IMG/VR virus record: IMGVR_UViG_3300045988_111815
Coordinates: 80,893 to 144,892 of that record
Length of the DNA stretch: 64,000 nt
Origin: a virus
Reading direction: 5' to 3' (one strand)
How positions within the stretch are numbered: position 1 is the stretch's first letter; each line of letters begins with the position of its first letter. Both the position numbers and the translations under genes were made by a program. The notes under the pieces are model-generated. The model had not been told where the DNA came from. It did not search any database and saw only the letters and a program-made list of their open reading frames with translations. This document shows, piece by piece, positions 1-64,000 of the stretch.

Positions 1-162
1 CATTTACTGACGTTAGACGGGAAAAAGGATGGTGATGACATTGATTACAGCATGATGTATAGACAGCATCAAAAAGAAAGCGAAGAGGATAAGAAAATGG
101 CTTTGATTAATGCCGTGCTTCCCAATATACAACTTCGCATTAAAGGCGTCACTGATAATTAG
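1..162 (+). CDS. 3' end (last ~53 codons) of an upstream plus-strand gene; 5' end lies outside the window
   Basis: Frame 1 is open from position 1 to a TAG at 160-162 (…MALINAVLPNIQLRIKGVTDN*). A stem-loop plus T-tract terminator follows. Confidence 0.4.
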   Translation, partial: HLLTLDGKKDGDDIDYSMMYRQHQKESEEDKKMALINAVLPNIQLRIKGVTDN

Positions 163-198
163 AACAAGATTGTTTTATTTCTCATATTAATAAAGCGA

Positions 199-268
199 AG
201 CCGGATTTGAGACTCGTTATGCGGATACCGAAGGTTGAAGAACGATATCAAGATAATCCGGCTTTTTT
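199..268 (+). terminator. Rho-independent-like terminator after the upstream gene
   Basis: 9-bp inverted repeat AGCCGGATT (199-207) / AATCCGGCT (255-263), followed by TTTTTT (263-268). Confidence 0.45.
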
Positions 269-423
269 GTGCGATTTCGTGAAGGATGGAACTATCATCG
301 CCTTGGTTTAACAGAACAGACCTACGTACCTCCACTGTCCTGACGGGCATGGGAGCCCGTCTCGCCTACTACCTGCCTAATTCTCCACTGGCTACCTAAT
401 ATAACTATTAATGTCACTCCATC

Positions 424-448
424 ACCTATCTCCCTTCGGTAGATAGGT
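424..448. other. Hairpin 1 of a three-hairpin array: 8-bp stem with CCCTTCGGT loop
   Basis: ACCTATCT (424-431) / AGATAGGT (441-448), loop cccttcggt. The loop has a C(UUCG)G-like core. Confidence 0.6.
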
Positions 449-482
449 TCAGTCGTTTTTTAAATGTTATATGTTCTTTCGC

Positions 483-503
483 ATCGTTCCCTTCGGTCAC
501 GAT
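483..503. other. Hairpin 2 of the array: 5-bp stem, loop TCCCTTCGGTC
   Basis: ATCGT (483-487) / ACGAT (499-503). Same 11-nt loop as hairpin 3; the stem sequence differs, so the pairing covaries. Confidence 0.6.
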
Positions 504-574
504 ACTCAATCTTTTCACACAATTAGGCGAACAATACGATGACGGAAAAAATAATTTGTCAATCCGTTCACTCA

Positions 575-597
575 CTTAACTCCCTTCGGTCGTTAAG
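575..597. other. Hairpin 3 of the array: 6-bp stem, loop TCCCTTCGGTC
   Basis: CTTAAC (575-580) / GTTAAG (592-597). Loop identical to hairpin 2. Confidence 0.6.
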
Positions 598-811
598 TTC
601 ATTCACTGTAAACAATTATATGAATAAATGGTAAAGTATATAAAATAATATAAATAATATAATGAGTAAGATCATTGAAAATGGTCTTAATATTAAGGAA
701 AACGGAGACTATTCATAGGCGTAGTTTTAATTCAAGATTTGTTGTCCCACCACTGACGATCAGGCGGTTACGTTTCGAGCCGTTTTTCTGTCTCTTATCC
801 AAACCGTCATA

Positions 812-846
812 AAACAAAAAACCTTGTATCCTATTTCTCTCAAACC
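812..846. other. Perfect 10-bp inverted repeat just upstream of the promoter of the 924 gene
   Basis: CCTTGTATCC (812-821) / GGATACAAGG (837-846), 15-nt loop, then a T-rich stretch. Confidence 0.4.
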
Positions 847-894
847 GGATACAAGGCCGTGCATTTTCTTCTTTGAGCGTATGATGAAAAACCA

Positions 895-902
895 TATCTT
901 TG
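895..902 (+). promoter_or_regulatory. Bacteroides-type -7 promoter box (TAnnTTTG) for the 924 gene
   Basis: TATCTTTG lies 21 nt upstream of ATG 924. The same octamer sits upstream of the 2012 and 16369 genes. Confidence 0.5.
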
Positions 903-923
903 CACTAAAAAAACATTATCAAT

Positions 924-1943
924 ATGGACACAAAGTTAAAAGAAATAATAGATCCTCACAAGTTACACGACAAGCTCTTTAAGAAAGAGCAGGTCTCTCC
1001 GATAGAAGTTATATACAATAGTTTTAGCAACTTAGGGTGCAATGTAGTACGCCGTCCAGCCGGTCAGTGTTTAGGCAATTTGAGATATTTTAATCTATTT
1101 TATGACAAACATACTCATCATTTCTATCAGAAAGACAGGAAGTTGAGATATTGTAGCAACTTTCTCATATCTGATTACTGGAAAGATAGAGTGCGATGTT
1201 TCATAGTTTGGAACTTTGGATTTGGAAGATTCTTTCCGTACAATGACTTTATTGAGGCTATGGTTTATGATTATCTCCGATATGGTAGAAAGTCAGTTCC
1301 TTATCTTAAAAGCGTGCAAGAAGCTGAAGAAAAGTGTGTAAGGTTCTATATCCGGTCTCAGATAGATATGCTCCGTAAGGAAGGATATGCCGCATATCGG
1401 GCTAAGTTTAAGGAAGAACGTCCTCAGTATTTCATCGGAGACGATAGGACGGTGTTTAGATGCCTTGACAGCTCTTTGAAAAGAGAAGAGAAGATTGCTG
1501 CATGCGTAGCCCATAAAAGGGCTTTAAAAGAAGGGATAATGACTTCTTTCATCAACCATCTCAAGAAACATCCTACCACCTTGTATTCGTGGTTCTCGTC
1601 AGAGGTGGATAGTCAAGGAAAGAACAGGCTTTGTCTATCTGAAAAAGCCATTAATTATCTTAATAATAGGCTGGTTCGCAATGGGTTAAAGGATCTTTCC
1701 GCATCATATCTTTTTAGAACGTTTAGAAAAATGGTGAAGACCTTGTTCGGTTCCAATGTTAGGTCGTTCTTGAATAGCTGTCTGATGTCTGTTTCAACAG
1801 AAGAGGTTTTAACTAAATCTATGAAGAAAATAGTTTCCAAGACAGTGCTGTTTTTGTACAAGAGAGCGCTTAAGAACTATCGCCGGGCATGCGGTCTTAA
1901 GTACGACCCTGATTCGGGCGGTTTGTCTGTCATACGTCCCTGA
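924..1943 (+). CDS. Hypothetical protein (339 aa)
   Basis: Long ORF with an ATG start, preceded by a TAnnTTTG box. No recognisable motif. Confidence 0.6.
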   Translation: MDTKLKEIIDPHKLHDKLFKKEQVSPIEVIYNSFSNLGCNVVRRPAGQCLGNLRYFNLFYDKHTHHFYQKDRKLRYCSNFLISDYWKDRVRCFIVWNFGFGRFFPYNDFIEAMVYDYLRYGRKSVPYLKSVQEAEEKCVRFYIRSQIDMLRKEGYAAYRAKFKEERPQYFIGDDRTVFRCLDSSLKREEKIAACVAHKRALKEGIMTSFINHLKKHPTTLYSWFSSEVDSQGKNRLCLSEKAINYLNNRLVRNGLKDLSASYLFRTFRKMVKTLFGSNVRSFLNSCLMSVSTEEVLTKSMKKIVSKTVLFLYKRALKNYRRACGLKYDPDSGGLSVIRP

Positions 1944-1989
1944 TTTTTAAACGTATCCCATAACGTTGGATTTTCTCGTTCGTTTCTCT

Positions 1990-1997
1990 TATCTTTG
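1990..1997 (+). promoter_or_regulatory. Bacteroides-type -7 box (TATCTTTG) for the large-protein operon
   Basis: TATCTTTG lies 15 nt upstream of ATG 2012. Confidence 0.45.
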
Positions 1998-2011
1998 TGA
2001 AAAAAGATAGT

Positions 2012-4813
2012 ATGAGATTACGAATCATAAAAAATCGTCCGGTATTCGCTCCTGGTGGTAGTGTTCAGGATGTTACACAACAGGCTGATACGACATCTAA
2101 TCCATATATTGATATGGACATGTCTAATGTTCCTGGTATGAGTGAGATAAATTCGGAAATAGATACGATGGAGGCGGGATTTGACAATATTATAGGTCCT
2201 GACTATTCTACTATAAAAATGCAAGAACCTTCTATTCCGACTATGAATGTAAGTAATAACAATACGTTCGATCCTAAGTCTATGCCCAAAGGAACTATTG
2301 TTAGTGTTGATAAAGAAGAAAATCAATCAAATGAAAAGCGATCACAAGATGGGAATCCTCTGGATCCTATGACTGCTCCTTATTATTCTCCTGATCTTGG
2401 AGGTCGAGCTCAAATGTTCGGTACAAGTCTTGGTCGGATAAGAGCAGGTAATAAGGTCGGCGCTAATGTGGCACAGGCTGCTTTTTCTGGATTGAGCCTT
2501 GGCATGGGTCTTGCTCGTAATATCATGGGAGCTTCATCTGCTGCGTATGCAGCCAGCAGAGACGAGCAGGCGGCAAGGGAAAAGCTCGAAAAAGAGCGCC
2601 GGCAGCAGTTTATCCGATGGGAACGTGAAGGAGGTGGCGTTAATCTTGGAAATGGTCAGAGAATAGATACGTCTGATTTGACAGGAGAATACATTTACCC
2701 TCTTCCTAAATCTATGGAGGATAATGCTAATGTTGAGATAGAAAAAGGAGAATACGTTTCGACTCCGGATGATGTTGGTCCTATGGAGGCAAAAGGCAAC
2801 AGGCATGAAGACGGTGGCACTCCCGTTGATTTGCCAGAAGCTCATATTATTTCAGATTACCGTACTATCGATGATGATTTCGCTTCTTACGTAAGGGAAA
2901 ATTATGGCATTAGCGCTACGGAAAAAGATACGTATGCTACGCTTCTTGATAGATATAAGAAAAAAATAGGATTGTCCGAAAAGTATGATGATCAGGAACG
3001 TGTTTTCAAGAGGTTAGAAAAGAATAAGGATGTTAAGGATAAAAATACTTCTGAGTTGAATAAGTCCATTCTTTCCAAGTACGTAAATGATAATCAAAAG
3101 GAAATAGACGAACTTGAGGTGCAATCCAGGTCTTTTGCTGATATTGTCTATAACAAACAAGAGGAATCCAAGCGCCAAGAAAAGATAGATGCTTTTTTTA
3201 GGGATGGCGGGGTTGTTGATCTGAATCAGGTAAAGAAACAAGCTAAGGCTTTTAATATTGCAGAATCAGATGCTAAGAACTGGATATATGACGAGTATGT
3301 TAAGCAAACCAGAAAAATGGCTGAAGGTGGACCTACTCAGAAGGAGCTGGAGGAACTTAGAAAGAATGCTATCGGCTACAATAAGCTTATCAATCAGTTA
3401 TTTGGACGAACTCTTAATATGACTGTATCTGATGTTAGTGGTCGTGAGCAGATTCTTAATCCTGATTCCAGTGTCAATGCCAACCAGAATCTCCAACATA
3501 GAAGCAATTTAGGATACGGCAGGGTAAATGATAAGGCGGTATCTAATTTGCTCGACATAAACCGATGGGCTAACAAGTACAATACGGATGGTGATTTTGA
3601 TACAGAAGGTTTCCAGAAAGAATACAACAGGCAATTAAATGCATTGTGGGCGTTAGCTGATGTAGGCGCTATTACGAATGCTGATGCAGCCAAGAAATTC
3701 AGAGATGAATACGGATTCTGGGGCCAGGACGCCGGAAGCTACGGAGGGAATCAGGCTTATAATTCATTTGCCGTAGATGATAAGTTTGGTCAGACAACAG
3801 CTACTCGTTCTTATTATGGGTTGGACGTTGTTTCGGCAGAGCAAAAAAGATTGTTAAACGAAAAAGGGATAAAGAATTATGTTGACTTATTTGGTGATAA
3901 ATCTGATGCCGCTAAGAAGATTCTGGGCTCCGATTATAATAAGTTTGTTGCTTTAAGAGATAGTGGGTTAATGCCGGAAATAGACTTCGTTCTTGAGTCT
4001 GTTAAACCAGAAATGAAGCCTATTGAGGCCGGTCCCATAGCACCAGGCCTTACACCGCCTAAGATTGGATCTACTGGAAGGATAGAGGTAAAACCGAAAG
4101 CAAGTACGCCTACGACTGCAACCGACACCGATACAGAGGAGGTGGTTGAAGACAACGGACCTAAAGGACAGGGCAGACCGGCGGCGTTCGGTCCTATTTT
4201 CCCGGAGATGCTGAGAACGCTCGATACAGGCTTGGAGATAGAAGGTCTGGAAAGGCATCAGGCTCCGAGAATAGACCCGGTTCTTCAATCTGCTGATCAG
4301 TATATCAACGAGCTCAACCGCGCGACATCGGCTCAGTTGGACGCAGTAGGTGACGTGCCCGACTCCCAGCGCTCCGCTATTCTGGCTAATATGAACGCCA
4401 TAGCCGGAAGCAATATAGCCAAGTACATTAACGAAGTAAATTTCAATAACGCAAGGCAAATAAACGAAGCTGATAGATTCAATGAAATGGCTTATGTTCA
4501 GACAGACGATAAGAACATAGCGGAAAGGCAACGTTATGAATCTGGGTTATTGAAGGCTATGGCTATAAGGGATGAAAATCTTGCTCGTTATTATGACAGC
4601 ATAAACAGTGAGATACAGAATAAGTTCAATGTTCGTACATCGTTGAATACCATAGCTTCCATAGCTCCGAATATGAGAATGCTTCCAAGTGGTCAAATTA
4701 TTTACGTTCAAGGTAATCAGGATGTGATGAATATGGGTGATTATTCTACACCTTACTTGAGAAGTTTAAATGAAGAAGATGATGAAATTAAAAGAAGAAG
4801 GAGGACCAAATAG
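2012..4813 (+). CDS. Large hypothetical virion/tail-associated protein (~934 aa)
   Basis: ORF 1997..4813 in the track begins at a GTG; the likely start is ATG 2012 (MRLRIIKN…). It is the first of four coupled large ORFs, which in crAss-like phages is the virion/cargo gene position. No catalytic motif seen. Confidence 0.65.
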   Translation: MRLRIIKNRPVFAPGGSVQDVTQQADTTSNPYIDMDMSNVPGMSEINSEIDTMEAGFDNIIGPDYSTIKMQEPSIPTMNVSNNNTFDPKSMPKGTIVSVDKEENQSNEKRSQDGNPLDPMTAPYYSPDLGGRAQMFGTSLGRIRAGNKVGANVAQAAFSGLSLGMGLARNIMGASSAAYAASRDEQAAREKLEKERRQQFIRWEREGGGVNLGNGQRIDTSDLTGEYIYPLPKSMEDNANVEIEKGEYVSTPDDVGPMEAKGNRHEDGGTPVDLPEAHIISDYRTIDDDFASYVRENYGISATEKDTYATLLDRYKKKIGLSEKYDDQERVFKRLEKNKDVKDKNTSELNKSILSKYVNDNQKEIDELEVQSRSFADIVYNKQEESKRQEKIDAFFRDGGVVDLNQVKKQAKAFNIAESDAKNWIYDEYVKQTRKMAEGGPTQKELEELRKNAIGYNKLINQLFGRTLNMTVSDVSGREQILNPDSSVNANQNLQHRSNLGYGRVNDKAVSNLLDINRWANKYNTDGDFDTEGFQKEYNRQLNALWALADVGAITNADAAKKFRDEYGFWGQDAGSYGGNQAYNSFAVDDKFGQTTATRSYYGLDVVSAEQKRLLNEKGIKNYVDLFGDKSDAAKKILGSDYNKFVALRDSGLMPEIDFVLESVKPEMKPIEAGPIAPGLTPPKIGSTGRIEVKPKASTPTTATDTDTEEVVEDNGPKGQGRPAAFGPIFPEMLRTLDTGLEIEGLERHQAPRIDPVLQSADQYINELNRATSAQLDAVGDVPDSQRSAILANMNAIAGSNIAKYINEVNFNNARQINEADRFNEMAYVQTDDKNIAERQRYESGLLKAMAIRDENLARYYDSINSEIQNKFNVRTSLNTIASIAPNMRMLPSGQIIYVQGNQDVMNMGDYSTPYLRSLNEEDDEIKRRRRTK

Positions 4814-7800
4814 TGGCTTCACAGTATAGTATTTTAAGGCAATATGCCCCGTATGTTAGTCCTTACAACATAGATCTTGTTAAGGACGTCATGATGTACA
4901 AACAGCAGAAGGTTGATGCTGCTCGTGAAAAGATCTATACCCAGGTAGATTATCTTATGGGTCAAGAGATAGATAAGCCTGAAGCCCGCGCTTATATGGA
5001 AGATAAGATGTCAGGTGTGATTGCTAACATCAATCAAAAATTCAAAGGCGTGGATCTTTCTTCTGATGGTGTTACGAGAGCCATACAAGGAGAGATAAGT
5101 TCGGTGTTAGATGATACGGTCATTAACGCGATTGCCGGCACAAAAGAAGGCAAGAGGGTTATGAAGGAAATAGAATCTATAAAACAGAATCATCCTGAAC
5201 TTTATTCTCCTATTAATGAATGGCATGCTTTGGACCCTTATTACAAATGGAGGTCAGATGGTAAAGCAGGATCAAGGTTGGGAGGTCTTCATTATTCTCC
5301 TTATGTCGATTATACTAAGGAGATAAATAAGCTGGTCAGTGATTTTAGGAAAAACAACGAAGGCAAGAAGATTCAGACAACAGAATATGATGTTAAAGGT
5401 AATCCTACTGGTGGAATCATAGAAGTCAACGTAGATGAGCTTACTGATTCCCAGATAAGGAATTTTGTGTCTGCTAACTTATCTGAAAACATGAGGAATC
5501 AGATGAGAATAGAAGCATCATACATGGCAGCTACCAATCCGGTGTTCAGTAATCCGGATTTGGTTAGTCAATACATTGGGTCTTATGTCGAAAGATACGA
5601 TAGGCACATAGGAGCATTGGAAGCAAAAAAGAAATCAGTAGGGGATAATAAGGATATTATTGATCGTATTGACAGTCAGATACAGGAAGCTAAAAATCAG
5701 AAAGCAGAAGCCAAGAGGGAGGCAGATATGATAATAGCTTCATCAGATCCGGTAGCGGCTGCTAATTTTGTTGTTACCAATAATCTTTTCGATAAGATGA
5801 CTGATGCATGGAGATACGACAATACAAGTTTTGAAAGGAAGAAAGATGATCTTTATTTTGCAAGGTTGGCAGAGGATAGGGCTCAGCAAAAGTTTTTGAC
5901 TGATAATGCTAAGTCTATGGTTGAAATATCGTTGGCAAAAGAGCAACTTGCACAGGCTAAGATTGAAACCGAATACATGCGTACTTACGGTTCCAAGATG
6001 GGCACTGAAAGCTCATCCGGAGGCACAAGAGGAGCAGGCGGTGTAGGAGTGCCGATGGCTCCTATGGACGGGCCTACGGCTATCAATTCTGGAACGGGTA
6101 AGATAGGATCTGTTAATTTGGCTAATATCCCTTATGAACAACTCACATCTTCTTCCACAGAGCGTAGAGCAAATTTATTGAAATTATATAATTCATTATC
6201 TCCTACAGACAGAAGTAATATCGTTGCAGCATCATACGAAGAAGAAAAAACTGACCCAGGATTGTATGCTAATATGACTCCTGAAGAACGGATATATTCT
6301 TATTTAAAAAATAATGGAGGTCAGAAAAACGGATATTTTGGACAAGGAAATAACAGATTGTCTGAAGCTTATGATGCTTTACTTCTTTCTGATTCTAAGG
6401 CAAATGGAGCTACAAAGGCTATAAATAACATAACTGATTATCAAATAGATAATATAGTTACTAAAAAAAATAAGGATATTATCAGTAAAGTTCGTAATGC
6501 TAAGTTTATGAAAGGAAATTCTTTTATAAATCTTACCGATACAGATGATAAGGCTGGAGCCTTCCTGCTCGCCACAGCCATAACAACTGGTGTATCTGAT
6601 GCCGTAGGGTTCAGAGAATACATGATGGACCCTTCAAGAGGAATAGATATTCTTAGTGCTATATCTCCGTCATTAGGAGCTAAGGCGAGTGCCGGCAAGT
6701 TGGGGAAAAACATATCTGATGCTATTACAAGCGAGAATAATGGTTCTTCTACTGGTACATTGGCTCTTATTAATGGAATGAAGAAACTCAACGGCGATCC
6801 TGATTTTAATATATCAGATTATATGACCATAGATAAGGATGGTGATATAGATTTAAAAGATTATCAGGAAGGTGAACCATTAACTATTACCCAGCTAAGA
6901 TATGCTGAGAAAAACAGTAGAGTGTCTGATATGATAGCAGGTCAGATGCAGGATGAGATAAAAATGTCTGTATCTCCTGATCAGATTTCTGATAAGTTAT
7001 CTCAGTATCATTACCTTGATTCTTACAAAAGATACAATTGGAATGCCGATTCACCGGAAAAGTCTTTGCAGAAGGCTCAGTTTAGAAGATTGTCTGGTTA
7101 CATGGCAGGAAAGGTAAATAATCTGGATCCTACTGCTATTAATGCCATTAATATGGATGCCGAGATAGATAATGGCACTGTTAGAAGATTCTTGACTGCT
7201 CAAGTAGGTTCCGGTAAAAATTCTTATGTTACAGAAAGGGTTGAGATTACGAATGACGAGCTTCTTAAGGCGGGTATAGATCCTTCGGTCGAGGAGCGTA
7301 ATTATCCGGTGGATGGTTACAAATCAAGTTTTGGAACCTGTGATTTTGTAGATACCGGAAAGAAGGAAGGTTATTCTTATGATAAGTATCTTATACGTAA
7401 TGGTCTTCCCCGTTTGGCTTCTAAGGCTGATGTTAAGAATGATCTTTATGATATAGTAAAGGTTCATGGTTCTTACCTTAAGCCAGAAGAAATGAATGTT
7501 GTTAAAACCCTTGTTGATAATTTTATTGACATGTCTGATAACATATCAGTTCAGTTGGAGGGAATGGATGACAGGGGTTCAAGAGAGGTAGCGGTCAATT
7601 TCTATGACAAAAGGACTAAAAATTCTAAAAATCCTGCATTGTTGTTCTCGGATTTTGTTCCTTTGGATCCAGGTAATGATGAGTATGCGGATTACTGGAA
7701 TAGCATTCACCAGAAGTGTCCTCAGTACTTCTTTGTAAAATACGTGAAGGAGGCTGTTCAAGAACGTCTTGATCAGATGAGGGATCCGTATATGAGAGGA

Positions 7801-7872
7801 ATAAATATCACGCCCAATATGAATGACAAGTTTAGTAAGTTGAACGATTTTTTGCAGAAAATTTATGGCTGA
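4813..7872 (+). CDS. Large hypothetical virion-associated protein (1019 aa)
   Basis: GTG start shares one base with the upstream stop (TAGTG), indicating translational coupling. No recognisable domain. Confidence 0.65.
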   Translation: MASQYSILRQYAPYVSPYNIDLVKDVMMYKQQKVDAAREKIYTQVDYLMGQEIDKPEARAYMEDKMSGVIANINQKFKGVDLSSDGVTRAIQGEISSVLDDTVINAIAGTKEGKRVMKEIESIKQNHPELYSPINEWHALDPYYKWRSDGKAGSRLGGLHYSPYVDYTKEINKLVSDFRKNNEGKKIQTTEYDVKGNPTGGIIEVNVDELTDSQIRNFVSANLSENMRNQMRIEASYMAATNPVFSNPDLVSQYIGSYVERYDRHIGALEAKKKSVGDNKDIIDRIDSQIQEAKNQKAEAKREADMIIASSDPVAAANFVVTNNLFDKMTDAWRYDNTSFERKKDDLYFARLAEDRAQQKFLTDNAKSMVEISLAKEQLAQAKIETEYMRTYGSKMGTESSSGGTRGAGGVGVPMAPMDGPTAINSGTGKIGSVNLANIPYEQLTSSSTERRANLLKLYNSLSPTDRSNIVAASYEEEKTDPGLYANMTPEERIYSYLKNNGGQKNGYFGQGNNRLSEAYDALLLSDSKANGATKAINNITDYQIDNIVTKKNKDIISKVRNAKFMKGNSFINLTDTDDKAGAFLLATAITTGVSDAVGFREYMMDPSRGIDILSAISPSLGAKASAGKLGKNISDAITSENNGSSTGTLALINGMKKLNGDPDFNISDYMTIDKDGDIDLKDYQEGEPLTITQLRYAEKNSRVSDMIAGQMQDEIKMSVSPDQISDKLSQYHYLDSYKRYNWNADSPEKSLQKAQFRRLSGYMAGKVNNLDPTAINAINMDAEIDNGTVRRFLTAQVGSGKNSYVTERVEITNDELLKAGIDPSVEERNYPVDGYKSSFGTCDFVDTGKKEGYSYDKYLIRNGLPRLASKADVKNDLYDIVKVHGSYLKPEEMNVVKTLVDNFIDMSDNISVQLEGMDDRGSREVAVNFYDKRTKNSKNPALLFSDFVPLDPGNDEYADYWNSIHQKCPQYFFVKYVKEAVQERLDQMRDPYMRGINITPNMNDKFSKLNDFLQKIYG

Positions 7873-10800
7873 CAATAATATAGATAGATATAATCCTGCT
7901 GCTAAAACCACTTACGAAGATGTGGCAAGGCAAAGGAAATTAGCCGAAGAAGAGAATTACACTCCGGCTACATTACCAGAGACGACAACGCCTCTGGTTC
8001 CTAATTATATGCCTGGTGAAGGTGTGTATGCCCAACCTAAATTTCCGGATTACGCATCAAGGATAGCTGCTGCCGAATACGAAGAACCGTATATAGCCAA
8101 GGAGATAAGCAACAGCTACTCAGAGGCACTGGCTCGTAACAGCTACAGGGGGGCTACACCTGCCCCGCCGCCTCTTAATCCCTATGGACCGAAGGTAAGT
8201 ATCCGTGAAAGTCATCAGATGGGTAATGATGGGGTATGGCGTACAAAATATTCTAACTATATTCCGGGTATAAACAATGAAGATTATTATGCCAGGAGAC
8301 AGAGCGGATGGAGTAAGTTTTGGAATGGTGTAGGCAAATTCGCTTTAAAATCCGCATTGTACGGTGCACAAGGAGTTGTGTCATTGCCTGACAAACTTAT
8401 CAATATGGCATCTGAGGGAAGTTACAAAGCTGCGTTAAACACTAACATGGATAAGTTTGTAGGTGATCTTGACCAGCAAATAGACATGCTTCTTCCCCAT
8501 TATTACAAGAAAGAGGTAGAAGATTATAATTTTGGTCAGAAGCTTTTTAAGGATACCGGTAATTTCTTGTGGAATGACGTCCTTGGTAATGGTATGTCTT
8601 TTACCGTAGGAGCCATGATATCAGCGTACATGACCGGAGGACTTGGAGTTGGATCATTGGGTAATATAGGCGCTAAATTAGGTGGAAGAATCGGAGCTAA
8701 GTTAGCAGCAAGGCAAGCTGCCAATAGGGGCATAGGAAGCCTTAAAAGCGTGTTTAACGACTATGTAAGAAAAGGAGTTGCTACCGGAAGAAATGTAGGG
8801 GAGGCGGCTAAGACCATGACGTTGTTGGCTACCAGTGCCGGATTCGAGTCATCGGTTGAAGCAAATTCTTTTATGAAGCAATCTGAGTCTGATTTCAAGG
8901 ATTATTATCGTAAGATTTATGGTCGTGATCCCAATGCAGAGGAAATGGCTGTTTTTCGTAATTCTAATGCTGATGTAGGTAGTGCTATATTTGCCGCCAA
9001 TATGGGTATCGTAGGATTATCTAACTGGCTTCTTTTTGGTAAGTATATAGGGTTAGGAGGCAAGGCTATACCAGGGTTGGAAAAGAGGCTCAACAAGCAT
9101 TTATTTGGATTAGGGACGGAAGTTGCGAAGCCGGGAGAGATGGCTATTAAAATAACCAATCCCAATATAGGACAGAAGATAGCAGGCAATGTTTTCAATA
9201 TCATGAAAAGACCGGTATCTGAAGGCTTATGGGAAGAAGGATCTCAAGGTGCTGTTCAGAATACGGCTGAGGAATATGTTAAGTCAAGATATGATAATGT
9301 CGCCATGAACGGAGCCGTTGATGTTCTTGATGCTATTTCTGAAGGATTTAAAAAGCAATATACGTCTAAAGAAGGATGGACTGAAATAGGAATCGGTGCT
9401 ATTATCGGTTCTTTGTTTGGTATGAGAGAAGGCTTCTTTGGGGTGAAAGAGTATAGTAATAGTCAGATCTTGCTGGAAAGGCAAGTGAATGAATATAACA
9501 AAGCATCTTCTAATCTTAACACGGCGGCTTTGAATACGTTGAAAAAATCAATGAGTTTAGGGCCTCAAGTTCGTTCCGATGCCCAGTCTATGACTGGTAA
9601 GGAGCTTGATGATGCTATGTTTGAAAAGATGTCTATTGACAACCAAATGGGAACCTTAGAGGATTCGGCTGAAAATTTCCGGCAGATGATTGATATGATG
9701 CCTATTTCGGAAATAGCCGAAGCTAATGGAATGTCTTTGGAAGAGGCAAAGAAATACAAGGACTCTATTATTGATAATTATAATAATCGTCTTTCGGATT
9801 TCAGATCTGCCCAGAGTTTTGCCGAAGATCTTATAGGTGATGATTCTAAGATTGAGTTTAGGAAATACGTGGCTCGTAATGCTTTTCTTGGTCTTCAATC
9901 GGAATCAAGAATGAAAGACATAGCTTCTGTCATAGAAACGCTTTCGGGGCAGCCTCGCGTGGCGGATGCTCTAAGTACGTTCTCCCGGCTGTCGGACAGG
10001 GCAAGGGAGCGGGCGATGGCTATCCGTGGCATACGGTCAAGAATAGAAGAACTTGAATCCGAAATAGAAGATCTTGCTACCCGCCCTCGCAACGTAGAAG
10101 GGAAAGATCCACAAGCTGAATCCATACAACGAAAAACCAAAGAATTGGAAAGCCTTAGAACCAATTACAACAATTCGTTGTCTGAGTTATCAACGTTAAT
10201 AGGAAAAGAGTTTTCGATAGAAGAGCTGGTAAGTAAAACCGAATCTGTTTTATCATCTCCTCTTTCTCCCATAAGTTCACAAGATGTGATAGAAGCCTAT
10301 GATACGCTTGTGGCTTTTGATGATTATTTTAATGTAAAATCAAGACAGGAAAAGAAGTTTACAGCCAAAGACAAAGCCATGAGATCCTTGGTAAATGAAT
10401 ACCGAAGAAGTTTGATGGACTATAGGAATATGAATAACTTCTTGTCTAAGATGCTTGATAAAAGATTCTTAGCTGAGGAAAACAGGGGGTTTTCAAAAGC
10501 GCTGTCTTCTCTATGGTCTACTCCTTATAAAGGGGATGACAAGGTTCCTGATTTTGCAGAGTCTAATAAAGTTGGTGAATATGACACTGATGAGGTAGTA
10601 GATCAAGCTGTGTCAGAAGGTAAGATTTCGGAAGACGAAGCTTGGACTATCAAGGCTTTTATGCATGCTCTTGATAAAGTAAGGGAAGATAGGATGAAGG
10701 AAGCAGAAGATGATATAAAAGAGTCACCGCTTACGGAGTCTGTATCGGATGAAGATTATGAGGCTGCTATGGATAATCCTATTATGGTTCCGGCCGTAAG

Positions 10801-13800
10801 GCAGTCTATAATTGATAAACTATATACAGGTAATGCCGATCTTCTTACTGAGAGAGAAAAAGATGTGTATGATAAATACAAACAAGATTTTGATGATTAT
10901 GTATCGTCTTTGGGTGACAGTCCCGTTAATCTCATAAAATCATTATCTGAAAAGGCTGATAGGCTTACAAGTCCGAGATCTGTGTATGAGGATAATAAAG
11001 CTATTATTGATATGGCTAAATCCAATTTGGAACCAGATCAAAGGAAGGAACTTGATGATGCTATTTCTTCGTATGTTGATATAATGAACAGACGGGACAA
11101 AGGGGAGAAAGTTGACGAAGATAAGCTTGCCGATTCGGTATTTACCATAGAAGATCTTGGCCAGGTTGGAAACATCACGGATCTCCTTCCTTATATCGAA
11201 CAAAACAGGATTATTGATAAAGGTCGTATTTCCGAATCTACGTTAAGTAATTTTGGGGAGGATGATGCTAATATAGATTCTCTTGTAAATGAATTAGACG
11301 AATCTGATAATACGCCGGGAGCCAATATAGATAGCGCCCAGAATCCAGAGACGTTGATGGTAAGAAGAATCTCCAATGACGGCAATGAAAGGTATGAAAT
11401 TGCAGGTCTTAGAGCCGATAAATTTATATCTTCTATAAAATCATTGGTTCCTATTCAAATAAGCTCTGAAACGAACGCTAATGGTACTAAAAGGTATTCT
11501 CTTAACATAGGTGGAGAAACGGCTACTATAATTGAACTGCCTTATCATGCGAGATGGTCTATAGACAAAGAATCGGCTCGTGTTCTTAACCGTTACACAG
11601 ATGTGTCTATTCAGGACGTGGGTAATTCATATTCTTTGGTTTATAAGCGTCTTGATTCAGACGAATTGGTTCCGTACAGAACAGGTGTTGGATTCGGAGA
11701 GAATGAAGTAGATAAAATAGATCAGGAAGCATTATCTTCTTTGAAGAAAGGAGATAAGGTTAATCTTGAGATAGATGCAAATGATACCTATAATCAGTCT
11801 CTTTTTGCCGAATACAATGATGCTGTTCAGTCCGGTGATAAAAAAAGAATAGAATCTGCTGAAAATAAGCTGGTATCCAATATGGTTATCAAGGTCATGA
11901 GTGGAAACAGATTCGTTTCTGTTGTAAAAGCTGACACAGGAGGCATAGATGGTATAAGTAAGATAAGAAGAACGGCTTTTAACAAGTGGAAGAAGGACGC
12001 CGGCCGGTCGGCCACCATCAACGTCGGCACGCATGTTGTTGCCCAGACCCTTCCTGGAAGACCGGTGTTTAACATGAGAGTAAACGGTCAAGGATATGGT
12101 CAGGTAGAAAATCTCCCTATTACCGAAAAAGGAGCTGAAAAAGTATCTGATGTCGGATATGTATTAAATGGCAAAGTCGTGCTTAAGAACGGATCTAAAT
12201 ACACAGGCTTCCCATTTGCTTATTCTATATTAAATGACAAGGGGAATAATTACAAAAATGTAAGAGTTCCGGTAGTTGTCATCAAAGGCAAAAACGGTCT
12301 TAATTATCTTTTCCCGGTTAGTCTACGTTCTGTGGAATCAGAGGAAGGAAAGAAATGGATTTCTTTTATAGATATGCTGCTTGAATCAGGTGACTCTGAA
12401 TTGTTACAGATGGGTCAAGATGATATACAAGATCTTAATGCGTATCTAACCAAGTTAGGCCTTGATCCGGCTTCGTATCAAGTATCGTATTTGAATCCTA
12501 TTTCAGGGCTTAGAAAAGCTCGTGAGGCTATAGAAAAATTATCTACGGTTCCTGATGTTGTTAAATGGGTAGAAGATGAAAGCAGGAATGTGAAAGACAT
12601 TGTGATGTCTGAAGTAGAATCTGGAATAGATTTCGAAGGTGAGATGTTTGTCGCTCCTAAGATCAGGATTCAGTTTGGTAAATCATCTTCCAGACCTAAA
12701 TCACTTATAGAAGATGATCTCCCTTTCTCCGATGAGGGTAAGACCGTTACTTCCAAGGAAGATGTGGATATTTACGAAGATGAAATGCCAGAGGAAGACC
12801 CTGTCCGGGGGACTCGGCCGGCGCCACCAGCCCAGCCGGCTCCTGCGGCACAAGCTACGCAGTCCTTACATGGCAAGAAGCGCACCTCCAGAAAAAACTT
12901 CTCTCTTATGTTAAACGAAATAGAATCTCATATAGAAAAAGAAGGATTGCCGTCTTATGCTAATATTTTTGATTTTATAGCAAGGAAGATTGTAGGAGGT
13001 GATTTGAGGTTTCTTCGTGAGAGAGGTAATCCTAAAAGCCTTAAGGAAGAAATGGGATTAGAACCTAAAGGAACAGTAGGTGATAAAATATCCACTCCTT
13101 CTAAAAAGGGAGGTAAGACCTTAGAAGAATATGTTTCTTGGCTTCGTTCTCAAACAGATCAGGTGGTGGTTGATTATGTTGGTCCAAGATCTGACGAACA
13201 AATTATATCAGAGTTGAAAAACTTTTTGAAATATATTAATTTTGTTCCAAGCAAGGCTTTGAATTATTCTCTTAGAGTCAATGGCATGGATGCCCTAAAA
13301 GAATATGGCACAAAAGAGGAAGTAGAAAAAATGGAATCTGACATCAATAGTTTGGTTTCTGAAGTTTTGCCTACGGTAGATAATCAAACTGTAGAAGATG
13401 TTTCTACTGCAATAGAATTAAATAACCTGCCTGCCATATGGAGACCTATGGAAAGCCTTGATATGACAAACGAGGAAAAAATAGAGTTTTTGAATAACGT
13501 AGCAGATTTCCTTAGCGGCATTCCAGAGTATGATGCTGTTGTGGAGTCTATAGAGTCAGAATCAGATAATATTTTAAATGATGGAAAAGAAGGAAGTGCA
13601 GAAGGCGGTGCAGTACGCGCTGAGGAAGATGGCGATAAAAAGGGAGATGGAAAAAGAGAAGGACAACCCAGAGATGATGGCAAAGCTGAGGGAGATGTCT
13701 ATTTACCTGGATCTGAAGAAGGAAGAGTAGATAACTATAAGAAGAACGGAGATAAGTTCTCTGATATTGCCGAAGTTACTTTATGGTTACTTAGAAGGGC

Positions 13801-14506
13801 TGCCGGCATAACCTCTATCCCGGAAGGAGAAGAGGTTTATGTAGAGGGGGATGAAGTTAATAGCATTATGACCGATATGGAATCAAGGTACGGGATAGAC
13901 ACCATCAACCACTCGCATACGACTAAGGCTATAAGGGATCTTAACGGCGTATCAGGTTATAAAGTAGAATACGGCTTAACCTTTTTAACATACGATCCTT
14001 TTATTAGAATATCCAATCCAAGGAAAGAATCTAAGGCCGAGAAAGACGAACCTCGTATATCCGAAGAACCGCTTACTCACATATCAAGGGTAACAACCCC
14101 TTATTTCCTGTACGGCGGTGATGAAGCATATACATCTGTTCCGGCTAAGGTAGAACCTATACCGGAGAAGATAATGGGTCGTAATGGCATTAAATTTGGT
14201 ATGAGTGTAGTCGAGTTAACCAAATTAGGGTACAAAAAAGCTGGTGGAAACTGGATATATAAATTCTATATGAACTCAGGTGTGTATGATTTGTATAATA
14301 TCAGTACCGGTGAAGCGTTTAGGGTAAAACCGGATCTTGGAGTTAAGATAAGTTCCAGTGCATTCATCCGCTCTTTATCTCAATCTGGTAGAAAAATACA
14401 AAATATGATGAGTAATATGAGCCAGGAAGAGATAGATAGAAATAAGAATCTCGTAGAAGGTTCTGATAATTCGGATTCGATAAATGAGTTAAATAAGGAG
14501 TGTTGA
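7865..14506 (+). CDS. Giant protein (2213 aa), candidate virion cargo/ejection protein
   Basis: 6.6-kb uninterrupted ORF. ATG overlaps the upstream stop by 8 nt. Gly-rich, coiled-coil and acidic stretches. Giant internal virion proteins are a hallmark of crAss-like phages. Confidence 0.75.
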   Translation: MADNNIDRYNPAAKTTYEDVARQRKLAEEENYTPATLPETTTPLVPNYMPGEGVYAQPKFPDYASRIAAAEYEEPYIAKEISNSYSEALARNSYRGATPAPPPLNPYGPKVSIRESHQMGNDGVWRTKYSNYIPGINNEDYYARRQSGWSKFWNGVGKFALKSALYGAQGVVSLPDKLINMASEGSYKAALNTNMDKFVGDLDQQIDMLLPHYYKKEVEDYNFGQKLFKDTGNFLWNDVLGNGMSFTVGAMISAYMTGGLGVGSLGNIGAKLGGRIGAKLAARQAANRGIGSLKSVFNDYVRKGVATGRNVGEAAKTMTLLATSAGFESSVEANSFMKQSESDFKDYYRKIYGRDPNAEEMAVFRNSNADVGSAIFAANMGIVGLSNWLLFGKYIGLGGKAIPGLEKRLNKHLFGLGTEVAKPGEMAIKITNPNIGQKIAGNVFNIMKRPVSEGLWEEGSQGAVQNTAEEYVKSRYDNVAMNGAVDVLDAISEGFKKQYTSKEGWTEIGIGAIIGSLFGMREGFFGVKEYSNSQILLERQVNEYNKASSNLNTAALNTLKKSMSLGPQVRSDAQSMTGKELDDAMFEKMSIDNQMGTLEDSAENFRQMIDMMPISEIAEANGMSLEEAKKYKDSIIDNYNNRLSDFRSAQSFAEDLIGDDSKIEFRKYVARNAFLGLQSESRMKDIASVIETLSGQPRVADALSTFSRLSDRARERAMAIRGIRSRIEELESEIEDLATRPRNVEGKDPQAESIQRKTKELESLRTNYNNSLSELSTLIGKEFSIEELVSKTESVLSSPLSPISSQDVIEAYDTLVAFDDYFNVKSRQEKKFTAKDKAMRSLVNEYRRSLMDYRNMNNFLSKMLDKRFLAEENRGFSKALSSLWSTPYKGDDKVPDFAESNKVGEYDTDEVVDQAVSEGKISEDEAWTIKAFMHALDKVREDRMKEAEDDIKESPLTESVSDEDYEAAMDNPIMVPAVRQSIIDKLYTGNADLLTEREKDVYDKYKQDFDDYVSSLGDSPVNLIKSLSEKADRLTSPRSVYEDNKAIIDMAKSNLEPDQRKELDDAISSYVDIMNRRDKGEKVDEDKLADSVFTIEDLGQVGNITDLLPYIEQNRIIDKGRISESTLSNFGEDDANIDSLVNELDESDNTPGANIDSAQNPETLMVRRISNDGNERYEIAGLRADKFISSIKSLVPIQISSETNANGTKRYSLNIGGETATIIELPYHARWSIDKESARVLNRYTDVSIQDVGNSYSLVYKRLDSDELVPYRTGVGFGENEVDKIDQEALSSLKKGDKVNLEIDANDTYNQSLFAEYNDAVQSGDKKRIESAENKLVSNMVIKVMSGNRFVSVVKADTGGIDGISKIRRTAFNKWKKDAGRSATINVGTHVVAQTLPGRPVFNMRVNGQGYGQVENLPITEKGAEKVSDVGYVLNGKVVLKNGSKYTGFPFAYSILNDKGNNYKNVRVPVVVIKGKNGLNYLFPVSLRSVESEEGKKWISFIDMLLESGDSELLQMGQDDIQDLNAYLTKLGLDPASYQVSYLNPISGLRKAREAIEKLSTVPDVVKWVEDESRNVKDIVMSEVESGIDFEGEMFVAPKIRIQFGKSSSRPKSLIEDDLPFSDEGKTVTSKEDVDIYEDEMPEEDPVRGTRPAPPAQPAPAAQATQSLHGKKRTSRKNFSLMLNEIESHIEKEGLPSYANIFDFIARKIVGGDLRFLRERGNPKSLKEEMGLEPKGTVGDKISTPSKKGGKTLEEYVSWLRSQTDQVVVDYVGPRSDEQIISELKNFLKYINFVPSKALNYSLRVNGMDALKEYGTKEEVEKMESDINSLVSEVLPTVDNQTVEDVSTAIELNNLPAIWRPMESLDMTNEEKIEFLNNVADFLSGIPEYDAVVESIESESDNILNDGKEGSAEGGAVRAEEDGDKKGDGKREGQPRDDGKAEGDVYLPGSEEGRVDNYKKNGDKFSDIAEVTLWLLRRAAGITSIPEGEEVYVEGDEVNSIMTDMESRYGIDTINHSHTTKAIRDLNGVSGYKVEYGLTFLTYDPFIRISNPRKESKAEKDEPRISEEPLTHISRVTTPYFLYGGDEAYTSVPAKVEPIPEKIMGRNGIKFGMSVVELTKLGYKKAGGNWIYKFYMNSGVYDLYNISTGEAFRVKPDLGVKISSSAFIRSLSQSGRKIQNMMSNMSQEEIDRNKNLVEGSDNSDSINELNKEC

Positions 14507-14508
14507 GT

Positions 14509-15087
14509 ATGAGAAGGAGATACGAAGATGTTTCAAATCTTGTTCAGTATCAGTTGAAGACCAATCAGCAGGGGGATATAGAGGTTTATGTTGATGACAG
14601 GTTTGTTGGAAACGTAAGTGAAGGAGTCTGTAATTGGAAGGATATTGAATACAAGAGCAAAGTTACTATATCTTTGAAAGGAGTCGAGGATAAGGCTAAA
14701 ACTTTAAGTAAAAGAGTCGGTCCCTATTGTCACATTTATAGCATATTTGGAGGAAATGAATCTTATCATGAAGGTCCGGATAGTAATATAAAAAAGAGTC
14801 CGGTTACCACCTTTATAATGTATTGTTATAAAAATGGGGATATTACAACTACCACCACTTATACTAAAAATTTATCTGGAACTCTTCAGATAGGTAAAAC
14901 ACAATTGACTATCAATTACAAACAAAGTAAAAGTCAGTCTTTTTCTGGTGGTGATAAAGATTATGTAACATCCGTATCTGATTTCCCTTTTGTTACTGGT
15001 CCAGGAGATAATAGCGTTGAGTTTGAAGGAGAGGGAAGATTGATAGTTGAGACAGAGGCTTCGCATTATGAAATAGAAGTTTCTTGA
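14509..15087 (+). CDS. Hypothetical protein (~192 aa), last gene before the IS insertion
   Basis: ATG at 14509 is preceded by AAGGAG. Its stop lies 13 nt from the convergent tnpB stop. The C-terminal codons may overlap IS right-end sequence. Confidence 0.5.
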   Translation: MRRRYEDVSNLVQYQLKTNQQGDIEVYVDDRFVGNVSEGVCNWKDIEYKSKVTISLKGVEDKAKTLSKRVGPYCHIYSIFGGNESYHEGPDSNIKKSPVTTFIMYCYKNGDITTTTTYTKNLSGTLQIGKTQLTINYKQSKSQSFSGGDKDYVTSVSDFPFVTGPGDNSVEFEGEGRLIVETEASHYEIEVS

Positions 15088-16335
15088 CATACTCCCATCG
15101 CTAAAGCAAACGGGATTCTTGGATACAAACGCAAGAAACCCCGATATTACTATCGTTGGAATTACTCTTACTCTCCAATTCGGAAATGCCCTTCCGAAGT
15201 ATATTACGGGCTGCAAGAATATCACGGTCGTTTACCGCTCCGCACGCCGGGCATACCCACGTGCGGTCGCGTAACGACAGTCCTTTATTAATGCAGCCAC
15301 ATTCGCAAGTTTTGGAAGAAGGATACCATTTATTAATCTTGTGTATCGTTACTCCATACTTTGAAGCAACATACGTAAGTTTATCAATAAAAGAAGAATG
15401 ACTGAGATCAGAAACTTTCTTTCCCCACAAACGTTTCATTCCTTCAATGTTTAGATCTTCAATAAAAATATAATCATACTGTTTGCATAACTGGTGTGCT
15501 AATCCCCATTGAAAATCTGATCGAAGATCGTTTATTTTACGATACGTTTGTTGGAGTTCAAACAGTCTCCTTCTTCTATTGTTGGATCCTTTCTTTGCAT
15601 TAGAAATCCGTTTATTTAGTTTTCTAATCTTGTTTTGATATTGTTTAAAGAATAATGGAGAATCGATTTTGCTACCATCGCTTTTAGTTAGATAAGTTTT
15701 CAGCCCAAAATCCAATCCGATAGATGCACCATCATGTGTCTTTCTATAAGAGTTTGAATGATTATGATCTGTAACTATAATCAAACTAAAACGGGAACAG
15801 GTTTCTCTAACTATTCTAATTTGTTTAACATTACCTTCGTAGACTCTACTGTATGAAAATCTAAATCGTTTCTTTCCTTTGTTAATTGTTAGACAATTCC
15901 CATTCAGGGTAAACCCTCCTTGTTTGAAAACAAAAGAGTTAAAACAATCAGCTCTTTTGAACTTAGGAGGTCGTTTAGCCAACTTCTTAAAGAAACGATT
16001 ATAAGATTCATCAAGACGTTCAAGTATTTCTTGTGTTGTTTGAGAATGAAGAAGATTTCTTTTAATTCTTTTGGTAAAATGTTTCTTCATTTTACCAATT
16101 GATATATATTTCCTAAACAGTTTGTAGTATCTACGTTGTAGAGCTAACGCATGATTCCATACAAAACAACATTCACGAAGCATTTTGTCAAGATACTTCG
16201 TTTTCTTGGAATGGTATATGTTGTATTTGTATGAAATCATTTTTATCTGTAATTTTGATTCAAAATTAATCAAACCAATTCATCCACCTTCTAAAGTATG
16301 GTGGTTTTGTTGGTTAAATTATCATAATTTCTATT
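15040..16335 (-). mobile_element. IS200/IS605-family TnpB-only (IS1341-like) insertion element; boundaries approximate
   Basis: Solitary tnpB on the strand opposite the flanking operon. No Y1 (HUH) TnpA is adjacent. The 74-nt upstream spacer contains hairpin CCACC…GGTGG (16284-16304). The 3' coding end contains a perfect palindrome TTCGGAA…TTCCGAA. Exact left/right ends could not be determined by eye. Confidence 0.5.
15101..16273 (-). CDS. tnpB: TnpB (OrfB) RNA-guided endonuclease-type transposon protein, IS605 family (390 aa)
   Basis: RuvC-I: IGLDFGLKTYLT. RuvC-II: IFIEDLNIEGM. Zn finger: CECGC…CPACG. RuvC-III: DRDILAARNI. N-terminal region is OrfB-like (…CFVWNHALALQRRYY…). Confidence 0.85.
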   Translation of the reverse strand: MINFESKLQIKMISYKYNIYHSKKTKYLDKMLRECCFVWNHALALQRRYYKLFRKYISIGKMKKHFTKRIKRNLLHSQTTQEILERLDESYNRFFKKLAKRPPKFKRADCFNSFVFKQGGFTLNGNCLTINKGKKRFRFSYSRVYEGNVKQIRIVRETCSRFSLIIVTDHNHSNSYRKTHDGASIGLDFGLKTYLTKSDGSKIDSPLFFKQYQNKIRKLNKRISNAKKGSNNRRRRLFELQQTYRKINDLRSDFQWGLAHQLCKQYDYIFIEDLNIEGMKRLWGKKVSDLSHSSFIDKLTYVASKYGVTIHKINKWYPSSKTCECGCINKGLSLRDRTWVCPACGAVNDRDILAARNILRKGISELESKSNSNDSNIGVSCVCIQESRLL

Positions 16336-16342
16336 TTTATAC

Positions 16343-16350
16343 TATCTTTG
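16343..16350 (+). promoter_or_regulatory. Bacteroides-type -7 box (TATCTTTG) for the 16369 gene
   Basis: TATCTTTG lies 18 nt upstream of ATG 16369. Confidence 0.45.
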
Positions 16351-16368
16351 TCTAAAATATTTATCACT

Positions 16369-18627
16369 ATGGGTGTCAAATGTCAGATAGAAAAAAAGGA
16401 AAATGAAATAAAACGGGTTAAGGCTCCTAACGGGGAGCCTTCCGTTCTTTACGAAAGTGCTTTAAAAGTATTAGGAAACAGCGAGCGGGCTCTTCAGGTA
16501 TGGGCTAAGGCTTACACTCCTGGTTTTTTGTCGTATTACGGTCATTGGAATAACCCGGCTCCAGGGGAGATGTTTAACACCGATCCCAATGGCGAACCTC
16601 TTTTAGAAGATGTGCTGTCGTATATGAAGCGTCAGACTTATTTTGCTGATCCTTTAACGGCTCAGGATGTTAAGGATGTAAGGGATTTCCTTTTGTCTAC
16701 TCATTATTTTTTCAATGCGTCTTCATTGTCTAATGCTATTCTCTTCGATTTTTATGTAGATGGCAGTTTGATACTGAATGAGCAGAATTTAAGGAGATCC
16801 GGTTTGTATGATGAAACAGAAATAAGTCGTATTTTATCCGATCCTTCTGTTTTAAACGAGGTTTCGACTTCCATGAGAAAGTTAATAGATTCTTCTATTA
16901 ACGAACATGATAGGGAAAAAGATAATTATTTTATGTCTATTGACTATCAGTATGGTCCTATTGTTTACAAGGAGGGAGTGTTTAACCAATTTGGTAAAAA
17001 AGTACCATATAATCCTTCTGAGCTTTATTATGCTATGCGTAAAACAGTAGCCGGCATAAAAAACTTTTCTGAATTTTCATCTGCTTTTGAATCGTTGAGA
17101 AATTCATATCCTGAACTGGTTGAGAAATTCGTTTCTGATAAAGAATTTGCCGAATCTATGTTTGATGAGTTCTCATCTACGAATAAGATTCCGGTAATAA
17201 ACATAGAAGGGGATGATGTGGTGGAAGGCAAGAGAAGATCTTTGTCTAAGCTACAAGATCTTTCTTATTACAATTCCGGCAAAATAGAGTTCCTAAGAGC
17301 TCGTATATCAGCTTATTTACATAGGGCTAATGCCGACACCGAATCCGATTTAAGAAGCATGATATGGGATATAGAAGAGGCTTGTACGTGGTTTGGCATA
17401 GATATAATAGGGACATCGGAAACTTATGATGGCACAGAAGAATCTTTGAATAAGATAGATAATTTGATGCTGGATCTTGATATTTATGTGGCCAGGCATA
17501 ATGATGTAAATTATGCTCCAACGCTGGCATCTTCTATAGATGATGTTCTTGGTGATAGTACAGACTATTATTTTGGATTATTGCCGGAGTATATGGATAA
17601 TTTGAATATCGTTTATTCTGAATCCGATATAGACCCAGTAGAGGCATTTGAGAAACATTCATTGCTTAAGGTAGGAGATAATCTATATCAAAGGATCAGC
17701 AAAGATGATCTTAACGAGATGTATCAAATATCAACAGTATTAGCCAAGCACAACCTAACTCATTTTTCTACTAAAATATATCCTGAATCTTGTTTTAAGA
17801 ACGGCGTTTTGGATAAAGAGAAAGTACGGAACGTAGATAATAATACGCTCATGGCTTCCATTAAAAAATACGTCAGATCGTTCATGGATTCTCAGAACAC
17901 AGAGGACATGATAATGACCAGGATGGCGTTTGGGCACCCTGCGGTACTTGACGTTCCTTACGTGGATGTGGATCGGGAGTATAGTCGATACATGAACAAA
18001 AAACAAGATAGCGAAAACCCATTATCCTTATTCGATTTATACCAATCTTACCTTGACAACAAACTCCATAAAACAAAATTATATGATAATGCCTATAAGT
18101 ATCTTGACTTCAAACCTGGTCCATCTTTGGGTCTTATTTCTGATGATCCTGATATTTTGAAATCAATAGAATTATCTTTATCTGGAAAAGACAGGTTGAT
18201 GTTGTTTGATTATAGCATGACCAGTACCGACCCTTCTTTATCAGAATTGTTTTATTTGGAGAGGTATGACCCTTCGTATGCTGGGAATGATTTTGAACAC
18301 TATTTTTACACCAGGCACCCGTATTTGTTAAAAGAAAAATCGGGTTCTAATATCGTAGAGCAAGATGGTGTTATAACAGCAGAAGGTATTTATGATAATT
18401 TTATAAGAGTAGGTAATAAGATATGGTCTAAAGTAAGCGAGAGTAGTTCCGGCTCTATCTACCAAAATCTGACAGGAACCGAATCGGAGGTGAAATACGA
18501 TTCTACTCAGAAGGCTAAGACGGTAGAAACTGATTACGCTCCATACCAAAACAGATCTGGCTTGACGCAAGACATGACCGTAAGCAAGTCTGAATTGGAT
18601 GATCTTAACAAATTGGAATGCAGGTAA
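16369..18627 (+). CDS. Large hypothetical protein (~752 aa), probable structural protein
   Basis: The ORF track begins at TTG 16348; the likely start is ATG 16369 (MGVKCQ…). No identifiable motif. Confidence 0.65.
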   Translation: MGVKCQIEKKENEIKRVKAPNGEPSVLYESALKVLGNSERALQVWAKAYTPGFLSYYGHWNNPAPGEMFNTDPNGEPLLEDVLSYMKRQTYFADPLTAQDVKDVRDFLLSTHYFFNASSLSNAILFDFYVDGSLILNEQNLRRSGLYDETEISRILSDPSVLNEVSTSMRKLIDSSINEHDREKDNYFMSIDYQYGPIVYKEGVFNQFGKKVPYNPSELYYAMRKTVAGIKNFSEFSSAFESLRNSYPELVEKFVSDKEFAESMFDEFSSTNKIPVINIEGDDVVEGKRRSLSKLQDLSYYNSGKIEFLRARISAYLHRANADTESDLRSMIWDIEEACTWFGIDIIGTSETYDGTEESLNKIDNLMLDLDIYVARHNDVNYAPTLASSIDDVLGDSTDYYFGLLPEYMDNLNIVYSESDIDPVEAFEKHSLLKVGDNLYQRISKDDLNEMYQISTVLAKHNLTHFSTKIYPESCFKNGVLDKEKVRNVDNNTLMASIKKYVRSFMDSQNTEDMIMTRMAFGHPAVLDVPYVDVDREYSRYMNKKQDSENPLSLFDLYQSYLDNKLHKTKLYDNAYKYLDFKPGPSLGLISDDPDILKSIELSLSGKDRLMLFDYSMTSTDPSLSELFYLERYDPSYAGNDFEHYFYTRHPYLLKEKSGSNIVEQDGVITAEGIYDNFIRVGNKIWSKVSESSSGSIYQNLTGTESEVKYDSTQKAKTVETDYAPYQNRSGLTQDMTVSKSELDDLNKLECR

Positions 18628-18669
18628 TTTTTGTATATATATATAGTTTTTTCATAGTTATAATTTGGG

Positions 18670-18700
18670 AAGTGAGGCTTGTGAAAGTCTCACTTTTCTT
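18670..18700 (+). terminator. Stem-loop plus T-tract terminator after the 752-aa gene
   Basis: AAGTGAGG…TCTCACTT hairpin followed by TTTCTT. Confidence 0.45.
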
Positions 18701-18849
18701 ATATATGCACGTATATCAATAACATACAAGAAAAGTTAGATTTTCATTGTTTATGAATTATTTTTGTTAAGTTTGCAATATTAGTTTCAGGAAGGGATTA
18801 TGGAAATAAGGAAAAAGTAAGAACCGAACGTAACTAATAACAGTAGGAA

Positions 18850-19230
18850 ATGAGAATCAGTACCATCAAACGTAACAACAGCATTCATCTTATGTATAAA
18901 AACATTATGAATGATTTAGGTCAATTAAGAACTGTAGTTTCAAAATCCTATATTTATAATCTGTTTGTATGTTCAAAATGTGGCTGTATAGATAATACAG
19001 CCACGTCCTGTTACTGGGCTCTTGTGAGACCTTGTAAGAATCGTGTCTATGATGAGTCGCTAAAGGGATATGAAGGCAAGCCTCTTTGTTCTGAATGTGC
19101 CGCTATTGAATATAGTAAGGGGGACGAATTGGTGGTAGTTCCTGGAACGTGGCATGGTAATTTCAAGAAGGAATGGCCTACTGAAGAAGAAAAGAAGCAT
19201 ATTGGTAAAAACGGTATTTTAAATATGTAA
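18850..19230 (+). CDS. Hypothetical Cys-rich protein (126 aa)
   Basis: ORF with CxxC…C…C residues. A TAAGTTTG (TAnnTTTG) box lies at 18768-18775. Confidence 0.5.
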   Translation: MRISTIKRNNSIHLMYKNIMNDLGQLRTVVSKSYIYNLFVCSKCGCIDNTATSCYWALVRPCKNRVYDESLKGYEGKPLCSECAAIEYSKGDELVVVPGTWHGNFKKEWPTEEEKKHIGKNGILNM

Positions 19231-19233
19231 ATT

Positions 19234-19539
19234 ATGTGTGATAAGGAAATTGTTGTATGCGCAGCTATATGGGTTCAAGATCACAAGAACAAGCCTCACG
19301 GTCCAGTAAATATACCATCTGGAACCGTATTTTGTGGATTGAGACACTGTTCTATAATATCGCAACTTGCGGCATACGGTATAGCCCATAAAAACCGCAG
19401 TGTTCAAGGATTTTTGACAAGCAAGAATCGGTTTTTAACAAGAGAGGAAGCGTCTGAACTTGTTAGAAACAATAATCAGGAGATGGTGGTAGATAGGAAT
19501 GCCATTAGAGAACAGTTGTATTCAGAAGATTTGTATTAA
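19234..19539 (+). CDS. Hypothetical protein (101 aa)
   Basis: ORF 4 nt after the upstream stop. Confidence 0.45.
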   Translation: MCDKEIVVCAAIWVQDHKNKPHGPVNIPSGTVFCGLRHCSIISQLAAYGIAHKNRSVQGFLTSKNRFLTREEASELVRNNNQEMVVDRNAIREQLYSEDLY

Positions 19540-19556
19540 CTAAAAAATAAAACAAT

Positions 19557-19907
19557 ATGGGATTTATAATCAGAAAGTCAATATTTTATGATATGATGGA
19601 CGGCAATCAATTAGAGTATGAATTTGACAACAGGGATTTAGATCATATCACATTTAAAGGTGATGGTAAAGAATCTTTTTCATTTAACAGAGCACTTGTT
19701 GAAAATTTAATTGAGACATTTGAAATCATGCAGAATATATACTCCGATAATTATAGGCTTAAGGTTTATACTGGTAATTGCATAATTCAATTGAACGTAA
19801 ATCCAAAGGACCCCAGTGAATCCTTTTTTGACGTATATGATAGAGATGAGATGAAATTGATATACGGAATAAAGATCAGTATTCTGAAAGAAATGTTTAT
19901 CATATGA
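19557..19907 (+). CDS. Hypothetical protein (116 aa)
   Basis: ORF in the operon. Confidence 0.45.
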   Translation: MGFIIRKSIFYDMMDGNQLEYEFDNRDLDHITFKGDGKESFSFNRALVENLIETFEIMQNIYSDNYRLKVYTGNCIIQLNVNPKDPSESFFDVYDRDEMKLIYGIKISILKEMFII

Positions 19908-20221
19908 TTACTAAACAAGACATACAAGCAGCAGCATCGTATATTTTCCGAAGCAGTTTTGTCTCGGAGGACCAGGCAAGGAAAGCAATGGTAAAAGCCG
20001 GCAATAACGCTACCAAGATCCTCGTCAAGACCTTTAGAGGCAAGTTGTTCAAGAAAGCTTTTGAAAGAGCCCGTAGAGGAAAGGATATCAGTTCTTTTGA
20101 AAGACAGGAAAAAGAAAGTGGTTTCAATTTTCTACATAATCCTAATAATGGTCGTATGCAAAGCGGTCATATTATAACAGATGGAATTGGTCTGTTTAAA
20201 CAAATAATTCATGAAAGGTAA
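19904..20221 (+). CDS. Hypothetical basic protein (105 aa)
   Basis: ATGA overlap with the upstream gene. Confidence 0.4.
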   Translation: MITKQDIQAAASYIFRSSFVSEDQARKAMVKAGNNATKILVKTFRGKLFKKAFERARRGKDISSFERQEKESGFNFLHNPNNGRMQSGHIITDGIGLFKQIIHER

Positions 20222-20383
20222 AAAAGTTGATATTCGTTTAGGCAGAGGTCTGGCGAATCAGATTAAGATAAACAAAACCATCCCAGTGTCTCATAAACCA
20301 AAAGAAGAACGTCGAATGATGTTTATTTGTGGTGATGATATTGCTTCTCTTATAAAGCGGTTTGAAAACGAATCAAAGTAATA
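20210..20383 (+). CDS. Small hypothetical protein (57 aa), not in the ORF track
   Basis: ATG overlaps the upstream stop (cATGAAAGGTAA): MKGKKVDIRLGRGLANQIKINK…. Confidence 0.35.
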
Positions 20384-20394
20384 TAAAGTAGGAC

Positions 20395-20754
20395 ATGTAT
20401 CTTGTCCGATTTTTTTTATATATTTGTGGCATGGCAAGAGGTTATTATTGGATACCACAAACAGATGAAACGTTAAATGGCAGAAGCTATTACGTGGCTA
20501 AGATAGTAGGAGATATCACGTTTGATACTAAACGAAAAAGAATCGTATTTCAAGCTGATAGGTATTTCCCTGTAGGATCTGTTTTCCATTTTACGCACAA
20601 TTGCTTCAACTATATCATAACTTGCCGACTTCGTAAGCCGGGGCTTTGGTTTGAAGCCAGGAGAGAAGATTCAGGCTCTATTTGCCCTGAAGATATTGAG
20701 CGCTTTGAATCGGGAAGGTTTATACACCGAGATGGGTACATGCATTACATATAA
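20395..20754 (+). CDS. Hypothetical protein (119 aa)
   Basis: ORF only. Confidence 0.4.
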   Translation: MYLVRFFLYICGMARGYYWIPQTDETLNGRSYYVAKIVGDITFDTKRKRIVFQADRYFPVGSVFHFTHNCFNYIITCRLRKPGLWFEARREDSGSICPEDIERFESGRFIHRDGYMHYI

Positions 20755-20865
20755 GCTGAACTTGACGATTTTTCGTCAGATTATAATTTTTTTTCATATT
20801 ATTTTTAAGCCATCAGACTGAGAAGTTAGGTGGCTTTATTTTTTATGATATGCTTGATTTTTAAC

Positions 20866-20873
20866 TACCTTTG
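20866..20873 (+). promoter_or_regulatory. Bacteroides-type -7 box (TACCTTTG) for the 2140-aa gene
   Basis: TAnnTTTG lies 24 nt upstream of ATG 20897. A stem-loop plus T-run (AAGCCA…TGGCTT) lies upstream. Confidence 0.45.
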
Positions 20874-20896
20874 TCTCATAACAAAAATGTTTTACT

Positions 20897-23800
20897 ATGA
20901 CATCAACGTGTATTATTAAAAGAGATAATAAAAATAAAGTTGTTTCTGTCTCTACCAGATCAGGGGACAGGTCTATGTTGTTTGATAAAATAGCATCTAT
21001 TCCTCTTATGGAGAATAGGGAACGGGCTACTACTGTTTTTAAAACCGTATTTTCTAATAAGTTCTTAAAGGCTTTTGGTGACTGGAGAAGGAATGTGCCT
21101 ATCAACAAACAGGCTTACAATAAGGTAAAATCTAACATCGGCCTTATTCCAGAGACCTATAGAGAAAGGGTGCTGGATAAGGCTTCTAAGATGAGCAACC
21201 CTATTCTTGTGTCGAAATCAGATGCACCTTATGGGATTCAAGAATCAGGCTTTGGATTTTATAGCCAAGATCTGGGTGATAATATTATGTTGGTGGATGC
21301 TATGGTTCCGTCAAGTATCTCCGTGCCGGAAGAACCAGGAATAGACTCAGGGCAGTATCTACAAGATGCTATATCTTCGGACTTCACTCCCGTATCTATG
21401 GTACAGGATAATGATGTTAATTATATGGTTATAAAAGACGGTCTTAAGATATTTAGTCCAGAAGAGCTACCAGAAACAGATTCTAATCCTGTGGGTGTAA
21501 CGTATCAGACTGGAGAACCTCGTTTGTTTTTTATGAATGATCGTAATCAATTATTTGAAGATTACGGAGAAGCTCTTCGCTCTGGCGGGAATGATATCAG
21601 AATAGGATTCTTATCAGGCATCGTTCAAGAATCTACCGTGGATGGAGTGGCAGACATTACTTACAAGGCTGGAAAGTATGTTCTTAATAATCCCAAGTCT
21701 TTTATACCGGTCATGACCGCTTCTGCTTCTACTTCTTTATCAACAAAAGGCGGTATAATTAACTACCTTATAAAGAAAGGTCTTTTGTCCGGATCCAAGA
21801 TATTCGATCCGGAAACAAGAAGCTATTATATTACAGGAGAAGGACATACAGGACAAATTAGACTTTTCAATTCAGCCTTATCCTACACTGAGCTCCGTAA
21901 TCATTTTGGTTCCGATGTTTCCATGAACGACCAGGGTATGATAACCATAAATTCATTGGATAATAGTAAGGTAACTATGAGACTCGCCACCGGAGGAACA
22001 GAAAGAGTTAGCAAGGAGCAGATAAAGAGCGATCTTAAGTCTGGAAGATACAATGAATTGGATGCTAAATACGATCACTTTGATGCGCTTGTAGTTTCAT
22101 TTATATTAGAAGACAATGATCTTTATGCTGATACTAAAGCTAAGATAGTATCGGATTATAGCCAAGAGGAACGTAATCAACGAAATTCTATTGTTGAGAT
22201 ACTGAAAACGCTGGGCGTTAGTGTCGTTGGCATGACCGATTATATAGAGAAGTACCAAACTAAATACGGACACGAACCTTCTGCTAAGGCATTGGCGGAT
22301 ATTGCCAATAACGTAATAGCAGTCGGTGAAGATGCTACTTTGTCTGACTTAGTAGAAGAAACAGCACACTTTCTCGTAGAGGCGTACAGAGATCAGAATG
22401 CTGTTGAATCTGTTTTGCAAGATGTAGAAGGCACTGAAGAATGGAATCAGTATGCAGGTCAGTATTATAATACATACGGTAAGGTATATGAAGGCTCTGA
22501 ACTTGATAATGCTGTTAGGAGAGAAATTCTTGGAAAGATCCTCGCCAGGGAGATGCAGACCGGCACAGCACAGGCGCCGGTAGAGCCCACCTCCTTCCTG
22601 GGGCGCGTCCGGCAGCTTCTCTCTGGAATTGTAAACTGGCTTAAATCAGCTTTATCAACCCAAAGACAGGATTTGAATAACGTTATTAAAAATATTCGTG
22701 ATCTTGCTATTACCGACATAGATAAAGGATTTGATACTTCTCTGTTAAAGGATAATGATTTTACATTATACTCTCTTTCTTCTATGAACAAGAACAAGTT
22801 TCTTGAGTCTAAGATCAGATCACTAAGAAAAACCTTAAGAGACTTACGTCAGATAAGCTCTGATAGGGCTGTAACTACGTCTATGACTCTTGCTCAGCTT
22901 AAGACCATAGAAGATAAGATAAATAAAGTAGAGACCGAAATAGACAAGAATGAGATGGCGGCTGCCATGAACAGCATGATCTCCACAGCCGAAGCCCAGG
23001 TCAGATACTTAAGCAATGTGGTAAACACCATCCTTCATGGTGATACCAAAGACGGTAAGCTTCACTTCAATACCAATGATCGAAAGAACGTAGATATTAT
23101 CAACAATCAGGTTCTTCCGATCATGAACGATCTTCGAGGATATATCCGTAACAGAAGTACCGAATTTGATGAACGTGAAAAGCAGGATTATACAAATAGG
23201 ATCAATACCGTCATTGCCGACATTAATGGTATTCAATCTGATATTAAATCAGTACAAGACCTTGATGAAAGTACGTTGCTTGATAAGTTAATGAACGAAC
23301 TTCATGTGCCGGCAGATAAGGTAAAGAGAGTAAAAGAATTTTTTGACAAAGTTCAACATGATGTCTCTTGGATAAGTAGGTGGTTCGGTATATTAGAGCA
23401 TTCTTCCAGCCCGTTCAACAACGCTCTTGGAGCTATGATTGCCAAAGACAATTACAATGCGATGGTGAATGCCCAGCCCGCTATATCCGATTTTCTGGCA
23501 TATGTGAAAAAGCATGGTTTTAACAAATCTGAATTTGAAAAACTGCTTCAGAAAGTAGACGGCAAAACTTCCAATTACCTTCGTAGTGCTCTTGATATGG
23601 CTAAATACGATCGTAATAAGAAGCTGGCGCAGATGCGAGCGTTTGCGACTGCCATGAACATAGAGATATCAGAAGAAGAAATTGGTGATGTGGTTGACAA
23701 TAACCGTAATTACGTATTTAAAAGAGAAGTAGTTGACAAGGATGGAAATACGGTTACTGAAAACGCTAAATTTAAGCCATCGTCTGATAGGGTTAATACC

Positions 23801-26800
23801 GATATTTTTACCATCGAGCAGGAAAAGATCTATACGGAACAGATGGAAAAGTGGGATGCTGAAAATTCGGAACTGGAATTTAGCGAAAGTTATGCCACAA
23901 GAATGGAATCCATATACAAAAAGGCTGAAGAAGAATTAGGGCATCCGGTTTCTCAAACAACCAAAGAATACCTTAATGCTCTATCCAGGCAAAAACGGAT
24001 ATTGAGGCAGCCTTTTATTGATAGCGGTGGTAATTTTGATGAAGTTGCCTATTTTAAAAGCAGCAATTACGAAGAAGAAGGACTGCTTCGTAAACAACGT
24101 AAGGAAGCAGCTTCAGAATACATATATGTAGGAACCAGGAGAGTGGAAAAAACCGGCGACCAACTTAAGATGGCCAAAGAAATACAAGCTATAAATGAAG
24201 TTTGGAGAAAGGAATCAAATAATGTTACTAATGCCGTATCAGAATCGTTTTTGCAAAAATTGAGAACGATTCAGAACGAGTCGGGAGGAGAAGCTGCGCT
24301 GAAGACACTTATGTTGGGAGGTCACCTGTCATTTAATGATCGGTTTTGGAATGATGTAGAATCGGAACAGTCGGCACGTACCGAATCAAATAACAAGGCT
24401 TCGTATCTCAAAATGGCGCATGATATCATTAGTTCTACGACAAGTGATAGAGATGCGACTGACGTGGACTCGATTGTAAAAGATATAGAAAAAAATAAGG
24501 CCATTATCAAGGAAATAATCGGAAACAATCGCGATGTGGCTGATATCGGAGAAATTAACGAAGCGACATTTACCTCATCCGAAAGAGATGCTTTTAGGGC
24601 CGCATCTGAAGCTATTGAAGCCGATTACGCTATTTTGATAGATTATGCTAAGATGGTGGGTCTTGAAGATATTGATAAGTACCTTACTAAAAGCAGTAAG
24701 GCTGAAAACGAAGTAAATCAGTCTTATTTAAATGCTCTTGCTGACTCCAAGGAAGTGGAATGGAAGTTCGTACAACGTCATACTACGGCGAAGAAAGCAA
24801 AAAGGATTCAGGCTTTAAGGGATAAGCTGTTTAAGGCTGCTGATAACCGATATCTGTTTACCGTATCTGAAACCAATTACCTGTCAGAAAAGCTTGGTAT
24901 AAGCAAAGAATTAGACGGTAGAGATTTTAGGAATGCTGTTAATGCTAAGATGGCCAGCTTATTTTTAAATAATACAAGAGAGGAGGGCATAGAAGAGGCC
25001 AATGCTATTGTTAATGAATTTGCCAGGAGCCAGGTCTTTTCGTACTATAAACGCATGGCGCCTACCGGATATGCGGCTATGATCGACAAAATTGGTCGAG
25101 GTGAGATAGATGTGGCGCAGATGGTTAAGGACGTACAAAATGGTACATCCACCCAAGATTATGGCATGGACATATCGTACCTGTCTTTCGATCCTGCAAG
25201 GGCATGGGTGGCTGAATCTGAAGCCGAAAATAGCGGCCGTAATCCTGATTATGTAAAAGATCATGGGTATGGTCATCGAATGCCTAAGAAAAGCCTGTAT
25301 CGTGACGAATCGTATTTCAATGACTTTGGTATCAAGTATGATGCTGACGGTAATGAGGTTGCTACTAAAAACGTAGAGCAGTGGAATATGATTCAAAAGC
25401 TCAAAGAAATAAAAAGACAATCCCTTGATCTATATAAAGAGCAGAGTCCGAACCTGTATGCTATTCCACAGATATCCAAACAAGACATAGAACGTGTAGA
25501 AGGATTGGGTATTAACTTCAAAAATACAGTTCGTAATTTTGTATCAGATCTGTGCCTGGACAGAGTAGACGATTCTCTATACGGTAAAACCAGACAGGGG
25601 GAAGTATATGATCCTGAAGACAGGCTTAGGTCTATACCTAAATACTACATATATGAATTGGAGAACCAAGATGATGTATCTCACGATTTTGGCTACTCTT
25701 ATTCGATGCTTATGATGCAGTCATCGTTATACAACGAAAAGCAGAAATCTATAGAGCTTGCCCAAGGACTGGAGCAGATGTTGCTGAATAAGCAATTTGA
25801 GGGCGGTAAGAAAGCTGAAGCGACTCAAGCATATCAGATGTTTAGAGACTTCTTTAACGATCATTATTATGGCATTAGGATGAACACCAAAAAACTTACG
25901 GTGAACATCGGAGGATATACGGTAGACCTTACAAGAATTATGATGGCTGTTGAAAGATTTATGTCGGTCATGAACTTAGCGCTGTCCCCGTTTGTGGCAG
26001 CTACTGGCGCCTTAACAGGTCATATCAACCTCATCATGGAATCTGCCGTAGGACAGTATATAAGTAAAGATTCCCTTAAATACGCATCGGCTGAATTTTC
26101 ACGCCTTGCTCCATCTTGTATAGCAGAAACCGGAGACATAGATAGGAAAAGCAAATTATATGTCATAGGTGAGAGAATGGGGATATTCAATATCCGAAAT
26201 CGTATGTATGGTGCCGGATATAATAGAGTGGCCAGGACCTTAATGCGTTCACCTATGTATGCTTTTATGGAAATCCTGAACTACCCTCTTGATCCGCAGG
26301 TTATGATTGCTACTATGGACAATGTTCGTTATTACAAAGGTCGGTTCTACACGTTCCAAGATTTCAAGATGGAAAAAGAACGCAATAAAGAACAGAGTAC
26401 CATAAAAAGAGAATGGAATGCATTAAAAGATCGTACTTTATGGAGTATGGTAGACGTCGTGGATGGAAAGGTGGTTGTAAAGCCCGGATCAGGTGTTACT
26501 GTTGAGGAAGTTGAAACCCAGATGGCTATAACCAGGAATCAAGTCCGTAGCTTGTCGCAGATATGTAACGGATATTTGAATGAAGAAAACCGAACTGCCG
26601 CATCGCGCAACTGGATAGCCAGGTTCATGACCGCCCACCGAGGATGGTTGGTGCTGGCGGCTCAACGCCTGTGGAAAAGACGTGGCTTCAATTTCCAAAC
26701 AATGCAAGAAGAGGAAGGACTGTCAATTACGTTAAAGAATATGATAGCCAAAACATTTAGCTTAGCTTCCGAGTCTGGTATGAAAAACATCATAGATGCC

Positions 26801-27319
26801 TGGAACGAAAATAAAGACAATATGAATGAGGCAGAGAAAACCAATATAAAACGCCTCAGTGTCTATGCCGGCACGTTTCTTATCATGCAAGCCGTATCTA
26901 TGCTTCTTGCCGGATGGCGTGATGATGATGAAAACGAAGAAAGTTGGCTTACTCAATTTGGATCCTATGTCGGATTCAGAACCATAAACGAAATAGCTTC
27001 ACAGATGCCGTTTATTATGGAGCTTAACGTGGTAGATATCATTAACGATCCGTTTGTTATGGGGCGAAAACTGAAGGATCTTACCGATCTTAGGAATTAT
27101 TCACTTGATAAAGTAACATCCGGTACATACAAGGGAGAGTTTAAGTTATTTAGGCAACTCGCCAAACAGACGTTTATCAAACAATGGTATAATATCAAGA
27201 CGCCGGAAGACGTAGCGCGCGCCTATAATTGGTGGCAGCAGACGAACAACAAGTCAATGATGTTCTTCATTGGCGCCACTCCTGATTCGGAAGGAGACGA
27301 TGATGTTAGTTACAAATAG
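20897..27319 (+). CDS. Giant protein (2140 aa), candidate virion cargo protein or virion RNA polymerase
   Basis: 6.4-kb ORF. It is the last gene of the plus module, abutting the convergent replication module, which is the position of vRNAP/cargo genes in crAss-like phages. It contains KYDADGNE (approx 25334-25354), which only loosely resembles the DxDGD metal-binding motif of double-psi beta-barrel RNAPs. Confidence 0.75.
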   Translation: MTSTCIIKRDNKNKVVSVSTRSGDRSMLFDKIASIPLMENRERATTVFKTVFSNKFLKAFGDWRRNVPINKQAYNKVKSNIGLIPETYRERVLDKASKMSNPILVSKSDAPYGIQESGFGFYSQDLGDNIMLVDAMVPSSISVPEEPGIDSGQYLQDAISSDFTPVSMVQDNDVNYMVIKDGLKIFSPEELPETDSNPVGVTYQTGEPRLFFMNDRNQLFEDYGEALRSGGNDIRIGFLSGIVQESTVDGVADITYKAGKYVLNNPKSFIPVMTASASTSLSTKGGIINYLIKKGLLSGSKIFDPETRSYYITGEGHTGQIRLFNSALSYTELRNHFGSDVSMNDQGMITINSLDNSKVTMRLATGGTERVSKEQIKSDLKSGRYNELDAKYDHFDALVVSFILEDNDLYADTKAKIVSDYSQEERNQRNSIVEILKTLGVSVVGMTDYIEKYQTKYGHEPSAKALADIANNVIAVGEDATLSDLVEETAHFLVEAYRDQNAVESVLQDVEGTEEWNQYAGQYYNTYGKVYEGSELDNAVRREILGKILAREMQTGTAQAPVEPTSFLGRVRQLLSGIVNWLKSALSTQRQDLNNVIKNIRDLAITDIDKGFDTSLLKDNDFTLYSLSSMNKNKFLESKIRSLRKTLRDLRQISSDRAVTTSMTLAQLKTIEDKINKVETEIDKNEMAAAMNSMISTAEAQVRYLSNVVNTILHGDTKDGKLHFNTNDRKNVDIINNQVLPIMNDLRGYIRNRSTEFDEREKQDYTNRINTVIADINGIQSDIKSVQDLDESTLLDKLMNELHVPADKVKRVKEFFDKVQHDVSWISRWFGILEHSSSPFNNALGAMIAKDNYNAMVNAQPAISDFLAYVKKHGFNKSEFEKLLQKVDGKTSNYLRSALDMAKYDRNKKLAQMRAFATAMNIEISEEEIGDVVDNNRNYVFKREVVDKDGNTVTENAKFKPSSDRVNTDIFTIEQEKIYTEQMEKWDAENSELEFSESYATRMESIYKKAEEELGHPVSQTTKEYLNALSRQKRILRQPFIDSGGNFDEVAYFKSSNYEEEGLLRKQRKEAASEYIYVGTRRVEKTGDQLKMAKEIQAINEVWRKESNNVTNAVSESFLQKLRTIQNESGGEAALKTLMLGGHLSFNDRFWNDVESEQSARTESNNKASYLKMAHDIISSTTSDRDATDVDSIVKDIEKNKAIIKEIIGNNRDVADIGEINEATFTSSERDAFRAASEAIEADYAILIDYAKMVGLEDIDKYLTKSSKAENEVNQSYLNALADSKEVEWKFVQRHTTAKKAKRIQALRDKLFKAADNRYLFTVSETNYLSEKLGISKELDGRDFRNAVNAKMASLFLNNTREEGIEEANAIVNEFARSQVFSYYKRMAPTGYAAMIDKIGRGEIDVAQMVKDVQNGTSTQDYGMDISYLSFDPARAWVAESEAENSGRNPDYVKDHGYGHRMPKKSLYRDESYFNDFGIKYDADGNEVATKNVEQWNMIQKLKEIKRQSLDLYKEQSPNLYAIPQISKQDIERVEGLGINFKNTVRNFVSDLCLDRVDDSLYGKTRQGEVYDPEDRLRSIPKYYIYELENQDDVSHDFGYSYSMLMMQSSLYNEKQKSIELAQGLEQMLLNKQFEGGKKAEATQAYQMFRDFFNDHYYGIRMNTKKLTVNIGGYTVDLTRIMMAVERFMSVMNLALSPFVAATGALTGHINLIMESAVGQYISKDSLKYASAEFSRLAPSCIAETGDIDRKSKLYVIGERMGIFNIRNRMYGAGYNRVARTLMRSPMYAFMEILNYPLDPQVMIATMDNVRYYKGRFYTFQDFKMEKERNKEQSTIKREWNALKDRTLWSMVDVVDGKVVVKPGSGVTVEEVETQMAITRNQVRSLSQICNGYLNEENRTAASRNWIARFMTAHRGWLVLAAQRLWKRRGFNFQTMQEEEGLSITLKNMIAKTFSLASESGMKNIIDAWNENKDNMNEAEKTNIKRLSVYAGTFLIMQAVSMLLAGWRDDDENEESWLTQFGSYVGFRTINEIASQMPFIMELNVVDIINDPFVMGRKLKDLTDLRNYSLDKVTSGTYKGEFKLFRQLAKQTFIKQWYNIKTPEDVARAYNWWQQTNNKSMMFFIGATPDSEGDDDVSYK

Positions 27320-27455
27320 ACGAAGAATATCGGACTTGCATTGTTTTTGTATGATTCCAATATGCTATATTAGCATCGTCAAAGAGTAGATTGTACGTTT
27401 TTTGTTCTTACTTGAAAGATTATGTAGGTTTAATTTTTTCTGAAATTGTTTTCTT

Positions 27456-27498
27456 ACCGGTCCTCAGTCAGAGATGATAGAGAACCGGTTTCTTTTGT
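27456..27498 (+). terminator. Terminator for the plus-strand module
   Basis: ACCGGTCCTC…GAGAACCGGT (10-bp stem, one mismatch) followed by TTCTTTTGTT. Confidence 0.45.
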
Positions 27499-27502
27499 TA
27501 TG

Positions 27503-27523
27503 AAAAAAGGTATATAATTACCT
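27503..27523 (-). terminator. Terminator for the minus-strand module
   Basis: AGGTATATAATTACCT palindrome (27508-27523), followed on the minus strand by TTTTTT. Confidence 0.4.
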
Positions 27524-27529
27524 AAGTTT

Positions 27530-28018
27530 CTAAGCATTAACTTCATGACCTTCCCTATCTGTGAAAACTAAACCAATACCTTCTATAATATATCCTACTA
27601 CAGGAGCTTTGTCAAATTCCTCCTTCGTGGCCCAAGTGGCATTATCAGGCATCAGATCCTTAAATGCATCCGAAACATCACCTTGGCACCAGCAGTTATT
27701 TGATACAACAATGCCTTTCCCTTCGATATTGATATACATTTTTCTTCCACCGCATCCAAGGCAGTTCCATCCGTTTGGTACGTTTTTCACCATAGGCTTA
27801 AGCACCCAGCTTACACCGTCTATCCTAACCCATCCAGGATCGTCTTTGTGCTTGTCGTACAAGTTTTGCCAAAAAGAGCATTCGTAGCACCATCCCATGT
27901 CTTCCATGACAGTTCTTATCTCACACCTTTCAAATCCATCTGCATCCATCGTGTGCGGAGAATGAGGCTGGTGAGGGGTGCCACATTTTGGACATACGAG
28001 TTTTAAATTCTTTTCCAT
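27530..28018 (-). CDS. Hypothetical Cys/His-rich protein (162 aa)
   Basis: Several CxxC pairs (CPKCG…, CLGCGG…), suggesting zinc binding. Confidence 0.5.
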   Translation of the reverse strand: MEKNLKLVCPKCGTPHQPHSPHTMDADGFERCEIRTVMEDMGWCYECSFWQNLYDKHKDDPGWVRIDGVSWVLKPMVKNVPNGWNCLGCGGRKMYINIEGKGIVVSNNCWCQGDVSDAFKDLMPDNATWATKEEFDKAPVVGYIIEGIGLVFTDREGHEVNA

Positions 28019-28019
28019 A

Positions 28020-28235
28020 TTATTTAATTTTTACGATCTTAATAGAATCTCCGATATTGTATTCCCCTTGGTGTCCAACGAATTTTATGATTCTATTATG
28101 TTTAAATATTGAAATTCTTTCGTCTTCAGCATAATACATCACACGTCCACCCTGTAAAGGACGTAGATCATATATAACCCATCCGTCATTAACCTGATGA
28201 TTATTTGAACATGATGATAATACTAATGTCATCAA
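28020..28235 (-). CDS. Small putative lipoprotein (71 aa)
   Basis: N-terminus MMTLVLSSC has a lipobox-like LSSC. Confidence 0.35.
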   Translation of the reverse strand: MMTLVLSSCSNNHQVNDGWVIYDLRPLQGGRVMYYAEDERISIFKHNRIIKFVGHQGEYNIGDSIKIVKIK

Positions 28236-28448
28236 TAAAATAAAATACTTTATATTATTTTCAGCATAAAAATTTGTAACCTGGTTTTACAGCTTCCGCT
28301 TCTTCTCTCGTATCAAACATTAAGGTAGTGACAGCTCCTATTCCTTCACAAACGTAAGACACTTTCACCCACCACCTAAAAATCCCAGAGCCGTAATCAT
28401 CATAGTACGGCTCAGAAAGAATCTCCTCTACATACCCATCCAAATAAT

Positions 28449-29171
28449 TCATGATCGCTCCTCCTTGTTTTTAGATTCTGCTTCTTCGAGTATGCTGATC
28501 ACCTTGTCAACAATATCCGAATCAGACATTTTCTCAATAAAAACATCCATTGCCTTAGTTATGTCATTGGCTTCTTTTTCTTCAAGAGCTATTTCTCCAC
28601 CGGTAATAGCATCAGATAATGATGTAGATAAGTGTCTTATCTTATCAATGCTCATAAACGTAAATGGATTACCACCTTGACCCCCACCCATTTCTTTCAT
28701 GATCTGATATCCACCTGAGATAAGTCTGCCTGATGTCGTGGCCAAAGAGGATACGATTAGGGACAGTACCGCCGCTTCCGTCCGCTCCTCGGACACACCC
28801 CTCGACCACACGGCTGCCCTTATAGCGCCGGCCAGGTCGTCTATGTATGGCATGAGACAGTCTTCCATCGCTTGTGTTATGTCAGCAATAACCTCACTAC
28901 GTTCTTTATTTATGTAGTAGATAGAAGCATTGTACCTTTTTATCTCTTTGTCCATCTCATTTAAAAGACGCTTGATATTGTGCTTATACATAGGACTGGT
29001 TTTAATTACTTCCTTTAGCTTAAGAATGTAATTATAAGCCTGGTCGTTTACGAATAATGTCATGGTCTCAACCGTCGAATGAAGCGTGTTAAGACTGTTA
29101 AGAATCTTATCGAAATTATTTATCAAATAAGCTTTTCTGGCTTTTGCTGCGTAATTAATCATCGCATTCAA
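28449..29171 (-). CDS. Hypothetical protein (240 aa)
   Basis: ORF coupled to its neighbours. Confidence 0.5.
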   Translation of the reverse strand: MNAMINYAAKARKAYLINNFDKILNSLNTLHSTVETMTLFVNDQAYNYILKLKEVIKTSPMYKHNIKRLLNEMDKEIKRYNASIYYINKERSEVIADITQAMEDCLMPYIDDLAGAIRAAVWSRGVSEERTEAAVLSLIVSSLATTSGRLISGGYQIMKEMGGGQGGNPFTFMSIDKIRHLSTSLSDAITGGEIALEEKEANDITKAMDVFIEKMSDSDIVDKVISILEEAESKNKEERS

Positions 29172-29685
29172 ATTTTAGATTTTCAAGTTCATTCAATTGT
29201 TTCTTAATAGATTCGATCAGGTGCGCTCTCCGTTCCTCTGCATGTTTTAAAGCTTCTTCTTTGCTCTCAAAAGCATCCCTTCCTATTTCATAAGGAGTGA
29301 ACCTATCAGGAATGTCAGCTAACAAAAGACCACCATACTCTTCTATTTTAGCTTTTACTTTTCTTATTATACCGTCTCTCAGGCACGCATCCGTAACCCA
29401 TATAAATCTATCACATTCTTCTAATTCCCTTTCGTACAATTCATACCATTTCGGCTTAGGGAATCTTAATGTGAATCTAATTTCGGTATCTTTCTCTAAG
29501 ACATTAATATCATACGCCTCCGGCCACAGTTCTTTTATACTGTCTTCGTCTTCAGCATACGCCACCAATACAAATGAATTACTGGATTCTGCGCTACACC
29601 AATACGGGTATTTTATAGGCCATTTGACTGGACGGTAATCATTGTCACAGTCATCCTTTCTAATGTGAAATCTTGCTCTGATCAT
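29155..29685 (-). CDS. Hypothetical protein (176 aa)
   Basis: ORF only. Confidence 0.5.
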   Translation of the reverse strand: MIRARFHIRKDDCDNDYRPVKWPIKYPYWCSAESSNSFVLVAYAEDEDSIKELWPEAYDINVLEKDTEIRFTLRFPKPKWYELYERELEECDRFIWVTDACLRDGIIRKVKAKIEEYGGLLLADIPDRFTPYEIGRDAFESKEEALKHAEERRAHLIESIKKQLNELENLKFECDD

Positions 29686-29686
29686 A

Positions 29687-29995
29687 TTATTCTACTTTTT
29701 TGATTTCGCTCAAATCGTCTTCATACACCAAATAAGATCCTCTTCCAGGTCTTCCTTCTTTATTGGGTGCCTGGATCGTAAATATAACTGTTCCAGTACT
29801 CATGATTTGAACGCTCTTGAAGAAACCAACAAGAGATTCTTTCGAACGTTTGTAAAGAACGCTCACTTTATCTCCCTTCTTGAATCCATAAACAGAATCG
29901 AAATAATCCTTTTTAATTCTTTCAATATTACTTCTGTGTTTGTCCATTGCTTCAAACTCGTCGTCTAACAGACGAATCATTTGTTCTTTTGTCAT
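29687..29995 (-). CDS. Hypothetical protein (102 aa)
   Basis: ORF only. Confidence 0.45.
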   Translation of the reverse strand: MTKEQMIRLLDDEFEAMDKHRSNIERIKKDYFDSVYGFKKGDKVSVLYKRSKESLVGFFKSVQIMSTGTVIFTIQAPNKEGRPGRGSYLVYEDDLSEIKKVE

Positions 29996-30549
29996 TCCTT
30001 TTCCTCCTTATTCAATGGTATTAATCCTTTTCCGTGCTTATCATACCACAGCATAGCTATACAATTCCACGCACATTGTGCAAGATGAAAACACCCTGTA
30101 TCTGAGTCTATTCTTTCTCCTTTCATGTATTCCATTAGGTGTCGAAATATTGCAGCACGATACCGTTCAATGCCATTGTCAAGATTCTGCCAAGTATTAG
30201 GACCGTACTTTTTGGCTCCGGCATGATAGACTTTTACAATGTCCTCAATCTCTTCCATTGGAAGCAAATCCCATCGTAGTTTATCATCAATGATGTCATT
30301 TTTCACCGATTTGTTTTCTATGGGGTCTTTGGTAAGAATAATATCCATAATATCCGTTTCTATGACGAACGTCTCCCCATTGCAACAAACCTCAGCATAT
30401 TTATCATTTACTTCTATGTCTGATACTGCCTCCGCTATAGCTCCTTTGACGATTTTAAATTCGGCACTGATTATATCATCTTTTAATATGCGAAAAATAG
30501 ATCCTTTTGGATAAAGGATATTTTTAGTATTATCATCCATCTTTTCCAT
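29992..30549 (-). CDS. Protein with a dATP/dGTP diphosphohydrolase-like N-terminal-type domain (185 aa)
   Basis: KKYGPNTWQN…ERYRAAIFRHL…GERIDSDTGCFHLAQCAWNCIAMLWY resembles, from memory, the conserved KYG..NW…RY…RH…GE.D.E.G.HL.H pattern of that phage family. Confidence 0.4.
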   Translation of the reverse strand: MEKMDDNTKNILYPKGSIFRILKDDIISAEFKIVKGAIAEAVSDIEVNDKYAEVCCNGETFVIETDIMDIILTKDPIENKSVKNDIIDDKLRWDLLPMEEIEDIVKVYHAGAKKYGPNTWQNLDNGIERYRAAIFRHLMEYMKGERIDSDTGCFHLAQCAWNCIAMLWYDKHGKGLIPLNKEEKE

Positions 30550-30601
30550 TGCTTTATCGTTGTTTTACCTCATTTCGATAGTAATATAATCCATCTTCGT
30601 C

Positions 30602-30889
30602 TTATACCCTATCATTTCTGTTTTTCTCAAAATACTGTCTTACGGCTTCAATCGCCTTATCGTCATCAAAAGCCTCTACAAACCCCTCATAGAATCTATT
30701 TCGCTCCATAGAGAACGTATTGCTTCCATCCGGAATGGTTCTGAACACAACTACCTTCTCTCCATCTACGTTCGTTCCTATGATGTTGTTATGGAGAATA
30801 ATAGAATACCGCCCAGAGTTTTTGTTCTGGACGACACTATGTTCGAGATTGTAGAGTCTAAGTAGTTCTCTTATTTCTTTTACTCCCAT
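30602..30889 (-). CDS. Hypothetical protein (95 aa)
   Basis: ORF only. Confidence 0.4.
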   Translation of the reverse strand: MGVKEIRELLRLYNLEHSVVQNKNSGRYSIILHNNIIGTNVDGEKVVVFRTIPDGSNTFSMERNRFYEGFVEAFDDDKAIEAVRQYFEKNRNDRV

Positions 30890-30890
30890 A

Positions 30891-31658
30891 TTATTTTACG
30901 TTTTTAGAAGTTACAGCCTCTTCTCCCCATTTCTTTACATATATAGATCTCATCATGTTCATTAAATTAGAGAAAGAAGAGATGGTTCCCATCTCTATGC
31001 AGAATGCAAGATTAGACTGTAGGGTTTCAAGTTCTTTCAACTGCTCCTGTGTAGCACTATTTCTTATCATGCTTTCATGCTCATTAAATACAATCCAATT
31101 TAAGCCTTTAGCCATCTTGGAGTAATCGGCATCCGGAAATCTTGATATAGCTCTTGACAAGACATTGTATTTATCACCTGCCTCTATTCGGTTTAAGATA
31201 AGCTTATCTGTTAACCACGTAACAACCTCAGCATACAACATAGGGTTTAGTTCCATAGCTACAAGTACCCATATATATGGATTGCACATAGTTCTTCTAT
31301 TTTCTCCCCTACCCATAGTTTTGTAGGCCCCCATCTTTTTCATCACTTTTATAAGTGATTCTTTTTCAACAGATTGTATAAAACCAGGAAATCCTGATTC
31401 TATCTTATATCCCTGTTTTTCAAGAATATAGTAAACCCGTTCCGCACTCTCCTTGTTAGATAGAATATTCTCTATCCTCTTTTCATTCCATCCCATTTCG
31501 ACCCTCTTCTTCGTATAGGCTTCCTGAAGGTCTGTTAAGGACATAAACGAAGTTTTAGTGTCCTGCTTAATTATTACGCCAAATAATTCTCGGTCTTTTG
31601 ATACCATTGTAACATTTGTTTTCATAAAATATAACACATAAAAAATAATACGATACAA
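30891..31658 (-). CDS. KilA-N-like DNA-binding domain protein (255 aa)
   Basis: N-terminal FGVIIKQDTKTSFMSLTDLQEAY… is KilA-N/APSES-like. Preceded by an operator-like palindrome overlapping a TAnnTTTG box. Confidence 0.45.
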   Translation of the reverse strand: MYRIIFYVLYFMKTNVTMVSKDRELFGVIIKQDTKTSFMSLTDLQEAYTKKRVEMGWNEKRIENILSNKESAERVYYILEKQGYKIESGFPGFIQSVEKESLIKVMKKMGAYKTMGRGENRRTMCNPYIWVLVAMELNPMLYAEVVTWLTDKLILNRIEAGDKYNVLSRAISRFPDADYSKMAKGLNWIVFNEHESMIRNSATQEQLKELETLQSNLAFCIEMGTISSFSNLMNMMRSIYVKKWGEEAVTSKNVK

Positions 31659-31666
31659 AAATATGT

Positions 31667-31692
31667 ATCGTATTATATCTATACAAATATAT
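31667..31692 (-). promoter_or_regulatory. Perfect 9-bp inverted repeat overlapping a -7 promoter box upstream of the KilA-N gene
   Basis: ATACGATAC-aaaaatat-GTATCGTAT. On the minus strand this contains TATTTTTG, 16 nt before the ATG. Confidence 0.45.
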
Positions 31693-31722
31693 TGTGTTAA
31701 ATTTTATGATTATATTTTTACA

Positions 31723-32085
31723 TTATGCGCCTATGGCTGCCTCTAAATTTCCTATAATATCAGTTTCTATCTCATCGATTTTATCATCAATGGTTGAAAC
31801 CGCATTCTCTAAATCCCCTACAATACTTTCCATATCATCAACAACTGCCTCCATATTAGCTACAGCCTCATCTGATTGATAATATCTTTCTGTATCTTGT
31901 AACGACTCCGGCATATTGTCTCTTGCTTCTGTCTCCTCGTCTAAAATCATATCAACATCATCCTTGGCTGAATCCAGATTATGCCTGACCTCTGACAGCT
32001 TTGATTTGATAAACTCAAGATCTGTTTTATACTTTTCCAAATTGGAAATAATATCCTCTATTTTCTTACGTCTTTTGCTGTTCAT
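31723..32085 (-). CDS. Acidic coiled-coil hypothetical protein (120 aa)
   Basis: ORF with ATGA overlap to the helicase gene. Confidence 0.45.
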   Translation of the reverse strand: MNSKRRKKIEDIISNLEKYKTDLEFIKSKLSEVRHNLDSAKDDVDMILDEETEARDNMPESLQDTERYYQSDEAVANMEAVVDDMESIVGDLENAVSTIDDKIDEIETDIIGNLEAAIGA

Positions 32086-33503
32086 GCCTTTATCCTATTA
32101 TAATATTCGATAATCTTTTCTTTCCTATCTCCCGGTTTTACTGTCATATTCTCAGCCAGGAACCTAAAATACGACACCGGTATGTCTTTGAATCTAATTC
32201 CTTCATATTTTCCAAACCACATTATTATGCTGTCAAGATCGTCCTCTCTCCTACCATCTCCATTTACGGATTTAAGCGAGGCTGCCCGGCGAAGGATCTC
32301 GTCTTTGGTAATAATATCACCCATCCTTATATTGGACAGAAGTTGATCGCCGGCAAACATACACCAGCCTTTAGAAGGGAATTGTTCGATTGTCAAGTCT
32401 TCTATCCGACCGAAACGCCTCATGTTGTCGCAGCAATCAACTATCAGTGCCTCTTTCTTGTCAGGATGGATGCGAACGGCACGGCCTACAATCTGGTAAA
32501 ATACTGAATATGAGAATGTTGGACGCCCAAACATCACACAGTCAAGTTCAGGAAAGTCAAATCCGGTAGCAAGCGTTGAATAATTAAAAACCACCTTCAA
32601 CTTACCTTCTTTGAAATCGGATATGATTTGTTCTCTTTTCTTTTTGGTTGTTAGCGATGTTACGACACCGGTTATGGCTCCCATCTTGGCATTCATGAAC
32701 TCTGATATTCTATTACATGATTCAATAGAATCCATGCAAACCAAAATGGCTTTACGTTCGTTCATAAGTTGAAGAAGGCGCTTGTAGATAGAGTTGTTTA
32801 AGCCATTTCGTACAATACTTTCTTTAATAGATTCGTTGGTGTATTCAGCTCCGGTGCTGTTCAACATCAGAGCCGATTCATCAAAAGACCATCGTTCGTA
32901 CTTAAGTGGACACCAAAACCCTTGAGAAGTTAATTCTTGTATTTGAGTCACATGAACTATTTTCTTGAAGAAATTATGCTCGTCTTTCGTCAGCATATTG
33001 AGCTTGCTGTAGTTTCCTTCCAGCATGGAACTGTAGGTTCGGAGGCGGCAGGGAGTGGCGGTGAAGCCCAGCACCTTCGCCTCTGGGAACCTGTTCATAA
33101 ACTCCATAAATTCAGAACCTTCTTCAGGAGAATACCCGCTATGCACCTCATCTATCAATAATGTGTCTATCCCTATATCTTTCAACCTTGCTACGTCTTT
33201 CTTTATGCTTTTAAGTGTAGCATAAGTCATAGCCGATAACTCTTTTTTTTTACATGAAGCAGAATATATGGTAGGTTTAGAACCGAATGATACAGCCTTC
33301 GCATAATTCTGCTCCAGAATCTCTTTAGATGGCTGTAATACAAGGATAGGTCTTTTTAATTCATGAGCTATCTTGCTAATTATCAAAGACTTCCCCGCTG
33401 CACACGGCAAGACTTCTATGCCAGGCTTCTTAGATCTTCCTGTAAGGAACTTAAGCCCGGCATCTACTGCCTCTTTTTGGTAAGGTCTAAGTTCAAAGCC
33501 CAT
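32082..33503 (-). CDS. Superfamily-2 DEAD/DEAH-box helicase (473 aa)
   Basis: Motif I: LPCAAGKS. Motif II: IDEVH. Motif III: FTATP. Motif VI: QIVGRAVR. Confidence 0.8.
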   Translation of the reverse strand: MGFELRPYQKEAVDAGLKFLTGRSKKPGIEVLPCAAGKSLIISKIAHELKRPILVLQPSKEILEQNYAKAVSFGSKPTIYSASCKKKELSAMTYATLKSIKKDVARLKDIGIDTLLIDEVHSGYSPEEGSEFMEFMNRFPEAKVLGFTATPCRLRTYSSMLEGNYSKLNMLTKDEHNFFKKIVHVTQIQELTSQGFWCPLKYERWSFDESALMLNSTGAEYTNESIKESIVRNGLNNSIYKRLLQLMNERKAILVCMDSIESCNRISEFMNAKMGAITGVVTSLTTKKKREQIISDFKEGKLKVVFNYSTLATGFDFPELDCVMFGRPTFSYSVFYQIVGRAVRIHPDKKEALIVDCCDNMRRFGRIEDLTIEQFPSKGWCMFAGDQLLSNIRMGDIITKDEILRRAASLKSVNGDGRREDDLDSIIMWFGKYEGIRFKDIPVSYFRFLAENMTVKPGDRKEKIIEYYNRIKA

Positions 33504-33870
33504 CGCAATCTATTTTACTGTTTTTTGAAAGTTCTATTATCGCCTCTTTCAACATCTCCCTTGCTTTATCTTCGTTATCTTCAAGCAAGCATACACTGCA
33601 CGATATGCCCATACGATCCCCATAAGCCTCGGCATTACCTAATGTGAATGCGCAGCAGTAATCATAATCCATGTTTTTTGCTACGGCAATAAACTGATTA
33701 TCTTCTATCAGTACAGCATATTCAGCATCAGTTTCACACATGATAATGGCTTTATCTTTTTTTATAGACAACACCTTGTTTCTGAAAAGTCCGTTATAAA
33801 TCCATAGTTCTTTTCCTGTATTTTTATAAAACACAGCCATATCTTCCTTGATTGTGACTTCTTTTTTCAT
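33493..33870 (-). CDS. Hypothetical protein (125 aa)
   Basis: ORF only. Confidence 0.45.
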   Translation of the reverse strand: MKKEVTIKEDMAVFYKNTGKELWIYNGLFRNKVLSIKKDKAIIMCETDAEYAVLIEDNQFIAVAKNMDYDYCCAFTLGNAEAYGDRMGISCSVCLLEDNEDKAREMLKEAIIELSKNSKIDCDGL

Positions 33871-33873
33871 GAC

Positions 33874-34203
33874 TTACTTGTGTTTAACATCAGTAATTAA
33901 AATGTATTTTTTAACAATATCTTCAAGACTCACAGAAGAACGTATATATGGTTTTTCTTCGTACTCATATAGAACGTACCCTTCTTTTATGTCTAATATC
34001 TTAATCACATGCTTGCCTCTTTCAAATGGATCCTCAAAGTAGTTCTTATGTTCGTATCTTTGACCTACTTTGATTTTGTCAGTTTTCTTCTTCATCTTAT
34101 AACGATCTACTGCTCTACCTGTTTTTATGAAAGCTGTCGTGAGCAAGTATAATAAAACTAAATACAAAAGGATCGCTACTCCACATATTAGATCTTCTTT
34201 CAT
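33874..34203 (-). CDS. Small membrane protein (109 aa)
   Basis: N-terminal hydrophobic helix ICGVAILLYLVLLYLLTTAF. Confidence 0.45.
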   Translation of the reverse strand: MKEDLICGVAILLYLVLLYLLTTAFIKTGRAVDRYKMKKKTDKIKVGQRYEHKNYFEDPFERGKHVIKILDIKEGYVLYEYEEKPYIRSSVSLEDIVKKYILITDVKHK

Positions 34204-34367
34204 TGGACTCCCTTTAAGTAGTTAAACCATATATCCTCCAGCTTCTCCTGAAGTTCAAATGCTTTCTTGAAATTCCCACATCTTACAGCAACGTCTCTCA
34301 TGTATTCTACGTTTATAACTTCCGGATCTTGCCGGTATTTTGTTCTTAACTTTTGAACGTCCTCGTA
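34200..34367 (-). CDS. Small hypothetical protein (~55 aa), not in the ORF track
   Basis: MKYEDVQKLRTKYRQDPEVINVEYMRDV… Fills the 34204-34369 gap. Approximate coordinates. Confidence 0.3.
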   Translation of the reverse strand, partial: YEDVQKLRTKYRQDPEVINVEYMRDVAVRCGNFKKAFELQEKLEDIWFNYLKGVQ

Positions 34368-34369
34368 TT

Positions 34370-35389
34370 TCATCGTTTTATCTTTTTAGACGGATCCCAA
34401 TCCGAAGAGAAAGGGCATTCGTTTTTGTTATGTAATCCAAAGTCACAATAATAACACAGTGCTGACGGGCAGGGTAGCTTGTTTTGCGAAACAGGCTGGC
34501 TTAGGGTGGCACGCCGCTTGCTATACCTGGCTCCTTCTGCTCCCTGGATGTACGCTTGAAATGATTTTACACTATTATCTTCAAAATCATACATTTTAGA
34601 CAAAGTGTCATTTAGCATCTCTATAGATTTTGTTTTACGTTCCTCATCTACCTTAACCTTTTGGTACTGCCTGGTCCTGGTAAAGAAATAGATGTTCATA
34701 TCTGGTAGAACCCCACCATATCTTCTATAGATGTAAAATGAATATATAGGATGCTGTAAATTTGTTTCCAACTTCTTAGAATCAAAAACCTTATTACCTG
34801 ATTTCCAATCTATGACATAATGGTGAACTACGTTCTTGCTTTTTATAGCCAGATGAAGGTCTACCGATCCTACTATGTACACATGAGTATGAATTACTCC
34901 ATTTATGTTAACAGGCTTAGGAAGACGGTACGGCAGCACAAAATCTTCTTCGACTCCAACTATAGCGCTGTGTCTGATAAGTTTCTCGCAGGGATTAAGA
35001 TCACTATCAGCTATCATAAACCTATTGCCGTCTTTTTTGAACAGATCCACAATCCAAGCAAGAAGCTCCCCGGATTGCTTCATGGCTATCATCATATTTT
35101 CCGGTGATTGCCAAGGTATGTCTTCTTGGTAAGCATAGTAACTTATAGCTTCCCCCAGGTCTTTTCCAGAAGGCTGTCTTCCGTTCTTAAAGAAGTATTC
35201 CAGTGTCTTATGGATAACCGTACCATAAGACGTAGCTTCTTGTTTTTCCGTAGACCTTTTGCCCTCTACGTAAGTCTTATACCATTTCATTGGACAAGTA
35301 AGAAACGTGTCTATCTGGGAATAAGATATGGCAAGACGTTTCACGCCATTAAACTCCTTATATAGCAAATGCGTTTCCGGGACCATCAT
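34370..35389 (-). CDS. Cas4/RecB-like PD-(D/E)XK nuclease with Cys cluster (339 aa)
   Basis: SYSQIDTFLTCPMKWY N-terminal motif. VDLH…VIDWKSG (D…DxK). C-terminal CxxC…C cysteines consistent with a Cas4-type Fe-S site. Confidence 0.7.
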   Translation of the reverse strand: MMVPETHLLYKEFNGVKRLAISYSQIDTFLTCPMKWYKTYVEGKRSTEKQEATSYGTVIHKTLEYFFKNGRQPSGKDLGEAISYYAYQEDIPWQSPENMMIAMKQSGELLAWIVDLFKKDGNRFMIADSDLNPCEKLIRHSAIVGVEEDFVLPYRLPKPVNINGVIHTHVYIVGSVDLHLAIKSKNVVHHYVIDWKSGNKVFDSKKLETNLQHPIYSFYIYRRYGGVLPDMNIYFFTRTRQYQKVKVDEERKTKSIEMLNDTLSKMYDFEDNSVKSFQAYIQGAEGARYSKRRATLSQPVSQNKLPCPSALCYYCDFGLHNKNECPFSSDWDPSKKIKR

Positions 35390-35745
35390 AAGTCATTGTC
35401 TTTAAATCCTTCCGGGTAATATACGACATACTTCTTACCGTCCTCCGGCGTCATGGCGAACTGCATGTAGTTATTACGATTACGATGCTTGCCATCCAAT
35501 CCTCGTTTCCAATACAGGATACCGTCTATATCCACATAAGACCGTCCGCGTTCGGCTCTAACCACGTCCGTGTGTAGCAGATACCCGTCGGAAGACACGA
35601 TCCACACTTTATCCCCTTTGTTTAAATAAGATATTCTTTTTCTTACAACAACCTTTTTCTTATTATCCAATACAAATTCCTCATCCGTCATATTCTTCAT
35701 CCTCCTCTTCTTCTGTTTCAAAATCAATTCCATAACACTGATCAT
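35386..35745 (-). CDS. Hypothetical protein (119 aa)
   Basis: ORF only. Confidence 0.45.
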   Translation of the reverse strand: MISVMELILKQKKRRMKNMTDEEFVLDNKKKVVVRKRISYLNKGDKVWIVSSDGYLLHTDVVRAERGRSYVDIDGILYWKRGLDGKHRNRNNYMQFAMTPEDGKKYVVYYPEGFKDNDL

Positions 35746-35786
35746 AATGTCCGGTCAGTTCTTCTGGTTCTAAATCTTGTCCAAAA

Positions 35787-35828
35787 TCCATATTAAAAAT
35801 ATATTAATACATATTAAAAATATATTAA
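35787..35828. repeat. Tandem direct repeat, 2 x 21 nt, AT-rich
   Basis: CATATTAAAAATATATTAATA followed by CATATTAAAAATATATTAATC. Lies in the intergenic region upstream of the 35745 start. Confidence 0.6.
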
Positions 35829-35899
35829 TCAATAAAGCACTAAAAATCACTATTCCTGCTGGCATGAAATCTATAAATGCTGCTTTTGCTTCTTCAATT

Positions 35900-35921
35900 A
35901 GGCCCAAGTGTAACCTTGGGC
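35900..35921. other. GC-rich perfect hairpin just downstream of the flotillin stop
   Basis: GGCCCAAG-tgtaac-CTTGGGCC. A T-run follows on the plus side only. Confidence 0.45.
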
Positions 35922-35929
35922 CATTGTAT

Positions 35930-37630
35930 TTATTTTTTGTCATCTCCTTTTAACTTCTTTAAAGTATCTGCAATCGGAAGCTGATCAATGACTCCCAATG
36001 CCGGAGCGACGGTCTTAACAACATTGTTAAGGAAATTACCGGTACTGTTCTGACCGCCGTCAAATACCGTGATATTTCCGAGGTTAATGTGCTCGAACGC
36101 CTTAACCTGTTCTCCAGCAATTTCTTTCCACTGATTAACCATCTTGTACTGGATGGCTATCTGAGGATTGGATTCTGCTGCTTCCACCATAGCCTTAAAT
36201 CCGTCGGCTTCTGCCATCAACGACTTTTTCTTACCTTCGGCTTCTGCCTCCAGCTTCATCTGAATAGCTTTTGCTTCCGCTTCTGCTTTTGCCAAATGTG
36301 CTGCTGCTTCGGCATCAGCCCGACGTTTGATTTTCTCAGCTTCAGCATCAGCTTGCAACATAGCCTCCTGCTTCTGAATTTCAGCCGGCACAATCTTTTC
36401 AGCTTTAAGCGCAGCTTGAACCTTCTTAGCTTTAGCTTCTTCCACTTCTTTATCAGCAAGCTCTTTTGCCGTTTTCACAGCCGCTTCCGATTTAACTCTC
36501 TCTTCTCCGGCTTTCTTTTCTGATTGAGCTTTGATAACCTGTAGCTCTGATTCTGATACAGCAACCTCTTTCTGGGCATTGTTATAACCCACAGATGCGT
36601 TTTTCTCAGCTTCAGCTTTCTTGATCTGAGCTTCGGAATCTTGGATTGCTATAGCTGCCTGTTTATCAGCTTCAGCTTTATTCTTCCCGACTTCTTCCAT
36701 TCTTTCGGCTTCAGCTTTGTTTACTTCAAGTTCTGCCTTAGATTTTGCGATCGCTGATTCCTTATCAGCCAAAGTCTTTGCAATAACCGCAGCCCTATCT
36801 CTATCGGCTTGAGCTACACCGATCTGTTTTTCTTTATCGGTTAAAGCCAAAGCTACTTCTTTTTCTTTCTTTGTTTCAGCTACTACCGTTTCCTTTTCTT
36901 TTTCAGTATAGGCAATTTGAATCTCTTGCTCTTTTTGGGTATTAGCTACAGCCGTTTCTTTTTCCTTTTGCTGTACAGCAATCTTAATAGCACCCAGCTT
37001 TTCCTGTTCTTCGATATTAGCCTGTGCTTCGTTCAGGGCCTTACTTTCAGCTTCTTTGCCAAGATTCATGATATAGCCGGCTTCGTCTCTGATGTCACTG
37101 ATGTTGATATTTAGGAGGTAAAGACCTAACTTATTAAGTTCGTTATCAATGTTTTTTCTTGCCTTATCCAAAAACTCATCCCTGTCAGAATTAAGTTTTT
37201 CAATCGTCATTTCAGCAATGATCAAACGCATTTGGCCATAAACAATATCCGTAATAAGATTTTCAGTAGATTCAGTATCCATCCCCAAAAGCCTTTCTGC
37301 TGCATTCTGCATAATTTCAGGATTTGTGCTGATTGCTACTGTAATAGTAGTAGGTACATCCACTCTGATATTTTGAGACGACAAAGCACCGGTGAGCCTA
37401 CAATCTATTTGCATAGGCTCCATAGACAAAATATCATAGCTTTGAATAATAGGCAAGACGAATGCCGCTCCACCATGATATAATTTCGCCGATTTCTTTT
37501 CCCCACCTGTCTTACCATAAACGACCAAGACTTGATTAGGCTTACATCTACGATACCTTGATAAGACTCCGATGATTGTCAAAATAATCACTACAGCTAA
37601 AATAGCTGACACGTACATGATTGTTGTCAT
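35930..37630 (-). CDS. Flotillin-like SPFH/band-7 protein (FloT/YuaG-like, 566 aa)
   Basis: N-terminal TM helix. VLVVYGKTGG…GGAAFVLPIIQ and DIRDEAGYIMNLG match flotillin signatures. Long Ala/Glu/Lys-rich coiled-coil with EA-type repeats. C-terminal ITVFDGG. Confidence 0.85.
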   Translation of the reverse strand: MTTIMYVSAILAVVIILTIIGVLSRYRRCKPNQVLVVYGKTGGEKKSAKLYHGGAAFVLPIIQSYDILSMEPMQIDCRLTGALSSQNIRVDVPTTITVAISTNPEIMQNAAERLLGMDTESTENLITDIVYGQMRLIIAEMTIEKLNSDRDEFLDKARKNIDNELNKLGLYLLNINISDIRDEAGYIMNLGKEAESKALNEAQANIEEQEKLGAIKIAVQQKEKETAVANTQKEQEIQIAYTEKEKETVVAETKKEKEVALALTDKEKQIGVAQADRDRAAVIAKTLADKESAIAKSKAELEVNKAEAERMEEVGKNKAEADKQAAIAIQDSEAQIKKAEAEKNASVGYNNAQKEVAVSESELQVIKAQSEKKAGEERVKSEAAVKTAKELADKEVEEAKAKKVQAALKAEKIVPAEIQKQEAMLQADAEAEKIKRRADAEAAAHLAKAEAEAKAIQMKLEAEAEGKKKSLMAEADGFKAMVEAAESNPQIAIQYKMVNQWKEIAGEQVKAFEHINLGNITVFDGGQNSTGNFLNNVVKTVAPALGVIDQLPIADTLKKLKGDDKK

Positions 37631-37661
37631 AACTTTTAAAATTTAATTGTTGATAAAAAAA

Positions 37662-38360
37662 TTAGATACTTAATTCTCCTTCTTCGTATTTTATATTCAC
37701 CTTGTCACCGTTTTTGTAATTTTTTCCAGACAAGCACCTCACTCTCATCTGTTCCTGTCTTCCATTTTTCGAAATATTTACCATATAATGATTCTTCCCT
37801 GATCTAAATACTATCTCCACTTCTCTGCCATTTAAATCTTCCGGACATTCGTACACCATTTCTTGCTTTAACTTAAGAAGTAACTTATATACGTAAAACA
37901 AAACGATAAAGAAAAACGACCCTATTACGACCCCTATTAAATGGGAACCCGAAAAGTATGTGGTCCAGCTATATCCAAGAATAAAATGTGTTATGCCTTT
38001 GAATGATATGATGTCCGACAAAGACATGCTTAAATCAGAAGCGTTATCAATGTCAATATCCGTATCCAGATCAGATCCTAATATCGACAATAAAAACTGT
38101 ATAACAAAAGCAAATGACGCTATTAAAGCCATGCATAAAATTATATCATTTCCCATATCCTTGATGGATTCTGTATCATAATCAATAATAACGATATTGA
38201 ATTTTTGTTCCACCATCGCATCAAGCTCAATTCGATCAATAGAATCTAATCCAAGTTCTTTAAACGACACATCTTCTTCATGAACTATATCCATTTCCGA
38301 ATTAAGAAACTGAGTAATAATTATATCCTCTATTATCTTTCTAATTCTTACTTTTTCCAT
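37662..38360 (-). CDS. NfeD-like membrane protein with N-terminal acyl-carrier-protein-like domain (232 aa)
   Basis: Residues ~1-70 align by eye to ACP (SFKELGLDSIDRIELDAMVEQKFNIVI matches [24 protein letters not shown], including the DSL/DSI serine). These are followed by 2-3 TM helices and a C-terminal beta-rich OB-like segment (…GREVEIVFRSGKNHYMVNI…) typical of short NfeD/YuaF partners of flotillin. Confidence 0.55.
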   Translation of the reverse strand: MEKVRIRKIIEDIIITQFLNSEMDIVHEEDVSFKELGLDSIDRIELDAMVEQKFNIVIIDYDTESIKDMGNDIILCMALIASFAFVIQFLLSILGSDLDTDIDIDNASDLSMSLSDIISFKGITHFILGYSWTTYFSGSHLIGVVIGSFFFIVLFYVYKLLLKLKQEMVYECPEDLNGREVEIVFRSGKNHYMVNISKNGRQEQMRVRCLSGKNYKNGDKVNIKYEEGELSI

Positions 38361-39061
38361 TGCTTTCTAATTTTGTTAAATAAATATGTTTTTATGTTTT
38401 TCAATCGTTCTTTGTCTGTTTCCGCACTTCCGGTAAACAAATAATCCGGATTGCCTTTAGCCGGCGGCGTAGGCAATTTAGATACGGCAAACAACCAATC
38501 CATTTCCTTATTCTTCTTAGGCTCCAAATAAGGCTCGGTAGCGATCTTAAATTTTTCAGCTATTAAGTCAAAGAGCTTTGAGTTTTTAAGGTTCATATGG
38601 ACTGAAAAAGCCTGAGAAGGCGGTTTCCATATGAAGTTACATAAGCTCATTGTGTAATCTCCTGACTCTGCTATATAAGATTCCGTTACTTGAAGTATGA
38701 CCTCTTTCTTAAATGAAGTATTACCCATAAACCAACACAATCTGGATTCCGCTTCTTTTCTGCTGACACCTATGTCTTTTGAATATGATTCGTACATTCC
38801 TATCATAATCTTCAACGTTTCCAGAACCTCGTCTGTCATTTCCGGTGTCTCTATATAATTCACAAAAGACGTTCCTTTGTTGGTCAATCTCATCACGCCT
38901 GATTTTAATTTCTCAACCAGGCCAAGCTCTATATATCTACCAGCATCTTCTTCCTGCATGGCTTCGATCATAACCGAATCCTTCTGTCTTATGGCAAGAA
39001 GATTAGCGAGATCATTAGGAGTCATGTCTGATGCTGTAAGTTGTCTGAAATTGATGTACAT
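38348..39061 (-). CDS. Hypothetical protein (237 aa)
   Basis: ORF only. Confidence 0.5.
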   Translation of the reverse strand: MYINFRQLTASDMTPNDLANLLAIRQKDSVMIEAMQEEDAGRYIELGLVEKLKSGVMRLTNKGTSFVNYIETPEMTDEVLETLKIMIGMYESYSKDIGVSRKEAESRLCWFMGNTSFKKEVILQVTESYIAESGDYTMSLCNFIWKPPSQAFSVHMNLKNSKLFDLIAEKFKIATEPYLEPKKNKEMDWLFAVSKLPTPPAKGNPDYLFTGSAETDKERLKNIKTYLFNKIRKQWKK

Positions 39062-39063
39062 TC

Positions 39064-39270
39064 CTAATCAGCTTTAATGAAAATAACATCTCTATTATCC
39101 TCCCTCTCCGCGTGACTACACGGACCTGCAATCACATGCACTGCCCCGCATGTAAAGTAATTGAATATACATCCTTCACATCCTGCATTTGGCGCCGTAG
39201 GTTCCACACATTTTAATCTCACAAGTCCGGCATCAAACACTTCTCCTACTTTAAATTCCTTCTTTTCCAT
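39064..39270 (-). CDS. Small Cys-rich protein, CEGCIF-motif family member 1 (68 aa)
   Basis: …CVEPTAPNAGCEGCIFNYFTCG… Paralogous to 62142..62390 and 63584..63844. Confidence 0.4.
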   Translation of the reverse strand: MEKKEFKVGEVFDAGLVRLKCVEPTAPNAGCEGCIFNYFTCGAVHVIAGPCSHAEREDNRDVIFIKAD

Positions 39271-39285
39271 ATTTCCTCCTTGTTT

Positions 39286-39888
39286 TTAACTGTTGTACCC
39301 TTCTTTGATAATCGAATTTCTACCGGTAGACACCGACTGACGGAGATCATCATGTACAGAATCTACCGTAGAATACTTGTTTCTGGTTGTAAAAATAACT
39401 TCCAGCATCTCCTTGTAATCACCTAAAGCCACTTCGTATCTTGGATCCACTTTGGCTTTTCTTTCAGCCTCGGCATTACTTTTAGCCAGCTCTCGGTCGA
39501 GAAGGTCTTCTTTGATCCGGTCAGCAATCATATCAAGTTCTTTTTTAATAACTTCTCCTGCTGCCCGAAGTTGACCTTCTACGTCACCAAGCTGGTCTTG
39601 GACGGTACCTATTTCTTTCTTTAGACGATCGTATTCGTTAATCATACCCATATCACCTGCATAGCCGGAAAAGTCCTTGATTATTCTGGTTCCTTCTTTA
39701 AGGAGCTCAATGACTCGTCTTTTGCGTTCTCTGCTTATTAAAGACGGAAGACGATAATTCATATCCGCTACTGCTTTATCATGTATGGAGTTGATTAAAA
39801 ACATCTCTCTTTCATCCCCTGCGAACTCAGTAAGAACCAAAAGGAACTTACTTATCAGGTATTCGTTTTCTTCTACGGTAAGTCTCAT
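39286..39888 (-). CDS. Hypothetical protein (200 aa)
   Basis: ORF immediately downstream of the DnaB-like helicase. Function unknown. Confidence 0.5.
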   Translation of the reverse strand: MRLTVEENEYLISKFLLVLTEFAGDEREMFLINSIHDKAVADMNYRLPSLISRERKRRVIELLKEGTRIIKDFSGYAGDMGMINEYDRLKKEIGTVQDQLGDVEGQLRAAGEVIKKELDMIADRIKEDLLDRELAKSNAEAERKAKVDPRYEVALGDYKEMLEVIFTTRNKYSTVDSVHDDLRQSVSTGRNSIIKEGYNS

Positions 39889-39901
39889 ACGTTTCTTTTT
39901 T

Positions 39902-41035
39902 TTAATATACTGACTGTTCTTCCTTTACCTCTTGTTCTTGATCTTGATTGTTCGTAACGTCTTCCACAGTATAGAGCTTGGGCGGCGTCGGCGGCTGGTT
40001 GGGGTTCACGAACTTCGTCCCTCCCTCCCCGTACATCCATCCATGCCCCGGCAGGATCTCTGGGTGGATTGTATTAGTAAGCTCTTCCATACTAACTTGC
40101 CTTACCTTCAGTATATGATGAAACACCAGTCCGGCTGTCCTGAATGATGTTTTGTTTTCAGTTTTAAACCGGTCAAGAGTCTGATACCAGTCTTTCCCAA
40201 ATATCATATACTTGTCCAGCCCGTATCTGCGAGGATTATGCAAACCTATCATTAACGTACATAGTTGCCCCAGCGTATCAGACTGATAAAAGTCAGAAAG
40301 ACGGGGAGGCTGCTCTTGAGGGCTTTTTATCCTTCCTTCTATCTCTCTGTTGAATTGGGATATGATGAGGAAAAATATGTTTTTATATACTAATTTAGCC
40401 TCGTTCATAACCGCCACCAAATCATCTATAGCCGACTTAGGATCCAATCCCATTCTTTTTATCAAAGCAATATGATCGACTTTAAATATTATAAGACGTT
40501 TGTCTTTATGCTTAGTAGCTATATGATATACAGCCGCCTCAAACTCTTTTACCGTACACGGAGCGTCGATGTATATTATATTATTTCTGATTTCACCTTG
40601 AAGGATTTCAAACATCCTCATCTCTTCTACTGTATTAGAATCTTGCCTTCTTAATATTTCAGGAGCCCGTTTTTTCATATCCTGACTCATTCTGCGAAGA
40701 AGAAGATCTTGAGGATTCATTTCGAACTCGCAATTGACAAGAAAATAATCTTCTGCTTGTGGGTTGATCATCGGATTCATCACATTTTCCAATATCTTTT
40801 GGGCCACATACGATTTACCCACAGATGGCCGAGCCCCTATGGCAATAGCATGCTGAGGGAAAATACCTCCAAGCAAAGCCTCATCAATATAATCGTATCC
40901 GGTTTTAGCGGGGATAAGCTCTCCCCGCCTGTATTTTAAGATATTCTCATACGCCTCTTCCATAACCTGTTTGGAGGTTTTGAATATCCTTCTTATATCT
41001 ATCCTATTTGCTATCTCCTCGTGCATTTTTGTCAC
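39902..41035 (-). CDS. DnaB-like replicative helicase, RecA-fold C-terminal domain (377 aa)
   Basis: IDEALLGGIFPQHAIAIGARPSVGKS (Walker A in DnaB context). Walker B-like IIFKVDHIAL. Confidence 0.75.
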   Translation of the reverse strand: MTKMHEEIANRIDIRRIFKTSKQVMEEAYENILKYRRGELIPAKTGYDYIDEALLGGIFPQHAIAIGARPSVGKSYVAQKILENVMNPMINPQAEDYFLVNCEFEMNPQDLLLRRMSQDMKKRAPEILRRQDSNTVEEMRMFEILQGEIRNNIIYIDAPCTVKEFEAAVYHIATKHKDKRLIIFKVDHIALIKRMGLDPKSAIDDLVAVMNEAKLVYKNIFFLIISQFNREIEGRIKSPQEQPPRLSDFYQSDTLGQLCTLMIGLHNPRRYGLDKYMIFGKDWYQTLDRFKTENKTSFRTAGLVFHHILKVRQVSMEELTNTIHPEILPGHGWMYGEGGTKFVNPNQPPTPPKLYTVEDVTNNQDQEQEVKEEQSVY

Positions 41036-41282
41036 CTTTTGTATCCGATTTGGATCCCCTATTAGCTTTTACTGATTTATACCTAAGACCGTTTTTGGTA
41101 TGAGAACAATCTTTGCCTTTCCTCCAGCTTTTGCCTTTCTTCTTGTCCGTTTCGTAGTTTTTACGACCAAGCTCCCGGCGTTTGGCTTTCTGTTCCGGTC
41201 TGGCATTTATCTCCTTGTCCTTTTTAGCCTTTTTCTTCCTGGCTTCGGGATGAGTCCTGTAGTACTCTGTCGATCTACCCAT
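41004..41282 (-). CDS. Lys/Arg-rich basic small protein (92 aa)
   Basis: Highly basic low-complexity ORF overlapping the DnaB start; possibly a DNA-binding protein. Confidence 0.35.
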   Translation of the reverse strand: MGRSTEYYRTHPEARKKKAKKDKEINARPEQKAKRRELGRKNYETDKKKGKSWRKGKDCSHTKNGLRYKSVKANRGSKSDTKGDKNARGDSK

Positions 41283-41334
41283 GTGCTTATATTTTTTTTG
41301 ATGAATAATAGCACAAAGATAGGTAATTCGCGTC

Positions 41335-41901
41335 CTATTTCAACCTGCCGTAGCTCATATCGGGATCACACCAGACATACCCGTCTTTCTCATCATGGAG
41401 ATACTCAGGGCATCCTCTGCATGCGCTACTGCCTGACACTATTTGATTGTTCTTATTAGGGCACTTATCTCCAGGTTTATGCCATTCTATTCTCGAACCT
41501 GATCGTTCTTTGTTTACATGACAGAACTGAAAGACTTTTCCCATCGTCTTCTCGCCAAACATACCTATATGTGTGTACTCTTCCGGTATAGCGAGAAATT
41601 CAGATAAATCTTTATACATCCTTTCCCGTTCCTCTGGCGTAGACCATAGTCTATCAAGTTCGGCATGGACTCTTATCTTAAGAGACCTCAGTGATGGCCC
41701 CGCAAGCCGGCCTTTAGCTTTTCCCTTATTCGGCCCTGATTCATGAACACCGACATAAGCGTTGCATGGTTTACACATCATAACCATCCCTAAGCCTTTT
41801 CTGCTATATATTTTATCGGCATTGACCAACTCGGTTTCTCTTCCGCAATAAGGGCAAATTTCGCCTCTTAAAATCCGTTGTTGCCGCACATTGAGTTCCA
41901 T
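41335..41901 (-). CDS. Zinc-finger protein (188 aa)
   Basis: CPYCG…CKPCNAYVGVH plus C-terminal CRGCPEY. Resembles a phage zinc-finger family; the family assignment is from memory only. Confidence 0.45.
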   Translation of the reverse strand: MELNVRQQRILRGEICPYCGRETELVNADKIYSRKGLGMVMMCKPCNAYVGVHESGPNKGKAKGRLAGPSLRSLKIRVHAELDRLWSTPEERERMYKDLSEFLAIPEEYTHIGMFGEKTMGKVFQFCHVNKERSGSRIEWHKPGDKCPNKNNQIVSGSSACRGCPEYLHDEKDGYVWCDPDMSYGRLK

Positions 41902-42143
41902 ACTCTATCCTTTTGTTTCTCTTTAAACTTTTCATACAAACTGCTTTCAGTTTCCATTTCCGAGATCTCCACCTCTACGTCCTCTCTTTTGAAAATTACT
42001 TTCTTGGCTGTAGGATACGCACATTTAGAGATACGAATAGCATTACGAATAGCGTAAACAAAATACGTTTCTGGTGATGATTCGATCACCACTACCTCGT
42101 TTAAAGTGTTTTTGTAATTTTCCATATTATCTGCTTGCTTCAA
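41868..42143 (-). CDS. Hypothetical protein (91 aa)
   Basis: ORF only. Confidence 0.4.
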   Translation of the reverse strand: MKQADNMENYKNTLNEVVVIESSPETYFVYAIRNAIRISKCAYPTAKKVIFKREDVEVEISEMETESSLYEKFKEKQKDRVWNSMCGNNGF

Positions 42144-42480
42144 TTATATAACCAGGATGATCTTCACACGCCTCTTTGTATTCGATAAGAAACTTAAGAA
42201 ATGAATCATAAGACCCCCATCCGTTTTCCGGCTCGTATCTCAAAAGACTTTTTCTCTTAGAGATCATAATACATATACCTTTTGTAAGTACATTCTTCAT
42301 CTCATTGGTATATATTTCTTTATACAATTCTTCTGGTCTCCAAACATAATCGTACAGCGTTTCTTTATTTTCCGATACGAATATCCTTTGTGCCATCTTG
42401 TTCATGTTGTGGGTGATGTTTGCAACCCATTCACGATCCTCTTCTTTCTTCTTGTTCTTAATATAAACATCCAGGCTCAT
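42127..42480 (-). CDS. Hypothetical protein (117 aa)
   Basis: ORF only. Confidence 0.45.
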   Translation of the reverse strand: MSLDVYIKNKKKEEDREWVANITHNMNKMAQRIFVSENKETLYDYVWRPEELYKEIYTNEMKNVLTKGICIMISKRKSLLRYEPENGWGSYDSFLKFLIEYKEACEDHPGYIIEASR

Positions 42481-43471
42481 GATATTTCTCTTTTACCTTG
42501 ATATTAATTATCAAATCTGCCACATCATCTCCGTCTCCTACATTTTCAACATTTTGAAGATAGTCTGATACTTTTATCCTTGACTTCATCATCATCCCAT
42601 CTATCTTTTTACTCCATGTCTCAAATGCTTGTCCTTTGTCCGGAAAAGCTACAGTCTTTCTATCTTTTAAAACATCTATCACTTCCGGCCTTAGATTCTG
42701 CAACCCACCGGTAGCTACAAACAACTCATCTGGTTTATTCACGGCGCATATAATAGCCGTCTTTTCTGATTCCACCAGATTAACCACCTTATCCGGATAC
42801 TGGCTTAGAAGATGCTCCCCGAACAGGCATTGTCTAAACAAGAAGTCCCTTGCATGCAACGAGTGATAAAACATAACATGAGGCCGCTCATTGTCACCGT
42901 CTTTTTCTTTCACTCTTTTTACATCAATCTCATTCCCCTGGCTGTCGGTCTTTATATAAAAGTCCATGATCTTGCCAGTTCTACATACAAAGTCCTTATC
43001 TATCTGCCAGAATATACAACACCCTTTCCATCCCCATAAGTCCATTGTTCCGACATGATATCTTCTAAATACGTCAGATACCCTTTCTTTTCCCCATAGA
43101 GACGATAAAAATCTAAATACAGTATTTCTATCATCTGGAACCACAGTCCTCTCAAACTCGCTAAAAGGTATGTAATTTACAACGTCAGGATTTACAGGAG
43201 GACGATAAGCTCTTATACACTTGTTTCCTGAAATCCAAAGATCTTTGTCACCTACATCCTTACCGGTAGGTCGTTTATCGTAACCGCAAGTCCGTTCATG
43301 ATCGCATCTTCCGAACTCGTTGCCAACAACCTGACCTGTTGCCACATCAATATAAGGAGTGAGGCACCGGCTTTTCCCGCAAGCTGGGCAGGTTAGCTTC
43401 AGTCGGCTCCTGCCCGGCCTGCGGTCAAGTTGAAACCGAGGTACGTTTTCGTATTTTCTAAAATCAAGCAT
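42458..43471 (-). CDS. DNA primase (zinc-binding domain plus TOPRIM, 337 aa)
   Basis: N-terminal CPACGK…C…C zinc ribbon. C-terminal LVESEKTAII…VGDGDDVADL (TOPRIM E and DxD). Confidence 0.6.
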   Translation of the reverse strand: MLDFRKYENVPRFQLDRRPGRSRLKLTCPACGKSRCLTPYIDVATGQVVGNEFGRCDHERTCGYDKRPTGKDVGDKDLWISGNKCIRAYRPPVNPDVVNYIPFSEFERTVVPDDRNTVFRFLSSLWGKERVSDVFRRYHVGTMDLWGWKGCCIFWQIDKDFVCRTGKIMDFYIKTDSQGNEIDVKRVKEKDGDNERPHVMFYHSLHARDFLFRQCLFGEHLLSQYPDKVVNLVESEKTAIICAVNKPDELFVATGGLQNLRPEVIDVLKDRKTVAFPDKGQAFETWSKKIDGMMMKSRIKVSDYLQNVENVGDGDDVADLIINIKVKEKYHEPGCLY

Positions 43472-43814
43472 TTTTAACTCCTCTCATCGCCTCTATGATT
43501 CTATCTGCTATAGTTATAGACCATGACACCACATCTGGTACATATACTCCGCAATCTATTTCACCTTTTCTATTTTGTGCTTTAACAAACTCAATAGAAT
43601 AAGCCTTGATAAGATCGAATCTACGTTGCTCCCAGTCTACATCTTTGTTTTCGTCATTTACAGGAAGGGTATCGAGATAAAAATTTAAACTCTCACTTAT
43701 CACATTCCCATTATCACCATAGAACTGTATTCTGTCATGGTCGCTTCTTGTAGTTGAGCTACTGAAAGTGATTACGTCTATTATCTCTCCTGTTCTTCTA
43801 ATTTTTCTTTTCAT
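43464..43814 (-). CDS. Hypothetical protein (116 aa)
   Basis: ORF only. Confidence 0.4.
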   Translation of the reverse strand: MKRKIRRTGEIIDVITFSSSTTRSDHDRIQFYGDNGNVISESLNFYLDTLPVNDENKDVDWEQRRFDLIKAYSIEFVKAQNRKGEIDCGVYVPDVVSWSITIADRIIEAMRGVKNA

Positions 43815-44044
43815 ACTCTTCTTGTATTTCTGACCAATATAGGCATTATTATTTCGATGGTCTTGCCATATTTCTTATGAGATGCAAGTACACATATTGC
43901 ATATTTATCTCCTATTTTCAAATCTTTCGATAATCTTAATCTCGAACCCCTTTTGATGTTAATAAAATAACAACCAAAAGGATTGATGCATATCGGTTTT
44001 ACGATTTCTATATAATCTCCTTCAGGAATAACAATATCGTTCAT
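43811..44044 (-). CDS. Hypothetical protein (77 aa)
   Basis: ORF only. Confidence 0.35.
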   Translation of the reverse strand: MNDIVIPEGDYIEIVKPICINPFGCYFINIKRGSRLRLSKDLKIGDKYAICVLASHKKYGKTIEIIMPILVRNTRRV

Positions 44045-45357
44045 ATTATGAATCTTTTAGACATTTCCTCTGCAATATCATACACGACCGTATGATCCTC
44101 TTCATTGTACGGCTTATTGATATTCAGCACTCCTTTTCTCACTTTGAACTTCTTATCTTTTCTAAGGTGATTCAACATACCTTGTTGGAACACGCAGTCC
44201 GCTTTCTCCATAGCAGCATTTTTATCAGACCATTCTTTTAGCGTATAACCTTTACTGTTCGTGCTTTTTGGAGAAAAATTCATAATACGTGCATCAATTC
44301 CGTACCAGTTTTTAACCATTCTTCTTTCAGCCTCCAATTGAAAAGCGTGTTCATTTCGTATGTCACCTGATTTAAAATCTAAGATAACAATCTCTTCTTT
44401 CTCCACTTCTCTCACTTCCTTCTTCGGATCACCTTTTTTGAACTGCCCTGTGGCCCTTTGATACACGGCTCCAAAATAACCTTCTTCTTTGTATTTGAAT
44501 GTCATTTCAACCATCGCATCTATCGGCGTAGCTACCAAATAGTCCTCTAATGACAATATTCTTTCAATCATCATCGGCTTAACCTTATACTCCGAACAAA
44601 ACTTAGCAAACTTCATAACTCTGACAATCATATCGTCAAGATCATCTATGCTACCAAAGAATTTGTCAAGATTCTTTTTTGATATTTTAAGCTTGCCTTC
44701 TTGCACTGTCTTAACTATAAAACTTCGATTTAAGACCATATCTCTACCTGTCAAGTACAATCCGTATAGGTAGTGCATGATCGTTCCTTTATCTGCATCA
44801 TATTCTGATACTTCTTCCGGATTGCGACCAATCATCCTCATCTCCTGTCTCCATTCTTGAAGAGCCGTCTTGTCATCTACGAATCCGTCTCTGATCATGG
44901 TTGTTACCGAGGCGTATATCTTGGCTGTCCCATCGTCCATCTTTCTTACATAAAAACGATTACCGTCTAATGTCAATCTTACGAATTTGGGAGTCTCGAT
45001 CTTCTTTAACTCATCACAGATATAAAACGGCTCTAACGTTTCCTGATTTTCTGTAAACGGATTCGAATCTTCTTCTCCAGGGTTAGGAGCGGCTTCCTCC
45101 GCCTGAGCTTCCGGTTCCTCCTTCTGGGCCTGCTCTGGCTCAGGCGCCGGCTCTTCAACTACTGGAACCTGTCCACCTTTTTCTGCTATGTCTCTGTTCT
45201 TTATTAAAGACATAACCTCCTTCTTCAACTGCTCTGGTGTTTGGTTAGGATCTGACACCGACATCACAACATCGTTCATTCTAAACAACGTATTTCCTTC
45301 TCCTTCTACCATAGGCGCAAACCCTAAATCTGTCAATATTTTTATCTTCTCTTTCAT
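44041..45357 (-). CDS. Protein with C-terminal PD-(D/E)XK nuclease-like domain (438 aa)
   Basis: …ATPIDAMVEM…IVILDFKSGD… (D…DxK). Acidic Pro/Glu-rich linker. Confidence 0.5.
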   Translation of the reverse strand: MKEKIKILTDLGFAPMVEGEGNTLFRMNDVVMSVSDPNQTPEQLKKEVMSLIKNRDIAEKGGQVPVVEEPAPEPEQAQKEEPEAQAEEAAPNPGEEDSNPFTENQETLEPFYICDELKKIETPKFVRLTLDGNRFYVRKMDDGTAKIYASVTTMIRDGFVDDKTALQEWRQEMRMIGRNPEEVSEYDADKGTIMHYLYGLYLTGRDMVLNRSFIVKTVQEGKLKISKKNLDKFFGSIDDLDDMIVRVMKFAKFCSEYKVKPMMIERILSLEDYLVATPIDAMVEMTFKYKEEGYFGAVYQRATGQFKKGDPKKEVREVEKEEIVILDFKSGDIRNEHAFQLEAERRMVKNWYGIDARIMNFSPKSTNSKGYTLKEWSDKNAAMEKADCVFQQGMLNHLRKDKKFKVRKGVLNINKPYNEEDHTVVYDIAEEMSKRFII

Positions 45358-45515
45358 GATCTTCCTCTAATCAATTCTTCTTTAATACAATGTAACACTG
45401 TTTCCACTTCATCTTTATCTCTATCTTTCACTGCGATAGCTATATCCTTGCCATAACTCTCTCTCTTTGTATGTGAGCATAAAAGATAGTTTCATTGTCA
45501 GCTTCTATTCTTATT

Positions 45516-46040
45516 TTATAAAGCTTTCTCATATCTGTCAATTATTTCAATAATTAATCTACCTCTTTCTTTAATCATCCCCCTGCTTTCCATATCCAGC
45601 ACCTTCTTTACCGCATACTTCCATACAAAAGGAAATTCTGTTTCAAGTTTATCAAATTCCATCCGGTCAAGATACATGTCGAATACCGTATGCTCCGATT
45701 CATGTAGAAAAACTATATTATCTCTGCAAGTGGCAACCGACTTATATATCCTTTTTGGAAGTATGTGACATACGTTACATACTGTAGGAAAATGAATAGC
45801 CTTACCGGTCATAGACATTCGAATACTATTCAACTCCTCCAGCATAAGACGAAAAAACCCGGATAAATCCGGGTTCTCTAACTTTTTCTTCTTGCTGCTG
45901 TTTTTAATGGATGTAATTCTGTTTTTTTTCTTCGGAGTCAACTCTTTGCTCCTGCAAGCCTGGCATAAGCCATGACTTCTTATCATCACTTTTCGTCCGC
46001 ATCGTTCGCAGACGTATAGCTTCTTTTCCTTGCTTTCCAT
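45516..46040 (-). CDS. Zn-ribbon plus HNH-like endonuclease protein (174 aa)
   Basis: CERCGRK…CQAC, then CNVCHILPKR…DNIVFLHESEH (H-N-H arrangement). Confidence 0.4.
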   Translation of the reverse strand: MESKEKKLYVCERCGRKVMIRSHGLCQACRSKELTPKKKNRITSIKNSSKKKKLENPDLSGFFRLMLEELNSIRMSMTGKAIHFPTVCNVCHILPKRIYKSVATCRDNIVFLHESEHTVFDMYLDRMEFDKLETEFPFVWKYAVKKVLDMESRGMIKERGRLIIEIIDRYEKAL

Positions 46041-46225
46041 TCGAATAATAATGATATTATTGAAAAGAACAATCCCGCTGAAGCCAGTAGATAAGGTACG
46101 TTCATTAATAATTTAGATACCTCGTCTGTCTTAATCACTATCAGAAGGAAAGCGCCTGCTGAAAGCAATGATATTATCGCCACAACAAGCGCTATGTTGG
46201 AAACTACATCATCCTTACTCTTCAC
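45986..46225 (-). CDS. Small membrane protein (79 aa)
   Basis: Two hydrophobic helices. Confidence 0.35.
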   Translation of the reverse strand: MKSKDDVVSNIALVVAIISLLSAGAFLLIVIKTDEVSKLLMNVPYLLASAGLFFSIISLLFEWKARKRSYTSANDADEK

Positions 46226-46685
46226 TCTTCTTCTCGCCTAATTTTTCAGCTCCCTTCTGAAGATCGTATTTGAATACGTCTATGATCTTCGTTTCAGCAA
46301 TAGCTTCGCAATTCCAGTCGCCCAACGTACCCTGCATGCCTTTAGTCAACACAGCTTCGGCATCCTTGGGATTGCCGGCCTGGACATACATATAGCATGG
46401 AGTTTTCTTTTCTTTACCTTTCTTTTCATTCAGTGTAATGTAATTTACCTTACACTTATACCAGTACTCAGCTTCTCCGTTGAAGAAGAGTTCCGACACT
46501 TTAATAGGATTTATTTTAACAATGTCGAACACTTGAAATAAATCCTTGAAAATCTCTAAAGATCTTGATTCTGCCTCTGTATAAGATAAGGCATCTACCA
46601 AATACTTTTCAGTTACTTTCTTTTTTTTGCCGTTCTCGATATTATCAATCTCGGCTTTTACCGTAATTTCAAACCAGCGATTCAT
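46215..46685 (-). CDS. Hypothetical protein (156 aa)
   Basis: ORF only. Confidence 0.45.
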   Translation of the reverse strand: MNRWFEITVKAEIDNIENGKKKKVTEKYLVDALSYTEAESRSLEIFKDLFQVFDIVKINPIKVSELFFNGEAEYWYKCKVNYITLNEKKGKEKKTPCYMYVQAGNPKDAEAVLTKGMQGTLGDWNCEAIAETKIIDVFKYDLQKGAEKLGEKKSEE

Positions 46686-46696
46686 TGTATTAATAT

Positions 46697-46972
46697 TTAA
46701 TTAGTTGATTTCTTTCCTTTCTCTATACTATTTTTAAATCTTTCAGAACACCACTGCAAAACGTCCATCATCATCATTTCATTATTAGATAAGATGCCTT
46801 TTATAACTAACGCCAATTGATACTGTGACATTCTTTGGCTCATATCAAATCTTCTTTCCTCTTCATTTACTATCGTAGCCACGAAATACTTACACCCCTC
46901 TAAGTGCGTCAGGGCTTCAATCATAGCTTCTTTTATCTCTTTTTCTTCCATTCTGTTTGTTTTTTTGGACAA
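46697..46972 (-). CDS. Hypothetical protein (91 aa)
   Basis: Preceded by a Bacteroides-type box (plus caaagata at 46991-46998). Confidence 0.4.
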   Translation of the reverse strand: MSKKTNRMEEKEIKEAMIEALTHLEGCKYFVATIVNEEERRFDMSQRMSQYQLALVIKGILSNNEMMMMDVLQWCSERFKNSIEKGKKSTN

Positions 46973-47024
46973 AGATATGTCTTTTGATAATAAAAAAGAT
47001 TCAAAATGATTTAATTTAGCTTAA

Positions 47025-47693
47025 TTACTGCTCTTTTGATTCGTCCGGTATAGGCATGTCAAACTTTTTTCTGATAAACGACTCTGTTTCTTCATTGAAT
47101 GGATAGGCCTCCTTGATAAAATTCATAGCTACCTCCATGTCACCGTCTGCTATATCTTTATACCTTTCAAAGATACCAACCAGGTCATTGTTGTATGAAC
47201 GTTCTTGTTTTATGTTGTACACGTATTTCAATACCCTGTCTTTGATTTCATTGGCTTTTTTCACAGTATCATTGAAAGAATTTATACTTTCCAATTCTGG
47301 ATCTTTGTTTTCCTTGTTTACCTTATCAAACTCTTCCTTGCTATATCCCGCTTCTCCTGTAATGGCTGGGCAAACACTTCCATTTATGATCCAAAACTGC
47401 TCATACGATCCTATCAGAAACTTTGATTCCATTTTAAATGCATTATATTTAATAAGCAAATTAGCCACCTCTGTTGCACCTTCTATGGTTCTAAAACCGA
47501 TGCCGATATCTTTTAACATAAATACTGGAACTTCAGTTCTTGGATACACGACTTCTTTTTTGTTCTTTATATTCCAGTTTTTAGCTTCAATTGGAATACC
47601 TTTACCAGCAAGCTCTTTGTCTATATACAGATATATCTCTTTGCATGTCAATGACACAATCTCATCTCTGCTTAAATCAAAAACTGTTTTCAT
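47025..47693 (-). CDS. Hypothetical protein (222 aa)
   Basis: ORF only. Confidence 0.5.
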   Translation of the reverse strand: MKTVFDLSRDEIVSLTCKEIYLYIDKELAGKGIPIEAKNWNIKNKKEVVYPRTEVPVFMLKDIGIGFRTIEGATEVANLLIKYNAFKMESKFLIGSYEQFWIINGSVCPAITGEAGYSKEEFDKVNKENKDPELESINSFNDTVKKANEIKDRVLKYVYNIKQERSYNNDLVGIFERYKDIADGDMEVAMNFIKEAYPFNEETESFIRKKFDMPIPDESKEQ

Positions 47694-47893
47694 TTCTTTT
47701 TATTTATTAAATTAAACAATCTACCTCTTTGTTCGGGCTCCGTATATTCAACCCATATATCGGCTGCCACATTTCTAAGAAATTCCATAAAGTCTTGATG
47801 ATCCCTGTATTCAGCAGAATCAACTTTTCTCACAAAACTTAGAATTTCCTTTAACATCTTATTGTTTTCTTCAAGAAGTTCTCTGTCGGTCAT
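47690..47893 (-). CDS. Hypothetical protein (67 aa)
   Basis: ATGA overlap with the downstream gene. Confidence 0.35.
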   Translation of the reverse strand: MTDRELLEENNKMLKEILSFVRKVDSAEYRDHQDFMEFLRNVAADIWVEYTEPEQRGRLFNLINKKK

Positions 47894-48013
47894 AACCTTT
47901 CATATTTTCTTCTTAAGTCTTTACCTGCCCAGATATCATGATCTTTTTCTTGTTCTTGATAAATCTTTGCTGCTTTTTCAATATCTTCTCTTTTCATAAT
48001 TTTATACTTTAAT

Positions 48014-48262
48014 CTAACCTCCAATAAAATCATCGGGAGTTATATATCCTACTGATTCCATACGGTCTATAATCTCATTCGCATTCATTTCTGAACCGTT
48101 CCATTCAAGTATGATTTCATTTCCTGAAGCCATGCTCAAATTAGGCTCATTATCTCTAAATCCTGAGAAAGCAAGATGTTCCCAAATGGATTGCAGTGCA
48201 AGGTCCGCTTCGTTTTGTTTGTTTTCTGCTTTCTTTATGGCATTTCTTAATTTTTTATTCAT
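48014..48262 (-). CDS. Hypothetical protein (~82 aa; start trimmed to MNKKL)
   Basis: The track ORF 48014..48349 has an Arg-rich junk-like N-terminus that overlaps the upstream gene. The internal ATG at 48262 removes the overlap. Confidence 0.4.
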   Translation of the reverse strand: MNKKLRNAIKKAENKQNEADLALQSIWEHLAFSGFRDNEPNLSMASGNEIILEWNGSEMNANEIIDRMESVGYITPDDFIGG

Positions 48263-48264
48263 TA

Positions 48265-48516
48265 TCACCCCCTTTCTTCTTCGCATGGGAGCAAGTCCTC
48301 GATGTATGCCCAGCGCATATAATGATCCTTTTCTGAAAGTTCTTCCCATGGCTTGCTCTTGGTTAAATAGACCAAATCATAAGCACCTTCAATATCCTCC
48401 ACAATGAGCAGCTTCCCTTTGTCTGGCTTTTCTCTTGCATCGTGCCACACGCTGTTAATGCGCCATTCTGCACCAGCTTTAAAAAGAGGAACAGCATATT
48501 CTATATCTTGTTTCAT
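48265..48516 (-). CDS. Hypothetical protein (83 aa)
   Basis: ORF only. Confidence 0.4.
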   Translation of the reverse strand: MKQDIEYAVPLFKAGAEWRINSVWHDAREKPDKGKLLIVEDIEGAYDLVYLTKSKPWEELSEKDHYMRWAYIEDLLPCEEERG

Positions 48517-48560
48517 GTCTTATTATTGTTTAATTAATTTAAATATTTTTAGTTTTGAAA

Positions 48561-48806
48561 TTATTTAATATGCTTATCGGCTGGATTGATTATCAATCCA
48601 TCGTCACATGAAGGGAATGATATGTTAGATTCTCCATTATCAAGATTAGTCAGTTTAACCGTTCCAGCATATTCATCATCCACAAAAAACAATTGACCCG
48701 AAGAAACCACAAACCTGCATTGATATGCATTCATCATTGCTCCAAGTTGTCTAATCTTAGTTTTAATCTCTAAAAGTTGAGCGTTGTTGATTATATTCTT
48801 ATTCAT
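48561..48806 (-). CDS. Hypothetical protein (81 aa)
   Basis: ORF only. Confidence 0.4.
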   Translation of the reverse strand: MNKNIINNAQLLEIKTKIRQLGAMMNAYQCRFVVSSGQLFFVDDEYAGTVKLTNLDNGESNISFPSCDDGLIINPADKHIK

Positions 48807-48959
48807 ATTTTATTAAAGTTTATCTATTATTTTGTCACCCATTTCCTGCCATTCATCACTCACGCTTATAACCAATCCTATGACAGTGAATGATAATAAC
48901 AACGTAAAAATAAGCCATAACAGAAAGCAGATAAAAACACATACATACCTCATGATTTT

Positions 48960-49706
48960 TCAGTTGTTAGATAAAAGCAAAATCGGTTCATTTGACTCCG
49001 CAATTGCTTTTATTTGTTCTGGATTGATAAAACTCTTGACTTGTTCGCTTATATTACAAATGGACTTGATCATATCAACGAATAATTTTGAGGTGCATTC
49101 GTTGCATTCCACTTCCATTACCGGCTTATATCGATTGTATGACATACCTGCTACACAATTCAGCCAGTGCGCATAGGTTCCTTTTTCTGTATTTAACCTG
49201 CTGTATTCTACTTTTGTCTCTCCATTTCCATATTCAATTACTCTTTTTAGAAATGGTTTTGCATAAACACTAAAACCGAAAGGTTGGGTGTTTAAGGCAT
49301 CTAAACGGGAAGTTCCATCCCTCCATTTTCCATTTTCATCGCCTCCTGTCCATTCCTTAGAGGGGTTAGGGACAATATTTCCGTTTTTGTCATAGGAAAA
49401 CATGCAATTCGTTTCCAGTTGATACTTAATAATAGGCACTTCTTCTACTATTTTATAACTCAAACATCTCTTTAAAACTTCCCTGATTTGACTTTCCAAA
49501 TCAGAAAGTGCTATACTATTAAAATATCCTTCATTGCCTAATCTGTTTGTAGGTAATTTGATCCCATAAGAATGAATCTTATCCACATCTTCTTTTGATA
49601 AAGTAGTGGTAAACACCCCTTCTTTGGTGACATTCACTTTAGCAGTTACAGATAAACTGTTGTTAGCATTCTTTTCCGTTATATTTAGTGTTGTTAATGC
49701 TGCCAT
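48960..49706 (-). CDS. Hypothetical protein (248 aa)
   Basis: ORF only. Confidence 0.5.
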   Translation of the reverse strand: MAALTTLNITEKNANNSLSVTAKVNVTKEGVFTTTLSKEDVDKIHSYGIKLPTNRLGNEGYFNSIALSDLESQIREVLKRCLSYKIVEEVPIIKYQLETNCMFSYDKNGNIVPNPSKEWTGGDENGKWRDGTSRLDALNTQPFGFSVYAKPFLKRVIEYGNGETKVEYSRLNTEKGTYAHWLNCVAGMSYNRYKPVMEVECNECTSKLFVDMIKSICNISEQVKSFINPEQIKAIAESNEPILLLSNN

Positions 49707-49724
49707 AATCAGATCTTTTTAAAA

Positions 49725-49976
49725 TCAATTTGAATAAATATAATGCATTCCTGCTTCATATACCTTATGTACATCAGGGTCATTCTTGTCTTCCGGTTCC
49801 AATTCACTCTCTTCACGAGTATAATCCCATTCAGAGTTGTAGTACATATTCTCATTTGTTTTCTCCAAGGAGCAATCTTTCATCAAATTCAGATATTCTC
49901 CCCAAACTGCAACTTCTTGCTGTTGCTCTTCTTCTGTCATAAGAGATATTTTGTCTTTCAATTCTTTCCAGGTCAT
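49725..49976 (-). CDS. Acidic hypothetical protein (83 aa)
   Basis: ORF only. Confidence 0.4.
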   Translation of the reverse strand: MTWKELKDKISLMTEEEQQQEVAVWGEYLNLMKDCSLEKTNENMYYNSEWDYTREESELEPEDKNDPDVHKVYEAGMHYIYSN

Positions 49977-50005
49977 AGCTTGATTTATAAAAGGTGATTA
50001 CTAAT

Positions 50006-50389
50006 TCATTCCACATCAAAAAGTTGATCCAATACCAATAATTCCGCATTCATATCTTCATCTTTTGGAAAACGAACTTTTATGTTCCCAAACTTAGATG
50101 TTTTGAATAAAATGTAGGGATTCATATCCTCGGCAGTTACCGGTTTATATTCCTTGATTTCCGACATCTTGAGATACCAGTCGCCTATTTTCACAAATCC
50201 GGAGAAGACAGAACACAGATGCGCTTTTACAGACTGTATCTCCTTTTTATCTTTGAAAGGTATAATTTCCTCCTTCCCTCTTATCCTGATTGACAGGAAA
50301 GGACAAATATTATCTGTTTCATTTTGGAACTTAAAGCCTGTTATAGCCTGCTTTGGGATTCTTCTCCCCATTAATACAAAATAGCTCAT
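50006..50389 (-). CDS. Hypothetical protein (127 aa)
   Basis: ORF only. Confidence 0.45.
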   Translation of the reverse strand: MSYFVLMGRRIPKQAITGFKFQNETDNICPFLSIRIRGKEEIIPFKDKKEIQSVKAHLCSVFSGFVKIGDWYLKMSEIKEYKPVTAEDMNPYILFKTSKFGNIKVRFPKDEDMNAELLVLDQLFDVE

Positions 50390-50401
50390 TGTTGAAAATA
50401 T

Positions 50402-51199
50402 TTAATTGGACATAAATATACAAGTTTTACTAAGATATCCTTCTGTCATCTCTATGAAATTCACACAATCTAATTTGCTTAATTTGTAAATCAATGCCGG
50501 ATTGTGTATTATGGCTATAATTTGTGTTTGTGGTTTATGGAATGATAATACATTATAAATTTGCATTATATTGTCAATGTCAAGATTCCTGTCTGGCTCA
50601 TCCATGAGAACCGTGTATTCAAAACTGCTTTCTGCTAATGTTATGCGGTTTCTTTTATAATACTTCAACAGGCTATCAATCCTTTTAATCCAAAACGCAT
50701 TTGATTTTTTCTTGTATTCTACAAGATCTTGTATTGGAAACGTATAATCCTTTTGACCGAACATTAAATTGAAAAGTGATTCCAATGATAACACCACTTT
50801 CTCTCCATAAGATCTTCGAATATTATTCACATACAAATCTAAATTGCTGATGTTTTTCAATACACTATCTCGATTCATCTCCGCAGATGGTAATAAACGG
50901 AATACTTTCCCTGCATAATCGGATGATATGTCAATCCCATCAAGAACCTTGTCATCATCATCAAATATAGGTGGAAAATCCAGTGCCTCGATCGGTATTT
51001 CAGAGCACATGGATTTCTCACATAACGCATACATTGATATGATGTTAAGCAAAGTTGATTTTCCACTACCGTTTTTACCTACAATCACATTCACTCCTGG
51101 CTTGAAAATAAATTCTCTGCCATTTTCAAACGCTTCTATGTCAGAAACATATTCAAATGGAGTTTTCGTATTGTCTTTTATTTTTACTGATGTTATCAT
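50402..51199 (-). CDS. Minimal ABC-type ATPase (AAA_21/AAA_15-like, 265 aa)
   Basis: Walker A: VIVGKNGSGKSTLLN. Signature-like: RRSYGEKVVLSL. Walker B: TVLMDEPDRNLD. H-loop: IIAIIHN. Confidence 0.7.
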   Translation of the reverse strand: MITSVKIKDNTKTPFEYVSDIEAFENGREFIFKPGVNVIVGKNGSGKSTLLNIISMYALCEKSMCSEIPIEALDFPPIFDDDDKVLDGIDISSDYAGKVFRLLPSAEMNRDSVLKNISNLDLYVNNIRRSYGEKVVLSLESLFNLMFGQKDYTFPIQDLVEYKKKSNAFWIKRIDSLLKYYKRNRITLAESSFEYTVLMDEPDRNLDIDNIMQIYNVLSFHKPQTQIIAIIHNPALIYKLSKLDCVNFIEMTEGYLSKTCIFMSN

Positions 51200-51210
51200 T
51201 GTAATCCTTT

Positions 51211-52065
51211 TTAAAAATCAATTACCGTCCGAACCATGTCTCCGATGTGCTTGTTGCCGGTGCCCGTGAGGCCACTGGAGAAGACCACGTACCACGCGAC
51301 GGCCTGGCTGCTCTCAGTACTGGACCAATACCACGTCGAGGAGAGGGGAGATGCCGAAACATAAGTGAATGCTTTGTTTAGTTCGTCCATATAATGGGCC
51401 ATTAAATTTAATTGACCAAGAGATGGTATATACTCGCCATCTTCCAGCAGATTTCTCAATTTTGGATTTCTGGTTACAAGGCGTTCCGTATTGCCGCGTC
51501 CGTCAATGTCAAACAGCGCATCACATTCACGTTCGTAATATGTCCCACTTCCGGATTCTTCACGGCTATCATCGTCAAGCAATTGTATGATATCATGCTC
51601 CGTCAGTGAGATTGCAAATGACATGTATCTGTGCTTCAACCCAATGTATCGTACACAATCTTTGGAGTTATCGCCGGTAAACGGCTCTGCATGTCCGTCT
51701 TTGTAGATTATATACAGTCCGTCAGTTGACTCTTTCTTATCCTCTTCGGATGGTACTCTGTTTTCACATGTACATTTCTCACTTTTGGATCTTACGATTA
51801 TATTCAACTCATTTAATACATGATCCCTGATGACGCTCTCGCACGCTTTTCTTACAAAATCATGATCTCTTCGTTTGAGTTCATCATTCACCATGCATCT
51901 GATCCAGTTTTCTATCTGGTTGTCACCTCCATATGTATTAACCATGTACCGTTTTACGTGTTTCTCCAATAACGGCTCTATGTTTTTGATTATATCTTCT
52001 TTGGTAAGGTGAAGTTCATTTAATATACAGTTCCTTACTGCCTTGCATTCTTTACTTGTGCTCAT
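51211..52065 (-). CDS. Protein with DUF1566 (Lcl C-terminal)-like domain (284 aa)
   Basis: C-terminal …YIPSLGQLNLM…YWSSTESSQAVAWYVVFSSGLTGTGNKHIGDMVRTV matches, from memory, the WRLPT…YWSST…AW.V.F..G…K…VR.V pattern. Confidence 0.45.
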   Translation of the reverse strand: MSTSKECKAVRNCILNELHLTKEDIIKNIEPLLEKHVKRYMVNTYGGDNQIENWIRCMVNDELKRRDHDFVRKACESVIRDHVLNELNIIVRSKSEKCTCENRVPSEEDKKESTDGLYIIYKDGHAEPFTGDNSKDCVRYIGLKHRYMSFAISLTEHDIIQLLDDDSREESGSGTYYERECDALFDIDGRGNTERLVTRNPKLRNLLEDGEYIPSLGQLNLMAHYMDELNKAFTYVSASPLSSTWYWSSTESSQAVAWYVVFSSGLTGTGNKHIGDMVRTVIDF

Positions 52066-52076
52066 GATATGCCCAT

Positions 52077-52424
52077 TTAATACTGTGAATCATATTTTCT
52101 TTCTCTCCCGCTGTCTTCCCCTATAGGATTATCCCATCCGTATTTTACAGCCGTAGCTTTAAATAGAGGTAGCCCGTAAAATCCATAATCATCCTCATCC
52201 CAGTCTTCAAGACCTTCTTCCAGGATGTAGTTCCACATCATTACACATTCAAACATTAAACTGGCTGATATTCCTCTCTGATTTAATGCCTTTTCAAAAC
52301 CGAATCTTACATCTTCTTCAAGCTGTTTCAAAACATTCTCCCTGGTAAATTCAACTACAGTACTGTTCCACCTTTCTTCGTTATTGTATTCTTCGTTCGG
52401 CTCCATACCGAAATCCTTTATCAT
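52077..52424 (-). CDS. Acidic hypothetical protein (115 aa)
   Basis: ORF only. Confidence 0.45.
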   Translation of the reverse strand: MIKDFGMEPNEEYNNEERWNSTVVEFTRENVLKQLEEDVRFGFEKALNQRGISASLMFECVMMWNYILEEGLEDWDEDDYGFYGLPLFKATAVKYGWDNPIGEDSGRERKYDSQY

Positions 52425-52535
52425 GGTTATATGGGATAAATTTAGCCAGTCTGTTAAAATCTCTACCGTCTAAACATTTTGATTCTAATTCTTTAAGTTG
52501 TTCTAATGTTTTCATAAGCAATTTTGTTTTATAGG

Positions 52536-53215
52536 TTAATCCCATCCTCCAGTAGTGTACAAAGATATATCTTCCTCCTCTACGTTTACACCTTTAATAG
52601 CCTGTAGAAGTTTTTTCTTTGTCTCCCGGCACATATTGTAACCATATCCTTTATACCGATATGAGCGCTCCCATGTACTTACTGGAAAAGGGATATTTTC
52701 GTCAATAACCAGCCTCTTCATATGAAGATGTTCGAAGAATTTCTCATGATAGAGTAGTTTGTACTCGTATGCTACTATACTTGCAGATGAGAATGGAAAA
52801 TAATCATCTTCTTTTTCTTCGTATTTGGGCTCCTTATAGTAAGCCATTTTTGTCACAGTAAAATCGAAGCTCCTAAGAATCTCTTTCGGCTTTCCAAACT
52901 CTGACTCTATGAACTCTATCCATACTCTTTCTCCCTCTTTCTGGAACGCACATACCTTCTCATTTCTATATTTAAATTTCCATCCTTATTTCTGATGTTT
53001 TTCATCATTGAACAAATCAACAGTTTCCTGAAAATCGCTTTCACTTTCAAAGAAAATATCAATGTCTTTTACTTTTTCTCCGGAAGAATATTCTTAAAAC
53101 ATCCACCAGCTATAAACCCTTTGTGACCTTCCATATACTTGTCAAGCCATCTTATTTGCCAGAAATTATCTGGAGTATCTATTATAAAATTGTTCATATC
53201 GTTTATGTTTTGCTG
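52536..53215 (-). pseudogene. Disrupted class-II nucleotidyltransferase (CCA-adding/poly(A)-polymerase head-domain family) gene
   Basis: Three collinear minus-strand pieces. Frame 1: MNNFIIDTPDNFWQIRWLDKYMEGHKGFIAGGCFKNILPEKK*. Shifted frame: (K)VKDIDIFFESESDFQETVDLFNDEKHQK, then TAA (plus ~52986-52988). The same frame then continues: …KYRNEKVCAFQKEGERVWIEFIESEFGKPKEILRSFDFTVTKMAYYK… into track ORF 52536..52856. Motif A GGCFKNILPEKKVKDIDIF matches GGAVRD…KDIDI. Motif B RSFDFTVTKMA matches RRDFTINAMA. The frameshift maps to a homopolymer (plus ttttt at 53063-53067). Restoring one A gives PEKKVKDIDI. Confidence 0.5.
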
Positions 53216-53470
53216 TTACCAAGCGAGATAAAAATTCCGCTTCACAATAATACAGTGAGTGTAATTGCTCAGGTCGACTCCGTTGTCCGTAAATGTATCC
53301 AGGACTCGTTTTTCCACGTATTTGAGTTTTACCATTATCCCCTTCTTAAACACTTCTATTAACTTCTCATTGCACTCAATAGGTCCAATAAGACAGTATC
53401 TATTCGAAGGACTGTCTGATATACAATATGTCTGACATCCTAACATGTTGCTTAAAATATTCTCATACAT
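53216..53470 (-). CDS. Hypothetical protein (84 aa)
   Basis: ORF only. Confidence 0.4.
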   Translation of the reverse strand: MYENILSNMLGCQTYCISDSPSNRYCLIGPIECNEKLIEVFKKGIMVKLKYVEKRVLDTFTDNGVDLSNYTHCIIVKRNFYLAW

Positions 53471-53595
53471 ATTTTCTATATTTTACAATTCTTAGCTATG
53501 TTACTTAATTCAGCGGTCATTATCAAATCTGATAGTGACCGCCCCGCATGCACATTTTTGAATAAATTTTACTTTTAATAATTTTCTCATTAGAG

Positions 53596-53871
53596 TTATC
53601 CTCTATTTACTTTTTTCTTTATTTCTTCCGCGATCTCTTCTAATGTTGTTGGAGATAAATAATCATCTACCCTCAACTCTCTTACATAATCTAAGCAATC
53701 CAGACCCTTAGCATCTATTTCCTGCCTCTCTTCGTCGACCCATCTTAAAGTGCCATTTTCTCCACATTCCGGGCATTTATCTGCCCCACATGGAAGAAGC
53801 ATTTGCGCCCCACATAAGACACATCTCACCCAGTCTCCATGCTGCACCCCTTCGTATGTTATTGTTTTCAT
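53596..53871 (-). CDS. Zn-ribbon protein (91 aa)
   Basis: CVLCGAQ…CGADKCPECGENG. Confidence 0.45.
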   Translation of the reverse strand: MKTITYEGVQHGDWVRCVLCGAQMLLPCGADKCPECGENGTLRWVDEERQEIDAKGLDCLDYVRELRVDDYLSPTTLEEIAEEIKKKVNRG

Positions 53872-53876
53872 ATTTG

Positions 53877-54608
53877 TTATCCATTTTTATTAGTTCCTAA
53901 AAGATGCTCGTTACCCTCAAAAGGAATGCAACAATCCCATAATGTTCCATTGGAACATTCATGCTTATAAGACAATCCATCAGAATCGTCCACAATTTCC
54001 CTTGCAAACAAGCTGATATGCCATTCTTTATCATCCTCGTCTCTTACCAGCACTTTGTCAAACGGCTTAAACTCATATTTCGGTTTTTCTTCAATTCCGA
54101 AGAAGCGTTTTAGATATTCTTTTGCTTTAGGATTTTTGCTTTTCTTTAACGCTTTAATCATCCTCTGTTTTTCCGAATCTGTTGCAAGTCTATAGCATTC
54201 TATTTTGTTATTACATGCAGCAAGATTATCCGATATATTAAGACCTGTTATCGCTGCAAGACTCGCATAAAAAGATGTTAAATATTTCCCATGTGTATTT
54301 AAAATAAAAATAAAACTTCCATCTTCGTTGCTTAACACCTCTCCATCTTTAAATGTAATATATTCTGGAACTTCAAGAAGGAGGCGATTTTCGCTGCTAA
54401 GTGCTTTTCCTGTAGCAGAAAACCAATCTGCCGATACAGAAATCGAATGAATTACAACCAATAACGGACAACTTGACGAATTGTCTTCATATACGATTTC
54501 TGCTCTATTTCGTCCTTTCTCTGTCACAATCCGACCTTCTATTGCCCCTATGTTTATTTTTTTCGCCATTTCTAAATCAAACGGAATTGTTACTGTTTTC
54601 TGTTCCAT
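53877..54608 (-). CDS. Hypothetical protein, tandem paralogue A (243 aa)
   Basis: Shares VPFDL…A.KI..G.IEG, YRLAT..EK, DFKPFD.VLVR, LFAR and the C-terminal CIP..GNEHLLGTNKN with 54613..55356. Confidence 0.5.
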   Translation of the reverse strand: MEQKTVTIPFDLEMAKKINIGAIEGRIVTEKGRNRAEIVYEDNSSSCPLLVVIHSISVSADWFSATGKALSSENRLLLEVPEYITFKDGEVLSNEDGSFIFILNTHGKYLTSFYASLAAITGLNISDNLAACNNKIECYRLATDSEKQRMIKALKKSKNPKAKEYLKRFFGIEEKPKYEFKPFDKVLVRDEDDKEWHISLFAREIVDDSDGLSYKHECSNGTLWDCCIPFEGNEHLLGTNKNG

Positions 54609-54612
54609 AATC

Positions 54613-55356
54613 TTATTTGTTTTTATTAGTTCCTAAAAGATGCTCATTTCCTTGGTATGGAATACACTCTTTGTATCTCAAACCTCCCAAGCATTCATAT
54701 TTGTATTCTTCTTCTCTTACTCTGGCAAATAAGTGTAGATTCCAATTTCCCAAATTACTTGCTCTCACCAATACTTGATCGAATGGCTTAAAATCGCATT
54801 TCTTTTGTTCGTCAAGTAAATATTCGTACTTACTTAGATATTTTTTTATGATTTCTGTTTTTTCAAAGCTTTCTGTATTAGCAATTCTTTCAGCAAAAGA
54901 TTTTTTCTCTTCCTCTGTGGCTAATCTAACATACTTGGATTTATCCTCACCACACACACTTGTCCATATTGGAATTTCTTCAGATGTAATCTCGCCATAT
55001 GCCGATATACCATATATGCATCCCATATCTCCTTCTCTATTAATAATACCATTATATATAAATGGGTTCCCAAGCGTGCTTATTAATACATCTCCTTTCT
55101 TAAAATACGCTCCAGCCTCTACTTCCAATTCCAGAGTGGTGTCACCAAGAGTACAACCTTCTGTGTTAGCATATATAGCACTTATCCCATATCCATCTTT
55201 TTTTACAAAAAGTAAATTATAAGGACTTGTACAGTCTTTCGACTCATATACAAATTCTATTTCAATATCATTAATTAATACCGAACCTTCTATTTCTCCG
55301 CTTTTAATTTTTCTCGCCGTATTTAAATCAAACGGAACAATAATTGGATTTTCCAT
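54613..55356 (-). CDS. Hypothetical protein, tandem paralogue B (247 aa)
   Basis: Paralogue of 53877..54608; see above. Confidence 0.5.
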   Translation of the reverse strand: MENPIIVPFDLNTARKIKSGEIEGSVLINDIEIEFVYESKDCTSPYNLLFVKKDGYGISAIYANTEGCTLGDTTLELEVEAGAYFKKGDVLISTLGNPFIYNGIINREGDMGCIYGISAYGEITSEEIPIWTSVCGEDKSKYVRLATEEEKKSFAERIANTESFEKTEIIKKYLSKYEYLLDEQKKCDFKPFDQVLVRASNLGNWNLHLFARVREEEYKYECLGGLRYKECIPYQGNEHLLGTNKNK

Positions 55357-55396
55357 ATCTTTTCGTTTTTAATTGTTATAAAACAGGATGGGTTAC

Positions 55397-56458
55397 TTAC
55401 GCCCATCCCAGTTGTTTCGCAATACTTTCCATCTCGCTATATGCAATCCGGTGGCATCCAGCGGTTAACAAATCGTTTTCGTACCGATTTAGACTCCACT
55501 GGTGGCCGGTGACGTCCTCCACCAGACCGTGCCGAAACTCGGCGCCCCGGTGCATTGCCGACACAGCCCGCCACAGTTTTCTGGCTTCTGCTATTCCAAT
55601 CTTTATCTGTTTACTTGTCTCAATAATATTTCCTTTTATACGAATCCAGGCGTTAGGTTTTTCACCAGGAATATAGAAAGGTGTATTCAAGAAATTGATT
55701 TCTCCTGACTTCCACTCTTCCAGTTTTTCATCAAAATCCTTGTAACGGGCTTCTTCTTCCTTTCTTAATCTCTCTAATTTTATTCTTTCTCTTTCTTCCT
55801 CACCCTTTCTCCATCTTTCAGATCTTTCTGAATACTTAATCCATGTACCTTCCCCGCAAACTTCATCAACAATCACATTTACGGTCCCTAACACTTTTAA
55901 TCCTTGATGATCTAATAAAATTTGAAAGATGCGTTTTAATTCATGTACGTGCTTACGCTTGATACTATCTCCGCTCTTGGATAATTCATGATTGGTTCCA
56001 AGCCAATCATTAGCACTCTTTTTAAGGATACTCTTAGCAGTTCCCATGTTAAAGAACTGAATGTAATCCATCATATTCCCAAAAGCGCCCCAAATATCTG
56101 TATAAGATAATTCTGTTTTAGCTCTTTTGTATTTTTCAATAGACTTCTTAATTGATTCCAGTTTGCTGGCAACGAACCTCATATTACCAGTATCCGATAT
56201 ATTATCCCCTACACTGAAAACCATTGCCCAAGTTGGTATCGCATTACGAACATAGCATTGATGTTTGCTCGTGGTAACAGAATAATAATCTTCATTTATC
56301 AGGTATGCTTTCTTCCCTTGTTTGTTTTTTACTATTCTCCCGACTTCAAAGTGATGCCCATAAGAATAAATACTTGCACCTTCAAAGAAGAAATTGCTCC
56401 CTGATGCTGATTCTTCTTGTTCATGAGCCCACAAGTGAGCGACCATTGAATTGTTCAT
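55397..56458 (-). CDS. Hypothetical protein with central charged coiled-coil (353 aa)
   Basis: ORF only; ERERIKLERLRKEEEARYKDFDEKLEEW segment. Confidence 0.5.
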   Translation of the reverse strand: MNNSMVAHLWAHEQEESASGSNFFFEGASIYSYGHHFEVGRIVKNKQGKKAYLINEDYYSVTTSKHQCYVRNAIPTWAMVFSVGDNISDTGNMRFVASKLESIKKSIEKYKRAKTELSYTDIWGAFGNMMDYIQFFNMGTAKSILKKSANDWLGTNHELSKSGDSIKRKHVHELKRIFQILLDHQGLKVLGTVNVIVDEVCGEGTWIKYSERSERWRKGEEERERIKLERLRKEEEARYKDFDEKLEEWKSGEINFLNTPFYIPGEKPNAWIRIKGNIIETSKQIKIGIAEARKLWRAVSAMHRGAEFRHGLVEDVTGHQWSLNRYENDLLTAGCHRIAYSEMESIAKQLGWA

Positions 56459-56470
56459 ATAAATATCTTT

Positions 56471-56737
56471 TTAATTGTTTAACTTACCTTTATCATATGA
56501 CATTCTCTTTTCGTATTTTTCAATACGTTCGGTTATCATATCGCAGAAGACTTGCCCCTCTTTTTCGGAACCTCTGAAGTAACCAACCATCTTCAGAATA
56601 TTTCCGTCAAATTCATGGACAAACTTGTTATAATAATGCTCACCCATTACCCGTCCGTATTTTTCTACGAACAAATCCTTGTCCAGTGATTCATCCTTAA
56701 AGCAACGATTGTAATCCCATCTTGCTTTTATGCTCAT
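56471..56737 (-). CDS. Hypothetical protein (88 aa)
   Basis: ORF only. Confidence 0.4.
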   Translation of the reverse strand: MSIKARWDYNRCFKDESLDKDLFVEKYGRVMGEHYYNKFVHEFDGNILKMVGYFRGSEKEGQVFCDMITERIEKYEKRMSYDKGKLNN

Positions 56738-57156
56738 AGTTTTATTAATCTACAGTTACTATCTTCAAATACCGGAACCTTCCCTTGTTCTCTAAAATAA
56801 GCAGTGGCCACCTTGAAAGCATAAAGCGGATTTACTTTCTGGATTTCTCGTTGTGATTTATAGAAAGATAACGGCCGACATACATAGAAATTTTCATTGC
56901 CAAGACTCCCAAAAAGCCAATCCATACTACCTTCATCACAATTAGTGCCACCCAGTATTATTAAATCACATCCGGCCTTTCGGGTTCCAAGAATAAACAT
57001 CTTATTCTTGTTTTCCGGTTGCATAAATATTTTCTTGTCGATTTTAAACCAGTCACTCTGGCAACTCTCCACATCCCGACGAACGATTTCGTCAATTTCA
57101 CGGGCATATTCTTCTTGTGTTTTCATCTGTGTAATTTTTAAAAGAAATTCCAACAA
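56734..57156 (-). CDS. Hypothetical protein (140 aa)
   Basis: ORF only. Confidence 0.45.
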   Translation of the reverse strand: MLEFLLKITQMKTQEEYAREIDEIVRRDVESCQSDWFKIDKKIFMQPENKNKMFILGTRKAGCDLIILGGTNCDEGSMDWLFGSLGNENFYVCRPLSFYKSQREIQKVNPLYAFKVATAYFREQGKVPVFEDSNCRLIKL

Positions 57157-57554
57157 TCAGTCATGATAAATGTATGATCAGGTGTGTATTCGGTAAGTGA
57201 TTTAAGTGATTCTATCCCATTACAGTAATAGAAAACATCCTCTTCGTCATCATCTACGATAGTAGTTGATAATTTAATGATTGTTCTTTTATTCTCTCCT
57301 GTGTCCTTCCATACAACCTGACACCATGCATATTCTGGTTCTTTCCCATTTTTCTCCACAAACCTACTATGCTTTAACTCAATATCCCTCTTTATTTGAT
57401 CGGGGTTAGTTATTGTTACCATTTCTTCACAATCACTACAAGTAGCGTGCATGAAAATATCACTAAGATAATCTATTATCTCAAGTGTATTCGGATTTAC
57501 TATGGCTTCACAAGCAACATTTGTTCCACCACATCTTGTACATATATATCCCAT
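57138..57554 (-). CDS. Cys-rich hypothetical protein (138 aa)
   Basis: CTRCGG…CEA…CSDCEE. Confidence 0.45.
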   Translation of the reverse strand: MGYICTRCGGTNVACEAIVNPNTLEIIDYLSDIFMHATCSDCEEMVTITNPDQIKRDIELKHSRFVEKNGKEPEYAWCQVVWKDTGENKRTIIKLSTTIVDDDEEDVFYYCNGIESLKSLTEYTPDHTFIMTDCWNFF

Positions 57555-57698
57555 AATTATCTATTTTTTAAATGTTCAATAATTTCATCTACTGTAGCCT
57601 TACGCCACACAAGACAGGTCCCATCTCCCCTGAACCGGAGCTCTTTGCACTTTACCCACCTGTCTCCTGTGGCATCCGTCACTATCAGCCATTATAAC

Positions 57699-58507
57699 CT
57701 ATTCTTCTAAGCCATTCTCTATCATGACTTCCTTTATCAATTCATCTGTCTCCTCGTAATATCCCCAGCAAGAATCAACCTCTTCCCATTCTTCGCAATC
57801 TTCATCCTCTCTTGATTCGTCTTTGTATCTCTTGGTAAATGCTACCTTCTTTTCAAGAACGTACCCTTTTATATCTCCCCACATCCACATACCTATGGAC
57901 TTTACTTCATTATTTATAATTTTGGCACAATCTTCTTTCCAATCTCCTTCTTTGTTGCAGACTTCATTATCATATTTTTCTTTTGTAACGTATGCTATCC
58001 CTTTTATATAATCACCTTGACTATAACCCCTTGTTGACCACTCTATAGCTACCACATCTTTTCCATATTTGGATATGATATCTAACAGGTCTTCATCATC
58101 CAGATCCTCTATTAATTCTCCTCTGTAATCAAAGTCCTTCAAATCACCTGGTAAAAACTCTTGACCTATATATGGACTTGTCTTATGCTTCAACTCCCAT
58201 ACATTGCTACCTCTGTTGTATGTGAATGAGATCCCATTCGCTTCCCCTTTCTTTAAATATTTTACAATATCTTTCTGTTTTATATGCTTCATTACAATAG
58301 CATCAATAACATCTCTAAGATTATGCTTGTTATCGTAGAAGAAAGTTTTCCAATTGCATTCATCATGCAATCGATGCATATCAGAGTATTCAAAAAGAAT
58401 GACCCAAACAAACCCCAATTAGTTATAGGGCATTCTGAATCATGGCAATAATACACTTTAATGCGATAATTGCCTACTTCTTTTGTTGTAATAAGATCGT
58501 CTTCCAT
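57699..58507 (-). CDS. Hypothetical protein interrupted by a homopolymer frameshift (two track ORFs, 57699..58418 and 58292..58507, probably one gene)
   Basis: Upstream frame reads MEDDLITTKEVGNYRIKVYYCHDSECPITNWG… Downstream frame reads (M/L)GFVWVILFEYSDMHRLHDECNW… Adding one G to the minus-strand GGGG run (plus cccc ~58411-58415) joins them as …PITNWGFVWVILFEY… The downstream track ORF begins at a TTG directly after a TAA. Confidence 0.45.
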
Positions 58508-58518
58508 GTCTTTATATT

Positions 58519-58971
58519 TTAAATAGTTCTTAATTTTTCTTCGATAAATTCATCTATTACATCATAGTATGAGCCATCAAAATCCCCATATTTCTCTGTA
58601 AACTCTTTAGCCCACTCTTGAATGATGGCAAATGCCTCTTCCCTGCTACATTCTTTTAATCCCATTAGATCATCCACGGCTATCACCGACATCTCTTGCA
58701 GATTTCGTAAATAATTCAAATCTATGCTATATGGTAGCTTGCCTACTCCTATACATACATAATGACCTTGTTTAAAGGCATCCTGTAAATCTTCCAAACT
58801 TTCTATCAATGACTCGGACTCATCATCTACTCTCACCTTGTATAACTCAAAATCTTCATTTTCTGCCGACACCCATATCTTGTAGGCTTTTTCGTTGGAC
58901 AATCTTTTCCAAACAAATCCGTCACTGAATACAATTAGGCTACCTGTTACTATCGTATTTTTCATAACCAC
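58519..58971 (-). CDS. Hypothetical protein (150 aa)
   Basis: ORF only. Confidence 0.45.
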   Translation of the reverse strand: MVMKNTIVTGSLIVFSDGFVWKRLSNEKAYKIWVSAENEDFELYKVRVDDESESLIESLEDLQDAFKQGHYVCIGVGKLPYSIDLNYLRNLQEMSVIAVDDLMGLKECSREEAFAIIQEWAKEFTEKYGDFDGSYYDVIDEFIEEKLRTI

Positions 58972-58973
58972 TT

Positions 58974-59168
58974 TTAATCTGTTACTCTGTAATAATAATC
59001 AAGCTCTTCTCCCTTAAAGTTATTCATGGCATACTCGTCAGCTTCTCGCCACAACCGGTCATACAGTGCAGCCAGTTTACGATTACTTTCATCACATGTA
59101 CAAGGTTGCTCCCATCTGTTATGATCTATGCCTACCAACTTCTTTATCCGTTCTACTTCTTCTTTCAT
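58974..59168 (-). CDS. Hypothetical protein (64 aa)
   Basis: ORF only. Confidence 0.35.
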   Translation of the reverse strand: MKEEVERIKKLVGIDHNRWEQPCTCDESNRKLAALYDRLWREADEYAMNNFKGEELDYYYRVTD

Positions 59169-59169
59169 A

Positions 59170-59454
59170 TTATACTATCTCTGTTAGTTTTTCATAATAC
59201 AACTTCATTTCCGGTGAAGCATATTCCATGAATGCTTCGAATAAGCAGGGTACCTCTATTATCATATTCACATTACAACCTTCTGCCTGTGAAAGCAATT
59301 CAGGATCATTACTGTACAGACACGCAACATGAGCACCTATATTAAATACATGCAAATCTATCCTTACGTATTCTATACATGAAGACAATGCATTAAACAA
59401 ATTCTTTACTTCATTCTTGTCAAAAAGTTCTACAAATTCTCTCAACCCCATCAT
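59170..59454 (-). CDS. Hypothetical protein (94 aa)
   Basis: ORF only. Confidence 0.4.
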   Translation of the reverse strand: MMGLREFVELFDKNEVKNLFNALSSCIEYVRIDLHVFNIGAHVACLYSNDPELLSQAEGCNVNMIIEVPCLFEAFMEYASPEMKLYYEKLTEIV

Positions 59455-59834
59455 TTTACTACCCTTTCTATGTGTTTAATTAATACTACCGCCATTCCAT
59501 TGCCGGTTTTTATCGCACATTCCGATCCTTTTATCCATTCTACACACCCTACATACTTTTCCGTAGCATGAAATCCGGGATTGTATTTTCCAGATGTACT
59601 GAACTCTACCGTATCCCCTACCTTCAAATCATCAAAAGCAATAGACCATGTGGTCCAAATTCTATCATGTCTCCCAGGCTGAATGGCTCCAATTACGCCT
59701 TTTTTACGACCGTTTTTTATCGCCCTTAGTATTATCTTTCTATCACCTTCGATAAGGCTGCAAAAGCGCCCGTAAAAGGTTAAATCAACCTGTTTTCCTC
59801 CTATTTCTTCTCTTATTTTTGTTATTCTGTTCAT
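59451..59834 (-). CDS. Hypothetical protein (127 aa)
   Basis: ORF only. Confidence 0.45.
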   Translation of the reverse strand: MNRITKIREEIGGKQVDLTFYGRFCSLIEGDRKIILRAIKNGRKKGVIGAIQPGRHDRIWTTWSIAFDDLKVGDTVEFSTSGKYNPGFHATEKYVGCVEWIKGSECAIKTGNGMAVVLIKHIERVVK

Positions 59835-60058
59835 TTTCTGATTTTGTTTTATTTTTTTCTTTGTTTTTTCTATCTTCTATAGAAGATGATAATAACATTA
59901 TCTTTTCTATGTTACTTTTTGACTGTAAAAAAGAATCGCATTTCATTACTACTACCACCTTCTTAAGTTCCCCATTATCGTATAGCGATACACGCATCAT
60001 GTTTTGCGCCTCGTCCACTATCAGACCTGGAGTAGTCTTAGCCATTTTGCGTAGCTTA

Positions 60059-60343
60059 TTATACTCCGGTCTTTCCATTTCCTCTGTTTATTACTCTATA
60101 GTATTTATCCTTATCCCCTTCTTCCAACTTCTCCAGATAGAAAATTCCATCATGTAAATGAGACAAACAAAACCTGTATCCGTATTTCTGCGTTCTTCTT
60201 ACATGATCCCGCAGTCTTATCTCTTCACTTTTGTCTTGTACTTTGATCTTAATACTGTCTCCTTCTTTGATTGTGTATAAAATAGTTTGAATCTCTTCTT
60301 TTTTCATCTTATAAAATATTTTAACGGCAGCACCTATACTCAC
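60059..60343 (-). CDS. Hypothetical protein (94 aa)
   Basis: ORF only. Confidence 0.4.
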   Translation of the reverse strand: MSIGAAVKIFYKMKKEEIQTILYTIKEGDSIKIKVQDKSEEIRLRDHVRRTQKYGYRFCLSHLHDGIFYLEKLEEGDKDKYYRVINRGNGKTGV

Positions 60344-60370
60344 GCACCACTACTGCCTTATGTTTAACAA

Positions 60371-61180
60371 TTAAATACTTAACTCTTCAATGGTCAAGCC
60401 TTTTTCTTTTGCCCACTTTAGCATCGCGCATAATTCTGTTTCTGACTTATATTTCGGATCACGCCACGCCCATCCGAATTTATCCAGGACATGATGATAT
60501 AATTCGTCGGCCTTTGCCGTGTAAATGTCTTTGAATAAATGCTCCGAACCTTCCGGTATAAGCATCTCTGTTGTTGCAAAATCAGAATACGACAAACATC
60601 CGTAAGCATATTCTGTTATTTCACTCCATGCTTCTCCGGCTTTAAATCCAAATTCTTTTACAAAAGCCAAAGTTAGATACATATTTAACAATATTGTTAC
60701 ATCATATCCCGAATCTGACTTTCTTTCTATTATTTCCTTTTCAAATTCCTCTAAATCTTCAGGTCCTAAAAAGATGTATCCTGATACCGACCGATAATTA
60801 GCCTCCGCATACTTCTTGCATTTATCATCATTAATAATCTTACCAATGTTAGATAACATCTTTTGCCTCCATTCATCACAAAACTCTATCCTTACATCCA
60901 TCCAATCAGTACCATAATTGCGATCTTTTGGATGTCCGACCGATATTACCTTTATGTTATTCACACCATATTCATAAAGGCGTTCGCCCACCTTATCCGC
61001 CCATTCCTGTACAAAAGGAATAAACTTATTGCAATAAGAATCAAAATCAAAATCTAATTCCTCCTCATATTCCGGCATCTCTTCATAATCTTGTTCAAAG
61101 AAATATCGAGGATCTGCTATTGTTTCATAGAAACTTACGTTAATAAAACAAAACTCGTTGGTTGTCGTTTTTAATATCAT
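60371..61180 (-). CDS. Hypothetical protein (269 aa)
   Basis: ORF only. Confidence 0.5.
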   Translation of the reverse strand: MILKTTTNEFCFINVSFYETIADPRYFFEQDYEEMPEYEEELDFDFDSYCNKFIPFVQEWADKVGERLYEYGVNNIKVISVGHPKDRNYGTDWMDVRIEFCDEWRQKMLSNIGKIINDDKCKKYAEANYRSVSGYIFLGPEDLEEFEKEIIERKSDSGYDVTILLNMYLTLAFVKEFGFKAGEAWSEITEYAYGCLSYSDFATTEMLIPEGSEHLFKDIYTAKADELYHHVLDKFGWAWRDPKYKSETELCAMLKWAKEKGLTIEELSI

Positions 61181-61431
61181 AACTTTTTGTATTTACGTAC
61201 ATTTTTCTTGCCATAGAATCTACACATGGCACGAATCTGACTATAAAATACTTTTGTCCTCCTGGCCTCAAAGTATTTAAACATTTCTTCATTCTTTGTT
61301 TCCCAAACGTAATCCGTTTGGGAACTCATGTGATTTTTGTCCTTGCGTGAATAATGGTAATATGATACCACAACACGTTTCGCACCATTCTTTACAGGTA
61401 CGATATTCACATCTATGTTATTATCTGTCAT
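61177..61431 (-). CDS. Hypothetical protein (84 aa)
   Basis: ATGA overlap with its neighbour. Confidence 0.4.
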   Translation of the reverse strand: MTDNNIDVNIVPVKNGAKRVVVSYYHYSRKDKNHMSSQTDYVWETKNEEMFKYFEARRTKVFYSQIRAMCRFYGKKNVRKYKKL

Positions 61432-61454
61432 ATTATTATTGTTTTATGTATTAT

Positions 61455-61493
61455 ACAAATACAAAGAGCGCATACCTTCACAGGCCGGCGCTC
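61455..61493 (-). terminator. Stem-loop plus T-tract terminator (minus strand) after the 61541..61768 gene
   Basis: GAGCGC (61466-61471) / GCGCTC (61488-61493). On the minus strand a TTTGTATTTGTAT stretch follows. Confidence 0.4.
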
Positions 61494-61540
61494 CTTTCAA
61501 TAAAAATGAAAAAACTAACATTAACATAAAAATACGTTTT

Positions 61541-61768
61541 CTACTTCTTATGTTTTAATCTTTTAATAGCATCCTTTCTTGAGTATGCCATTACTTTAGT
61601 ACCATTAATATCAAATTCTTTTTCTGTTCTGACAATCTTTTCTCTTCTATATGTAGATTGCATTCCTTTTCCCCTTTTAGTATTTAGCACAAAGGCATCA
61701 TCTCCGCACATTGCAGCTAATATCATAGGGAGCAACAAACCTCTGTATTTCATATTTTCCCTCCACAA
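61541..61768 (-). CDS. Small putative secreted protein (75 aa)
   Basis: N-terminal hydrophobic segment LLLPMILAAMCG. Confidence 0.35.
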   Translation of the reverse strand: MWRENMKYRGLLLPMILAAMCGDDAFVLNTKRGKGMQSTYRREKIVRTEKEFDINGTKVMAYSRKDAIKRLKHKK

Positions 61769-62141
61769 TTATTATATCTGCCATATTCGTTTCTTCCATC
61801 ATTCCGTATTTCAAAAATCATCTTCTTATGATCTTTGCCTGGTAACTTATCTTTAACAGCCTATATTACGCCCGCTATAGACGTGAATCCTGAATCTGTT
61901 ATTGAACACAGCAACACACCTCTGTTGGCGCCGGTGCTTATTGCTGACGCCTTTATAATATCATTTTTATATATTCTCATAATCTTTTGTTTTATTATCT
62001 ACAAACTTATCTATATCGTCTCTTATTCTTTTTAGCACTCCGGCTATAATTTCCGGCATCTCTCCTTCGGTACGGTTCAGAGTTTCTATCACCCCATCAA
62101 TCCTACCAATTTGACGCCATAAGAAATTGGCGTCTTTCGCA

Positions 62142-62390
62142 TTAAATTCCCTCATCATGTCTTATTTTACAGTAAACAACTTGCTTTTTTAAGCACCAGT
62201 CTTGCGATTCTGAGAGTGAACACCGTTCGGAGTTGTTAAAAAATATACAATCTTTGCAGAACATAAGAGGATCTTCGTCGTCACCAACTACTTTGACATC
62301 ATACTCTATACCATACAATTTTAATCTAAATACATCTCCTGTTTTTTTAGAAGACAAATCCATGTTCGGACCGAATGTTATTACTTCCAT
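62142..62390 (-). CDS. Small Cys-rich protein, CEGCIF-motif family member 2 (82 aa)
   Basis: MEVITFGPNMDLSSKKTGDVF…FCKDCIFF. Clear N-terminal and Cys-motif similarity to 63584..63844. Confidence 0.45.
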   Translation of the reverse strand: MEVITFGPNMDLSSKKTGDVFRLKLYGIEYDVKVVGDDEDPLMFCKDCIFFNNSERCSLSESQDWCLKKQVVYCKIRHDEGI

Positions 62391-62410
62391 ATAATTATGT
62401 TTTATTGTTT

Positions 62411-62504
62411 GTGAGATGCCCAGAATCGAACCAGGACCGGCACATACATACCGGCACGCCGCGCCATCCCTCTATGATACACAAATAGACATGCCTATTC
62501 TCAC
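62411..62504 (-). ncRNA. tRNA-like structured element A (not foldable by eye as a canonical tRNA)
   Basis: On the minus strand this 94-nt span reads GTGAGAA…GGTTCGATTCTGGGCATCTCAC. The 5' GUGAGAA pairs with the 3' AUCUCAC (6/7). A T-arm-like GGUUCGAUUC sits next to the 3' strand. Internal GC-rich hairpins are present. It lies directly upstream of the 62390 start. Confidence 0.3.
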
Positions 62505-62563
62505 GAACCGACATGCCAAAACCCAAAACTTAATTTGATGAATAAAATAGATTAACAAAAATA

Positions 62564-62887
62564 CTATTCTAATTCTTTTATAATGTCTTTTATGATATTT
62601 AGCCTCACCTCCTTCGTTTCTGGACTAATACAGCCAAACCATCCATATATCCTCCATTCTTCTTCTGGTTCTGTAGCCATACTTTTCTTTTCCTCCAATT
62701 CCGGGAAATATGTTTTCACCATTTTATCTAAATATAGCCCATAAAAGGATTCTATTTTTTTAGGAGTACTGAAAAACTTAAATACTATATTTCTCAACAT
62801 GACGCATATATAATTCCCATCCTCTAACCTTTCGATATTCTCATATACCTTTTTCCAAATGAATAATCGCTCTTCTTTTGTAAACAT
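62564..62887 (-). CDS. Hypothetical protein (107 aa)
   Basis: ORF only. Confidence 0.4.
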   Translation of the reverse strand: MFTKEERLFIWKKVYENIERLEDGNYICVMLRNIVFKFFSTPKKIESFYGLYLDKMVKTYFPELEEKKSMATEPEEEWRIYGWFGCISPETKEVRLNIIKDIIKELE

Positions 62888-62895
62888 ATCTTTCT

Positions 62896-63243
62896 TTATT
62901 TTTGTGGTATTATTTGACTGTACGCAGACTTTTCCATGTACACAACACTATGTTCCTGTCCAAGTATTTTCTTTGCTGCTTCTTTCTTTATCGCGCAATA
63001 TCTCCCTGTACGATACGGATTCTTTTGATCTGATCCATCCTCGACTTCGATAATAAAACAACCTCCGTCATCTATTATCTTTTTGCAATTGTCACATATT
63101 TCTCCCGTGCATATATGATGCGGCGCCTGCCCTTTGATGTTATTTCCTAATAAAGCAATCCCCATCTCTTCGCCACATATCATGCAGACTTCTATAGACG
63201 GATTCAATCCGTGTTCTGGATATAATGTAATACCATCTTTCAT
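62896..63243 (-). CDS. Zn-ribbon/Cys-rich protein (115 aa)
   Basis: CMICGEE…CTGEICDNCKK…GGCFIIEV. Preceded by the AGGAGG-like AAAGGAGGAAAGAAAATG. Confidence 0.45.
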   Translation of the reverse strand: MKDGITLYPEHGLNPSIEVCMICGEEMGIALLGNNIKGQAPHHICTGEICDNCKKIIDDGGCFIIEVEDGSDQKNPYRTGRYCAIKKEAAKKILGQEHSVVYMEKSAYSQIIPQK

Positions 63244-63282
63244 TTTCTTTCCTCCTTTGTTTTTAATGTTGTGTGAGATCGC

Positions 63283-63406
63283 CGGAATCGAACCGACCTA
63301 CCGCACCATGAATCCCATAAAGCAAGTGCTCCGATCTTCGCAGACGGGAGCACTTTGTCTAAAGCATAAGAAAATTAATGAAGAAATTTTTCTCACTTAC
63401 GCCATA
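63283..63406 (-). ncRNA. tRNA-like structured element B, second copy of the family
   Basis: On the minus strand the span reads GTGAGAAAAAT…GTCGGTTCGATTCCGGCGATCTCAC. T-arm-like GTCGG-TTCGATT-CCGGC. Internal perfect 7-bp hairpin GTGCTCC…GGAGCAC (plus 63329-63356). It shares a ~45-nt block with element A (GTGC.GGT..GGTTCGATTC.GG..ATCTCACA.AACA.TAAAA). Confidence 0.3.
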
Positions 63407-63583
63407 GCATCTAAAATAGCTATCAGCACTATTTCTATGACAAACATAATAGAAAATATCTTAAATGCCTTTTTCATATCGCTATCTCCTCCTTTTTATT
63501 TTTTTAGTTCCACAATAAACTGTTCCGGCTCTGCTCCGACCTACGTTCCACCTACAACCGCAGGCCTTAGCCCAAGGCGCCGC

Positions 63584-63844
63584 CTACTTCCCCTCTATGG
63601 CAGCCTGTTCGTACCTACAAAGCCAGTCTCCATCTACACAACTATCACTACTCGATAATAAACATTTATTCTTATAACAATCATGAAAAATACACCCCTC
63701 ACAACTGTAATCCTTAACTTCTGCACAGCTAACTACCTTAGCATATACTATACCATCACTACCTTCTATTCCTCTTACCCCAAAAATAGAACCTTCTCCC
63801 TCCTTACTCAAATCTAAGTCAGGTGCAAAATCATATACGTTCAT
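63584..63844 (-). CDS. Small Cys-rich protein, CEGCIF-motif family member 3 (86 aa)
   Basis: MNVYDFAPDLDLSKEGEGSIF…SCEGCIFHDC…. Confidence 0.45.
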   Translation of the reverse strand: MNVYDFAPDLDLSKEGEGSIFGVRGIEGSDGIVYAKVVSCAEVKDYSCEGCIFHDCYKNKCLLSSSDSCVDGDWLCRYEQAAIEGK

Positions 63845-64000
63845 GTTGTTTATATTTTAATTGTTAAACATTCCGATTACTACTAATCTATTGAATTTTG
63901 CGGAATAAACTCACATTATGCTGTTTTAAAACGCTGATCTGTTGAATTTTGTTGGAAAAAACCTACAGAATGATGTTTTAAAACCCTGTAAGTCTTGATT

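What the first reader, a model, noticed from the sequence alone, without database searches (positions are those of the whole stretch)
63244..63583. tRNA-like structured element B, a second copy of the same family 870 nt away
The minus strand here contains GTCGG-TTCGATT-CCGGC (a foldable T-arm) followed by GATCTCAC. The 3' segment pairs with a GTGAGAA 124 nt upstream. A perfect internal 7-bp hairpin (GTGCTCC…GGAGCAC) is also present. A ~45-nt block is shared with element A, including the downstream AACA(A/T)T(A/T)AAAA upstream-of-start motif. Two copies with conserved termini and divergent interiors look like a small family of structured elements that punctuate the early genes.
Basis: seen in the sequence. 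Interest (0 to 1): 0.55.

Follow-up and report, generated by a model that had tools for sequence, protein, structure and literature searches.

The report
tRNA-like RNA element in gut phage
This stretch between two small genes of a human-gut crAss-like phage is a conserved, folded RNA element that copies the "T-arm" of a transfer RNA without being a tRNA; it belongs to a small undescribed family whose likeliest, but untested, job is to mark where host tRNA-processing enzymes cut the phage's long transcripts.

Summary
On the minus strand, B (window 63261-63396) has a T-arm (GTCGG-TTCGATT-CCGGC), a 3' TCTCAC that can pair with GTGAGA 117 nt upstream, and a hairpin that extends to 9+4 bp with a GCGA tetraloop. 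It is not a tRNA: ARAGORN and Rfam find nothing, and no anticodon arm exists. It is not a host-tRNA fragment or a copy of the phage's own tRNAs.

The window is ~90% identical to epsilon crAss-like phage crAssE-Sib. B and A recur in more than 100 related contigs. A third copy (D) lies just outside the window, a divergent D' occurs in a second species, and a degenerate copy (C) sits at 63520-63590.

Covariation supports the hairpin and the T-stem; the loop-closing G-C pair never changes. Most parts of the element vary less than synonymous sites, its 5' segment and 3' tail about tenfold less. The closing helix is the minimum-energy fold for D, D' and isolated B, but has no covariation and is out-competed by a local hairpin in A.

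Alternative genes follow each element's tail at roughly 50:50 frequency.

Best reading: a new phage family of tRNA-mimic elements, closest in design to plant-mitochondrial t-elements (RNase P/Z signals). The function is inferred, not shown.

The parts
63391..63396 (-). B: GTGAGA, the 5' strand of the proposed closing (acceptor-like) helix P1. It starts directly after the stop codon of the 26-codon ORF.
   Evidence: Sequence. It is paired with 63273-63278 in the minimum-energy fold of the isolated element, with pair probability 0.69-0.80. It is 97.5% paired across 61 unique variants but shows no two-sided changes, and it is broken in L033, L087 and L060. Shuffle p is about 0.08.
63356..63390 (-). 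B: AT-rich, almost invariant segment (AAAAATTTCTTCATTAATTTTCTTATGCTTTAGACA). It resembles the AT-rich box upstream of A (TTCATyAAwTT). Its function is unexplained.
   Evidence: Nucleotide diversity is 0.013 for 63356-63396, against 0.10-0.14 at third codon positions of the flanking ORFs. Nearly every column is invariant in alignment A1. The motifs are not enriched elsewhere in the window.
63324..63355 (-). B: long hairpin P2, consisting of a 9-bp stem, a C/C mismatch, a 4-bp stem and a GCGA (GNRA) tetraloop.
   Evidence: Present in every predicted fold. Three pairs change on both sides (AU/GC/GU; UA/CG; CG/AU), 25 cells in all, and 0 of 500 shuffles reach this. The loop variant GAGA is still GNRA; the rarer ACGA, GCAA and GTGA variants are not all GNRA.
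63298..63323 (-). B: linker between the hairpin and the T-arm. Its GGGAT motif is shared with A, and a related GGAAT occurs in D. Its last 7 nt (GCGGTAG) are the most variable patch, analogous to a tRNA variable loop.
   Evidence: Variants are GCGGTAG, GCAGCAA, GCAGCAG, GCAACAG and GAAATAG. Diversity is 0.058.
63281..63297 (-). B: T-arm mimic, GTCGG-TTCGATT-CCGGC. GGTTCGATTCC matches the tRNA pseudouridine-arm consensus GGTTCRANYCC exactly.
   Evidence: T-stem pair probability is 0.96. Within B copies there are wobble-type changes plus one fully compensated G-C to A-U change in L245. Across the A/B/D/D' alignment the stem is 100% paired, 4 of 5 pairs change on both sides, and the loop-closing G-C is invariant. 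The consensus motif is from PMC1920247.
63273..63280 (-). B: GA junction followed by TCTCAC, the 3' strand of closing helix P1.
   Evidence: Shared with A as nATCTCAC. Part of the covariance-model hit at 63259-63306.
63261..63272 (-). B: A-rich tail ACAACATTAAAA. Its 3' edge is a polymorphic gene-cassette junction.
   Evidence: Diversity is 0.011 for 63261-63280. In 77 unbiased copies the tail is followed either directly by the 115-aa gene's RBS (39 copies) or by an extra 134-aa gene (37 copies).
63520..63590 (-). C: degenerate family member. It has CATAGAGGGGA..GCGGCG, as A does, and GGTG..GTAGGTCGG-AGCAGAG-CCGG, as B's T-arm region does, but the loop is no longer a T-loop. It overlaps the end of the 86-aa ORF.
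   Evidence: Sequence comparison. Diversity is 0.044. It is not detected by the covariance model and has no closing helix. Two variants carry an 11-nt deletion within it.
63397..63477 (-). 26-codon ORF (MKKAFKIFSIMFVIEIVLIAILDAMA) with a strong Shine-Dalgarno sequence, lying between C and B. Its stop codon abuts or overlaps P1.
   Evidence: It is intact in about 97% of copies, with conservative hydrophobic substitutions. There is no third-codon-position excess in diversity, 0.050/0.027/0.022.
62399..62563 (-). Element A, the paralogue of B. It comprises an AT-rich box (62518-62563), local hairpin H1 with a GUGA tetraloop (62488-62517, containing GTGAGA at 62499-62504), a variable linker, the T-arm CCTGG-TTCGATT-CTGGG (62419-62435), CA+TCTCAC (62411-62418) and the tail AAACAATAAAAC (62399-62410).
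   Evidence: The AT-box diversity is 0.003.

Best explanation
Element B (window 63261-63396, minus strand) is one member of a small, previously undescribed family of tRNA-mimic RNA elements in epsilon crAss-like phages. It is transcribed with the surrounding same-strand genes.

Its fold has three parts. First, a closing helix (GTGAGA/TCTCAC). Second, one irregular arm, a long hairpin capped by a GNRA tetraloop, in place of the D and anticodon arms. Third, a genuine T-arm copy that sits next to the 3' strand of the closing helix. An unstructured A-rich leader and the next gene's start codon follow about 30 nt later.

It cannot decode, because it has no anticodon loop.

The most likely mechanism is inferred by analogy with plant-mitochondrial t-elements. 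The stack of acceptor-like helix and T-arm would be recognised by the host's tRNA-maturation nucleases. RNase P would cut at the 5' side, and RNase Z would cut after the 3' strand, which carries no encoded CCA. The long co-directional transcript would thereby be cut into units. Each downstream mRNA would receive a short A-rich 5' leader, and a small stable tRNA-like RNA might be released.

Shown here: the family exists, it is conserved, the T-arm and hairpin structures are real, the structure is specific to the sense strand, and the elements sit just upstream of start codons.

Inferred: the closing helix in vivo, recognition by RNase P/Z, and any cleavage.
For: 1. It is not a tRNA but it carries a true T-arm signature.
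- ARAGORN finds 0 genes. Rfam finds nothing at gathering score or at E<=10.
- B matches the pseudouridine-arm consensus GGTTCRANYCC exactly. That motif was used to discover t-elements.
- The pattern of conservation mirrors tRNAs. T-loop positions 54-58 and the closing G-C pair are invariant across A, B, D and D'. Positions 59-60 vary. The only change at position 57 (G to A, L051) keeps a purine.

2. Structure.
- The T-stem is 100% paired in 65 cells, 4 of 5 pairs change on both sides, and 0 of 500 shuffles reach this.
- B's hairpin has 3 compensated pairs.
- The inner stem of D's arm switches among ATCT/GGAT, ATCT/AGAT, ATTC/GGAT and ATTC/GAAT. D' switches between TACAG/CTGTA and TATAG/CTATA.
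- G-U pairs are frequent in the T-stems, and they would be C/A mismatches on the opposite strand. The helices therefore form in the sense-strand RNA.

3. Closing helix.
- For D the three-way-junction model is exactly the minimum-energy fold. For both D' variants it is nearly so. In these copies the 3' strand abuts the T-stem directly, giving stacks of 6+5 and 7+5 bp.
- The isolated B element's minimum-energy fold contains the helix with probability about 0.8.
- D and D' have unrelated helix sequences, GGTTGT/GCAACC against TCCGGCT/AGCCGGG.

4. Purifying selection.
- Diversity in 80 loci gathered without reference to the element is 0.011-0.013 for B's 5' segment and tail, and 0.041 for the T-arm. 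Third codon positions of the flanking ORFs are at 0.10-0.14.

5. Position.
- All copies lie on the coding strand, with the T-arm ending 28-37 nt before a start codon.
- The phage's real tRNA-Cys ends 16-17 nt before the next gene's ATG. The four phage tRNA genes inspected all lack encoded CCA, so the phage already has a 'tRNA, short A-rich leader, gene' layout that depends on endonucleolytic 3' processing. That tRNA-plus-leader even scores 21 bits with the family model.

6. Precedent.
- t-elements direct RNase Z/P cuts at mRNA ends (PMC1920247).
- Bacterial RNase P processes phage M3 RNA, P1/P7 C4 RNA and polycistronic mRNAs (PMC11143913).
- In crAss-like phage phi14:2, intergenic RNAs of the early region are abundant and stable, and their function is unknown.
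Against: - There are no transcript-end or cleavage data of any kind.
- In A and B the closing helix is separated from the T-stem by a 2-nt mismatch on each side. In the second species' A the junction is 3 nt. This is unlike the continuous 12-bp stack that RNase P and RNase Z measure.
- The closing helix of B has no covariation. It is broken without compensation in L033, L087 and L060, and A's 3' strand has diverged in L016.
- In A the local hairpin H1 out-competes the helix (0.99 against 0.0), and A's wobble-rich T-stem is thermodynamically weak.
- Shuffle support for the helices is modest: p = 0.08, 0.09, 0.10 and 0.02-0.03.
- The most conserved parts are the AT-rich boxes, with diversity of 0.003 and 0.013. 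A processing signal does not explain them.
- With flanks included, B's 5' strand prefers other partners.
- The family is confined to one genus-level cluster plus one related species. More distant relatives that encode the same neighbouring protein lack it (L204, L205, L206).
Confidence: 0.4

Rival explanations
1. It is a stand-alone small non-coding RNA whose tRNA-like elbow is the functional part. It would act as a decoy or sponge for a host factor that recognises tRNA T-arms. Candidates are tRNA-targeting defence nucleases, modification enzymes such as TrmA or TruB, the CCA-adding enzyme, or a Ro/Rsr-type quality-control protein as for YrlA RNAs. It would not be a cleavage signal for mRNA maturation.
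For: The structural and conservation evidence is the same as for the main explanation. Abundant, stable non-coding RNAs from early intergenic regions are documented in a crAss-like phage. The phage encodes RNA-repair-type enzymes, polynucleotide kinase/phosphatase and an NrnA-like phosphodiesterase, next to its tRNA cluster in the same gene array. This hints at a conflict over tRNA. The irregular arm, with its GNRA tetraloop and conserved GG-containing internal loop, could build a tRNA-like elbow.
Against: No promoter or terminator delimits the element. There are 0 terminator-like sites, and sigma-70-like sites occur at chance level. Rfam gives no match to Y-RNA-like or any other family. The constant 28-37-nt distance to a start codon and the conserved A-rich tail point to a link with the downstream gene. 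No defence system that cuts T-arms is implicated by any result here.
Confidence: 0.2
2. It is a cis-acting 5' leader, possibly combined with a promoter in the AT-rich box, that controls stability or translation of the downstream gene. The T-arm-like hairpin would then be just a stable structural module. The invariant AT-rich segment would be the real functional site: a promoter or operator, a protein-binding site, or an anti-RBS.
For: The AT-rich boxes are the most conserved parts, with diversity of 0.003 upstream of A and 0.013 in B. They are homologous between A and B and lie at the same distance (25-27 nt) from a hairpin of the same design, which suggests a unit of box plus hairpin plus leader. 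Read by eye from the sequence, B's box contains AUUUUCUU, complementary to AAGAAAAU at the start codon of the 115-aa gene. In A, two mutually exclusive folds exist, H1 against the tRNA-like fold, as a riboregulator would need.
Against: The box motifs are not enriched elsewhere in the window, so they are not a general promoter. There is no sigma-70-type signal above chance. D and D' have no such box, yet they keep the T-arm, the arm and the closing helix. This reading does not explain why the hairpin loop must keep the exact tRNA T-loop consensus and the invariant closing G-C across paralogues whose stems are completely different. Complementarity to the RBS is not seen for A.
Confidence: 0.2
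3. It is a recombination or module-boundary element acting at the DNA level. Conserved non-coding linkers would provide homology for swapping small gene cassettes, as proposed for the promoter-stem-loop cassettes of T4-type phages. That comparison is recalled from memory and was not checked here. Any RNA fold would be incidental.
For: Gene content changes exactly at the 3' edge of both tails, and the alternatives are near 50:50 in the population. After B, 39 copies lead straight into the 115-aa gene and 37 have an extra 134-aa gene. After A, 46 copies are of one class and 31 of the other. Internal duplications and deletions occur at short direct repeats (L065, L039, L071, L013).
Against: Compensatory and wobble-type substitutions that keep helices only on the sense strand indicate selection on RNA structure. 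Recombination homology does not require a tRNA T-loop consensus. There are only three copies per genome and they share only about 40 nt. The junctions can equally be a consequence of conserved elements acting as crossover points.
Confidence: 0.08
4. These are decaying remnants of former tRNA genes (pseudo-tRNAs) with no present function. They would look conserved only because the sampled phages are very close relatives.
For: All main-cluster contigs are 90-95% identical, so absolute conservation is uninformative. Decay variants exist: L183 has lost half of A's T-arm, L013 has lost A's 5' part, and region C has lost the T-loop. Phages of this group carry real tRNA genes.
Against: Parts of the elements are up to about tenfold less diverse than synonymous sites in the same genomes, and most other parts are also below those sites. 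Helices are maintained by compensatory change. The T-loop is identical in three paralogues whose remaining sequence has diverged beyond alignment, and the module is kept in a second species whose flanking non-coding DNA is unalignable. No cloverleaf remnant, D arm or anticodon arm, is detectable.
Confidence: 0.07
5. It is a genuine but unusual tRNA, tRNA-Sec-like RNA or tmRNA-like gene, or the 3' half of a host tRNA kept as a phage attachment site.
For: It has a T-arm and an acceptor-like 3' strand. The 8-nt GATCTCAC resembles the 8-nt acceptor strand of bacterial tRNA-Sec. That comparison is from memory and is a lead only.
Against: ARAGORN (tRNA and tmRNA) finds nothing in the window or in any relative. 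No Rfam tRNA, tRNA-Sec or tmRNA hit appears at E<=10. The arm loops have 4, 5 or 9 nt and vary freely among close relatives, so there is no anticodon. No bacterial genome among 185,579 species carries this T-arm plus 3' strand. The only hits were a fragment of the phage itself and one chance match inside a coding region. The four annotated phage tRNAs differ from it. The published analysis found no integrase.
Confidence: 0.02

Closest known systems
Plant-mitochondrial t-elements: tRNA-like processing signals for RNase P and RNase Z (Forner et al. 2007, PMC1920247)
   Same: Both are non-canonical tRNA-like folds built around a perfectly conserved pseudouridine arm (GGTTCRANYCC) plus an acceptor-like helix, with no decoding function. 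Both are embedded in longer transcripts just upstream of mRNA 5' ends or just after coding regions. In B the element starts directly after a stop codon, and all copies end 28-37 nt before a start codon. Neither has an encoded CCA.
   Different: These elements are in a dsDNA phage of gut bacteria, not an organelle. Their second arm is a long hairpin capped by a GNRA tetraloop or a 5-nt loop, rather than a degenerate cloverleaf. A and B have a 2-3-nt mismatch between the closing helix and the T-stem. B carries a 35-nt invariant AT-rich insert. Cleavage has been shown for t-elements and is untested here.
Other tRNA-mimic processing modules: MALAT1 mascRNA, gammaherpesvirus MHV68 vtRNAs, and non-tRNA substrates of bacterial RNase P such as phage M3 RNA and P1/P7 C4 antisense RNA (PMC11143913; mascRNA and MHV68 from memory)
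   Same: All use a tRNA-like acceptor/T-arm shape to recruit tRNA-end-processing enzymes to a non-tRNA transcript. There are viral and phage precedents.
   Different: No sequence or model-level similarity was found (Rfam). Those RNAs keep a fuller cloverleaf or a simple hairpin+CCA-like substrate. None is described as a repeated intergenic element between phage protein genes.
tmRNA tRNA-like domain and bacterial/phage Y-RNA-like YrlA RNAs (from memory)
   Same: Each has an acceptor-like helix plus a T-arm, with the anticodon region replaced by other structure.
   Different: ARAGORN's tmRNA search and the Rfam families give no hit. There is no tag reading frame in the tmRNA arrangement, no pseudoknots and no Ro-binding helix. 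The elements are much smaller (about 62 nt for D and D', about 125 nt for B).
Promoter-stem-loop cassettes at mobile gene boundaries in T4-type phages (from memory, not checked in the library)
   Same: Both are conserved non-coding elements with a stem-loop that flank small, exchangeable genes. Here, alternative genes follow each element's tail at roughly equal frequency.
   Different: No promoter is demonstrated here. The conserved hairpin is a tRNA T-arm copy with RNA-level covariation. There are only three copies per genome.

Membership tests
Canonical tRNA (Rfam RF00005; ARAGORN) | Cloverleaf with a D arm and a 7-nt anticodon loop | tested here: not met
   ARAGORN finds 0 genes in the window and in relatives. 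There is no tRNA hit at E<=10, even for the compact D and D' copies. The only internal arm has loops of 4, 5 or 9 nt that vary among close relatives.
Canonical tRNA (Rfam RF00005; ARAGORN) | T-arm: 5-bp stem, 7-nt loop with the TTCRANY consensus, and a G53-C61 closing pair | tested here: met
   B has GTCGG-TTCGATT-CCGGC. The stem is 100% paired across paralogues with 4 of 5 pairs covarying, and the closing G-C is invariant.
tmRNA | tRNA-like domain joined to a tag-peptide reading frame and pseudoknots | tested here: not met
   ARAGORN's tmRNA search is negative. There is no Rfam tmRNA hit. The 26-codon ORF lies upstream of the element and has its own Shine-Dalgarno sequence and ATG.
Y-RNA-like (YrlA) and other curated structured RNAs of Rfam 15 | A match to the family covariance model | tested here: not met
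   Nothing at gathering thresholds over the whole window. Only chance-level miRNA, sRNA and lncRNA hits at E<=10 over B, A, D and D'.
t-element-type tRNA-like processing signal (functional class, PMC1920247) | A conserved pseudouridine-arm motif, GGTTCRANYCC, outside any tRNA gene | tested here: met
   B has GGTTCGATTCC, an exact match. A has GGTTCGATTCT (10 of 11). D has GGTTCGATTCC or ...CT.
t-element-type tRNA-like processing signal (functional class, PMC1920247) | An acceptor-like helix closing a non-canonical tRNA-like fold next to the T-arm | tested here: inconclusive
   It is the minimum-energy fold for D, D' and isolated B. But there is no covariation, some variants are uncompensated, and shuffle p is only 0.02-0.10 per element. 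In A it is out-competed by a local hairpin.
t-element-type tRNA-like processing signal (functional class, PMC1920247) | Element ends that coincide with mapped transcript ends, and cleavage by RNase P/RNase Z | not testable with these tools
   No transcriptome or biochemical data are available for this uncultured phage.
Intrinsic (rho-independent) terminator | A GC-rich hairpin followed by a U tract | tested here: not met
   There are 0 terminator-like sites in 61800-64000. The T-arm and the hairpin are each followed by mixed or A-rich sequence.
Phage attachment site derived from a host tRNA 3' half | Identity to the 3' part of a bacterial tRNA gene, plus an integrase | tested here: not met
   A scan of one genome for each of 185,579 species found only a fragment of the phage itself and one chance coding match. 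The crAssE-Sib authors report no integrase.

The most novel reading that the evidence does not exclude
Epsilon crAss-like phages carry dedicated tRNA-mimic modules, built from a T-arm, an acceptor-like helix and one GNRA-capped arm. These modules would hijack the host's tRNA-maturation machinery (RNase P, RNase Z, perhaps CCA addition and T-loop modification) to cut their long co-directional transcripts into separately translatable mRNAs. At the same time they could release stable tRNA-like small RNAs that may act as decoys. The same modules would also serve as the joints at which small accessory genes are exchanged between phage genomes. If so, this would be a 'tRNA punctuation' system, so far known from organelles, operating in a dsDNA bacteriophage.
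Probability: 0.3. Interest if true: 0.72.

Novelty: new variant of a known kind. Interest (0 to 1): 0.52.

Why it matters
crAss-like phages are among the most abundant viruses of the human gut, yet almost nothing is known about how their transcripts are made and processed. Early intergenic RNAs of unknown function have already been seen in one cultured relative.

A conserved tRNA-mimic element sitting at the junctions between small, frequently exchanged genes gives a concrete and testable handle. It predicts specific RNA ends, specific host enzymes (RNase P and RNase Z) and specific mutations (the T-loop, its closing G-C pair, the closing helix).

If confirmed, it would extend tRNA-like 'punctuation' of mRNAs from organelles to bacteriophages. 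It would add a new RNA family to the catalogue, since none in Rfam 15 matches it. It would also link RNA processing signals to the modular evolution of phage accessory genes. If the decoy reading is right instead, it would be a new kind of RNA-based interference with host tRNA biology.

Tried and rejected
- Canonical tRNA or tmRNA. ARAGORN was negative on the window and on 12 relatives.
- Any curated RNA family. Rfam found nothing at gathering score on the window, and the permissive runs on B/A, L209, D' and D gave only chance hits.
- Copy of one of the phage's own tRNAs. The 3' halves of Met, Gln, Arg and Cys differ.
- Host tRNA fragment or att site. No bacterial match was found.
- Sigma-70 promoter or intrinsic terminator. 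Promoter-like sites are at chance level and there are no terminators.
- The AT-rich motifs TATGCTTTAGAC and TTCATYAAWTT as general promoter boxes. They are not enriched in the window.
- Pfam annotation of seven neighbouring ORFs. Nothing was found.
- More distant phages encoding homologues of the downstream 115-aa protein (Bacteroides phage BS162P1, MT835482, and L206 at 60% identity). They have no T-arm element in the loci examined.
- Scans for more D'-type and second-species A-type copies in IMG/VR. These returned 0 hits or 3 unrelated GC-rich coding matches.
- RNAalifold's alternative terminal helix for A (GUUUUGGG with CUCACAAAC). It cannot be distinguished by counts, and the second species' variant GTTTGTAT weakens it.
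- A local alternative for B (TGGTG pairing with CAC-A-CA), proposed by RNAalifold. I wrote the structure string but did not count it. All of its columns except one (C-to-T in L050) are invariant in A1, so the count could hardly be informative.
- An anticodon-like reading of CTTTAGA in B (anticodon UUA). I rejected this because the would-be U33 and neighbouring positions vary (CCTTAGA, CTTTAAA).
- Similarity between the long non-coding gaps upstream of D and D'. There is none.
- D and D' precede non-homologous genes, so their orthology rests on architecture and on a short shared sequence only.
Full report
**What is at the coordinates**

All features lie on the minus strand. Reading 5' to 3':
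- The 86-aa ORF ends at 63584.
- A GC-rich stretch follows ('C', about 63520-63590, overlapping the end of that ORF).
- Next comes an A-rich run with a strong Shine-Dalgarno sequence and a 26-codon ORF (63397-63477).
- Element B proper runs from 63261 to 63396.
- The RBS and ATG (63243) of a 115-aa ORF follow.

B itself consists of:
- GTGAGA (63391-63396);
- a 35-nt AT-rich segment;
- a long hairpin, AAGTGCTCC-C-GTCT-GCGA-AGAT-C-GGAGCACTT (63324-63355);
- a 26-nt linker;
- the T-arm GTCGG-TTCGATT-CCGGC (63281-63297);
- GA plus TCTCAC (63273-63280);
- the tail ACAACATTAAAA (63261-63272).

The 7-bp hairpin is really 9+4 bp with a GNRA tetraloop. Element A lies 862 nt downstream and shares a 38-nt block at 76% identity.

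The exact T-loop 10-mer GGTTCGATTC occurs only in A and B in the whole window.

**What it is not**

- ARAGORN finds no tRNA or tmRNA in the window or in any related locus.
- Rfam 15 gives nothing at gathering thresholds. At E<=10 it gives only chance-level hits over A/B, over a whole related locus, and over the compact D' and D copies.
- The phage's own annotated tRNAs (Met, Gln, Arg, Cys) have different 3' halves.
- A scan of one genome for each of 185,579 bacterial and archaeal species for the T-arm plus 3' strand returned two hits. One is a 3.9-kb fragment of this phage binned into a MAG, and the other is a chance match inside a coding region. The element is therefore not a host-tRNA fragment or an attachment site.
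- No intrinsic terminator is present, and no sigma-70-type promoter signal exceeds chance.

**Where it comes from and how widespread it is**

The window is about 90% identical to phage crAssE-Sib (OR575929, 151 kb, human gut). This is an epsilon crAss-like phage of the proposed genus Epsilonunovirus. Its published analysis reports six tRNAs and annotates nothing in this region.

Eighty further loci fetched through the downstream protein also carry them, and these are unbiased with respect to the element.

A third member, D, lies about 1.2 kb beyond the window's end in the same co-directional gene array. It is present in 97 IMG/VR stretches and in crAssE-Sib at about record position 525.

A second, more divergent species (L211, L284-L286; a 151-kb contig) carries an A copy and a divergent D-like copy, D'.

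A covariance model of the shared 3' module finds only A and B in the 64-kb window; the next hit scores 10.9 bits. In relatives it finds exactly A, B and D, or A and D'.

Region C is a degenerate fourth copy. It shares CATAGAGGGGA..GCGGCG with A and GGTG..GTAGGTCGG-N7-CCGG with B, but it has lost the T-loop.

More distant phages that encode homologues of the neighbouring protein lack the element in the loci examined.

**Structure**

Two helices are firmly supported.

- B's hairpin has three pairs that change on both sides across 61 unique variants, 25 cells in all, and 0 of 500 shuffles reach this.
- The T-stem within B shows wobble-type changes and one fully compensated pair, in L245.
- In a 13-sequence alignment of chosen A, B, D and D' variants, the T-stem is 100% paired in 65 cells. 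Four of its five pairs change on both sides. The loop-closing G-C pair never changes, as G53-C61 does not in tRNAs.
- T-loop positions 54-58 are constant and positions 59-60 vary. The one change at position 57 keeps a purine.
- G-U pairs are frequent in these stems, so the helices form in the sense strand and not in its complement.

The compact copies reveal the family plan:
- D reads GGTTGT-A-GCAT-AAA-ATCT-loop5-GGAT-AGGA-ATGC-GTG-[T-arm]-GCAACC.
- D' reads TCCGGCT-ACAC-TG-TACAG-loop-CTGTA-GGC-GTGT-CA-[T-arm]-AGCCGGG.

That is a closing helix whose 3' strand directly abuts the T-stem, giving stacks of 6+5 and 7+5 bp, plus a single irregular arm. The inner stem of that arm covaries in both D and D'. 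Its loop varies freely (CTATA, GTATA, GTACA, ATATA; GATAA or the GNRA loop GTGA), so it is not an anticodon.

For D this three-way junction is exactly the minimum-energy fold, and for both D' variants it is nearly so.

**The closing helix in B and A**

It also contains the hairpin and the T-arm (probability 0.96). The z-score is -2.6.

The evidence for this helix is nevertheless limited:
- It shows no covariation.
- It is broken without compensation in L033, L087 and L060.
- It is separated from the T-stem by a 2-nt mismatch.
- Its shuffle p-value is only about 0.08, and the values for A, D and D' are 0.09, 0.10 and 0.02-0.03. By my own combination of these values, the joint figure is about 0.01.
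- With flanking sequence included, B's 5' strand pairs elsewhere.

In A, GTGAGA lies in the GUGA tetraloop region of a local hairpin, H1. By position relative to the AT-rich box, H1 looks like the homologue of B's hairpin. With flanks, H1 has probability 0.99 and the long-range helix 0.0. Pair counts cannot separate the competing models for A.

**Selection**

Nucleotide diversity was measured in the 80 unbiased loci.

| Region | Diversity |
|---|---|
| Third codon positions of flanking ORFs | 0.10-0.14 |
| B 5' segment (63356-63396) | 0.013 |
| B tail (63261-63280) | 0.011 |
| B T-arm | 0.041 |
| B hairpin (changes compensated) | 0.063 |
| B linker | 0.058 |
| AT-rich box upstream of A | 0.003 |
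| A linker | 0.12 |

Most of the element is therefore under purifying selection, and its 5' segment and tail strongly so. The linkers before the T-arm behave like a tRNA variable loop.

The unexplained point is that the most constrained parts are the AT-rich boxes, which no structural model requires. Their motifs are not repeated elsewhere in the window.

**Context**

All copies are on the coding strand, and each T-arm ends 28-37 nt before a start codon, followed by an A-rich leader.

Gene content changes exactly at the 3' edge of the tails. After B, 39 of 77 copies continue straight into the 115-aa gene, as in this window, and 37 have an extra 134-aa gene, as in crAssE-Sib. After A there are two classes, of 46 and 31 copies.

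The phage's genuine tRNA-Cys ends 16-17 nt before the next gene's ATG. The four phage tRNA genes inspected lack an encoded CCA. That tRNA plus its leader scores 21 bits with the family model. The phage thus already uses a 'tRNA, short A-rich leader, gene' layout that depends on endonucleolytic 3' processing.

**Mechanism**

The design consists of an acceptor-like helix stacked next to a canonical T-arm, no decoding arm and no CCA, embedded between genes. This is the design of plant-mitochondrial t-elements. Those were found by screening for GGTTCRANYCC and were shown to direct RNase Z/RNase P cuts at mRNA ends (PMC1920247).

Bacterial RNase P is known to process phage M3 RNA, P1/P7 C4 RNA and polycistronic mRNAs (PMC11143913). 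A cultured crAss-like phage makes abundant, stable intergenic RNAs of unknown function from its early region, and its early transcripts share no upstream motif.

I therefore favour a processing-signal ('punctuation') role, with possible release of a stable tRNA-like RNA, at a confidence of about 0.4. This is inference. No RNA-end or cleavage data exist.

Rivals that remain open:
- a stand-alone decoy RNA (0.2);
- a cis-regulatory leader or promoter unit centred on the AT-rich box (0.2);
- a DNA-level recombination joint (0.08);
- functionless tRNA remnants (0.07), which the selection and covariation data contradict.

**Novelty and verdict**

No Rfam family matches. The crAssE-Sib paper does not mention the elements, and full-text searches found no description of tRNA-like intergenic elements in crAss-like phages.

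It is a new RNA family that works on a known principle, tRNA mimicry, so I rate it a new variant of a known kind.

Noticed in passing
window 63520-63590 (-): A degenerate fourth family copy, 'C', directly after and overlapping the end of the 86-aa ORF. It shares CATAGAGGGGA..GCGGCG with A and GGTG..GTAGGTCGG-N7-CCGG with B's T-arm region, but its loop (AGCAGAG) is no longer a T-loop and it has no closing helix. It is still fairly conserved (diversity 0.044), and two variants carry an 11-nt deletion within it.
   Followed up: partly
window 63397-63477 (-): A 26-codon ORF (MKKAFKIFSIMFVIEIVLIAILDAMA) with a strong Shine-Dalgarno sequence. It is intact in about 97% of copies, with conservative hydrophobic substitutions, yet it shows no third-codon-position excess in diversity. 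It is probably a real small membrane peptide. Its stop codon (TAA, or TGA in some variants) abuts or overlaps the 5' strand of B's closing helix, so translating it could affect folding of B.
   Followed up: partly
window 63356-63390 (-) and 62518-63563 region: A box at 62518-62563 (-): AT-rich boxes sharing TTCATyAAwTT are the most conserved sequences of the whole region, with diversity of 0.013 and 0.003 against 0.10-0.14 at synonymous sites. Each lies 25-27 nt upstream of a hairpin of the same design. In B the box is inside the element, and in A it is upstream of it. The motifs are not repeated elsewhere in the window. Their function is unexplained; candidates are a promoter or operator, a protein-binding site, or an anti-RBS.
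   Followed up: partly
window 63883-63988 (+ coordinates; repeats D3 and D5): Two tandem copies of a unit of about 51 nt (..GGTTTTAAAACAnCAT..TTCCAACAAAATTCAACAGAT.. on the minus strand), upstream of the 86-aa ORF. They lie in the roughly 900-nt non-coding gap that contains the PhageTerm-defined ends of the crAssE-Sib record. They may be promoter, packaging or terminal-repeat related.
   Followed up: no
window 63584-63844 (-) and 62142-62390 (-): The 86-aa and 82-aa Cys-rich small ORFs are paralogues (34% identity over 71 aa, pairwise E = 1e-7). One lies just upstream of C and B, and the other just downstream of A. Neither has a Pfam domain.
   Followed up: partly
window 63261 / L001:1453-1847; window about 62399-62401: Presence/absence polymorphism of whole small genes exactly at the element tails. 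After B there is an extra 134-aa ORF in crAssE-Sib and in about half of relatives (37 of 77). After A there are two alternative downstream gene classes (46 against 31 copies).
   Followed up: partly
L209:1107-1692, L214:2129-2705 and L285:9181-10001 (outside the window): Family members D and D' sit at the 3' ends of long non-coding gaps of about 580 and 820 nt. These gaps are slightly GC-richer than the loci they lie in, have no Rfam match, and are unalignable between the two species. L214 shows further gaps of 620 and 914 nt in the same co-directional array. They may be long non-coding RNAs like those reported for phage phi14:2.
   Followed up: partly
L201 (OR575929 2615-7027, minus strand): The same co-directional gene array contains a tRNA cluster (Met, Gln, Arg, Cys; none with encoded CCA). 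Close by are a polynucleotide kinase/3'-phosphatase and an NrnA-like phosphodiesterase, that is, RNA-repair-type enzymes. tRNA-Cys ends 16-17 nt before the start codon of the next gene.
   Followed up: partly
L203 (NZ_DXLG01000138.1): A 3.9-kb contig assigned to a 'Veillonella sp.' gut MAG is simply a fragment of this phage: the 26-codon ORF, B and the 115-aa gene. This is most likely a binning artefact and not evidence about the host.
   Followed up: no
L065, L039, L071, L013, L183 (variants of element A): Structural polymorphisms in A at short direct repeats. These are a tandem duplication of the GGCATGTC..GTGAGGATA unit (L065), loss of one of the GTGCCGGT repeats (a 14-nt deletion; L039, L071), a deletion that removes the 5' half together with the upstream gene (L013), and loss of half of the T-arm (L183).
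   Followed up: no
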